A stretch of DNA of 64,000 nucleotides from Dimorphilus gyrociliatus (lineage: Eukaryota > Animalia > Annelida). The notes below the pieces were generated by a model that searched no databases, was not told where the DNA came from, and saw only the letters and a program-made list of their open reading frames with translations. Below, piece by piece: positions 1-64,000 of the stretch (position 1 is its first letter; the number at the start of each line of letters is the position of its first letter). The stretch lies in NCBI GenBank assembly GCA_904063045.1, contig CAJFCJ010000019.1, positions 730,691-794,690 of the forward strand. Direction: 5' to 3'. The position numbers were made by a program, and so were the translations under genes.

Positions 1-15
1 AAAGTGAATGCTTTA

Positions 16-1668
16 CAGCCGCGGTCAAAAATGTTTATACATGAAAAAAAAGAAAATATTTTTTTTAAAAACTCATTTTTCTCTAATTTTGAGAAATAAA
101 ATTATTTTTCTTAAATAGAATGATGTTGTTTAAAGGGTATTTTATGTAATTTCATACAACATTTGTTTTTTTCAGCTTTTAAAAGTACTTTTTTTTTTTA
201 ATTTTAGACAACAAGTGCTTTTTGCAATTAAATTATATAATTTAAAAATGGCCATAAATATCTATAAAAACATGTTTTTTGTCTAAATAGTTTTTAGAAC
301 ATTTGAATTTAGAACAAATCTGACTCCGCAGATAATTACTTACATTTCTTTGTCAAAATGAAATATCATTCTCAAATTAGAGAGCTAGCAAGGGCGAAAA
401 AAGCTGAAATGACCTATAAAGAACTTGAGGCGGACTTAAATATCCCAAATTCTTCACTCCAGTATATCTGTGAGAACAAAAGAGCAGGAAAACCTGACAA
501 AAGGGGAAGACCATCCAAAGCCAGTGAAAGACTGAAGTCACTAATTAAAAGAGAATGCATAAGATTACAGGAAAAAAGAGAGTTGGCAACTGCTAAAAAA
601 ATTAAGGATAACTTAAGCCTGGATCTTTCTGAAAGAACCATTAGAAGGATTCTAAATAAAAATGGAGCAAAGTATCTGCCCATTTTGAAGGTATGCCCTT
701 TGTCAGCAAGAGCAAAAACCACACGATTAAATATACTGGGTGGATGGATTCAGAGCCAAGTTGAATATAAAAATGTGGTCTTCACAGATGAGTCCAGGTT
801 TTCGCTGGATGGTCCCGATCATCTGTTAACCTGGCAGCTCAATGACAGGCCAAGGCTCTTTAGAGATAAGCTTCCAGTTGGTGGAGGAGGAGTGATGGTG
901 TGGGGGTGTATATCCTCAGATGGTGAAGTTTTTATCCAAAGACTTCCCTCCAACATCTCTGGAGAGATTTATGCCGAATTTCTTCAGGGAACAGTTTTCC
1001 CAATTTTGAGGGAAAAATTTGGAGAAAACTTCACCTTTCAGCAGGATAATGCACCCCCACACACTGCCAGAGTAACAATGGATATCCTGGAGGAGAATGG
1101 AATTCAAGTCCTTGATTGGCCTCCATACTCTCCAGACCTCAACCCCATAGAGAATTTGTGGGGTTATTTAAAAATTAAAGTGTATGAAATTCAAACAACA
1201 AAAACCCTTGACCATTTATGGGACAGGATACAGGAAGAGGTGGACAAAATCAATACAAGCAATAGAGATTTTGTGAAAAATTTATATAGAGGAATCGGGG
1301 AGAGAGTTTGGCAAGTTATTATCAATAAAGGAAACAGAATTAAAAAGTAGTTTTTAGACTGAGACAAAACGCAAAAATTTAGAAAAAAAACCTTGACAAA
1401 CTATGTAATTAAATTTATATAAATATTTTTGGCCATTTTTTTTGGGACTATTTTTAATGATAAATAAACATAGAATTAAAAAACATTCTTTTTTTTATAT
1501 AAGAATATTTTTTTCAGTAAACTAAATCCATTTTCTGGTTTATAACATATTCTTCAACAAATATTTAAAAAAAGAACAAACAATTTTGTTGAAGAAATCC
1601 AAAAAAAAATTATTTTATAGAAAAAAAATATTTTTTTTTTCATGTATAGATATTTATGACCGCGGCTG
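16..1668 (+). mobile_element. Full-length Tc1/mariner DNA transposon (1653 bp), IR/DR-type ends, TA target-site duplication
   Basis: Both ends read CAGCCGCGGTCA (16-27; reverse complement at 1657-1668) with about 50 bp of imperfect inverted repeat. TA flanks both sides (14-15, 1669-1670). Encloses an intact transposase ORF. Confidence 0.95.
358..1350 (+). CDS. Tc1-family transposase (DD34E), 330 aa, uninterrupted
   Basis: Motifs VVFTDESRF, GVMVWGCIS, FQQDNAPPH and WPPYSPDLNPIENLW. 34 residues lie between the second D and the E. N-terminal HTH-like region with GRP motif (KRGRPSK). Confidence 0.95.
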   Translation: MKYHSQIRELARAKKAEMTYKELEADLNIPNSSLQYICENKRAGKPDKRGRPSKASERLKSLIKRECIRLQEKRELATAKKIKDNLSLDLSERTIRRILNKNGAKYLPILKVCPLSARAKTTRLNILGGWIQSQVEYKNVVFTDESRFSLDGPDHLLTWQLNDRPRLFRDKLPVGGGGVMVWGCISSDGEVFIQRLPSNISGEIYAEFLQGTVFPILREKFGENFTFQQDNAPPHTARVTMDILEENGIQVLDWPPYSPDLNPIENLWGYLKIKVYEIQTTKTLDHLWDRIQEEVDKINTSNRDFVKNLYRGIGERVWQVIINKGNRIKK

Positions 1669-2406
1669 TATATATAATTGCATTATCTATAAATAGTATT
1701 GTGGAAAGAGGAGCGCGAGAGAGTGGGGAGGGGGGTTAGGGAAGGGGAAAACGTATCGCAATATAATAGGATTAAGACCGAAGGTATTTTCAGTAATGAT
1801 CAAGAGAAATCTACTAAAGAAACAGTCGAAGGAAGCTTTTTTTTTTATAAAAAAAAAACTGTATATAATTATATTAGCTCGTGTTAGGACAAAGGTAAAA
1901 TAAACATAAAAAAGTAGGAAGGATAAACATCAAGGTTTTTTAGGAGAGAGAATCTTTTGTAATAGAAATAAGTTTATACGCACTCGAGCGAAAGAACACA
2001 AATAATTCTTTAATTTACTCTGCGCATCAATAATAAAGTAGCTTTGAAAAAGAAAACATATATAGTGATTATATACGGTATATATATATATATATATCGT
2101 TCATATACCATTTATATAATTACTATTTATATATAATATTCCTTCTTCTCTTTTTAGCTTATGTTTATTCTTCTCTTCTACTAGTTTTTAGTATACGAGA
2201 ATTCGTATCGAAAGAAAATTGCGCAATAATTGGAAGTATTGTTTAACTAAAAGAATTGTTTAAGTAGCTTCTTAAAAGTTTAAAAAGTTATCCTAGCAGT
2301 CATTAGAGATGGCGATAGTATAGATATTAGCGAGAGATAAACGCCTAGAAATTGGACGGCTGCCAACCGAACTAAGATTCTTCGGACGGTGTGGCAGCAC
2401 TTTTTT

Positions 2407-2417
2407 CAAAATGGCGG
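2407..2417 (+). promoter_or_regulatory. YY1-like promoter motif CAAAATGGCGG; candidate upstream promoter / non-coding first exon of the SORBS gene
   Basis: Matches the AANATGGCG core in a locally GC-richer island (about 2330-2490) that is followed by a donor-like GAAG|GTTAGT near 2490. The link to SORBS is inferred. Confidence 0.35.
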
Positions 2418-3172
2418 ATAAAGTCGGCTGGCGCCTTTCGTATGAGAGCTTCTTTCGACGCCCGATCTACAATTAGAACTAGTTACGAAGGTTAGTGATT
2501 TCGGAGTAAAAGAATCTGTAATAGCTGTGCAATAAAGGGATTTTTTGTAAAGATTATTCAAATCAATATTCTCCCAGTTGCGACGGAATCTATGAGATTG
2601 ATTTGCCCTTGATAGCCAAGTTTGTTTTGATTGTCAAACTATTTGGTTAGGTTGGTTTTATAGAGATTCTATTTATATTCTTTTAGAGGACAATAAAGAG
2701 TAGTTTTGTCATTTAATAAACTTGCAATTTAAACTTATATTTCCAAGTAGTGTTTGATTTTTTGGAGTGATTAACCGCATCTAACTTCAGATATCTCTAT
2801 ATGTATTTGTATGTGTGTGTGTGTATGTGTGTGTGAGTATGTCTGTGTATGTACGTGTGTATGTGTATGTATGTTTATATAAGATCGTCTACGTACAACG
2901 TAGATATACTATGGGACAACAGAAGGCATCACGACAGCACAGTGAGATGAGCCGTTGTTAAGTGCGTTGACAAAAATCGATTTATATGATTTTCTCTCCT
3001 CTTTAAAGGAGTATTTAAAGAATATTTCGAATATTTAAAATTCTTAGAATTCCCCCATCTTCTAAAAATAGATATCCGTGAATTTTACTGTACGAAATCT
3101 CTCTATCTGCCCTGCCTTACACAGGCTAAATAAAAGCCGCATATAGGATAGAGAGATAGGCGGCTATGATGA

Positions 3173-3203
<31 letters not shown>

Positions 3204-5851
3204 TCTGTATATATAAAAGTTGTCTAAGAAATTGAAAAGGCTGAAGAGATATATAAACCGTTTTTATAGCTATTGATTGGCAGGGTATTCGAAAGTGTGT
3301 AAATTATTTAGACAGAAGTATACGTTCCATTCTTTGTATAAAAGGAAAGATCAGGGCAATAAAAGATAGGTTTCACTCAGACTCAAGTAGTTTCCTTTTT
3401 TATATTTAATTCTAAGTCTGTATTGCAAGTAGTTAAGTCGGATTATATATCTCTTTCTTTGCTGTAGTAATTTGTCGAGAAGACCCGTCAAGTATTTATT
3501 CAGTAGTATATAATCGATATGAATAAGGAAGGTATATGCTAAAATATCTATCTATACTGTATATACAGTATATATATACATATGTATATATATATATTCT
3601 CATCCTACTTATATAATTCGAAACGGAAGAGTTTGTCGGCCGTCTGTATCTAATTGAAAGATATATTTCTAACTCGTTTTTCTTCGCCTTTCTATTACCT
3701 GTAGAACGTTTTTCTTTTCCTATCTTTTTTACTGTTCTTTTTTTTTTTAAATTCTAAATTCCATTCTCAACGTGTTTTTTACATTACTAGTATTCACATT
3801 TTTCTACAAAGTATTGTTCCTTTTCTATTAACTCTGCTCCTATAGATTGAATAGCTTTTTCTTTGTATAACCTGACCGAATTAGGCTATCGTCGACTTTA
3901 TTACCTTTATCTCAACTCTAATCCACATTTATTTACAGTGTAGGCTAGCACTTAACCCATCATATCATCGGCCTATCGTTCAGATAAGGTGGAATCTTTA
4001 ATTCCGTATAGGCGATAATAGGAGGTGTTTTGTAAATATTCCAACGTTCTTTTTAAAGGCGGGAAAAAAAACATTTATACCTAAATTGACTAAGTTTTTT
4101 AGGCCAAGTAGGGTAAGCAACGTGGGGGCTTTGCAACTAATTTCACATTTGGTTTTTGTTTACTATGCTCGTCTTATAGCTTATTTGATGTTTTGTGTTT
4201 GTGCTTGAATGTTTTGATTGAAAGAGAATTGATTCCTAGCAACATTTTATATTTAGCTTATCATTAAGTATATTTATTGGTAATTTATTAACATATATAC
4301 TTGTAATAAACCACTCTAAAACGCTGTATTAGCATCTGAAAAAGTTATAAGTATAAGACAGATGGTCACGCCACCTGTTCGTTATTTTTGAAATCATAAT
4401 GAACGGATCATTTATCACCACTTGTCGTTAAATCGGTGAGACGAACTGGTTGAGAAAAGAACTTTTTAAAATATGTCGAAGCAAAAATAGAAAAAAAAAA
4501 GATTAAGGAGAGTTTATGAAAGCTCAAAAAGAAAGAGCCATAGGGGGATAAAAATGAGGAAATTCGGCTATCGAAGCCTTCGGCCCGCCTGTAAAAATAC
4601 TTTGCATCGTACTTTCAGTGGCGCTATCTATAAGCAAACCTTATCGGAAAAAGTATGTGTGAATGTTAATGAAAGACAAACACTGACTATAAATCATCTT
4701 TCTTTTCTGCCTTTCACACTCTACTTTTTACTTTTACTTTATCCTTTCGAAGGCGTGTACTTTCCGTGTAAGACGTTAAAATGTTTCCCTCTGATCTGTT
4801 TTGTTTAACCACGCCTTCCTGTGAATGCTTATTGTGCCAAGTGGCTTACAGTCAGGAAGCTGCAACGTTGCCGAATTCTTTTTTTGAATAAACTAGTGCC
4901 TAGAAAGGCGGCGTTGTTGGCTATACTCTGTAATCTTATCCTGATTTATTTTAAAGACTTTACCTATTTTCTTCAAAGAATGTATGTATCGCTTTCTTTA
5001 TGGTGCATCGATTTATATATAAATCTTTGTGTAGATAAATATGTATATACTATATCTTAAATAATGGTCAATCAATCATCTATAAAAAGAAACATAGACA
5101 ATATATATATATATATATATATTATTTTTATATCTCGTATTTGTTTGTATAAAAATAGACGTTATGAAAAATAATCATATCACCTATTTATCTTTCTTTT
5201 TCTTTTTCAAAATTTAGCTTGAAAAATAATTCTCCAAAGAAGAAGAACTTGCGGATGAGTGCATTCATTTAAGAAAAAAACTTTTTCTTCAAAAGAAAAC
5301 TTACATTCGTTCGAGAATCAAACTTTTTTTTTTTTATTCGAAAATAAAAGAAAACAGGAAACATTTATTAAAAGATTTTATTATTTAAGAAGAAGAAGTT
5401 ATAAAACTAACAAGTCAAAACGGAGAGCTTTAATCAAAGGTAAGGAAAAACAGAAACGCATACTTTTTTTTCTTAGTATTAGGTAAATTGACCTTAGACG
5501 TATACGCTGGAATTTTTAGTTAAAACAATCGTATTTATCAAAACGTGTTATAGCCTACCTTAGTAACTGAGTAGTATTGAAAAGGCTTTAGGTATATAGT
5601 GTACTTGGTGGATAAATTTTAAGTAGATATATATATATATATATATACATGTATTTATATATGTATATATACATGTATATATATAAACTGTACCCTATAT
5701 AATAATCCCATAAATAAGCTCCTAATTGATATAATATGTACGTGTATATCCATATAAGTATCTACGTATGAACGTTTTAATATTAGTCAAATTTTACTCA
5801 TAATCATTTTTTTTTAATTATTCATTTTTCATTCGTCATTGGAATAAACAG

Positions 5852-5919
5852 ACAACACTGGTTCGCCGGTCCGCGAAAGGGCGACCATAACAGGTTCGAT
5901 TCACCCGCTGATTTTCGAG
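5852..5919 (+). other. Candidate upstream (5'UTR or coding) exon of SORBS
   Basis: GC-rich 68-nt block bounded by aaacag| and |gtaact. It is open in the frame that continues into the exon starting at 6053. Confidence 0.4.
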
Positions 5920-6123
5920 GTAACTTTTTATTAATTTTATAAGAATATAACGGTTTTTTTGTAATATAAAGTTTAACAAATTGATATTTTCATCCTTTAT
6001 TTAATTTTTATATTTTTGGTTGTTTTGCTTTTCTTATTATCGGAAATTTCAGTATGCCCTGCTTTAGTCAGTTCGAACGCATTAGGAAGAGAGGCTGAAC
6101 GAGTTCTATTAGCCGATGATAAT

Positions 6124-9100
6124 ATGTCCTATAGTTCGGATACTGACTCTCAGCCAGGAAGTTACACTAGTAGGAGTCAATCTGATATACGACAAGCCAA
6201 CGTATGGTCGCCCACCGGTAGGATAAGATTTAAGCAGATAGAAAATATATTTATTTCAGTCACTTAAAATTCGGCTTAACATAAATAACACTACTACTTT
6301 TTTCCGAGTGCACATTTTTTTTTTCTTAGTGTTTTTTTTTTAAAAAAAAAACATTGTCTTTTTTTTTAATTCATTGTATCAAATTCTTTTACTTTTTATT
6401 GAGATTAATCATTTTTTTTTATAACAAGACTTTTTTATTTTTGCAATATCAACCTTTTAAGCTTAGCAACATATGTGTACTTAGGATTATGATATTTTGA
6501 ATAACCCTAAAAAAAAATAACCTATTTTTTTCAATATTATGATGAAGATTATCTAGCCTTTTTTTTTGTCTTTGATTAACTTTAGTACATAAAAGTTGTC
6601 TTGTAAATATTTCTCTTCTTAAACTTTTGAAGAAAAGAGGGTATTATAATTTTTTTTTTAAGCAGAAGATAACACTCACATTACGTCATTCACATTACAT
6701 TACTAGTATAAATCTGTCTGAAACGGATATGTTTTAGCCAAAGCCATTCCGCAATAATTTTTTACATCGGCCTGTATAAATAGCTAAATATTTATCATTC
6801 TTGGAGATCTTGTTTGTTATAGGCCTATAATAAATATTTGTCATTTTTTAAAAGTGTTGTATTAAACGGTTTGGGTCTCGTATGAGGGGGAATATATATA
6901 TATATATATAAACATATAGTCAGATAGATAAATATCTTTAGCTATAGTATTAAATTTATTAATTCCTTCTTTATCTTTATATCTTGGGTCTAATTATTTG
7001 ATGAGTATTTAAGTTTAGTGTAAATTTCATCATGATATTATTGAGGTCAAGAAAAAGAATTAATTGATTAGATTGGTTATGCAATTTCTTTTTTTTTATC
7101 GGCCTTGAAGGCAACTGAATAAATAAATTGAATTTTTTTAAACACATGGTACAAACGAATTAAAAGAGTAAAAGATTAAGAGAATGCAGCGACTTATAAG
7201 TTATTCAATATTTACAGATAGTTTACTTAATCTAGCTAAATTTTAAAATTAATACGGATCAATATGGATGGATGAACTACAAATTAAGCTCGTCTGCATC
7301 AGATATAGATTGATTGAATGTAGTCAAATTCGACCCTTAAATTATACCAGATTTCGTTGAAATTGCAGACTTAAAATTATCATAATCTCTTTACAGATAG
7401 ATGTAGAGTATTTGTGGTCTGTTTCGTTCTTATACAACTTGATTAGGTCTTGCAAGCTGGTACTTAAAATAAATATTGTTAGTGGTCTTCATAAGCAATA
7501 TTTATTCTCTAGATACAATTTCTCTATTAATATTAGTAGAACAAATATTGAAATTCTTGTAATTGTTGACTAATTAATGTTTTGATTGTTTTCAGGACAA
7601 CAAACACATATTAAGGGTTATAAACCAGTTAACTTCAATCCAGATTCTTACAACGATATGGAAGGAAGTAAGTCAATAGTTTATTGTAACTTGTTAAATC
7701 AGTGTTATAGTAGTAAAAAAAAGAAAAAATCGATTAGATATAGATATATTGTAAAATCAAATCTTTAGTAATAGACCTTTAATAATCGTGAGAAAAACAA
7801 AAAGTGGCGATGCTTTCCTTTAAAAAAAAAAGAAAAAAAAATGAGTCCGTTATTTTGTGGCTAGTATTTTTAAGGGTTGTATCGAAATTAAAACAGACCA
7901 GTTTTCGTCACCAATCATGTCACCATCGCCATCGTCAATGGCATCACCGGTGGCTTTTCCTACAACGGCTTTGCATATTGATACATCCACTCCTCCGCGA
8001 GTTACTTCTCCGGTTCTTTCACCAGCTCAAAGAAAATCCTTACTAGCTGGAGCATCACCTGGTGAAAGAATACCATTCTCAGTGCTTCAGCCTAATACAA
8101 AATTTAAGAATCCAGTCTCTCCTTTGGTCGATTCATCTTGGAGCGGACCTAAATCACCTAGACTTCAACGTGATGGACCCGGTTTTATTGAAACACTCCA
8201 AAAATCGGGAAAACCCGAAACGCCATACTTTCATAGACCAAGATCTGAAGAACAAAATCAACAATTAAATACGAATATATCACAACCATACAGAGAAATA
8301 GACAATCGGGCTCCCAACCCATTTAGCTCTCCTCTGACTTCCCAACAATCTCCCTCCTACAATTATAAAATGGGTAATTCAGTGACTGATCGGCCTTTAA
8401 AACAAAATCATGAAAAATTCATAAGAAAACCCGAACCCCAACCTCAGACATCGGTAAGATCGAATTCTTCGCACGAAAGACCAAAAGTGTTTGAAGCGAA
8501 ACCTTTTAGTAAAGAATTTTTTAATAGAATTGGCTCTAATTGTGTAAACGAAAGACCTTTAACACCAACAATGCCTTCTAATAAGCCTAGTTATGTTGTT
8601 CAACAAAAGCGACCGTTAACGCCAACTCTTAATTCGGACGGCGAATTGAAAATTAAGTACAATCATAGAGCTGGTGGTATAGAAGTTCAAGAAAGAGGCA
8701 AAGCACCAAAGAATTACGGAAATTACGTGAAATCTATGACTAGGTCTCAAGAAGAAGAAGAAGCAGAAGAAGAAGAAAAGCGTCATGTAAGGTTTTCTGA
8801 TGAAGATAGGAAAAAGATAAGTGATAAAGCTAGAAATGCTGCTTTTGAAAAAACGGGTTGGGTGAAACAATTAAGTCCAAGCGGTAAACCGTGTTGGAAG
8901 TTGGAACGAGATCTGGAAAACCAATCATCCTATTTACAAGACGATACAATAAGTCAAACGTTGGGTACGATCAGAAAGAAAACAGCTCAAGTAAAGGAGG
9001 ATTCGCACAAGAACGATTATATATTTAGAACTATAGAGAAAAATACGAGAAAGCACGAAGAACGTTTGGGGCAGAGATACAACGAGGAAGAGTTTATACC

Positions 9101-12100
9101 TAACATGGATAGACCTGGAAAAATAAGTTCACCCTTCCTGGAAAGTGGCTACTCTCCAACGTCTTACAGAAATTTTAATGCAGGAAAGAAGTTACGAGTA
9201 CCTTCTCCATTAAGTTTCCAGAGTATTGCTAATAGGCCAACGTCACCGGCAGACAGTGTTACGTCCGAACCAGCACTCGATAGCGTAAACAATCCTACAC
9301 GGATAAGTTTTCCTCGTAAAGGTCAAAACAAAGCGATTTCGAATCATAAATCATCTGTTCCTTGGGGTGAATTTTACTCAAAATATCAGCAAAAGGAATC
9401 AAATAGGGAGGAGGCTGGTTTAAGCAGGTTAATATCACCATCATTCAGGAAAGGCAATCATTTTGCTGATAGACAAGACAGAGACAGCCGCTCTCAAACA
9501 CCAGTCATTGATATAAAACCCTTAACAATCGGATCAAGATCTAGAACGGCGACACCGTCGCCCACCGCCACTCCGATCGCCAGCTCTGATATACCAAAAC
9601 CATCAGATCTTATCGATGCTATAAATAGCTTAACCTCCGAATGGAATCGTTGTTCAAGATATGCTGAGCACGATTCGAAAGTAACTAGTAAATACATGCT
9701 AGATTCGCCGTTATCGAGGTCGGGTAGGAAGGAAAAAAGTAGAAAGTTAACTATCCCAGGCCAGAGCTCGTTTGATAAGGTCATAAAAGGTGAGGCAAGG
9801 GTTTACCCCCTTACCTTCTTCCCTACCGACTTTGCTGTATATCTTACTTGCTTGATACTTGAGACTTTTCAGATGAAAATTTTTACTATTTAGATGAGCA
9901 TGAGCGCATGATAAAAAAAACTTGAACTGCATACAATATCACAATACTACCTCGAATAACAGACGCGTATGTTTAAGTGTGTTCTTGCTGTGAATTTACA
10001 ATAGTTTTTGCTATCACTAAAATCTGCTGTTATTCAACAGGTACTGAAAACCAATTCACTAAAAGGGATACGCTTGATAAAAGTAAGACTGTTATTTTTT
10101 TTTTATCTCTTTGTTAATACTAAACGGGATTTCAACTGTCATATATGATTTATTTTTGGGCGGGAAAGATTTCTTTTAAAAAGAGTATAGACCTCAAAAA
10201 GAAAAATTTTAACGAATTAATGTTATTGTATGTTAATATATCTATCTATCTAGTTATCTATATAACTTTATATATATATATATATCTACATATAGTATAG
10301 TTTATATAACGAGTGAAATATGCGATATATACAAGAAGGAATAGTATAAGAATGACTAACGTTTTAAGGGTAGCAACTAGTTCATCCAGTAGGTGACGTT
10401 GTAAATAGTTCTTGAAAATTAATGCTCCCTTCATTAGCTGCTTCTGTATTGAAGACTACAGTTATAAAACTACGCAAATTTTTAATTGCCCTGGGCCCTT
10501 TGAATAAGCTCAATAGAAATCATGTGATGTTTCCATACCCAGTATGATGAAGAAACTCAATATTAAATTTCCCGCAGGCAATATGAATATTCATTCAGCT
10601 CCATCATCACCCGCCAAGTACAAGGATGTTAACTCATCATTTAAACAATTCCGTAAAACGGAGGAGCCGTCGAAACAACGTCTCAAACTAACTCACTTGC
10701 AATCAACAACTCCAGAAATAGAACGACCGTCCAGTCCTGCAGTTTCCGCATCTGTTAGTAACTTATTTATATTTTTGACTTTTTTATTAGATATTTCCAT
10801 CAGTATACAAGCGTAATTTTTAACTTTCTTTCTAACGCACTTAAAAATATAGGTATCAAAGAAAGAAACTCCGGTAGTAGAACGGGAAAAGAATGATAAA
10901 GTACGGTTTAATTTTGGAAACGATTTCACCCGCTCTAACACATTACCGAAAACACAAAATCCAACAATAACACTTTTGCAAAAACGTAGAGGTAAGTTCG
11001 AATTAACATCTCATTATATTATTAATCAAATCTACGTATATATCCATCCAACCTAGTAAAACGCTATAAGATATAAGATATCAATAAAATTCTTATTGTA
11101 GAGTATTTTTAAAGTATATACATTCCTGTATAATACAGTATAAAATAAAAGTTTTAATTTAAGAAATCATTATATTATTTAACTCTTTATAATAAAAATA
11201 ATAAATAAATAAAAGACGAAAACGACCTGGATATTCCCTTCGGCGTGAAATTATTACAAGTATCCGGTGAGATTATTAAAAGTTGTACAGTGTTTTTTAA
11301 TTTTTACTTTTTTAATTTTCTACTTTCTTTATAAATTTATTAGAATATAGAAAATATTTTAATTTTTCTTATATTCTTCATTAAATAAACTATATAATAA
11401 GAAAGAAAGAGAAAAATTTAACTAATATCTTTATTGCTGTTGTTATTATTGCTGTATATTTAAAATATTTTTCAATTATTTTTGCTTTTCTTGTGTTTAA
11501 AATTCATTTTATTTTCATTTTTATTAGAATATAATATATGAACAAGTATTAATTGTAGACTGTGTATACGCTATACAATTTATAGTCTCTGTAAATGAGG
11601 CTATAAGAGAGTATGTTTTTTTTCTTTTTTTTTTTTGTGTGTTGTCTATTTCTATGTCATTTTCTTTCTACTATTAATAATACATAAATATATATATATT
11701 AGTATATATATATTTATTATATATATCTTTTCATTAATTATATTTGATTCTTTCAAACAGAGAGTCAAATTCCTCAAGGAGCTCAATATCTTGGTGAAAG
11801 GGAAACTTTAGACGGTGACAAAAAGGTTATTGACTCGTTTCACGTAGTACCTGGTTCAGATTTATCAAAGACTGATGAATTCAAGGTGAAAAATGACCTT
11901 AAGAGTCTTAGATCTCCTAAATCCGAATCGTTTGACGAAGAGTTTTTTGAGAAACGATCCAAGAACTTATCGAACGGTCATAGTTCTAGTCCAAAACGAC
12001 CGCCTTGGGAAAATGACGATTTACCTCGTACAACTTGGGCTGTAGACACCCGGGAAATTAAGTATATTGGACAAAAACCGCTTGATGAAAGTGGCTTACC

Positions 12101-15100
12101 GTTCACCCTAAGATCTGTAAGTATAGAAAGATTATACTACGATTGTGCAAGGTTGTTATAAATGTTTATATTCTTATAGTCGGTCGATGAAAAGGAGCAC
12201 AAAAATTGGTATAAAGAAGTATATAAATCACTGCATAAAAAGGAGCCAAAGGAAGGTTAGTAATAACAATTTTATTCTTCTCAGACTCTCTGGTTAAATA
12301 GACGATTAACGCCATCTGTTCGAACTAAGCATTAAATTGTATTCTTCTATCAGTATACTTGTTCAAGCATAAACCTGACAGGTTTATGTATTCTATTTAT
12401 TTTATTATTATATTTTTTTACTTTTTTTACTGTTTTTTATTTGTTGACGTTAGTTCTTATAAATGAAACAGAACTAGGCAACACTGAAGAGACTGATGAA
12501 AAAGATGATTTTTTCAATAATGAAAGGGATAATAATAGTTTAAGCAACTCCTTTCCAAAAGATAATCATAGCGTTGACGACGATTCTGAAAGTGCTAAAG
12601 GTTCCTATAACATTTGTAATTTTACTGCCGAAAACGCACAAATATCAAGCACCAAAAAAAAAAAAAAGCAAACAAAACGATTTAATAGCGAAATCAATTT
12701 AAAAATAAACAAACTTGAAAAATGAGGCTTTTCTAATTATCAAATTGTGTTGATTAATTCGATTTTTGGTTTATGTATTTTGTTACAAAAAAAAAAAAAA
12801 GATCATTCCTCTTTCTACTCTAATTATCGCTTTTTTTTCTTTTTTTTGTCTTTATTTATTTTACTTCTCTTTTCTTTTTGCTTTTTAATTAGATAGAGAA
12901 TATTTTTGTTGTTTTTCTTTTATTAAATATAGGTTATGGGATAAGGGAATTGGAGAATCTTTTTAAATTACTAGTTTGACTTTAGTTTTTTGTATTTTAG
13001 ATAAGCTTTTATGTTTTTTTGATTAATAATGGTTTTTTTTTTAGTTTGTAAGGTGAAGGGAAACAGAAAAGATGTAGAGAGATAGATAGTTTTGATTAAT
13101 ATTATTGTTTTTATTGTTTATTTTATACATAACTTAATATCTTTCCTTATCCTTTTGTCATTTATGACTATTTTCTTTTTATTTGTTTTTTTTTGCATGG
13201 GAATTTGTTTTTTCTTTTCAGAATTGAACACCTATAAACCTACTTATAAATTCTCAGATTTTGACGAGTCAATTTCAGGTATAAGACAATCAATTCTCTC
13301 TCCCTCTCTCTCTCCTATCTTCATTATCGTTTTCACGACTTTTTAATGTAACAATGTAATTTATTGCACGTTTAAAATAGTTGTAATGGAAACTATCGTT
13401 TACACTCGATTTTTATATATAAAAATCGTAAAATCAATAATAAAGAGGAGGAAATAAGTTAAAAATGACCAGAATATTAAAGTTTAATATTGTAAATAGG
13501 ACAAATAAAGTATGGCTGTCGTCAATTCTATGTTTTCAACGTTATATTAATGAAAGAAAAGTAAAGAATAACGTCTCTTAACGTCGCTATTCAATATTAA
13601 TAATATTATTAATAATAATAATTAAAACAGAATCAAAGAACGACGATGTCTTCTCTTCATTTTCTACAGATAAAATGCTAAGGAAGAGTAAAACTCCTAA
13701 GTCAAAGTAAGTAGACTATTTATACTTTATATAAATATGTATAGTCTATTTTTATAAATTAAAAAATGTAAATGTAATCAGATATTGTTGATACTGTTTT
13801 TAAACTGCTATTATTGAACGTATTTTTAAGAATTCTTTCGAAAAACTTTAACACGTGCACACATGTGCAATAAACAAATAGATCAACCCTACCTACTTTT
13901 TTTTTTCATTCTAGAAATAAGCCATGTTATGTTTTATAACTTGCATTTTTGTAAATACTTTTTCAAGTGTTGAGTGAGGCTTATAATGTCTATTTTTAAT
14001 AATAATTCAACAAATTTCTAATACTAATCCTTTATTTAATCCTTAAGACCACGTCCCTAACGGTAATTTCTTTTCTACCCTATATATAATTAGTGGAATT
14101 GGGGCGAATCATTTTCTTCTTTAAGTATAGTTAAGCTATTTTTTTTCCTTCCCTTCTGATTCTTTACGATCGTTTTGGTCAGCTGGAATAATTTTTTTTT
14201 TTTTTTGCATTTTGTACCACCTAGCTTTTTTCCATGCGTCTATATCAATCACTGTTTTAGAATCTGGTAGTTTTATAGGTCGGAATTTGCGGTTGTTTTC
14301 ATGAAAGAAACTTTACATAGGCCTAATCGTCGAATATACAGTAGATACTTCCGCCGTATAGAATAGAATTCGTCAATTAAACATGACTTTTATCTAGTAA
14401 AGAGAGCTGTCAACAAACTTTTTTATGTTATTTATTAAGCTTAAATTCTTTTCTTTTCGTTTCAATATTTTTTTCTATCGTTTTATTCTTTTTTTTATCT
14501 TTTTCTATTGTGTTACCTAAAAGAAGATACGTGATAGCAAAACAAGTTAAGGTTATTGTATTGTATATCGCTCAAGTATTGTAATTATTCGGGAAAGACG
14601 ATGCTAGCTGTTTAAATTACATCAAACGTTCATATCTAGGCAATTGACTGGCTAAGCAAGTGTTTACTATATAAACATGCCGCAATACTTTTTTGTTGAA
14701 ACGTATTATTATTACTGCAGTATTCTAGTTTGCTAGGTCGTGATGTTTTTAGGGGCTAGTCCGCACTAAAGTCTGAGAAATTACTGTTCATTTTGACTTG
14801 CGGCTTTGCATCGCGCAGTTGCTGCAAATTTCGGCCTAATTTTGTTTTTTTCTGATCTTGATTTCACTTACTTTTGGATAAATTTATGTATAAAGGCAGA
14901 CTTTTAGTGAGCAATATTATCTCTAGCTTATTATAAACCGACCACCCAGCTATCAGCATACGCGGATTATGGCGCACAAAACTACGAAAACTTTCTCATT
15001 CTATGCTTAACAGAAGCCTCATATATACGACGGATTAACTCTTTTTCTCTCAGGGATATTTAATGAATAGTTGTAGTTGTAATAATAAATAAAAGGCGAC

Positions 15101-18100
15101 TTAACAAAAAAGAAAAAAAAAAAATCATGTTATTGATAAACAAGAAAGATCTAGTCGAGCAGTTTATTCCAGTTGTAAAATCGCTCAAGGATTTTCAATT
15201 TAGAAGACGTTCGCATTCTCATGAACACGAACGCAAGCAGACTTATAAAGGATATACGAAAAATTTTGATTCATCCTGTTCTCTCTTGAACGACGTCGAT
15301 GATTTCTATACTTCACGAGCCAATTTAACACTTCGTCAAACACAAGAAAATAGGTATAAAAAAAACCAATTAACATATTAATCCGGAACTGCTATGTTAA
15401 TTGATCAATTTATTCCGATTACCTATTATAAATATATTTGTATATTCTTCTAAATAATCCCATTGATACCAGCTTAACTATTGAGCGTTAGATGGCGCTA
15501 ACAGGATAGTCAAACAAGTGAAAATATATTTCAATTATCTTATTAACTAGCTGAAAATATTTCATTTTCTTTTATTTATTTATTTGTTCATTTCCGGTTT
15601 AGAAGGCCTACAAAAACATATATATATAAAATATATCATCAACATTTATATTTATGGTTGTTAGAGTCAAACGAAAACAATAAGAAACAAACAAATAAAC
15701 AAACATACTGTAAACTAATTTTGAAAGAATTCTTGTTACGTTTGTCTTCTATTTTAGTGTATTTATCTATCATTCCCTACTCTAAACTAGAGAGGGTATG
15801 TATTTCGTTTGTAAATGATTATATTTTTAATAGTTCATGGAAACCTGCTGACGTAACTGCTAAGAAAGAAGTTTATACAAATTCACCAAGGAGTATTTAT
15901 GAATACGAACCTGGTAAATCGTCTATAGCTGACAAAGAACCTTCAATAACCGTAAGTTAAACATTTAAAAAATTATTTATTACAATTATAGTAATGAAAA
16001 AGATAGATAGTTTTTAATCTATAGTTTATAGAAAAGCTACGAAAAATTGATTGCTAGCCTTAATAAGTGGCTATATTATATTTATTATAATTAACAAATG
16101 ATATTTATGAATAATGATCTGCATTATTTATGATTTATTAGCGGAGCAAACTATCTACTGCCCCTGCTCCTCTCATTATTAAGAAAAAGGTGAAATAAAA
16201 AAGAAAAGCATTTACCTATATTAACACGAAATCTTTCTTTTTTTTTTTCTTTTGACTTATTTTTGTTTTTTTTTTAAAAAAAAAAAGAAAACAAATCTTT
16301 CCTTATCGCAAAGAACAATGAAACACACTAATATATAATATGTTTCCTATTTATATGTGCGTAAGCGTCTCTTCTTTTTTACTAACATAGACATATTTGT
16401 TATTTTCCTTTTTAAAAAAATGCTACCTAAATTAGACGAGCGACGATGAGGTAATGATAAATTAAATTGTCATTATTGTTAGCCTATGGTATTTTAATTT
16501 TCAATTATTAAGGTGTTATTCTCGTTTATCGTTCTGAATTCAATTTTCTCTCTCTTTTTTCTCCTTAAATTTTCCTTTTAAATGCCTGATCTTTGTTGTT
16601 GTTGTTGTTTTCTAAATCTTTGATGTATAGTCAATAAGAAATTCTTTTCTTCTCTTCCTATAGAGTAAATTATATAATCCTCCTTTGGAGAAGATATCCG
16701 ATAAAGTGCAATAGTAAGTTATCTATTTATTTATCGTTAATAGATAGATCTTATTTAATAAATACAATAAAAAACAATAGTAAAGACAACAAGAGTGAAA
16801 CTCGAATACGAAAATCGAACCGTAGTCCGTCCCCGGTTGATCTGATGGAAGCTAAGCAACTATATAGACAAATACAACAAGGAGGAGATATACCAATGAA
16901 TGGTCTACGTTTCCCCGCTCCTGATAGAAAAAAAGCAACTGGTAAGTTGAAATTATAAGACGAATAATTATTTAAGAACTAGATTAATTTAGTAACAAAC
17001 TTAGACTATACAGTATGTATATCAATCTATAATATATACATATTTATTGTATAGTACTGTATCATTTACTAATGCTATATAAACATATATATTGTATATA
17101 TATACAGTAAATATATATGTATCTATATATATATATATATATATCTACTGCATATATGTATGTTATATAATCAAGTTTATACAAGTACTTAAGTCATTTT
17201 TGTACGTTTAGCAATTAGTTTTAGAAGTACACAAAGTGTACGACGTAGTTGATATTTTAGTCAATGTTGTCTGCATGACGCACGTTCGTCTAGAAAAGCC
17301 ACCGTCTAGACCTCCGCCGCCAACTGTCAGCTATGAGTCTGTTAAACATGTCGACCTTCGACGCTCTCGATCTTTGCCGTCTCGAAGATCGGCGGCTGAA
17401 CGTCTTGGCGTTAAGCCGAAAATGCCTGCGTCTCATCGTGTTTTGCGTACAAAGAGCTCCGACTCCTATGATTCAACAGACGAGCATGAATTTTCGTCAG
17501 GTAGAATTCTTAGTGAAATATTGATTTCCTGATAAATGAGTGCTACTTTTGGTTTTCTTTCTCTTTATTTTTTTTCCTAGTTTGTTTTCCTCTTGACGTA
17601 TTTGAAGTTTACATAGATCTCGCTTTGAATTAGTTTAGAAACAGCACAACAATAAAAGTAATAATAAAGAAAAACAATTCGACAAACTAACAGCGTTTGT
17701 GTTTTGCGTGTCGCGCATCTTCTACTAATTGAACAATAGAGTTTTGTTTACTGCTTATGAACGATAATTTTGTTACAATAATATCTATTTATATAGTTGA
17801 GACAAGGCAGCACTTACGATCTGAGTTACGCGTTGACGCCGGTTATAATAGAAATGGAGTACCATCCTTATCGAGGCAAGAGAGGGATGAAGAGAATGCA
17901 AGGAGAAAAGAACGAGTTGTAAGGATTAAAATTGAAAGTTATTTACATAAAAGAATAAGATTAAATGAATTATATTCATTGAATAGGAAAAAATTATGGT
18001 GGAAGAAAGACGGAAGCGAATGATTAAAGAGCAGTTGGAAAGAGAGGATAGGAGACATTCGGATAATTACACGTAAGTCTAAACTACTAGATCAGTTAAG

Positions 18101-19720
18101 AATTAGATAATTTGGTTTCATTTTTTGGGTCTATTATAATTGTCTTCCTTAGTAGGATAAAGATAATTTTAATCATTTAATTCTAAAAAAGAAAGAAAGA
18201 AAAGAAAAAAATTTATCTATTTTAATCTCTTCTTCTTTATCTTTTACGTTTGTTATACTTTTTGTGTCAATAATATTTTTTTAGCAAACCCAACTACTGG
18301 TTAAATTTGGGTGGATTAGCTGACGACGATTTGGAGGATGAGAATAATAATTTCTTCTCAAAACCTTTATACGTAGCAAGAGATTTAAACGATGTAAAAA
18401 AGAAAGAGTGTTCAAATAGGTAGAAAATATACAGATATAATAATAATAATAATAAAAAACATTAAAATAATGTAGCCTATTTTCTATTGATTTTTCTCTA
18501 TCTATCTATTTCTTTTCTATTGTCTTTAATCATTTTATTCTTTCGATCATTCTGATCTAATATACCTTTATAAAAGACCCTACGAAAGTGGGATATATCC
18601 TGCCTAAGATTCAATGCTTAATTAATATAAATGCTTTTAATCGTTGTTTCTTTGCTTAATTTATATTTATTCTAATTTTTTTCATCTTATTTATATTCTA
18701 AAATAGGTCAAAAGAGAAATCTCCAATTCATTTGGATAGATATAACGATCAAAGGCGTCTATCGGATGGTCTCGAAAGACCGAGCAAATGTTCACAATAC
18801 AAAATAAGGGGAAAAGCAAAGGCTAAATATAATTTTACTGCTCAAAATCAGAAGGAATTATCATTTAGGAAGGGTGATACCATTTATATATTAAGGGAGA
18901 TTGATCACAATTGGACTGAAGGAGAAAGACATGGTCGCGTTGGAATTTTTCCAACAAATTATATTGAAATTCTTACCAGTTTAAATGATGCTACGACAAG
19001 AGTTTTGAACGCCGAAGGAGAAGCGGAAGTTATCTATAATTTTAGACCTCAAACGTTTGTAGAATTGCCTTTACGCAAAGGCGATATAGTCAAGTTAATT
19101 AGGAGAGTCGACGAAAATTGGTGGGAAGGTCGTCTGGGAAAGAGTCAGGGAATCTTTCCCTGCAGCTACGTAAAAGTTATTTTTGAACCTTCCACCCCCC
19201 TTGCGACTCCCACAGCTAGCCAGGCGCCAACCCCTGTTCCAGGGTCGAGGCCCTTTTCGCCAACTAGTTCGGTTCCTACTATTCCAACTGCTCCTCAGAG
19301 TCCTAATCCATTGGATCACATAGATTTCGATTATTGCTACGAAAAGAACCTATCCTACGCCGATTTCATGACCGAAGCAACGGCTAAGAAAGCCTTTTCG
19401 GAAGCGCCATCTAGTAGTAACCGCTACAACTCTTTAGACTATGATAAGCGAACTTGCGATGCCAAGAGTGATGTGTACGTAAATCTAATTAGAGCTGTAA
19501 TTAATTTAATTATTACCTATATTTTTTTCATGCAATTTTCAACAGATATCGAGCAATGTATACTTATATTCCTAGAAATGATGACGAATTGGAATTACGA
19601 GAAGGTGACATAATTAAGATGACTGAAATATGCAACGACGGTTGGATGGTTGGTTACTGCCAACGAACAAATCAATTCGGAACATTTCCCGGAAACTATG
19701 TTCATCCAGTTCATATTTAA
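6124..19720 (+). CDS. SORBS: Sorbin and SH3 domain-containing adaptor (CAP/ponsin/ArgBP2/vinexin family), multi-exon
   Basis: Phase-consistent exons: 6124-6217, 7596-7667, 7897-9789, 10041-10082, 10578-10753, 10853-10991, 11216-11266, 11761-12116, 12180-12255, 12472-12600, 13222-13278, 13631-13706, 15834-15951, 16142-16189, 16436-16450, 16664-16713, 16781-16941, 17294-17500, 17797-17918, 17987-18072, 18285-18419, 18707-19474, 19546-19720. SoHo domain [33 protein letters not shown]; SORBS motifs [14 protein letters not shown] and [16 protein letters not shown]; three C-terminal SH3 domains ([59 protein letters not shown]). The start codon and several small exons are less certain. Confidence 0.9.
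15127..15353 (+). CDS. Candidate alternative first coding exon of a short SORBS isoform
   Basis: An ATG-initiated open frame inside the largest internal SORBS intron. It ends at AG|GTATAA in phase 2, matching the phase-2 acceptor at 15834. Confidence 0.5.
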
Positions 19721-20850
19721 ATGCAAACAAAAAAAAAATAATTGTCGAGTGCAAGACTATTTTGCTTTAGTGTTGATTACGATTTTAGGTGCTATGCAAA
19801 CATGAAAAAAATTTGTTTTCTTTTCTTTTTCTTGTAAATTCTATTCCTCCGACTCTGGTACCCTCCAGCATCTCCCTCCCACGCGCGCCTTATATAGGCC
19901 ACAATTATGACTCTACAATCATATATGGTCCTGAGACTATATATATATTGTTTTTGTTTTTATCCTACCGTTCATTTTTCTATTCGTTTTTAATTCTATT
20001 TGTATTGTTTCTGTTTGACCCTTCAAACAAATTTGACCTTTTATCCTCTTTTTCCTGTCATTTTTTTCCCTCCCACCTCAAAAAACGAGCAGAAGGCTTT
20101 AGTTGAAAGAAAAAAGTAAGAAGGGGAATAGAATTTTAACTATTATTTTATGATCTGTTGTTTTATTTATTCTCTTTTTCTATTTCTATATTTATCTATC
20201 TATCTATCTAACTTAACTATCTTTCTCTCTTTTTCTCTCTTTCTCTTTTTGTTTTGTTGTTTTCTTTTTTGTTAAAAAGAAAAACAAACAAAAAATAGGA
20301 TTTTATCGATATTTGGTATGCATGTTGAAAAGAGAAAAGGAAAAAAAAAGTAAAATTATTATGATAATGACAACGATGACAAACAATGACTATGACGATG
20401 ACGATAATGATAATGATGATGATGAAAAAAAAAATCTAACTTCTTTTTTTAAAGTGACTTTGAAACAAATTGAAAAAAAAGAACACTTTTTTTTATTATC
20501 TCATACAAAAAATCGTATTTGTGTTATTTTTTTTATTCATATCGTCTATATATTATCTTTTGTCTTTTTTCTTTTTAAAAAAAATGCCTTATTTTGCTTA
20601 TAAAATTTCTTTTGACTTTTTTTTTTTGTTTTTCGACGAAAAAAATTTTAATATTATCAGAAATAATTTAGAAACGAAAAATAAAGAAAAAAAGCGTCTA
20701 AATAATAAAATTTAACGCTTTTTTTTTCGATAAACAATTTAAGCAAAATATAATGCAAAAAAAAATTAATAAAAAGAAAAAAGAAAAGAGATATGTTAAT
20801 AGAAAATTGAAATAAAAGATAAAAGTGACAAAGTAGTAATAATAGATAAA

Positions 20851-20854
<4 letters not shown>

Positions 20855-20896
<42 letters not shown>
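20855..20896. repeat. (TA)n microsatellite between the convergent SORBS and synaptopodin-like 3' ends
   Basis: Direct read of the TA run. Confidence 0.9.
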
Positions 20897-20899
<3 letters not shown>

Positions 20900-21022
20900 G
20901 GCCTATTGTCCTATTAAAATGAGAATGAGAGAAAGAGAAAAGTTTATAGGAGAAATTGATATAACCTAGTCACGATTAGTTTTACTCTTTTTCTCGTTAT
21001 ATTTCCTTCTATTTCTTTCCAA

Positions 21023-21026
<4 letters not shown>

Positions 21027-21054
<28 letters not shown>
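21027..21054. repeat. (CT)n microsatellite
   Basis: Direct read. Confidence 0.85.
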
Positions 21055-21064
<10 letters not shown>

Positions 21065-21353
21065 ATCTACCTGTCTTTTCATAATTGTTAACTCAATGAA
21101 TAAAGAATATTCATTTATTTTTTTTGTACCTTATTCCTTAATGTCATTTATTCAAGCAAACGAAAATCAAGGGTCTGAAAAAATACAGGCTGCAGGATGC
21201 TAAACTGAAACCATTCAACGAAGACAAAGACAACGTACAATTTAAATAAAATGTTTATATACTTTAAAATATGTATATATATATAAACCTATTTACGCTT
21301 GTATATTGTATATAACAACTATATATGCGCATTAATATAACGTATGTATATCT

Positions 21354-24245
21354 TCACAAATCGCAAACACCACCATCTTCCATACGAGTCTCAGATGTTT
21401 GTTCTCCATCATTAAACGCAAATTTCACGGGTTTAAATCCTTTTGGTGCACTGTTGTTTACAACAGGATAGCTGAATGGCCTCGAATCTGGAATTTTAGA
21501 TTTGTAAATTTTTGTGAATAGGCCTACAGTTGATATTTTATCCGTACGTACTAGATGGTGTAGGTTGGCTGTTGGTTTGCCGTAATTTAGGTTGAGGAGA
21601 GTCGGAAGTAGGTGGTGGTTGTGTTACATCGACTTTGGCTGGAGTAAAGCTTTTTTCATTGGGTGAGGGAACTTTCCACCCATATAAATGTTCAAATGCA
21701 GGTTCTATATTATAAGGATCGGAGGCGGCTGCTTCCCATGGAGTCATTTTTGGCTTACGGCTAATCATCGTATCCAATCTAATAGTAATAGTCAGATAAT
21801 AAAGAAAACGGTAACATGTGAATAAGTAATGATTATAGAAAAGTAACAAACTTATTAGGTGGAGGTCCTGAATCGACCCTCTTAGTTTCTTCAACTTCTT
21901 GATTGAAGTTCGTTGACGCTAAAATTTTAGCCATATAATTCTTATTTGGACTAGTTGCAGGTAGGGCAACGTTCGACTCATCTACGATATATTTATCGGC
22001 TCTAGCTTTTCGTTTAGCGAATATCTGCCCTCCTTTTCCTTTACTACTCTTCAGAGCCGCAGCCAAACTATAATTTAGTAGGTTATAGAAATAAACTGCA
22101 TTCTATTACATACTCAAAGTGTTAAGCTTACTTAAAACACATTTGCGGATTAATGCTGTCGTGGGTATTTTTTTGTTCTAGCAATCTCATTCTTTCGAAT
22201 TCTTCAGCACTTAGAGCGCTTTCCTTCTCCTTCCCTTTACCAACAGGTAGAACAGGTGCTCGCCAGGCATTTGCAGGTAGGGGCGGAGCAACTGGAATTT
22301 CACCGAAGTTCAATGGTGTTTCATCAGAACTTCTCTCAATGTTCGACCAGGTTTTTTCCCAAGGCTGTTGCATAAAATGATGGGAATCGCTATCAAACTC
22401 TTTCTTCTCGTGGAGTTCTCCTCCAGAATAAGTCCACTTTTCTGATCTTTGTTGTCGTTTAACAAACATTCGATGACCTCTAGCCTTGTTATTAATCGGA
22501 GCGGTTAGTGACATCGCGACCCTTCTAGCCATTTTGATTTGCTCTTCTATAGTAGGGTATTTATGCTGATCGTCATCGTAAAAAGCAGAATCAGCAAATA
22601 TCTCTGTTAAAAGGGTATCAAGTTTATAGACGAAAATAACGAGCGTATCTCTCTATCACATTTCACGAAAGCGCTGTTTACTTACTCTTCCTTCTCATAG
22701 CCGATTCGGGAGAAGATCGACCATCATCTGAAGTACTTTCTCGGTTCGTCAGCTTGCCTATAAGGTTGTCGGAAGGATCGGCCTCGTAAGAGAAATCAAA
22801 ATTATCCGAACTATAGAAAGAATCACAATGATCAGAAGTTGGCTCTTCCTGGTAGGAAAATTGAGAAGTCTGAGAAAATGAATTAGAGGGATGAGGAACA
22901 GTTTGCGACAGATGTTGCTGCTGCGGCTGCTGTTGTTGTTGTTGTTGCTGTGTTATTTGGAAGGTAGCCGGTTTCCAAACTGCCTCATCGACTTTTCCTA
23001 TTTGTTTCACTCGAAATATCGGTTGCGGTGGTGTGTTCTCCTTCTCGTATTGCATTCCCACTGACATTGTAATTGATTCGTCCGCATTTCGAGTTATCGA
23101 TACGTTCTCCTGCGCAGTAACTTTGAACGATGTCTGTTGTTCTCTAGGCTTCCAAATATCACTTTCATGGTGAACATTTTCAGTAGATGAGAGTGGTATT
23201 TTCTCTAACGACTATAGAATTTCAAAAAATAAATACATTATAAAATACTATAAACGTAAAAAATAAACGTGAAAAAATTTATCAATTAGGATTTTATATA
23301 GTCTATTTATAGTGTTTTTTTTTGTATTCTAACTAGAATATAAATGTTTAAATAATAAAAAAAAGAGAGAAACAGTGAGGGGGAGAAAAAAAGAGAGACA
23401 AAGTAAAAAAACGGGAGGGATAACCTCATTATTAACATTTTGCTGATTAGATAAGGCTCTAAAAGCGTTCGAAATGTCTTGTTTATTCGTCGTACCTCTG
23501 CAGATAGAAATAATAAACATATCTTAACTGTAAAGGAAACCAGTTTCCTTGTTGTTTTTTTTTATTGTATATGTATACAGTCCTACTAACCTTAAAACTT
23601 GAAGACAAAGGCCACCTTGAGCTTCATCTAAAATTTCCATTGCTCTCTTATGATCGAGATGTTCACAGGAATGAGAATTTATTGAAATAAGTACGTCGTT
23701 CTCTTTTAAACCAGCTTCAGCTGCGGGACTTCTATTTCTAACCTAGAAATAAATAATTAATTAAAGTAAAGTAAGAGGAATCCAGGCATTTCTTTCTAAA
23801 TAAAGAAATAAGTAGATGAAGGACGACGAATCGTTGAAGAGTTGATAATAAAGTTGAAACAATTTCATACGTTTAATTAAGTATAAAATGTTAACATCAA
23901 TCTCTTTCCAGTTGAAAAATGATACTATCTCATTCTCATTAACTAGTGTTCGTTATTATATTCCTCTTCTATGTCAGGATGATCATTTTCTTTGTTACTA
24001 ACTCAAGTTTTTTTATAAAAAAAAAGAATGCAAAGCAACTACAAAGCTTTTGAGTAAGTTTTGTAGAGCAAACTGTTAAAGAAAATAGAAGTTCTATATA
24101 TTCTATAGGCCTGTATGATTTTGGGTGGAAAAAAGTCACATATATTTTTTATTACCTTAGCCACAATTAAAGGTTGTCCGTCTCCTCCAAAGATGCGAAA
24201 TCCCCACGGACCTGGAGCTTGAACGTGTATTTCGTGCGTATCCAT
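21354..24245 (-). CDS. PDZ-domain synaptopodin/myopodin-like protein with calsarcin-type motifs
   Basis: Exons (minus): 24245-24156, 23742-23591, 23497-23425, 23211-22686, 22603-22132, 22067-21852, 21778-21552, 21487-21354, all phase-consistent. N-terminal PDZ (GPWGFRIFGG...VAKVRNRSPAAEAGLKENDVLISIN), a polyQ tract, two motifs of the type RGHRMFVKRQQRSEKW / KGGQIFAKRKARADKY, and TPWEAAA typical of synaptopodins. Confidence 0.75.
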
Positions 24246-25512
24246 CGAATTTTTGCAGGGAGCTAAACAGCATTTGCTCAAAGCAAAACTGCATGCACTA
24301 TAAATATAACTGCGAGCGGTCGGCATACCGCATAGGCCTACCTACGTGTTCTGCTCGCTCCCAGGCAAGCACTGCAAAATGGTGTTTTTAAAAATAAATT
24401 GTTTTCAATATTTTCTATTACAATCTTTCAAAGTTTATCAAAATTTATAATTATATATTATATTTATTTATTTATACATAAATAATACAATTCATTAATT
24501 AGTTGATTTAATAATATATTTTTTATAATACTTTTTATTACCAGTTTTTAATCTATTTTATATATAAATAAATGTATATAAAACTTACTTAAATATTTTT
24601 TTTATATTATACATATGTATAGCTTGGTACATACCTTATTAACTATTTATTAACTTACTTAAGATTCCTTGAAATAGTATTTAATAGTAATTTATCCTCA
24701 ATACTTCTTGTCGTCATAGTAGAAAATCCAACTTCCATTTTTTCTCGATTAAATCATTCTTTTAGATAAAAACTGTTTAATAGGCCTTACCGACTAGTTG
24801 TTACCTCCCTACCTAGCCCCCCTCTCTCTATTTTTCTCTACACCCAATTTATATACAACTATTTCCAACTACGCATTTTAGAAAAATGTAGTATAAATAT
24901 ATAAATTCTCTTATAATGGTTTATTTTCGCAAAAAACTTATCTTTAAACTATGATAAAAAATAGTGTTTGTTATGATAAATATATACAACTATTCAACAA
25001 AGGGTAATTTGTTTAGAATTATTATATAATTTATTAATAAACATCAAAAGAATATTCGCAGAAAAGAACAAAAATATTCGCCTAGTGCTGCCATCTTGAA
25101 GAAGCTAAAGTGTTCTTATCTATCCTATAACATTCGTTTTGTTATATAACTTGATAAATATATATTTATATCCTTTTTTAACGAAAAACAACAAGAAGAA
25201 AAAGTATTATATTGCGCAATTAACGTTAATTTATTTGTAAAAGTAATATTATATGGTACTTGCAAACAAAATTGTAATTTTTACCGCGAAATGTTACTTC
25301 ATTTGTTTTTGTTCTTTTTTATTTATTATCGCCCTTCTTCTTTACAACTTTTCTTATCAGCTGTTTAATTCTCTCCAATAAGTTTTTTTCAATTTTCTAC
25401 TCGTATAATAAAATAACTAACTGACATAATTTTTATTTAAAAAATTTCCAATATTCATTACTCAACTTTCTGTTTTATTCACCAAAGAGGATAAAAACTG
25501 CAAAATGATGAT

Positions 25513-28436
25513 ATGCAGATCAAAAATATTCTATTTTTATTAATATTTCATTTCAATTTATTTATTATTCAACTTTGTAATATTACAAATATTGATTTAA
25601 AATTTGGTTCGACTGTTATTATTTCGTGTAATTCAAAATGGACTATTAATACACGTAATACAAGATGGAAAAGTCCGAATGGATTGATTCATTCGTACCT
25701 ATCCAAAATATTTGTTGATAAACATCAATTGTTCGTCAATAAAAATGGTAAATTAGTTATAAAAAATATAAATTACAAAAATATAGGAATATACAAATGT
25801 GGGAAGATTTTAGATGAGAGAAGTAGACGCATTAAATTAATGATATACGATTTACCAAAATACAAAATACATCGCATTTTTACACTGAAAAATCAAAGCG
25901 TATGCAATGATTTACATCGAAAATCTTTAAACTTTTATCGCAAGATTTGTAGCTTTAAGTGTAATCATAAATTAGAATTCTTTAAGTGTCTAAAAAATAA
26001 AGTAGAAATCTCTCTAGTATGGCAGTCTGGAAGAACTACTGCAAAATTGGAAAAGGTATTAAAGTTAGAAAAACATTACTTGACTAAGTATTTGATGAAT
26101 TTTCGTCTAAAAATTGCTAAAATTTGTCGGAAAGGATATGAATATAAACATTATCCGAATAAATGTTATCCGTGTTTAAAAGGCTTCTATATGAAGAGAA
26201 GATCGTATAAATGTGTTAAATGTCCGAAGAACTTCTACTCCAACAGCTACGCAGCATCCAAATGTAAACAATGTCCGAAGAATACCATTACTTTCTCTAC
26301 AGGTTCAAAGAAATGCCTATACACTAGTATATTTCCCCAATTCGTAAAACTGGGTGAAAAGGTCAAACTAGAATGTCCATTAACATCTATATCTCTTTCT
26401 TTTCCCTCTGCTTCTCCATCTTCTTGGAAACGATTGAACGGAAGTAAATTTTCAATTAAACGCCATTCAATTGACGAAAGTGGCAATTTATTAATTAATA
26501 ATATTCAAGCAAGCGACGATGGAGTGTATGTTTGTAATTCGAAACAGATTCGATTAATTACCTATTCTCTCCCTATTCAACTCACTTTATCATCATCATC
26601 ATCAAAAGTTAATTGGAATTCAATAACTAATAAATTCTTTTATAAAACTTGTCACAAACAAATGGCTAATTGCCAAAATAGTTATTTAAACTTAAATATA
26701 AACTGTCACAGAACTCTTCAAACAGAAATAGAAGAAATAAAAGGATTACCTATAATTGAAAATATCTTCAAGACAAATTGTTCAAAATCTAGAAAACCGT
26801 TATTGACACTATCAATTAAGCCTAAGATAAGACAAGAAAATTTTAAGCCATTTTGCGTGGGGAAAACACTAAATATTAAATGGAAAAAGTTTGTTAAGGT
26901 ATTTTTAATTATTTATTTTTTATATTATGACCTAGTTTAATAGAAATTTTCTGATTTAATAAGGAATACTTTTTATTTGAAAATTCACTTAAAAAGCCCT
27001 TAAGTGATTACGACGAAATGATGAGTTTGTGCATTGTTAAAAGGATTATGAATAGAGTAAAGAGTTTAAAACATACTTTATTAAACTTTTATCCAACTAC
27101 TTTATGGAATTATAGATTACTGACAACCTGTCCACCAGGAATGCAACCTGATAGATATCTCCTACTATGTTCGTCTTGCCTTCCGGGAACTTACAAATCC
27201 TTTAATGGTCTTTATACTTGTATACCTTGCCCTAAAGGTTTTCAGCAACACCAATCAGGCTCTAAGACGTGTCGCCTCTGCCCTAAAAATTCTTCCTGCT
27301 ATCAGAAAGAATCTGTTCTATCAAGTCGTGCCCTCTTGGATGCTTTTGAATTGGGTCATATTAGAGGAATCAATACGATAACAATAAAAAAGAGGCAATC
27401 TATAACGTACGATACCGAAGAGGACGGGACTCGATATATTCCTAGTGATAGATCTTCGAAATTGGGAGAAGAATCAACTGCAAATGTATTTAAGTCTTTA
27501 ATCTGGATCTATAGAACAACGAAATCTTGTCCAAAAGATTATCTTAAATATAGTCAAAAGATAATTAATTTATTCATAGAAAAATGCAAAGATTTTTACG
27601 GACTAAGGGAAATTAATGAGAAGAAAATTCATGTAGATTCGAGCTGTCTGCAATCGAACAGCACTTATGTGCTAATAAATGTAAGATTAGCACGACTCTC
27701 AAAAAGGGTCGAAAGGTCATGTAACGTCACTAACGAAGATGAATGCGTGATAAAGCTAGAATTAAACCATTTAGATGACGTATACAGACGTTGTTTGCGG
27801 CCAGTTTTCGAAACTTTTTTCGCTAATTTAACGTCGTTGAAATTCTTTAAAGGAATTGATAGAACTCAAGTTGAATGCCAACCAGGACGTCAATACAATT
27901 CTTCGAAGTTCAAATGCGAAGAATGTCCGAAAGGAACTTATAAAGGAGAAGAGGATGAAGTATGTCTTCATTGCCCGTTTGGAAAATACCAGAATAAAGT
28001 TGGACAAACGGAATGTTTGGAATGTAATTCAAAAAGGACGAAAAACTCAAAAAGAGGTTCAAAGAGTAAAATTGATTGTGAAGATATTGCAATAAATCAA
28101 AGTAACAAAACTCAAATTGATAATGATAAATCTGATCTAGAAACCGATACTGATCACATACAAGACAATTGGAAGATTACTGATAGATCTAGAACCGGTG
28201 AAAAAGTTGATAATAAATTTTTATGGAATATCATAGCAGGATGTGTAATGTCGGCGATATTTTTCTTGTACTTTTTATGTAGTAGCTATTTACAAAGAAC
28301 CAAGGTAGAAGATATTAATTTGGAAAGAGAAGCTATTCTTCAAAAAATTACAACTGATAGAAATATACGAATAAGGGAGAATAATGCTGGTTTACGACCG
28401 AATACTACAATGGGTCTGATAGAAGGAGCTCCTTGA
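25513..28436 (+). CDS. Type I membrane protein (about 952 aa): signal peptide, two Ig domains, three ephrin-receptor-like/TNFR-like Cys-rich modules, TM helix, short tail
   Basis: The two track ORFs join in frame through a 65-nt intron (AAG|GTATTT at 26898/26899, TAATAAG| at 26963; exons 25513-26898 and 26964-28436). Ig signatures KLVIKNINYKNIGIYKC and LLINNIQASDDGVYVC; CxxCPKxxY repeats; TM FLWNIIAGCVMSAIFFLYFLCSSYL. Confidence 0.75.
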
Positions 28437-29413
28437 ATTTATTAATAATTTCTTTATAAAAACTTGTTAAACTTAAGTGATAATTAATTAATTTTATACC
28501 AAAAGACTTAACAACAGCTTATTATCGTTCTAAACTTATTTTCCATATAATCTTATTATAAATACTAGACACGTTTGATTATATTGTTTGAATCATTAAT
28601 ATAGATGTCGCTACAAGCTCTACTAATCCCAATGTAAATTTTTACAAGATTACTCTTCTTATTATCTGACAAGTTGATTTAAACTCTTTAATCTTTAATA
28701 TCCTGTTTGGAAACGTCATAAAAAGAATTTGTACTTTATAAATATATAAAAGTTTTTCTATTTTTTTTAAAAGAAAACCTGTTTGAAAATAACGTTCTAT
28801 AATCCTTCGGTCGTTTGTCAGTTTATTTATTTTATTTTCTTAGGTTTTATATCTCAGCTGTTTTCATCAATTTTAGAGATTTGAAAATGTTTTAGGAGAA
28901 TAAACTATGAAAGAATTTATGTGATAGTGTCGAATTTGTTTTGCCATTGCTTGTCAAATATTGTATTGAAATTTGATATCATATTTTGGGATAAGAGCCG
29001 ATTTGCTTTTAACTGAATAAACTACCCCATAAGCTTAAACTGTGAATTATTACGAATTTTATTATTATTGCAAAGGTGTAAAAAAACTTTTTTTTGCTCC
29101 TCGGAGACAAAAAACATGGCGTCTTGAAGGTGTAGAAGTAAAGATTTTTCGATTGATACTACTCTACTTTTCACTATTATTATAACTTTTTCTTAAACAA
29201 ATTTAATTCTTTCCCTTATTTCTTCTAGATCATAGAGTAAAGTTTAGAATATTATTTACTTTGATAGCTCTAGATTCAAGATAGAAAAAGAATACCGTTA
29301 AAGAAACAAAAATAGCTTTTAAAAGTAGCAGCTTTACACCAACTTCCGGTCTGTCTAGTGCATTTCCGTTCCTTGCTAAGTTCAAACTAAACAAAGGTTT
29401 TAATCGGAAAAAT

Positions 29414-30286
29414 ATGGAATCAAAGGAGCAGATATCTTTTATTTATAAAGAAGGGTTCTTCGAATGTGGATTTCCGAACTGTAATCATAAAGGACGTTTT
29501 TCCAAAAGCGAAATTTTGGCACACGTTTATAGGACTTTTCATGAGCCTGGATTCCATTATTCAATCTTGGTTTGTCAAATGCCGGAACATAATAGTGTAA
29601 CATCAGCATTACAGCATAAGTGTATATATATATGTGAAATTTTCGATCTTATTGAAGAGGAGATGATAAGAGAATCTGAAAGAGATGATATAGATCTACC
29701 GCCAACAATTGAAATTTACAACAATTCCAATCAAGTTGAAAGGCCGACTGCTTTCAACTACTATATTAGTCCTGTTACTTCTGCTGGTCCACAGAATCCT
29801 CCTCAACCGGTTGTCCGCTATCCACCCCTTCCAACTACTCCCGCACCGCTACCTCCTCCCCTTCCTCCTCCAATATGTTCTACCGCTCCGAGTCGCATGG
29901 CTCATAGAATGCCCAACTATCCTCAACCTCCGCCTGCCCATACTAATTCTCAGAACTTATTGAGAAATCTACAATACCCGGGTACACCGATGTATAGTCA
30001 CAATCTCCATCCGAAAAAGCATGTATGTTATCATTGTGGAATATCTTGCTCAACAAAACTCGAAGCTATGGAACATATTGAAAGGCTTCATTTTAAAAGT
30101 GCTATACGTTGCAACTATACATCTTGTGCATATATAAATTCAATGGACAAGGTTATATCTCACATTATGTCGAAGCATAAGTTGTCGTGTGATCTTTCAA
30201 CTTTAAAACTGCAACTATTGGGAGCAATCATTCGAATAGTTGAGTTTTGCAATACTAATGACAATGTTTATTGCTTGAAGGCTTGA
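29414..30286 (+). CDS. Intronless protein with atypical C2H2-like zinc fingers flanking a proline-rich linker, 290 aa
   Basis: CGFPNC...HVYRTFH, CYHC...HIERLH and CNYTSC...HIMSKH patterns; central PPPLPPP stretch; AATAAA overlaps the stop codon. Confidence 0.7.
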   Translation: MESKEQISFIYKEGFFECGFPNCNHKGRFSKSEILAHVYRTFHEPGFHYSILVCQMPEHNSVTSALQHKCIYICEIFDLIEEEMIRESERDDIDLPPTIEIYNNSNQVERPTAFNYYISPVTSAGPQNPPQPVVRYPPLPTTPAPLPPPLPPPICSTAPSRMAHRMPNYPQPPPAHTNSQNLLRNLQYPGTPMYSHNLHPKKHVCYHCGISCSTKLEAMEHIERLHFKSAIRCNYTSCAYINSMDKVISHIMSKHKLSCDLSTLKLQLLGAIIRIVEFCNTNDNVYCLKA

Positions 30287-30512
30287 ATAAAAGGCGAAAG
30301 AGAATAAACTGATGTGTTGTCTTCTAGTAAAAACTAGTGACCAATGTTTCGATTCCGAAATACAATTAATATTATATCATTTTAAATATTTACGGTATGG
30401 AAAAAAGAACAGATTAAAATGCGCAATCAGTAGGAGGCGCGCTCTCCAGCGACCAATAAAAGCTAAGAGCGTTGCCGAGACGGCGGCATTATTCGACCGA
30501 CGGTCGGTGAAA

Positions 30513-33093
30513 ATGTTTATTCTACTTCTTCTTTTTCCACTCCTTTCTGTGGATTCTTGCAGTATAGATGGGGAGGCGAAATATTGTACTCCAAAAATTA
30601 TGGACATGTCTCGAGGAGAATCTATATCTACACGGGTCTCTTCTATTTGTAAAAATAAAGAAATTTGCTACGATATAAATGACAAGAATGGAATAGAATG
30701 CTTTCAATGTAATTCAACTGTCGAACACTTAACAGATTTAGAACCTCGGCTAAGAACTTGTTGGATTTCGGATATCTTACCAAAATTGGGCCCGAAACGA
30801 GTCCAATTAATCTTTTCTTTTGGAAAAACAATTGAAGTTACTTATATAAAGATAAACTTCTGTCAAAATGCCCAACCCGATAGTATGGTCATAAAGAAAT
30901 CGGTTGACGGTAAAAGATGGGTGCCTTTTCAATATTATTCCTCTGATTGCCGACGAAACTATAAAGTGGAAGAGGGTGGAAAAGTAACCCGAGATAACGA
31001 AGTTCAAGCACTCTGCCACCGAATCCTACCTAATGAGGATTCCATAAGTTTTTCCCCGCTAAAGTTTAGGCCTTCTAGCCAACAATCCGATGAATCTCCG
31101 AGCTTAAATGATTGGATAACAGTCTCAAATCTACAAATAGATTTGGATAATCCTAAAGTAGGCTTCAACCACTATTCGATATCGGACATAAAGATTGTCG
31201 GAAGGTGTAAATGCAACGGCCACGCTTCTCGTTGTATTCAAGATAAGAATGGACGGCTAAGATGCGACTGCAAGCATTTTACGGCGGGAAGAGATTGCGA
31301 GAAATGCAAGACTGGCTATCATGATCGTCCCTGGGCTCGAGGAACTAGGGATAACCCTAACGCATGCGTAGGTGAGAAACCAGGTGTTTGTAGATCGGCT
31401 ATAATTTGTCTAAAAAAAAGCATACAACGTTTAAGCAGCTGCAGCTGGTATAATCCTACTGTTTCCTTCCTAGTTTTCATTCCCCACCGCAAATAAACTT
31501 TCTAATACTCTTTTTCCTTGAATGTGCAGCCTGCAACTGCAATCAACACTCAAACCAATGCCGTTTCAACCCGAAATTGTATGCCTTATCTAATCAGGAA
31601 TCGGGTGGATATTGTACAAATTGCCAACACAATACAATTGGAAATAGATGCGAAGTATGTAAGGAAGGATTCTATAGAAATCCAAGGAGGAAGATTATTC
31701 ATCGAGACGCTTGTATAGGTTTGTAAACTAAATATTTATGGTAACTTTTTTCTTTTTATTATAAATAAGAGTTTGTTCGGTATCACTTTTCTTGGGTCTT
31801 AAAAATGCCTACTATTCCCTCTCGTGTTATTGAATAGGAACGAAAGATAAAGAAAGGGGGGTGGAAGGTGTCAATAATAGTGGTGGTAGTAATGGTGGTT
31901 GTGGGGGTGCTGGAGGCGATGTTGATCAAAACACGACGGCAGATAATCATTTGTTTCTTGTTTGTCATAAATAAGCAAACATGACATAGTTATGTAATAT
32001 ATAAACAAGGTTACGCCGGGAATAGGCACCTGGCTTTAACACTGATTGATTATCACCCCCTCTTCTGTCTTATCCCGTATATTTTTACAGCTTGCAAATC
32101 AGTTCCGCTGCTGGCCATAGGCTATTGTTCTATTCCGTATATCATCAAAACATCTGCGCCCCCTCCTACCTTACCCCTCTTTCTCTATTCGTTACCAAGG
32201 GAGATGGGAAGAGTGACGGAAAAGAATGCAATGGGAAAACGATTGTAATTCCCCCCACCCACTAGTCCCTGTCGTCCTTTTTTTCTTTCCTTCCCCTTGT
32301 GCCCCTATCGAAAAGTGATTAATTTCGATTACGTAATACAGCGTGTGACTGCCACCCGACTGGTTCTCTTAGTAAAAGGTGTGACGAATCGACTGGACAA
32401 TGCGACTGTAAGAAGAATACAGTGGGAAGGAACTGTAACATGTGTGCCCAGGGCTACGAACAGTCGAATTCATTAAAGCAGCCCTGCGTAAGGAAGCGTA
32501 AGTAGGAGCGATGATTCACAGCCCCTCTCGCGTTATTCATAATTGATTAAGATTTGTTTGTATTCAGGAAACGTCGAAAAGTGCAAGAAATGTCGAAGGG
32601 ACAGCAGAAAATTAACAAGGGAAAAGTATTGTAAGAATGACTATGGTAAGTCTTTACTCATTATACAATACGATTTACAACCTAAACTCTTACGCAATTC
32701 TTTTATAATCTAGCTTTATTCGTTGAAGTTCAAGACAGTTATAAGCTAAGACAAGGAAACCAAATATGGATGTGTCATAAAATCTATGTTCATATGCGTT
32801 ATAAAACACCGTCACTATTCAGTACTGTTGAAAAGGACGATACGACAAATGTTTGCATACGCTTGAAGAAGAATTCTTGCATTTGTCCTAAGTTAAAAAA
32901 AGGCAAACCGTACTTTATCTTGGCAAAGCAAATGAGAAGTAAGAGAAGAAGAAGAAATGAACGTTGGAAGGCAAGCGTTAGAAGTAGTTTAAGATTGGAT
33001 CGTAGCAGTGTCGTAATGAAATGGAGGGGAACTTACAAAATGGAAAGAAAAATAGAAAAATATCAACATCTAAATAGAATTGGGATGTGTTAA
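30513..33093 (+). CDS. NTN: Netrin (signal peptide, laminin N-terminal domain, 3 laminin-EGF repeats, NTR/C345C domain)
   Basis: Exons 30513-31371, 31530-31718, 32342-32497, 32568-32645, 32714-33093. Motifs [67 protein letters not shown] and a basic C-terminal NTR domain. The hydrophobic leader [12 protein letters not shown] supports ATG 30513 over the track start at 30312. Confidence 0.92.
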
Positions 33094-33587
33094 CACCCTT
33101 ATCATTTGATATTAATAATATTAATGTACATTTATACAAACTTAAACTACCAAGAAACTGTGCCAAATGTATGGAAAAACGTTAAAGTAACTAGTGGCCT
33201 AATAAATAAGTGTTGTGTATACTTTTTCCTTTCTCTTTTTACTCCTTTTCATCTATCTATTTATCTTTTTTCTATCTCCTTCGCTCGGTAGATTGAGAAA
33301 ACTAGTCGGTCATGTCAGCTGTAAAATTATAATTAAACTACTCCTATTACTCATCCGTTACTGTCAACGCCTTATAAATTAAACGATTTAGTTAACAAGC
33401 TCTCTGTTAAAGATTTAAAGTTTGCAGTTTTTGACAGTACAGTACAGTAATCACCTACAAACTACCTCAATTCGATAAACAGTCGTTTATATCATTATAT
33501 ATAAAAACCATCAGTTTAATCTGAAAAAAGCCATCTGGCGGCAAAATATATATTTATCTTATTGAATAAAGTTTCTTTTTTTTTCAT

Positions 33588-34183
33588 TTAACACTCAATT
33601 CCGTATTTACTAAAGCGTCTTAAGATAACACCAATTTCTAAGTGGACTTTACCCATAGTTTCAGTTTTTAAGTGAATTCTTTCAGCTACGTTGGATACAG
33701 TGTCGTCTCTAAGTAATTGATGACCACCCCCAAGAAACATCTGAGTAATATCGTCACGCCAAGTTCCGGCTGGTCGCCAAGTAGGACATTCTATCTTGTG
33801 CATTCCTGGAGTTGTGGGTATATGGCAGAAACCATAACTAAACAAATCAACTCTGCCGTAATTATCTTGGTGCCAAACTTCAAATCGAAACTTTGGCCAG
33901 CCTTGTAAGCCCTTTGTTGCAAAATGAACGTCAATTGGATGAAGCCAATAGGCCATTTCTTCGTTTTGAGGCAGGTCAACTTGAGTCTGGCCTTCTCTTA
34001 AACCGGCTAATTTTTTCCAGGCTGCACCTGAATTATTCATTAAGTAATAAACAAGAGAATAATAATAATTCAATAGAACAAATTACCAGAGTGTATAGAC
34101 CATTTACAGAACAAATTGTGATTTGGAAAACCACTAGCACCCACGACTTGCCCAATAATATGTACTTCTGGTACCTCTGCCAT
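33588..34183 (-). CDS. B9D2: B9 domain-containing protein 2 (ciliary transition zone, MKS module)
   Basis: Exons 34183-34087 and 34027-33588. [59 protein letters not shown] terminus. Confidence 0.95.
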
Positions 34184-34391
34184 GGTCTGGGAGAACGATA
34201 ATCGGTTTTGTTCAAGAATTTAATAAAAATCACAATTTAATACGCTTCTCAATAAAATGTATTTATAGTTAAATTAACTTCAGATCTAGTTTATATCCAT
34301 TTAAACTGGAATTTATTAATTAAGGTAGAAAGTTCATTCATAAAAAAGAAGAGATTGTGAGAAAAAACTCAGCTGCAATGGAATGTTTACC

Positions 34392-34405
34392 GTTGCTATC
34401 GAAAT
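34392..34405. promoter_or_regulatory. X-box-like (RFX) element GTTGCTATCGAAAT upstream of B9D2
   Basis: One perfect RFX half-site (GTTGCTA) and a degenerate second half, about 210 bp upstream of the B9D2 ATG in the divergent B9D2/TDP1 promoter. Confidence 0.35.
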
Positions 34406-34648
34406 TTCGTAAATTCCGAGAATTATTACTTGGCACTAAATTTTTATTATATTTTATACTAAAACGTTGTTTTAATCATTTTTTCGAAATATTTTATTTC
34501 TTACGAAAAGAATATTCAATATAAATAAGAGGGCGAAAGCTTATTTTTAAAACTAAAATTAATGTTTCAACGAGAAATTTAAAGCAGAATTTTCCTAATT
34601 AATCATATTAAAGTAATTTCCAATTTTTTAAATACTTAATTAGTACAC

Positions 34649-37053
34649 ATGTCAACAGACGAAGAGATTGCTCGTAAACTCCAAGAAGAGGTAATATTTT
34701 TTGGGCGATAATATGGGAGTTACTATTAAATATATTATCGTTAGTTTGATAGAGAAAACGAAATAGCGTTACGGCAGGTTGAGGAAGATAGTAGATTTGC
34801 CGCTAGTTTAATGGATAAGAAAGCATCTAGTAAAAGGAAATGGCCGTCAGAGGCTGATCTTTTTGGCGATTCAGAGGAAGAGGACAGTCCTAATAAGAAA
34901 CCGAGCCTGACTCGTCAGGAGACTAATCATTCAATATCAAGCAGTAACGAAGAGTCAGAGAAAGATGATGGATATGCTAAAAAAGAATGCCCCTATGGTA
35001 GTAACTGTTATCGTAAAAATCCAAAGCATTTCCTTGAATTTACCCATTCTAAAGGAAGTTTCTCGGAAAGTCTAAACGATAAGTGGAATAGGTCATCCCC
35101 CTTTAACTTCTTTCTAACAAAAGCCAAGGGAATAGACAATAAATATAACGCAAATCAATCTGTCCATATAAAAGGTACCAAAATAAGATTTTTATTCATT
35201 TATATCTTAGCGAAGTATGATTATTTAATCTTCTTCTTAGAAATCCTTTCCGAATCTTTTGGAGAACTTGTTCAATCGGCTCAAGTTTGTTAATATATTA
35301 TTATAGTTTGCTAACATAAATTTTATTTTTTACTGTCTAGTTTAATTATAAGATCGATGTTGATTGGTTAGTTCAATGCTATCCTGAAAGTTTTAGGTAA
35401 AATACGAGGGAAAAATGTATTTTAATTGTGATAATCCAGTTCATATGTAAATACTTCTATTTTATCAATAGGTCGAAACCTTTATTGATTGTACATGGTT
35501 TTAAAGGAAGAGAGAAGCAGGATTTGGAATCTGAGGCAGCCAAATACGATCATATAGGATTCTGTCAAGCCAGATTGGATATTGCTTACGGTACTCATCA
35601 TTCGTAAGTTATAAAATAAGAAAAACGGTTATTTCTAATGTACATATGGAAATGTGTTTAAAGGAAGATGATGCTTTTGAAATATACGGATGGAATTAGA
35701 GTGGTTATTCATACAGCCAATTTAGTTCACGGTGATTGGCATCAAAAGACCCAAGGGTTTGTATTTCCTAAAAGTTTATACAAGTGATAAATTTCATTGA
35801 AAATACTTGAACAGAGTTTGGATAAGTCCTCTTTTCCCCATATTACTTGGTCAAGGATCTGGGGAATCGGACACAAAGTTTAGGAAAGATTTAATTGATT
35901 ATTTGACAGCGTACAACCATCCCAAGTTAAGATCATGGATAGAAATGATAAAAACTCACGATTTTTCAGATTGCAGGTAAGATCTATAAGGAGGAGAGTC
36001 TTATGATTTGACTTATTTTCTATTGCAGAGTACATTTAGTGGCGTCAGTTCCTGGTCGTCATACAGATATATCCAAAGATAAATGGGGTCATTTAAAATT
36101 ACGTAAACTTTTAAAACAAGTTGAACCAAGTTGCAAACAGTGGCCAATTGTTGGTCAATTTTCAAGTATAGGATCACTGGGCGCAAAAAGTGAAGACTGG
36201 CTTTGCTCCGAGTGGTTGTCTAGTCTTTCTACAATGGGACAAACTCTTGTAGAAAAATCACAACTACGTTTGGTATATATATATTTAAATCTATTAGAAC
36301 ATCCTAAGCTGTAACTCTTTCTCATTTTGTAAGGTGTTTCCTTCTGTTGATAATGTCCGATTAAGTTTAGAGGGTTATCCGGCTGGCGGTTCGTTGCCAT
36401 ATAGCATTCATACTGCTAAGAAACAGACCTATCTACATTCTTTCCTTCAGTAAGTTTTTCTCTTATCGGTATGGAACGCAATTAAAATTTACTCTTCAGT
36501 GTCTGGAAGTCCGATAGAAATGGTAGAACCCAAGCCTCGCCGCATATAAAAACTTATATGAGAATGTCGCCTGATGGTGAAAATCTAGCTTGGTTTGCCT
36601 GCACTAGGTAGCTATAAAAATAAGTATATAAAGTATTGAATTTCTTCAAGAATCTAGTTTGCTTCAGCGCTAACTTATCAAAAGCTGCTTGGGGAGTTTT
36701 AGAGAAAAAAGGATACCAATTGATGATAAGGTCTTACGAAATCGGTGTTCTATTTTTGCCAAAATCCTTTGTAAGTTTTCCCTGCTTTAACAAATCTGTT
36801 AAAGTTTATCAATATATATTCATTGCAACATAGAGTAAGGAAGTTTTTAAGATTAAGGATGATAATTTTCTCGTCCCTTTTGATTTACCTCCCACACCAT
36901 ATGAAAAATCAGGTATAAATACAATAGCGTAACCTCTTTTTTTATAATTCAACAACAATTTTTTATAATCAACTTACAGATCACCCCTGGATATGGGATA
37001 TTCCGCACGTTAACAAACCAGACACGCACGGTATGAAATGGTGTCCGAATTAA
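34649..37053 (+). CDS. TDP1: Tyrosyl-DNA phosphodiesterase 1 with N-terminal MIU/UIM-like and PBZ modules
   Basis: 13 exons: 34649-34690, 34745-35174, 35241-35284, 35341-35396, 35472-35603, 35664-35756, 35815-35976, 36029-36272, 36334-36449, 36500-36607, 36668-36770, 36834-36912, 36980-37053. Catalytic motifs AYGTHHSKMM...HTANL and [10 protein letters not shown]...[11 protein letters not shown]; C-terminal [14 protein letters not shown]. Confidence 0.95.
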
Positions 37054-37120
37054 GATTAAAAAATATAAAAAAAAGAATTTTACAAATATATACAAAGTTC
37101 TTATTTACAAATTGAAATTC

Positions 37121-38798
37121 TCAGTCGTTCTTATCCTTTTTCTTGGAAGGTCTTTTAAAAACTTGTTTCATTCCTCCGCCTTTTGAGCTGTGGAATTTCT
37201 GATTTGTCGCCGAATCAGCTACCCACGGAGAATCGAATTGAGTAGTATCTTGATCGACTAAATGAGTATATTTTGTTCTTCCTGAACGACCAAAGTCCTT
37301 GACCTGCATAACTTTTGGTAAAACAGTTTTGTCAAAGTGATCTTCCAGTGTAGGTTCCGCAAAATTTCTTTTAAGAACGTCATTGTCTTCGTCGAGATAG
37401 AACACTCCTCTGTGGTAGTACTTTTGCATAAATTTGTACTTTCCTCTCTCTTGTTGATTCGTAATAAGTTTTGGATTTTCTTTCAATTCCTTCTGTCTTT
37501 GTTCTTCCGTCAAATTGCGTCGTCTCTCCACTTCGGCCATCTCTCTCTGAGCTTCTTCACGTTGATCTCTCTCACGCTTGATTCGTTTCAATTCTCTTAC
37601 TTTCCATGATTCATATTCTTCTTCGTCGCCCTCTTCGTCGTCTGTAATAATAGCTTCCAATGGTTGAAGACCAGCTGATTTAGCCGCTTCCTCTTCAAGT
37701 TCTCTTTTACGTTCCGCCTCAATTTGGCGGAGTGTTTCTCGTCGTTGAGCTTCAGCTTGATTTCTTTGTTGACGTTCCAAAGTTTCAAGTCGTTTTTCTT
37801 CAGCTTCTCTTTCACTAACTGTAGCACGATCGTTTCTAAAATTGAAAAAAAGAAACTAAACATGATTGACCTTTCGCTTAAAATTAAAACTAACTTTTTT
37901 ACGAAAACTGGACGAAGCCTAGGTAAATCGTCCTCTTCCTCTTCAGATGAATCAGTATATTCTTCATATTCACTTTCTTCGTCGTCACTGTATTTCTCTT
38001 TAGCTTCAGACTTTTCCATTAATTCATCTTGACGCTGTTGAGCTCTGATTGATTTTAAAAGAAATGCATATATTAGCCTCAATAACTTTATTAATCAACT
38101 ATACAAAAATTTCATGAGAATAATAATTAACCTTGCTTTTGCCCTCATAGCAGCTCTTCGCCTCTCTATTTCATCTTCGTCTGGTTCTTCTTCATCTTCT
38201 TCTTCATCCTCACTTTGAATTACCCTTACAGCTGCTTTTGTGTCTAGAAAAATGAAAATACTCTATAATTATTGCTAATTCAATAATTGAAAGAGTTTAA
38301 TTAACCTTTCAGTTCGCCTTCAGACTCTTCTTCTTCAGATGATCTATCCAATATTTCTGGTTCAGCAATAACTCGATGGCGAGCCCTATTTAATCGTCGT
38401 ACTCTCTCTGTCTACAAATTGCAAAATTTTAAGCTAATATAATAATCTAAAATAAAATGTACCTCATCCTCCTCATCTTCATTTTCTTGATTTATTTCTT
38501 TTGTAAGGCTTTTGCTCTGTTGAACTGGTTCACGATTTGGTTCTTCATTCTTTTCCTCTTCTTCCTCCTCTTCTCCTTCGCTTGAAGATAGAGCAGCAAA
38601 ATCGGGTCTGTTCAATTTAAAAACGTTAGACTGAAAAAATCATAATGATTGCAGTATATCGTACCGCTTTCCAGTGACATATCTTGTAACTTTAACTTTT
38701 TCCATAACAATTTCACCTTTTTTATTTCGAACTGGAACTGCTCCAGCCGTTGATTGGATTTGCAGTCCATTTAGGCTGTTTTGCTGTGCGTTAGACAT
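37121..38798 (-). CDS. MFAP1: Microfibrillar-associated protein 1 (spliceosome B-complex factor, Spp381-like)
   Basis: Exons 38798-38665, 38607-38463, 38411-38306, 38243-38132, 38044-37895, 37835-37121. [66 protein letters not shown]. Confidence 0.95.
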
Positions 38799-39274
38799 GA
38801 TAAACTTGAGTTAGGCTATACAGATATCCACTGTTATTCTTTTTTACGAACAGTACACGCCGAAATATTTTTCCGAAATGGGCCAGCGTACTACACGAGA
38901 AAAACAAAATGGCGACTGAAGGATTTCTAAGAATGTCATCCATTTTTTTTCTAGGCACTGTCAGTTACTAGATTTTAAAGTTGCTTTGAAGCTGAGAAGC
39001 GCTTAAAGCAGCTGTAAATAAGTTAGTCAATGTTTTGGTTGCATGACCATACATCTATTGTAAGCGAAGATACCGCATGTAGACTTATTGATTCAAAAGA
39101 GAAGTTTTAAATATCAATACATTTTATACTGTGTTCTGTATTGAACTAAACAATACATTCTACTTCGCAGGCATACATTTTTTTCTCTATATATTAAGAG
39201 TCAAACTGCAAACAAAATAAATGTGTCAAAATAAATAAAAACTGCATACGGGAAGAGAATAGATTGAACACAAA

Positions 39275-40398
<1,124 letters not shown>

Positions 40399-42987
40399 TG
40401 TAGGTAGAAGTCTGATGGCTATATAAATGACGTAGTCCGTCTAGACGTTCACCCTTGGTTCAATTCGAATAATATCGAAGACTGACTGCAAGATTATGTA
40501 TTTTAATCGACAACATTCAATTGAAGACTTTATAGCACTTCAAATTTCAATCGGCCAGTAATAAAATGGCGATAATCAATATAATGTGGTTTAAATTCCA
40601 GCAAGTATTGTTATTTAGTGTGGTTCCGAAAGTACTGTTTCCGTTTGGCAAGGCTAAATTTGGCTTGATGGTAATCAACTGACGTCATTGAAGTGATTGA
40701 TAACTCATTAAGTTTTTATTAGATGACAGTTCTTATCGACACTTTTGTCTAATATGCAATGTTGAATGCATGAGAATGACGTATTTCAAATAAAAATTTT
40801 GAGAATATTTCTTTTCCCTCTCAAATTTATTGACTAAAGTTAATATTTGTTTATCGATTTTGGAATATTTTATGCTTTCTTCTTTATTTTAACCACATGC
40901 GATTTATTTTAGATAAAAACTTCTTATATAAATATATATTTTTGGCATATAATGACGTAACTAGAGTAAAGAATCTATGCGATTGATACAATATGGTGTG
41001 TACATCAATGCAAAATTTTATATATTATGTTACACTCGAAGAGATAGTAAAACTTATTTGAAGACATATTGATAAGAATTGTAAAAATTGTTATCACATT
41101 TGTAGTTGAATTTCGTAAAGGTAACAGCCTTATGGCAGTTAGCGGTACCTCAACCTAACCTAGAAATAACTAATAACGTACATTTGAAATATTTGAATTA
41201 TCCGTTTTGTTGTCTAACGGCTTTCGACAGTATAAAAGATGCAACTTATTTAACCTGGATTAAGACTAATATATAGATATCATAAATATACATTTTAGTA
41301 TGAGTCATTTTTATTCGGTAAACAGTTTAAAGATGCGGATTTTGAAAACAAACGGAATGAATACATAATATAAATCATTCAAACTTTTAGCATCTGTTAT
41401 GTATAAAAAAAGATTAATTTTATATTTCTATAAAGAGAAAATATATAGAAATTATTGCGTAAAGTATTATTTTTTTTAAAAAGAACAGCTTATGTCCTCT
41501 TTTAGGTGTAATTGTTAATAGACAAGAATGAATCACTAAAGTTTGTAATATTTTAAAATTTATCGTCTGCTATTTCTCACATACCAATATTAAGTTTTGC
41601 CAAAGTTATTAAATATTTATAGAATGGATAAGAATAAATTCTTTACCTTCCTTTCCTTTCTCTCTTTCTCTCTCTGTCTTTTCGCGGGTAGTTTTCTCCA
41701 ATTTTGTTCACTGTTGGAAGCTGTATGGAGGGAATATGAGAACGAATAGATAGGATCTAGCAATTAGTAATTCCCAATTTTCCCTTAATGCATTCTAAAT
41801 TTCCCTAAAGCGGAGTAATATACGGCTTTTATCTGGGTAATTAACTTATAATCGTATAGTCCTATACCTCTTAAATAATGTCCATATTTAGTATCACTAT
41901 ATAATAGAACAGAATGTTATTAGTTTATTTATTTAAAATATAAATGTTTGAAATTAGATTAAATAACTTAAATTTCGTTACAATATACGCAATCTATAAC
42001 GTTCAAGCGCATGTCATATCGTTTTAAGGTTACTCAACCTTAAAAATAAAAGATACCCTTTATCTAATTTACACGAGAAATTTATCCTTTAAAGATTTTG
42101 CTGTTTAGTTACACGGTCTTTATGTTATAGAACAGCCGTATAAACTATATATACACTGATTAATTCTATTCATACAATACACATTTGTTACTTAGCGCTA
42201 ACTATATAGCACTCTTTATTTTTTTTTAATTAATTACATAAACACGTCTTGTAAAATTGTTTTAATTACTTTTGGCTTTTTGTTGTTGTTGTAAAAGAGG
42301 ACTTTGTAATAATAGTAGTAAAATAAAGAAGCTAATTAGTTTATATAATGGGATAGTTTTTTGTTTTTTAAAAAAAAAAAAACAAAAAAGTATGATAAAT
42401 AATATTCTTTCTCTCTCTCTCTCTTTGACGTAGAATAATTGAATATATATATAAAAATTTCTTTTCTTGAAATTAGTGAAAAAAGCCAGATGTTTTTATT
42501 TAGTAATTTTGTTAAAATGAATAAATTTTAATAAATTATGCAGATAGTTCATTCTTGTTGTAATTTTAAGTACAGTACCTACTTTCTACTAACTATAATG
42601 ATAATTTTAATATCGAGTGATCCCTTTAATTATAGCTTGTGTATTTTTATACGTCATACCTAATTATATATATTTAACCTGACTGTAACCGTTAGTTATA
42701 AATATAAACAAGTAAACAAAAAGTCTATTAATCAAACTTATACTTATTCAAAAGATTCAAACTAATTAGTAGACGACAATATTACTAATTAACCTTTTAT
42801 TTTAATAGGTTATACATATAAAAAGATAATCACTTTATTTACAATCTTGATTCTATGAAACTAGAAATTATAGTGAGAGAAAAAAGACAAATGAGAAAAG
42901 CATCTGTGATTTCCCAAGCTGAATTTTTTGTTAAATAGGTAACACTGAGACGTAGACACCAAGTTTTCCTTACTTGAATAGGATAAT

Positions 42988-44767
42988 ATGAGAATTGAAG
43001 CATATTTCGCGTTAGCTTTCTTAGTAACCGCATCTATTGCTCAACAATGGGGAACCAACCCAGAAAATAGTAGAGCCCTTAGGTTTAATTATACGGTTAA
43101 TATATTAAAATGAAAGAATATATTAACATTTCTTACTAATTGAACATATTTTTATTACAAAATAGCTTACTCCCCTTGATGAGTATATTCTAAGATACGA
43201 TCCAAACTACTCTTATGACTTGGTCAGAACCTACACTAAGGAAGATCATGTAGTTTACGTACTAAATATGACGTCACAAGTTTGTATTATTGATTTTAGT
43301 CGTCTATTTAACTTAAAAATTGGAATTATAAATTATTTATATTGGCAGATGTGGAGAAATGAAACCGATTCTGATCATCCTGTATGGTGGCATTGGCTGG
43401 CCGTTGCTGTCCCTAATGATTTGAAGCACGGTAGCGATGGTTTCATATATATTGGATCAGGAAACAATAGAAATCCAGATGCGTATGTTATTTGGCTGAC
43501 ATAACTAATGATTTATTATGTACATTGTTTATTTCTTTGGAAAATAGACCTCCAAATGCCGATAGTCGAAATATTAGAAGAGCAGGACAACTCTGCGTTC
43601 AAGTCGGTGCTGTTGCTGCCTACCTATGGCAAATTCCGAATCAACCTATCCGCCTAAGAGAAGATGATGATGATACTCAAGATGGTAGAGTTGAAGACTC
43701 TCTAATCGCTCTTACATGGAGGTTATACTTGGAAGATCCAACATCAAAAGATATTCTTTTAAGATTGCCAATGACAAAAGCAGTTGTGAAGGCTATGGAC
43801 ACAATTGAAGATTTTATAAGAGGTCAGAATGGAAATACTGTAAATAGATTTATGCTTTCGGGAGCTAGTAAGGTAAAACTGAATGAGATGACTTTTTTCA
43901 AAGTTTCATATAACAATTAATATATAACTTTTGTAGAGAGGCTGGACCACTTGGACTACTGCTGCTTTTGATGTAAGAGTCAAGGCTATGGCTCCTACTG
44001 TACTTACGATTCTAAACATGTACAAGAATCTTAAGAATCACTATAGATCTTTGGGAGGTTGGACCTTTGTATTTGGTGATTATTGGAGTGAAGAGTTAAC
44101 TACTAAAATGGAAACTCAAGAATTTGTTATGCTTAGAGATATAGTTGATCCTTATTCGTATAGAGAACGTTTTACAATGCCTACATTAGTTGTTGCTGGA
44201 TCCAGTGACGAATTCTTTTTACCTGACGAATCAAGACTCTTTTTTAACGATTTACCAGCAGATGCAAAATACATGTGGCTAGTTGAGAATGCAGGTCATT
44301 CTATTACTTCAAGTCCGTCTGGAGAATTATATTGGGTCAATTTGGGACATTTTTGGAAAGCAGAAATTGTTAATTACGTTTACCCAAAATTGACAAATGA
44401 GTTAACAAATGATAATAAAACTGCAACTATTACCATAACCACATCAAGACCCCCATTGAATGTTGCTGCATGGTATGCTTATTCATTAGACAATGGAGCT
44501 AGAGATTTCCGTCTGAGAACACTTTCCATCCCTATTGAAAGTGGTATAAAATGGCACAGCGAACCTGTTACCGCTATTTCTCCAGTTAAATATACAAAAG
44601 AATTTTCAGCACCAACTAATGGAACATGGCTAGCTTTCTTCCTTAGAGTTGAATTCCTTCAACCAGATAATCAAAAATTGGTTGTTACTTCTGAAGCAAA
44701 CGTCGTACCAGATACCTACGTTCTACCAGAATGTTTCGGAGAAGATTGCCTAGGATTTTTGGTCTAA
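42988..44767 (+). CDS. Secreted PqaA (PhoPQ-activated pathogenicity-related) / Dictyostelium AprA-like alpha/beta-hydrolase-fold protein
   Basis: Exons 42988-43095 (donor uncertain), 43166-43279, 43349-43482, 43548-43872, 43937-44767. Signal peptide, TPLDEY, LNMTSQ.W, PNQP, LLRLPMTKAVVKAMD, SGASKRGWTTW, DPYSY..R.TMP, DEFFLPD, NAGH. Confidence 0.8.
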
Positions 44768-45539
44768 GATTTATACTTTAAAAAATATTTCTAAACGATA
44801 ATAAGCATATTTATACAAATATATTAATATATTCATGAATTGATAGTGTATAGTTTGTAACTTTGCCGCTCCGCACCAAATTAAAATAGATTAGATTGTC
44901 TCTTAATTTTAGAGAAATATTTTTATTGGGCAGAAATTCTATAATCATTAAAATTAAATATTCTAGAGAGTAAAACAAACAAACAAACAAACAAACAGCA
45001 AACAAAACAGACAAAAAAAAACACCTTAGTTGATTGACAGGAAAGTATTTTTTTTTCTTAGTTTTGAAGCTTATTCTAAATCAAATAACTATAAATAATA
45101 ATAATAAATTAAGAATTGAGAAGAGAAGAATTGTAGAGAAAGAAGATAAAAAAATCATAGAATTATGAATTATGATAAAGATATGATTAAAATTTTACCT
45201 AAGTGCTAAGACAGAGAAAAAGAATGATATGTTAAATCAATAAATCTTTCTTTTACAATATAACTCAATTATAAAATAAAAGATGGATTTGTAAAGCTTA
45301 TTAATACTGCAAAATAAAATATGTAAATTAGCTAATGTAACTCAACGCGAAATAATATATATATATATATCTACATATTTATGATCTCTGCATCTTATAT
45401 CTTATCAAGCAATAAATGTTTCATTATTTCTTCAATATTTTTTTTTCTTCTCTTTTGTTTTTTTAAAAAAAAATTTAAAGATGAAAAAAAAATTGTATGA
45501 TTTGGAAGAAAAAACGAAAGTTCACTAGTAATTGTAAAA

Positions 45540-45575
<36 letters not shown>

Positions 45576-45844
45576 TGTATGTGTGCTGCAAAATGGCATT
45601 TCTTCTTACCTCTTATTTGTTTTAACAAAAATACTAATTAATATGCATAAATAAGAAACAAATGAACGCAAAATAAATATGTATACATATATAGTTATAT
45701 ATATATATATATATATAACTAATATGACTTTTGCAGGTTAAAAGTTGTAGAAAATTCTATATAAGTAATACTGTATACATTATATATATATAAACTATAG
45801 AAGTTGTTCACTAATAAATTAATAGAAACGTTGAATTTCTCTGT

Positions 45845-48800
45845 TTAGATTATAATGCAAAATTTGGATGGTTTACTCTCTTGCCGATGATTTATCTCTC
45901 TCAGGACTGGTTTCTCGTCATTCGTTTCTTGTACGGTATTTTTTGGTTTTTCATCTTCTGCGTAGCGTAAAAATATACAGTTATTTTTATTTTACAAATA
46001 AACAATAAAATAGTTAGTCAATTTCGAATTTTTGCGTAAGAAAACAACGATATCCTAAAGGCCCATATACAATCTATAAATTACCAGTTTTCGATTCCAT
46101 TTCATTCCAGTTTCTTCGATTCGTCTTACAACCGTCATAGAGAGTTTCTAAGTTATTTTCCAGATCATACAGAGTCTGTATTAATTTTTATATCAATTTT
46201 TTTAGACCGTAAATGAAAAAATGAACAACATATCGTTTTTTTTGTCTTTTTTTATATTTTTCATATATGTTTTCCAGATTTTGCACTAATTTTCCAGTTG
46301 TTTTATCACCTTTACTTTGTTTTTTTTTTTGTTTATTCCATGGGTTGTTTTATTTTTTTATGCTTTGTTTGATTGAGAGAGACCGGGATATTCTGTTTTG
46401 TTTATTTTCAAACTTTTTAAGTTTAAACCTAGCGGGCCGATTTGTAATTAACTAAATATATCTCTTTAATTAATTAATTAATTCTATGTAAAATTCTAAG
46501 TAAATAAAACTTATCGATGAATAATTTATTCACCATTGAATCCTTCATCAATATTGTTAAATTTCGACCAGTGTTCTTTATTCCTCTCAACGCCCTCGAA
46601 CATTGGTTTTAGACCAGGAAAGCAGATAGCCAAATTCTAAAATATTGTTTATATATATTTTTCTCTTTTAGTGTTTTTGTGGTTGTTTTTTATTTTTTTA
46701 TTTTTGCCTTTTATTTTTTTTTTATAAAAAAAATAAATATAATATAAATTAATAGCAATAGATCGGTTACTAGTATATATTTTGTTGTTTATTATTAATA
46801 AGCAAGGGAAGGTAGGGTAGGGGGGTGGGGAGGTGGAGAGAATAAGTAAGCGGTAAAATATTGTGACGGGAGGAGGAAGCTAGCGTATTAAAGGTTAATC
46901 ATTTTGTTAGGTTAAGTTATTAAAAAATCGTTTTTATGGATAAATAGGGTAATGGAAAGGGCGGAAGGCAAGGCAGCAAGGGATGATAATTTAGAAGAAA
47001 ATAGGTGCAAGGCTTAAAGTTAAAAAAAAAGAGGATATTATGAGCGTTAATAATATACGCTGTAGTATATTAACATCAAGTAAAAGGCCTCTTTATTTAC
47101 ATAAAAAAGGGACATTTGAATGAAAAAGTATATTTAATTGTGGTTGTATAGATAGTAAAAAATATTAGAAGAAAACAGGAGCAAAATGGGAATAAGAGGT
47201 AACAATATCGGTAAAGGTAATTAATTGCCTTAGTGATTTTACGTAACAAAAGGCGTCAAATTATTTAGGGAATTTTTGAGCGTCAAAGACGATATTTACT
47301 ATATTTTTGGTATAATATAGTATTGAACGCGTTAGATATTTTCCCCAATTTCAAATGTTTCTAGTGTAATTATTTATATATAATTAGTATATATATATAC
47401 TGTATATACATATATATATATATATACATCTTTATATCTTAGGTAGTAAATTTTTGGTAGGGTAAGTGCAATTAGAAATGTAGCTTTTGGTATGATAGAA
47501 TGGCGGTGGTTAAGCAAACAAATGATGGAAAATTAGCACAAAATATACGAAAGCAATATGTGAAAAAAGATTAATTAATACATATTTAAAATATAATATT
47601 TCTTATATATTTCCTTTGGTTTAAAGCAATTAACAAATAAATATTAAGACTATATACATACCTTATATAATGGTAAACATATTGAATCTATAAATCCAAC
47701 TTGCATTTTTGGAAGATCATCTTTTTTAGTCCTATCCATCATTGCCTATGAGGAAATAAGATAGAAATTAAATTTCTATACTGATTAATTGTTATTACCA
47801 TTGGTTCCAAATTTAATCTTGATCTTTCCAGATCGCCTTGTTCAAAGAATTCTCCGGCAACTAATAAAGCAACTTCCTTTTGAATTTCCCAGGGTTTCGT
47901 TATAGCAGCAACATCACAAGCCGTCATCATCATGCCTCTAATGAAATTTTAGTGCAATAATTAATTAGCAAGCATAATTAGGAAGATAAGTTTACCTCAA
48001 CAAATCCCTTTTACTGGGTTCACCCCAATTTTGTTCACCTTTATTGACTAGTTCCATAAATTGATTCTTTTTCCTATTGTAAACATTATATAAGGGATTT
48101 TTCAGCTTATACTATTTATATTTACTTGAAATATAAAGCTAGGTCAGTGGATAGTATGGCACTTTCAATAATTTTAACGACTCTCCTATATTCCTGAGAA
48201 GACAATGAACTAAAGATGTTATTGCAATCGCTATTTAAAATCATAATGCACTGGTCAAAGTGATGATGTTCCATAGTAGAAGTTGAATACAATTGAGCCA
48301 AAGGGGATTCGACTCTGTAAAAAATCATATTCTTTATCAGTTTTTTCCTTCAAAATAGAGCAAGTTATTTAAAACTTACTTGCTTTGGAAAGCATTATTC
48401 GTTCCCCTATGATCTAGATCATGGCATAAGCAAGCCACTAACAAGGCAAACATTTCTATATCATTAACGTATTTTTCCATTTTCCCCGTCTATTGAAAAA
48501 AACAAGATCAGCTGTTATTCTATTTATCGAAGGAAAACACAAAGTGAACATTCTTAATGACACCTATAGGAAAACAATATCAAAAGATTTTGACAATCTG
48601 AACTATTCATAGGTAGATAGAAAGAAAGTGAGCAAGAAGAGAAGAATGGATGTAGAAACAAATAAGAAAGATGAAAAAGTTAAAAAGAAAAACTTACAAA
48701 AATCATTGTGAACATAGTTTGAGTAACGTTAAAAGCATGTCTCCAGTTATGATACGTTACTGGGCGATAATTCTTCTTGACGCTGAGTGTCCACCGACAT

Positions 48801-49964
48801 AATTTCTTTGATATTTGAATAGAAAAATTCATTAATATAAGTTATACTGTAGATAAAAGAGGTTTTTATTCAATCTTTCTTTTACCTCATACGAAACGCT
48901 AAATCTTTTTGTTACCCCACAGTCTATAAACATCCTTACAGTCGCTTTAACAGTATCGTAATCGGTTAGATTGAAATCGCTAAAGCCAAACGAATATAGA
49001 TCATAATCAACGGATGTAGGTATTTCGGACTGCTGTTAAAGACATTATAGTCATTTTATGATTGAATTGGGGAAAGGGATAAGAGAAATTGAAGCTATTC
49101 GCAGAGCTGTTTAAAATAGTTCATTTTCTAGTTTGACTGAGCACGATTAAACTATGAGAATGCCTAAGGGGAAGTGTAAAACGATTTTTTCATCTTACTA
49201 ATAGTTTATCCGTTTCTTCTTGACTAGCTGCTGCGTGATAAGACAAACATTCTAAAGCGACAGACTGTTTCGCCATTAATGTACATGCATCCTCGTACAT
49301 TCTGCAATTGTGAACTCCCAATCCAAAAAATATTGACAAAGCCTTTAGAAAAATATTGAAAACAAAAAGTTATAAGAAAGATTCTCTTCAGTTTGTCTCT
49401 CTTCTTTTACCTTAACAAGATTGACGTCACTATCCGAAAACATCTTTCTATCTATCTTATTTAACAATTGAACGATTCCAATAACACGATTCGAATTATT
49501 ACGTATTGGTACAGCCATTATACCGCGAATTTCAAATCCATCGTGATCTTCCATCTTTAATAAGAAAGTTAAAGAGAAGAGTTTATCGACGTTATGTAAA
49601 GAAAGATGAAAGTAAAAATTCAACTAACTTTTTCTGTCTTTGACTGTGGAAGATCATTAATATCGTCGATATGCATATCCTGTTGATAAAGAATACAATG
49701 TATACGAAGAGCAGAAAAATTATGATTCAATCATCTTCTTTATTATTACCATGGTTACTTATTAGATAAAAAAAATATATATAAAATGAATATAGTATAG
49801 ATTGAGTAAATGATTACCTCTCCCGTAACAGCAATGCTTCTAGCCCATTGAGCATTCTTTGAGCTTTCAACATCTGAATCGCTGAAACAAAAAAGTCACG
49901 TTGGCATTATATACATATTATAAGTACAATATAACTATATAATCCTATACATGTAATCTATTTA

Positions 49965-50012
<48 letters not shown>

Positions 50013-51961
50013 TTCTTTCAATCTATCTACATGTTAATTTCATTTATTTGAAAAACCAATATGTTTGCCCTTCTCTTTCAGCTTCCTTTTCAGCTTCTCT
50101 ACAAATCTTCATATATATAGAACTAGCTGTTACTTGGTGTAAACATACGCATTTGTGTTTTTCTTTGTGGTTATTATTTAAAGTACGTTAGAAAAGAAAT
50201 AGTCAAAAACTCACGTCAACGTAACAATATCTCCTTGTTTTGTCGTATTTAATTCGAAGACATGAGAGAAGATAATCATCTATTAAAATCGCATAAAGAA
50301 CGTTTCATGTTAGAGAGGTAATAAATGATTTTGCACCAAATAGATATATTTGGATATGAACCTGGGGTTGAATAGGTGTACGAACTCTTCTATGATCATT
50401 TTTCAAGGCTTTAAGAGCCGACTTATGTTTGTCAAGATTTTCTGTTTCCTGTTTTTATTTAAAAAGAGGAAGGAAGAAAGAAGAAAATGAATAATTAATA
50501 TAATTTCAGTAAAATAATTAAAATATTATAATTTAATTTAAATAAATAAAATATGAAATAAAAAAAATAAAGCTGTATGAAGAATATTACAGTTTTTTTT
50601 TTAAAATAACTATACAGCAATATATTGCATATTGATACTGTTGGATTATAACATACAGTATAACGTGTAAAGTATTATACATTGTTGTTTTTTTATTATT
50701 ATGTAACAGCATCCTTATACAATATAAGCTATGAAGACTATACGTGCGTGAAAAGTTTTAGTAAAGATTATTGAGTTTTGTACTACTTGTTTTTTAGCGG
50801 TAAAAATATATACTATATATATATATAAATACCGATTGTACATACATATACATACTATATTAGTTATGAATTATATTAGATAATATTTTTTATGTATGTA
50901 CAGATTTAAAAGGAAGCTTGGTTTTTTTTTATTTTTTTTAAAAAAAAAAAATCAGAATAAATAAAGCAAAAGAATCTTCCTCTTTTTATAATTATTGTTA
51001 TCGAAATGTTTTAGCAGGTGCTCTAATTAGCAAAGACAAGATCGCTCGCTTTCATCTCTTTTATATGTTTTTTCGTTTCGTTAGTTAATTTATAAGTAAA
51101 AATTTTTTTGAAAGAAATAGAATAAAAAATGATAATATTAGCTTGATATATAACTCTTTCTTTTAAAAATCTTTCCTCATTCCTTTCTTAACAGATTATA
51201 TTCCAGTTTCGTAGTTAAGATAGTAATAAGTAAGGTAGAGTTAGTTTTCACTCTTCTTCTTTTTTAATTATGACAAAATCACAAATGAATGACAAAATTT
51301 TTCCTTCTCCCATCTACCCTTATCCTTCTCATCTCCCTCCTTGAAAAGCAGTTTAAATGTGAATAAAAAATTATTCTATTCTTTTCTAAAGAATAAAAAA
51401 GAGAAAGAGAATTGAGGTTGTAGAGGTGAAAAGAGAAAAAGATTAAATAAAAGGTGAAAAGACGGATTGAGGGAGATTGGTAGGAAAATGAATTGTCAAA
51501 AGGTTAGTGAGACAGTTAAACTTCTAGATACTATTTCACCTTTACAAAAAGAAAAGAGAGGAATGAAAGAAAAAGCAATTCGATTCTATTCCTTAGTACT
51601 AATACTTTAAACGCAGTACGAAGTAAATAGAAGAATTTCTTTCCTTCCATCTCAAACTTCTCTTAACAATATTGAATGTTCGAAGGCAAATGAAAAAAGT
51701 CGTTTCTTAGCAACGAATTGTTTACACGCACCAAAGCTATACGCCAAAGTGATCAATAGCAGCATAAATATACAGTATACTGGATAAGTATAATGTACGA
51801 ATATATTAAAATGTACAGCATTTACTATGTAACCTACTTTATATCATACACTGTATCGTTAGTGTCGTAGCTATCAAGTATAACATTAAAGTAATAACTT
51901 TCAACGGCAACTTAAGAGCAATGTCTTTGTTACTAGAACAGAAAGTCTTCAGGCTTAATAT

Positions 51962-52008
<47 letters not shown>

Positions 52009-52229
52009 CTTGCTCGCTCCCGCTCTCTTCATTGTATAAGCTATGCTATTTTTTCTTCTTTGTGGTTTTGTGGCCATAAAAGAAACGTTATTCTTTTTCT
52101 ATTAACAATAGTAATTTCTTTGAAACTTTTATAATAAATATAATAATCAGAAATAAATAGATAGAATAACGAAATAATCCAAAAAAAGATCAATTAACCA
52201 ACAAAGAAATATGAAGAAAACAAAGTCTT

Positions 52230-52263
<34 letters not shown>

Positions 52264-52760
52264 AGATAGATAGACAGAATGAAAGAGAGAGAGAGATTGA
52301 AAGATATACTTTTGGAAATATTTATGAATTATAAAACATTAAGTTTTCTCCCATTACGCTTTTCAAAGAAAAGATATATATATAGAGAGAAATTTTTATC
52401 CTAATGAATTCGCAAAACAGTATTATTACATGAAGATATTTATATTCATATTTAATATATACATTATATAGATCTGCTATTGAAATTGTTAAAATGGCTC
52501 TTCCTAAATGAAAAACCTCTAATAGAAAAAAAGTCAATATCAAGCTGGTTTTAATGTTATAAATATTAATATTTTATCAAAAATATATTACTACACATTC
52601 TTTTTTAGATATGTATCATAAACTTTTGGGTTTTTTTTTAAAAAAAAAAAGAGAACAAAATTTATTGCTTCTTACTGAGCGTTTTTTTTTCAATGAAAAC
52701 GAAAAATCTTATTTTTTTAAAAAAATAATTGAATAAAAATAAAGTTTCCGATTGAAGCTA

Positions 52761-52791
<31 letters not shown>

Positions 52792-53843
52792 TGTGTGTAC
52801 CTCTCCCATTATGATATGCCTTATTCTCACTTCTTTCTGATCGTATTCCTCGCACAAGGGCGACATTGGGCCGGTTATAAATCGACCCTAATTATTCAAC
52901 ACACCGTTGTTATTAGAGAAATAAAACAATTATATAAACAAACAAAAATATGTTTACATTTATAAAGGGAATTATCTCAAAACATAGAACTATAAAAGGA
53001 AAAGTTTGAAAATATTAACAGTAGACTAATATAAGAAAGTATATATAAATATATATATAAATTTATATATATATATAAGAGATTTATTATAAAATCTATT
53101 ATCTATTATTGTCAATTATTGCATATGATACTCATGACTTTTTCACTGTTCAATCAAGTATCTATTTACACTTGTTTATATAAAAAAAAGAAATAACTAT
53201 TATAGTTTTAGTATTTGTTTTTTCTTTCCTCTGACTATCTATCTATGTCTATCATTTTTAAAAGAAAATAAATATCTTTTTCTCTCTTTGTATCCATTGA
53301 AATAATTTTTTAAAGAGTGCTAATTGAAATAGAAGAAAATAATGGAAGTGTTAAGAGTTTGAAGGATAAGAAAAAGGTGAGAGAGAAAGAAAGAAAGAGA
53401 AAATAAAAGGAAAATTTCTCTTTGAAATAGGAAATATAGAAAAAAAGATCTAGTATTTTATCTTTTGTTTCACTGTATCCTTCTTTCAGCTTCCCTTCTC
53501 TTCTGTTTTTCTTACCTATGCATTTAACTCTTTATCTCTTTTATCTATCTATCTACCTATCTATCTATCTCTCTATCTCTCCTTTTATTTAATTATTGTT
53601 GGAAAAAACAAAACCTTTCTTGATAGTTGAAAGAAAAAAATGAATAATAAAAAAGTCAAGAAAACCAAAACAAACAGAGAAAAAAAATTATAAGAAAACA
53701 AAAATACTCTATCTTCTAAACTAATTAATTAATTAATTAATTAATTAATTAATTAATCTCAACTAATTATAAATAAAAAAAAAACCAGAAAAGGTGTTAC
53801 ACATATTAAAAATATATAGAGTATTATTATAATATTATGTATG

Positions 53844-53896
<53 letters not shown>

Positions 53897-54478
53897 CTGT
53901 ATATACTATATATATTTATATATATATGGGTATATGAAAAGGATTATTTATCTTTCTACGATGACTATGAGATTAAATAAAAAGTAATTGGAAAAACAAA
54001 ATATATAATGAATAAACTGATTGTTTAAAAACTTACCGAATCAACAGAATCATCGACAAGGTAGACAACTAATCTTTCGCATTTAATTAATCTTTGAGCA
54101 TTTCCCATTATCCTCTGTACTAAATTTGTTAAGTTTTGTTGTTCCTCAAATATATTTTTAGCCATTGTAAGCAGCATCTAATTGTAAAGAAAAAAAACAA
54201 ACAAGAGAAAATACCTCGTTAATAAGTCTGCCATTTTTGTTTTTACTAAGGGGAGGTGTTTCTCTTTACCTCATTCTTTTTGTATTCTTGTACGGATGTT
54301 TCAAATAATTGTGCATTCGTCAGCCCTATACCACAAAACGTGAGATACTGAGAAAATACCTAGAAAGTGAAAGAAGGAGAAAAAAAAAGAAAATCATATT
54401 TTTATTTTATTACATTAATAAATTAAAAAGAAATAATGAAGAAGGAAGAGAAAGAGAGAAAAAAATCATATATGTTTT

Positions 54479-54518
<40 letters not shown>

Positions 54519-55060
54519 ACTTATATACAGTATATACTAATATATATAAATAAGAAGGGAAAAGAAAGGAAAAGATGAAAATAGTTTTGCACTTGCACTT
54601 TTTTTTATTATTTATTTATAGTTTTTAGAATAGAAATATAAATAAAATCAAGAAATATTGATGTAGACTGTATATTATATAGAGGTAGTCATATTTAGTA
54701 AGTAATAAATCAAAAGTAGTTTTTTTTATGATCTATAATTGAATGAATGACACTCGAACTAATCTGACCTACACGAAATTACAAGTGATTTAATACAGGT
54801 AATTCAGCTTGTTTAAATAGCCTTTTTTTTTGTTTTTTTTTTCTTTCCTTACCTTTCTTATGTGCATAAAAAAGAGTGCAAAATGAATATATATATATAC
54901 ATATATATATACTTTATATATATATATATATATAAAGAAAAAATAAATCACAAGCTATTAAAGTTTTAAAGAAAAAAAAAGACGATAGTATTTCATTTCT
55001 GTGTGTGACATTTGAATCTAATTATTATAATTTATTAAACATACATACATACATACATAT

Positions 55061-55115
<55 letters not shown>

Positions 55116-55533
55116 TATATTAGTATATAGTTGAATGAAATACTTGAATTTCCAAAGAAAAGATAGAATGCGTCACTTCTTTTCTTTCTTTTGTTAAAGA
55201 ATACAATTAAATAGGTTAGAAAAAAAATAACAACGGTAAATTTCATGTTTTAAAATTGGTTATAATAATCTTCTAGTATAAATAGGAAAGAGAAGGGAAA
55301 ATATTAATAATATGAATAGTAAATTAGTTAATTAAATAAGCATGTGTTATTTCTTAGGTAGAGTGATAGAGAGAATATTAAAAGAAGTAGAGCAATGAAT
55401 AAGAAAATAATAGAATAAAAATAAATCTTCACACAAGAACGACACTCGAAACCTGTTCGTCGAATTTCGTAAAGCCATCAACCTAAATGTTTGCCAAAGG
55501 AAAAACAAACATTCACATACTGCTTAGCGCTTA

Positions 55534-55571
<38 letters not shown>

Positions 55572-58500
55572 TATTCATATATATGCATATATTGAATATT
55601 GATTTTAGAATAACTTAAACAAGAGGAAAAACAAGATAAAATGAAGAAAACATTAGACTGTTTAATACCCTCTCTTTCTTGATTAAACTTTTGCATATTC
55701 AGCTTGCTTTTATTAGACAAATATTATATAATATACTTGTGTGATTAGTGTTTTTGGTTTTTCAATACCTTTCCTTCTTTAATCTATTGATTATAAATCA
55801 TAGTATATTATATAGTTATTAAATATTCGTATACTTTTCATCTATTAGATACTTTATAAAGAATCCTCTCCAAACAAAACATTATTATATTAATCAAATG
55901 AAAGAAGAGAGGAGAAATTATATTTTCATCTTCTTCATCATTTCTTTTCTAATTTCATTAAAAAGTAAGACCTTTATTTGTTTTTCTTTAACTTATTTAC
56001 CTTTTCCAATAGAATGCCCTTATAAAGCATTATTTTATTTAAATAAAGAATAATAACTTATTTATAGAGAGTCTAACTCTAAGAACATATTGACCGAACA
56101 AGGTAGATTACACAAATTCCTTTCTTTGTCTCTTCCCACACCACCTCACCTCACCCCCTCCCCCCCACATTGTAGTCTTCTCCTATTCTTTTCTATGTAT
56201 TCCTATTCTTACATTCTCTTTATTTTTCTTGTAACTATTTGTCCTAGTGTCTAAATCGAATAGTCAAACAAAATGGTGAGTATATATGTGTACTTACTAT
56301 TTAAAAGAAAACAATAAAATCAAGGCCTACCTTTAAGTTTCAAGAATAAATATTTTATTAATAAAGTACTTTAGGCAAATAGTTTAAGTATAATATGCAA
56401 CTAATTAGTATAATTGAAGAGGTGAAAGCATGTTTTTTAAAGAATCGATTATTTTTTATGTTATCGTAAAGCTAATAAATCAAATAATATATATATATAT
56501 ATATATCATAAGATTAAAGAAAAAGATATATATATAGTAGGAGAGCAAGGAACGAAAAATAAAAGATGAAATTCATACACATTACTTATTTATATTGCAA
56601 GAAAACACTCTGAATATGATTAATGCTAATCTATAATAAGAAAGTAAGAAATATGAATAAATTATTATCAATTATTTACTTTGGACATCAATTCTTAATC
56701 GTAATTATGAAAACACTTATGATAAAAAAGAATGCCTAAATAAATCAGAAAAAAAGATCTAATAGGCTTATGATTAGTAAATATTTCACACTTTTAATAC
56801 ATATATTCTTTCTAGCTTTGTTTATTTAATAGCGTATACACAATATTCTTACAAGTCTTTTTTTACAGTTTCCGCCCCCCCCCCCCTCTCTCTCTCTCTC
56901 TCTCTATCTTCCCGTTTCATTTCTCATTTCTCTAAATTCATTACTTGATATTCGTAAAGTAATGAATACAACTCTGTCTTATTATATTTTGTTTTGTTCT
57001 TTTATCAATCTTGTCCCTAAGATCAATAAGAAAATATAATAGAATCTATTTGTTTTATCCTATAATATATTACATATGAGAAAATGTACATATATATATA
57101 TAAGAATTATATAAATTGCTTATATGTAGGATATATACAACACTATTTGAAGTTAGCCAAAAATTAATTCATTTTTTATCATTTTTTATAGTTCATTCGT
57201 TCTTTCACACACACACACACACACACACTCTCTCCTCTTCTCTCTGTGATTTTTACGCTTTCTAACTGTTTTTCTTCTTTTTTGTACTTTATTACTATAA
57301 TAAAACAGTTTAACTCTTCATTTTTGTATTGTTTTTGCTCTTAGTTTTTTTTTGGTTTACTTTTTTATATGTTATTCTTTTTTTTTAAACAGATATTCTT
57401 ACCCTCTCATCTTCGTTAGTGAATACTGTGCAATCCGAATCCTGTTGTTTGTTCATTATTTGAGCTACTCCGATAACCTGTCAGCAAAATAGAAAGTAAA
57501 CAGTGATAAACTATTGAATTAGGCTTTTACTACTAGCCTCTCCTTCATAATTCAATATCGGCATACACAATAAACTCTTGGTACGAAATCCGGTCATCTT
57601 ATCAATTTCTTGATTAAATCGTGGGTCCTAGAAAGGAAATATACGTTCGATTAGTTAAAAAAAAAAAAAAGAATATAATCATTATTTAATAGGCCTAGAT
57701 AAAAAAAATCTCTTTTATTGCATAAGCCGTTCGAGAACATATCAATAATCTCTATGGAGATTACATCCGATTTTTCTATAGGTACCGAAGCGTCATTAAT
57801 AAGTGTTTGAGTTTCGTGCGGAATAGGTAAAAAGAATAAGAGATATATATATATATATACTTATTATTTACGTGTTTTATTTTTTTTCTATTCTTATTGA
57901 AACGATATAAAGAAATGCTGATTATATAATATAAATTTCCTATTCAATTCTCATTCATCCCTTTCGTTTCCTGCATCGTAATAGTAAAATATATAAACAT
58001 ATGTACTTATACTGTTGATTTATTAAAAGATTGAATTTTAAATAACAGATAGCTAGAGCAAAAAAACAAAATATACTTATTGAAACATTGAAGGTCAATT
58101 GGGTGATAAAATATTAAACGATGAATTATAAGTTTAATTTGGAAAGTCTAGTCTCTACTTTTACAAGTAAAAAAAAAAGAACAAAATAAATAGATTAAGT
58201 AAATAAATTACTTTATAAAAATTAATAGTCAGGATTGTAAAATAATAAAAAAGAAAGAAAAAATCTATTTATAAACTTTTCATTTCATCCTTTCTCTTCT
58301 CCTTCTCCTTCTCCTCATCCTCCTCTTTCTACTCATCCTTCTTTCCTTTTCTTTTACATTAACTATTTAATATTTATATTACAAATAATAATCTTTTACC
58401 TAATGATTTTTTATATCCCCTATATTTCCTTTACTTCGTTTCTTGTCGTTTATGATATTTATCGGTTTTATCAAAAGGAAAAGAAAAGGGAAGAAGAAAA

Positions 58501-60533
58501 AGATTATCTGGTAAAAAGAAATTCAATCTTTTGCATACTTGTTTTTTTTCTGTGCCTATAATAGTCTCGGTAACCATTAGAACTCGGAAAAAGAGGTTAC
58601 TACTGATATAAATATCTATAGATAAATATATATTTATATTTAGTACACCTTTAATCTACCATTTTTATGACATATTACGACGGTATCGCTGTATCTAGGT
58701 CCTTACTATGTCCATAACTCTAGGCCCAAAATATATAATTGCTTTTAACTGTTCTCCGATCTAAATGTTTTATATATTTATACAAAGTATGTATACGAAC
58801 ATTTTGTGCATACTTTGCAATAATACTCTAAATGTATTATACATAAGATAATGTAGTGTAAACAACAACTAGCTTATGTATAATGTCTTTTGGAGTAATA
58901 TAATTTATATTCTACGTATATAAATACAATTATTATATATATGTATATATATAGTACATTGTATATAGAGTCTGGGGAACTATTAATAAATGATGAGCGT
59001 TGTTTGGTATCTATAGAAACCTTATTCGTAAACTAACTAGCTAACTTTACTGTTTCACCCTTCCACTACTTATATATCTCCCTTTAACAGAGATTTCTTT
59101 TTGTATTAATTCCTAAATCAAATAGTAAGAACAGCAAATAAGAAATCGTTTAAACATTCATACCTCGTATGCGTCTTTGATATTGATTGGATGTTTGGTT
59201 TCAGCAACAGTTCCAGCGATACCAACTCCAAATGGAACAGTTATTTCAGAGTTATCAGTATGTACTACATCTTCTAAACAGGAATCAGCTGTTACATCAA
59301 ATAATTTACTGACCAAATAACGTTTCATTCTTGATCCTCTAACAAGAAATAAGCTGCCTCTATCACTTTTTGTTAATATTCCAACATTGATGAGGATTTT
59401 ATGGCATAGAGCATTTACATCCAATTCGTTTGCAATTTCACGAATTAATTCCATAAATAGCTCTTTTTCACCCAAATTTTCTAAATTCTTTTTTTTACGT
59501 TGAGAAACAGGAGAAGAGTATCTTCTCCGACCCTCAACAATATCTCTAAACATATTTGTAGTAATGGAATTTCTAAAGGCAGGATAAATTTTCATATTTC
59601 CCTTTCTCTCTAATACAAATATCTTAACTAACCATTTCCCTCCCTGTGCCCATCTATTAACGAAAAGACAAGAGAACAATAATGCTTATCCCCTCTTCTT
59701 TCTCCTATCATATTATCCAATAAACGTTTGAACAATTAAATAAATATAAAAACAATTTTGTATGAGGAGAGAAGAGAAGAATATATTTTTACGATTGCTA
59801 TCTATTCATTCTAAAACCAATAAATATAAAGTTCTTTATGAATTTGATTACTAGTAGCTAGAAAATATTTATATATATATTGTTCCTTTAAATTATTAAC
59901 ATTCTTTAAAAACTAATAAACTATGAATTAAAACTATTTAAATATTGGCATTTATCAAATATTCAGGTAGGAATATTTTGATTAGCAATAATACATTTTG
60001 CGTTATATTACCTTGGAAAAGGAATATAGGAATATTCATATAATTGTCATTGTAAGATACCGCTAACTAGACTGACATATGTAACATTAATAAATATCAG
60101 AATATATATTAACATTATCCTTTTTATGAACCATAGACTATCGTTAAACTTAAAATATAACTTGACCTTAATATACATTTTATGACAAACTGATAGATTG
60201 AAGTCAATAAAATATCAAATCCTTTTTCGCTTATGATACGTATTTAACCTATATAGCATTGTTGACGGATAGTTCATCTACTGATTTTCTTGGGTTAGAA
60301 CCACTCATGTTATTAGTACAGAACGAAAAAATAGAAAAAGAACCCTGCCTTGAAGGTGTATTCGTATAATTAAGAGCTGCAAGTTCATCTTCTTCAGTAA
60401 CCGTTTCCTCTGGTTCATTTTCAGTTTTTTCTAAATTATCCATATTAGCTTTGAACCATTTTGAGGCGAATGCCTTATTTTTTTTTAAAAATTCATCAAC
60501 ATCTTTCTCCCTTATTGTACTCTTTCGACTCAT
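45845..60533 (-). CDS. cGMP phosphodiesterase with two GAF domains, invertebrate PDE5/PDE6 type, C-terminal CaaX
   Basis: Exons (minus): 60533-60349 (donor inferred), 59572-59164, 57627-57538, 57477-57403, 54359-54270, 54177-54037, 50279-50215, 49881-49818, 49679-49629, 49554-49411, 49342-49199, 49032-48886, 48805-48698, 48489-48380, 48314-48126, 48073-47996, 47937-47799, 47745-47662, [46636-46534 or 46175-46085], 45957-45845. GAF motifs [44 protein letters not shown]; catalytic [45 protein letters not shown]; ends KPSKFCIII*. Confidence 0.93.
49972..50008. repeat. (CT)n microsatellite in a PDE intron
   Basis: Direct read. Confidence 0.85.
51963..52008. repeat. Compound (CT)n(GT)n microsatellite
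   Basis: Direct read. Confidence 0.9.
53722..53757. repeat. (TAAT)n tetranucleotide repeat
   Basis: Direct read; about nine units. Confidence 0.85.
55069..55112. repeat. (TA)n microsatellite (one of many in the PDE introns)
   Basis: Direct read. Confidence 0.85.
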
Positions 60534-61650
60534 TTTTAAAAAATTTCCTCCAATAAAACAACGATAAGCGTAGAAAAAAAAAAAATAACTTTCTCCTTCT
60601 ATCTCTATATATTACTTCTCTTATATTTTCTCCTTCTCCTTATCTTCTTGTCTTTCCTTTTGTTTTTGTTTTCACAAAATGTTTATAAAAGTTCATAAAA
60701 AAAACTTGAATTTTTATTATTGTTTCTCCTTAGAGTTTTATCTTATGTTTTAGTTCTTCTTTCGTTTTATTCCTTCCTTACAGCAAGAAGAATGTCGATA
60801 TTAAAAATTTGTTGAATATTTGTTCTTTTATTAATTGTTATTTATTGTGTTTTCAAATTTCTTTCTTTTTCTGTCGGCCTATATTCTAAAATGCCGAATC
60901 ATTTCATTTCTCAGATGTCCTTTTTTTCAACGTTATCCGCAGCCATAGATAAAAAAAAGAGAGAGAGATAACTGTGGTGATAGTAAGAGGTTTCAGTTCA
61001 ACTAGGTAATCTTCGTTTTGCGCTTTAAGTGTGCTGACTGTCTATTTGAGGCGACCTCTAGTAGTAATTTATACTCTCTTGTCGTTGGACGATTGATCCG
61101 CAAGCCTTTCTTCAGCCAATTGTTGTTCGAGGAAAATTTTTCACTGACACATCCACTCTACAAATCTTCAATATTTCCTACTTTAAATGTTATTGTACTC
61201 GAATATTTGTTACACAATAGATAGAAAATGGCCTATTAGTAGATGTAAATTTTCATAATCTTTTTGCCCTAGAAAGTACTTTGTGCGAAAACACAGATAG
61301 AGAGAGAGAGAGAGAGAAACAGAGAGACAGAAAGCCAAAAACAAATCTGCGATCTATTTAACAGAAAGTATAGCTTTTGTCGGTTTTAGTTACGCTTTGT
61401 CGATTTTTAATGTTTGTGTCTATTATCAATGTTTCCTTTGATTTTTGTATTTGCCGTAGAAAGTTCAGTGGTGGTTGATAAAGTAAACAGTAAATGGACA
61501 AGTATTAATAGATATATCAGTTTTTATTATATCTATTATTAACAGTTCAAATCAGCAAATTTTTCATCTTTTATACGAAGATATCGAAAGCTATTTTTCA
61601 TTATTGTAGTCGAGTGAGATACAAAAAAAACTACTTTTTTCTCGATAAAA

Positions 61651-61693
61651 GTCACATGATCTGTGAATATCACATGGCTTGAAGTCACATGAT
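61651..61693 (+). promoter_or_regulatory. Cluster of three CLEAR/M-box-like E-boxes (GTCACATGAT, ATCACATGG, GTCACATGAT) in the GALC promoter
   Basis: Sites at 61651-61660, 61669-61677 and 61684-61693, ending 16 nt before the GALC ATG. Confidence 0.7.
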
Positions 61694-61709
61694 TTCAATA
61701 AGCGACAAT

Positions 61710-62074
61710 ATGAAACGTCTAACATTAATTTTTGGTATAATTAGCCTAATTAGGGCATATAATATCGATATTGATTCGGAAATGGGAAGATATTTTGATG
61801 GCATAGGAGGATTGAGTGGTGGCGGAGTAAGAGATATTTAATTTTTAATAAGTTTGCTTAATATAATGAACCATTAATTAAAGAACTGGGCGTTTACTGA
61901 TCAAACGAGAAAAATAATATGATATATGATATTTAGTGAAGAAAAGCGACCGTTAATAACAAGGCTGTTTATAGTTAAGCAAAGCAGTAATTAAGTATTT
62001 CTTTTAGCCTTCTGATGGATGTTTTTTATTCCATTTTCACTATTTGAAATGGTTAAGAACCTTTTTGTATTACG

Positions 62075-62119
<45 letters not shown>

Positions 62120-63819
62120 GTTTAATTTATATAATAAGCAGCCCTGACAAAGTAACAACAAACAGCAGGAAGATGCTATTAAGATAGAAACGAGGACGGA
62201 AAAAAAGAAAGAGAATAAAATAATGAAAAAGTCTTTTCTCTCTCTCATTTTCTCACTCATTCATTTTCTGTATTCCTTTCCTATACCTTCATCTCCTCTC
62301 CTGTCTATCTCTCTATCTCTCTCTCTCTCTCTCTCTCTTTCTTTCTTTATAAAAGTAAAAATTAATGATTTTAACGACTCTGTATATTGTAAATATTAAT
62401 CCATATAACTATATATATATAAGTATATATATACTTAACAAAAATTTCTTTTAAAAGCGTTATATTTCAAAGAAAATAAATGTTTTCCTACTTCAAACAA
62501 TCCGCTATTTATCCTTAATAAATATTTCAAACGTACTTAAAACTGGGTACCTTTTTCATTGCATCCTTTAAAAGAGTCTAAATAGGAACATGTTCCGGAA
62601 TTATAAGCCTAATAATGGACTTCTTATTAATTCCGTCACTGTCACGTAATTGAGGAAATATAGTATAATATAGAATTTTATAACTTTTACTCTAAATGGA
62701 TTAATTTGAATATTTATAAATATTCATCAATAATTAGAAAAGGGAAATAAGATATGGTTAAAGCATTTTTTAGTTTAAATGTACTTTTCGTGTAATAATA
62801 TTTTTTAATACTATTCTATTCTAAAGAATAATTATTTGTGTTTTTCTTCATTTATCATTTTTTAGGCAACATCAAAATTATTAATTAATTATCCTGAACC
62901 GCAAAGATCGCAAATTCTTGACTATCTTTTCAAACCCAACTTTGGTGCTTCACTTCAAATAATTAAAGTTGAAATTGGAGGTGATGGACAATCGACTGAA
63001 GGAACTGAAGCGTCTCATATGCACGAACCATGGGATGAAAACTATCAGCGAGGTTACGAATGGTGGATTCTAAAGGAGGCTAAGAGAAGAAATCCAGATA
63101 TTCTTACGTATGGTTTACCGTGGGCATGGCCAGGTTGGATAGGAAACTATACTCAAAATCCTTTTGTCGCTATTGACCAGACAGTTAGATATATAATTAA
63201 TTGGATAGAGGCTGCTAAAAGAATTCATGGAATCAATATTGATTTTATAGGAAAGTACTATCCTTACAGAATTACACTGACTATCTCATGTTCTACTTAC
63301 GTAATAAGTTCTAAAAATAGATACATTATTGCTACAGCACCTTCCCGTCCTCTTTTCTAAATGATGAAGCTAATTTTTGAGTCTTATTTAAAGAAAACCG
63401 CTTTTTTATTAAAACTTTTATAATATAAAGACATTAAGGAGTGGTGATAAGGTTGCGTACTTGCTGAATAATACGTAATTTATTTTCTTAACAGGTGTTT
63501 GGAATGAGAAAACATATAACAATGATTATATTAAGCTTTTAAGACAAACTCTTGATATTCGAGGACTTCGAACTAGGATAGTAACTCCAGATGGTGGGTG
63601 GAGTCCAATGGCTAAAGATGTATTAAGTGATAACGAATTGGCAAAAGCTGTTTACGCTATAGGTGCTCATTATCCTGGTACAACTAGTGATGAAGATGCA
63701 CAAAGAACTGGCAAACCATTATGGGCTTCCGAAGATTACAGTACATTTAATAACGAAGTTGGTGGCGGTTGTTGGGCAAGAATACTGAATCAGAATTACG
63801 TTAACGGTTTAATGACTAG
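61710..63819 (+). CDS. GALC: Galactocerebrosidase (glycoside hydrolase family 59), 5' part; continues beyond the window
   Basis: Exons 61710-61826, 62866-63250, 63495-63819. Signal peptide, [100 protein letters not shown]. Confidence 0.96.
62075..62115. repeat. (TA)n microsatellite in GALC intron 1
   Basis: Direct read. Confidence 0.85.
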
Positions 63820-64000
63820 GTAGGAAAGTCAACTTGAGCTTAAAAAAATAGGTGTGTCTGATTAAACTTTTCATATTCCTTTTCTTTCTCTCTCTCTCGC
63901 TCTCTCTCTCACTCACTCACTCACTCACACTCTCTCTCTGTCTCTCTTTCTCGCTCGCTGACTCCCTTTCTTCATATCTCATTCCTTCTAATCGTAGCAT

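What the first reader, a model, noticed from the sequence alone, without database searches (positions are those of the whole stretch)
45845..47662. Duplicated, mutually exclusive exons encode alternative last helices of the PDE catalytic domain, linked to CaaX prenylation
After ...[14 protein letters not shown] (exon ending 47662, phase 0) come two candidate exons, both starting in phase 0 and both matching the PDE terminal helix pattern (L....P.LKPL(Y/F)DG...N...W). Exon A (46636-46534) reads [34 protein letters not shown]; exon B (46175-46085) reads [30 protein letters not shown]. Both end in phase 1 (103 and 91 nt) at GT donors and fit the final exon (45957-45845, ...KPSKFCIII*, a CaaX box as in fly Pde6 and vertebrate PDE6). 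Including both would frameshift, which enforces exclusivity. Exon A can also read through its donor to a stop at 46526, giving a non-prenylated form. Splicing could thus swap a helix packing near the invariant substrate-binding Gln and toggle membrane anchoring. I know of no description of this in PDE5/6.
Basis: partly seen in the sequence, partly recalled or inferred. Interest (0 to 1): 0.75.

Follow-up and report, generated by a model that had tools for sequence, protein, structure and literature searches.

The report
Swappable last-helix exons in worm PDE5/6
A cGMP phosphodiesterase gene of a small marine worm carries two neighbouring, either/or copies of the exon for the last helix of its catalytic domain; the same pair exists in an annelid, a snail, acorn worms and echinoderms, so it is an old and apparently undescribed splice switch, though its use in this worm's RNA was not seen.

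Summary
Observation confirmed. On the minus strand, after the exon ending at 47662, lie two homologous exons, A (46534-46636) and B (46085-46175). Both start in phase 0, end in phase 1 and fit the final CaaX exon (45845-45957). A helix profile built only from other species scores A at 35 bits and B at 30. The next best of 2023 open segments in the window scores 5.8.

The pair is not private to this worm. Genomic DNA of Ridgeia (annelid), Batillaria (snail), Saccoglossus and Strongylocentrotus holds the same two tandem exons, in the same phases and order. RefSeq isoforms of at least ten echinoderm and hemichordate species use one or the other, with or without the CaaX tail. Drosophila has lost the intron and keeps one copy.

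I found no paper describing this. Other exon pairs were noted earlier in this genome, none on this gene.

An unexpected extra is a 19-bp inverted repeat flanking exon A. One arm lies in an intron block conserved in a related worm, so an RNA duplex may loop out A in favour of B.

Missing: transcript evidence in this worm. Verdict: real; a new member of a known kind.

The parts
45845..60533 (-). Whole GAF-GAF-PDE gene of the PDE5/6 type (approximate span: first ATG exon to stop)
   Evidence: Pfam PDEase_I and GAF hits on single exons. tblastn of starfish, krill and octopus orthologues maps the exons. The best solved relatives are PDE5A and PDE6. The middle of GAF-B (between 54028 and 49623) was not mapped.
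47662..47745 (-). Constitutive exon with the invariant substrate Gln (QVGFID motif); ends in phase 0 after ...PLYK
   Evidence: Pfam PDEase_I profile positions 197-222. Protein sequence is identical in the related worm.
47463..47558 (-). Conserved intronic block about 100-200 nt downstream of the 47662 donor
   Evidence: About 93% identical to the relative's contig L001, where the first 100 intron bases are about 55% identical. No Rfam family matches.
47526..47544 (-). Arm 1 of the inverted repeat, inside the conserved block
   Evidence: 19 contiguous pairs (2 G-U) with 46278-46296. 0 of 300 shuffles and 1 of 659 other 96-nt window segments reach 19. The pattern search expects 0.01 matches by chance and finds 2. 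Duplex energy is -33.9 against a shuffle mean of -23.8.
46534..46636 (-). Exon A: upstream copy of the terminal-helix exon (aromatic-Pro type, ..FPGLKPM..)
   Evidence: Closest to the upstream copy of Ridgeia (12/26 identities against 8/26 to its downstream copy).
46525..46533 (-). Read-through codons GGT GAA TAA after exon A's donor, overlapped by an AATAAA hexamer (46530-46525)
   Evidence: AATAAA occurs 2.5 times per kb on this strand, so the hexamer alone is weak evidence.
46278..46296 (-). Arm 2 of the inverted repeat, in the A-B intron, 103-121 nt upstream of exon B
46085..46175 (-). Exon B: downstream copy of the terminal-helix exon (..YDGC..NRRNW type)
   Evidence: Aligns without gaps to foreign helices from the expected exon boundary. 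Closest to the downstream copies of Ridgeia and Saccoglossus. It lacks two prolines that the other copies keep.
45845..45957 (-). Final coding exon, entered in phase 1, ending ..KPSKF-CIII-stop (CaaX box)
   Evidence: Orthologues end in the same K-x-x-S-x-[LF]-C-a-a-X pattern, for example CILL, CVLL, CSVI, CLLI.

Best explanation
The gene is the worm's orthologue of sea-urchin sperm PDE5 and fly Pde6, a cGMP phosphodiesterase with two GAF domains and a CaaX tail. The exon for its last catalytic helix exists as two tandem copies inherited from a distant ancestor. That ancestor was at least the annelid-mollusc ancestor, and probably the protostome-deuterostome ancestor. Splicing takes exactly one copy. 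Both start in phase 0 and are 3n+1 long, so taking both or neither breaks the frame. Either choice joins the same CaaX exon. Failure to use exon A's weak donor ends the protein two codons later, without the lipid anchor. Both copies keep the Gly, Asn and Trp of the helix (Trp = PDE5 Trp853 of the Gln817-Gln775-Trp853 relay) and differ around them. The two enzymes should therefore differ in fine catalytic or partner-binding properties, not in fold. In this worm, a 19-bp RNA duplex between the introns flanking exon A may loop A out and favour B. Shown: anatomy, homology, conservation, use in orthologues' models. Inferred: use of both copies in this worm, functional difference, duplex mechanism, prenylation.
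For: Both exons are real helix exons, homologous in register and phase-compatible only singly. The same tandem pair is read from genomic DNA of four other species. Ridgeia: L002 12908-13007 and 15175-15268, with a CaaX end near 21484. Saccoglossus: L003 72953-73052 and 73147-73327. Batillaria: L004 20411-20522 and from 23180. S. purpuratus: L007 68029-68128 and 69334-69460. In all five genomes the upstream copy has an aromatic residue plus Pro at helix positions 6-7 and the downstream copy does not. The upstream copy is exactly 100 nt in three phyla and ends ..AAT G|GT in the worm, Ridgeia and the urchin. RefSeq isoforms of Acanthaster, Patiria, Asterias, Lytechinus, Diadema, Strongylocentrotus, Apostichopus, Glandiceps, Ptychodera and Saccoglossus carry one type or the other, never both. 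The record named as S. purpuratus sperm PDE5 has the upstream type plus CaaX. In the tree no species has its two copies as sisters. The inverted repeat is supported.
Against: No RNA of this worm was seen. Exon B has lost two otherwise conserved prolines and sits on a long branch, which could mean relaxed constraint. One-to-one orthology of the copies across protostomes and deuterostomes is not resolved by sequence: the genomic-order labelling is the best of 16, but 3 of 10 species pairs go the other way, and the tree is unresolved. RefSeq isoforms are predictions, and I did not see their read support. The second arm of the duplex could not be checked in the relative, and no comparable pairing was found in the four other genomes.
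Confidence: 0.8

Rival explanations
1. Exon B is an inherited but no longer used relic in this worm; only exon A is spliced.
For: B lacks the two prolines kept by every other copy examined and has the longest branch after Batillaria. No transcript evidence was obtained.
Against: B has an intact 30-codon frame and AG/GT at the homologous boundaries. Phase 1 is preserved and Leu, Asp-Gly-Cys, Asn-Arg and Trp are kept. Its GC content is exon-like. It scores 30 bits against a foreign profile. A conserved intron element pairs just upstream of it.
Confidence: 0.1
2. The pair is not a symmetric either/or switch. Exon A serves mainly as an alternative last exon (read-through to the stop at 46526, with a poly(A) signal there) that gives a soluble enzyme. 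Only exon B is joined to the CaaX exon.
For: Exon A has a weak donor (GTGAAT), a stop two codons on and an AATAAA overlapping it. Ridgeia, Saccoglossus and S. purpuratus have G|GTTAG with an immediate in-frame TAG after the upstream copy. Short-tailed upstream-type isoforms are annotated in starfish, urchins and acorn worms. The Ridgeia gene model ends there.
Against: In every ambulacrarian with models, the upstream type is also joined to the CaaX tail, including the S. purpuratus sperm PDE5 record. AATAAA is common on this strand at 2.5 per kb.
Confidence: 0.09
3. Exon B is a chance open frame, or the duplication is an assembly artefact.
For: None found. phmmer of B alone against solved structures found no PDE, which reflects its length.
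Against: B scores 30.3 bits against the helix profile, while the best unrelated segment scores 5.8. A and B share only 5 of 26 residues, so they are not a recent assembly duplicate. The same pair is present in four other genomes.
Confidence: 0.01

Closest known systems
RefSeq isoform sets of echinoderm and hemichordate 'cGMP-specific 3',5'-cyclic phosphodiesterase-like' genes (e.g. Acanthaster planci XP_022096546-551, Ptychodera flava X1-X23, S. purpuratus sperm PDE5 NP_001029121 plus X1/X2)
   Same: Orthologous gene. Two alternative helices start right after ...VYK, both are joined to one CaaX tail, and short non-CaaX variants also exist. The tandem exons were read in the Saccoglossus and S. 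purpuratus DNA.
   Different: Those are automated predictions in other phyla, and I found no paper on them. The worm has one short tail exon instead of several. Its exon B is more diverged. It also has a flanking inverted repeat that is not seen in those genomes.
Drosophila Pde6 (CG8279), a prenylated cGMP phosphodiesterase (prenylation is from my own knowledge of Day et al. 2008, not checked here)
   Same: Orthologue by best matches. It has a CaaX end and the upstream-type (aromatic-Pro) helix.
   Different: In D. biarmipes the helix is fused to the preceding exon and no second copy lies in the locus. There is therefore no switch.
Vertebrate PDE5A and PDE6 alpha/beta/alpha'
   Same: Closest solved structures. 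They share the Gln817, Gln775, Ala767 and Trp853 relay residues by alignment. The relay is described in PMC10488055. PDE6 is prenylated at a CaaX box.
   Different: As far as I know, vertebrate diversity at this helix lies in separate genes, not in alternative exons. This was not tested here.
Mutually exclusive exons steered by intronic RNA pairing (fly Dscam1 exon 6, 14-3-3 zeta; own knowledge)
   Same: Tandem homologous exons, with a conserved intron element downstream of the constitutive exon that is complementary to a site upstream of a variable exon.
   Different: Only one selector-like site was found, before exon B and none before exon A. The geometry is therefore loop-out of exon A rather than competition between selectors. 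It is untested.

Membership tests
Class I cyclic-nucleotide phosphodiesterase, PDE5/6 branch with tandem GAF domains | PDEase_I catalytic domain with the His/Asp metal-binding motifs | tested here: met
   Pfam PF00233 matches five separate exons (E 3e-19 to 7.5e-7). The HNWRHAF and HDLDHRG motifs are read.
Class I cyclic-nucleotide phosphodiesterase, PDE5/6 branch with tandem GAF domains | Two N-terminal GAF domains | tested here: met
   Pfam GAF matches two exons, one at the cut-off and one below it. The GAF-A exon is 54% identical over 145 aa to the starfish orthologue, and the GAF-B ends are mapped. The middle of GAF-B was not mapped.
Class I cyclic-nucleotide phosphodiesterase, PDE5/6 branch with tandem GAF domains | Closest to PDE5/6 rather than PDE2/10/11 | tested here: met
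   Solved-structure searches rank PDE5A first for one exon and PDE6 then PDE5 for the next, well above PDE10 and PDE2. The best full-length relatives are named cGMP-specific PDE, sperm PDE5 or Pde6.
Class I cyclic-nucleotide phosphodiesterase, PDE5/6 branch with tandem GAF domains | Invariant substrate Gln and its cGMP-selective relay (PDE5 Gln817, Gln775, Ala767, Trp853) | tested here: met
   All four are present by alignment: Gln in QVGFID, Ala and Gln in ..[11 protein letters not shown].., and Trp 36 residues after the Gln in both exon A and exon B. The numbering and role come from PMC10488055.
Class I cyclic-nucleotide phosphodiesterase, PDE5/6 branch with tandem GAF domains | cGMP-specific hydrolysis; prenylation of the CaaX cysteine | not testable with these tools
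   Only the motif C-I-I-I-stop is shown.
Mutually exclusive exon pair from tandem exon duplication | Two adjacent exons homologous to each other and to the same part of the protein | tested here: met
Mutually exclusive exon pair from tandem exon duplication | Equal entry and exit phases, with joint inclusion or joint skipping destroying the frame | tested here: met
   103 and 91 nt, both phase 0 to phase 1. A+B stops after 37 codons and skipping both is out of frame.
Mutually exclusive exon pair from tandem exon duplication | Both copies maintained in other lineages | tested here: met
   Ridgeia, Batillaria, Saccoglossus and S. purpuratus genomic loci.
Mutually exclusive exon pair from tandem exon duplication | Mature transcripts hold exactly one copy | tested here: inconclusive
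It is met in the public isoform models of orthologues.
Mutually exclusive exon pair from tandem exon duplication | A mechanism that enforces the choice | tested here: inconclusive
   Frame incompatibility is shown. A 19-bp duplex flanking exon A is statistically unusual, and one arm is conserved. Its effect is untested.

The most novel reading that the evidence does not exclude
The pair is a splice switch that dates from the bilaterian ancestor of the PDE5/6 lineage. The upstream copy would be a derived aromatic-Pro helix: the only copy kept by arthropod Pde6 and the one in the urchin sperm PDE5 record. The downstream copy would be an ancestral-type helix, closest to a probably cnidarian sequence and to vertebrate PDE5/6/11 helices. 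Swapping them would retune the Trp853-Gln775-Gln817 relay or a partner surface. One gene would then yield kinetically distinct, anchored or soluble cGMP phosphodiesterases, and in this worm the choice would be set by an intronic RNA duplex.
Probability: 0.35. Interest if true: 0.75.

Novelty: new member of a known kind. Interest (0 to 1): 0.6.

Why it matters
PDE isoform diversity is generally described as N-terminal and regulatory. Here the alternative part lies inside the catalytic domain. It is the helix carrying the Trp that helps fix the substrate-selecting Gln, and both versions have been kept in at least four phyla, which argues that the difference matters. The urchin orthologue ends the cGMP signal in sperm chemotaxis (PMC7024835), and the record named sperm PDE5 carries the upstream-type helix. 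Tissue-specific choice of helix and of the lipid anchor is therefore directly testable. In practical terms, the annotated Ridgeia gene is split at this point, so gene models at this locus may deserve a check.

Tried and rejected
Local scripts did read the whole window file.

Short-query searches: exon A alone finds only PDE2A terminal helices at E about 1, and exon B alone finds nothing relevant. Pfam does not see either exon alone. A 36-aa query was too short for the word search.

Protein searches aimed at this worm's own products:
- 525-1670 aa: none found.
- 25-80 aa: no candidate.
- 110-350 aa: best hits only 75-86% identical.
- Sizes 81-109 and 351-524 aa were not covered.

Loci that could not be fetched or were uninformative:
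- The Acanthaster gene is over 100 kb, so no DNA was returned.
- Three proteins were not on record.
- The Acropora locus has N gaps and is uninformative.
- The relative's contigs stop 830 nt short of exon A, so selection on exon B could not be measured.

Other negatives: degenerate DNA patterns for both exons in metagenome contigs were blank. The tree of 26 helix copies is unresolved. Flanking-intron pairing in four other genomes is not above shuffles.

Joined model: not searched or folded. Exons were joined only inside a local script for frame bookkeeping.

Full report
THE OBSERVATION. On the minus strand the exon with the QVGFID motif ends in phase 0 at 47662. Exon A (46636-46534, 103 nt) and exon B (46175-46085, 91 nt) both follow an AG, start in phase 0, end in phase 1 at a GT, and fit the last exon (45957-45845), which ends in a CaaX box (C-I-I-I). 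A local frame check gave four results. Either exon alone gives the same tail. Both together stop three codons into B. Neither gives a shifted frame. Read-through of A's donor stops at 46526.

IS IT MORE THAN CHANCE. The two peptides align in register, and no shuffle out of 5000 reaches the observed score. Both exons are GC-richer than their introns. I built a profile of the 30 residues after the YK boundary from 32 foreign PDE5/6/11-type proteins found with an upstream exon. I then scored all 2023 open segments of the window in six frames. Exon A scores 35.0 bits, exon B 30.3, and the next best 5.8. Exon B is a genuine terminal-helix exon.

WHAT THE GENE IS. Single exons match Pfam PDEase_I and GAF. 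Orthologues map onto exons from about 60.5 kb to 45.8 kb. The closest solved structures are PDE5A and PDE6. The best full-length relatives are the echinoderm and hemichordate 'cGMP-specific PDE-like' genes, including S. purpuratus sperm PDE5, and arthropod Pde6. The residues aligned with PDE5 Gln817, Gln775 and Ala767 are present. The Trp kept by both A and B lies 36 residues after the Gln, which is Trp853 of the relay described in PMC10488055. Earlier notes of this scan name the genome as the annelid Dimorphilus gyrociliatus. I did not check that.

THE PAIR ELSEWHERE: ANNOTATION. Members of the starfish cluster differ exactly after ...VYK. Three Acanthaster isoforms carry one helix and three carry another, and both kinds reach the same CaaX end. 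The same holds for Patiria, Asterias, Lytechinus, Diadema, Strongylocentrotus, Apostichopus, Glandiceps, Ptychodera and Saccoglossus. Each type also occurs with short tails that lack the CaaX box.

THE PAIR ELSEWHERE: GENOMIC DNA. Scanning fetched loci with the same profile finds two and only two strong hits, in tandem, downstream of the QVGFID exon.
- Ridgeia piscesae: L002 12908-13007 and 15175-15268, both 44 bits, with a CaaX end near 21484.
- Saccoglossus: L003 72953-73052 and 73147-73327.
- Batillaria: L004 20411-20522 and from 23180.
- S. purpuratus: L007 68029-68128 and 69334-69460.
Every copy whose end I could read runs from phase 0 to phase 1 (the end of Batillaria's downstream copy was not fixed). 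The upstream copy always has an aromatic residue plus Pro at positions 6-7, and the downstream copy never does. The upstream copy is 100 nt in annelid, acorn worm and urchin (103 nt here). In Ridgeia, Saccoglossus and the urchin it is followed by G|GTTAG, which is an immediate in-frame stop if the donor is not used. D. biarmipes Pde6 has the helix fused to the preceding exon and no second copy. Acropora is uninformative because of gaps.

HOW OLD. Worm A matches the Ridgeia upstream copy and worm B the Ridgeia downstream copy clearly (scores 66 and 63 against 52 and 36). No species has its own two copies as sisters. The pair therefore predates the annelid-mollusc split and, separately, the echinoderm-hemichordate split. 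Three observations point to a single origin before protostomes and deuterostomes diverged:
- the boundaries, phases, order and the 100-nt length are the same;
- arthropod Pde6 scores as upstream type by 11-12 bits;
- the genomic-order labelling is the best of 16.
Against that, 3 of 10 species pairs disagree and the tree is unresolved. I put this at roughly 70%.

A MECHANISTIC LEAD. The relative's contig (L001) encodes identical protein in the two preceding exons. Its intron is about 55% identical for 100 bases and then about 93% identical for about 90 bases. Within that block, 47544-47526 forms 19 contiguous pairs (two G-U) with 46296-46278, which lies about 100 nt upstream of exon B. None of 300 shuffles and 1 of 659 other window segments reaches that length. 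Nothing comparable lies before exon A. Pairing would loop out exon A. This is an inference. The second arm could not be checked in the relative, and other genomes show no such pairing.

WHAT IS MISSING. There is no transcript evidence for this worm. Exon B has lost two conserved prolines, so a recent loss of use cannot be excluded. I give that about 10%.

KNOWN OR NEW. Full-text searches found no paper on alternative or mutually exclusive exons in a PDE catalytic domain. The isoforms do stand in RefSeq for other phyla. Mutually exclusive tandem exons are a known kind, so this is a new, old and well-conserved member of that kind. Other pairs were reported earlier in this genome, none on this gene.

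Noticed in passing
L002 10001-13012 and 13340-21484 (Ridgeia piscesae, GCA_025642075.2): The deposited annotation appears to split one PDE gene in two. The second spans the downstream helix exon and the CaaX end.
   Followed up: partly
L002 13007-13012; L003 73052-73057; L007 68128-68133 and 69460-69465: The donor after the upstream helix exon is G|GTTAG in an annelid, an acorn worm and a sea urchin, which gives an in-frame TAG straight after the exon. In the urchin the same holds after the downstream exon. This is a weak donor plus a ready stop, conserved across phyla.
   Followed up: partly
L005 16608-17234 (Drosophila biarmipes Pde6): The intron after ...PLYR is absent and only the upstream-type helix is present, so the switch seems lost in flies.
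   Followed up: partly
window 43988-44767 (+): A 259-aa open exon 1.1 kb beyond the PDE stop, convergent with it, matches Pfam PhoPQ_related (PF10142, E 4e-37). This is an alpha/beta-hydrolase family that I know mainly from bacteria and amoebae.
   Followed up: no
window 49623-54028 (-): The exons for the middle of GAF-B (about 100 residues of the starfish orthologue) were not found by tblastn. They may be too diverged or lie in small exons.
   Followed up: no
proteins P0295, P0472, P0474 (Logan and JGI transcripts): Transcript-derived proteins whose preceding exons resemble Acropora's (so probably cnidarian) carry the helix most like exon B (50% identical over 28 residues by BLASTP) and end in a CaaX box.
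   Followed up: no
   Followed up: no
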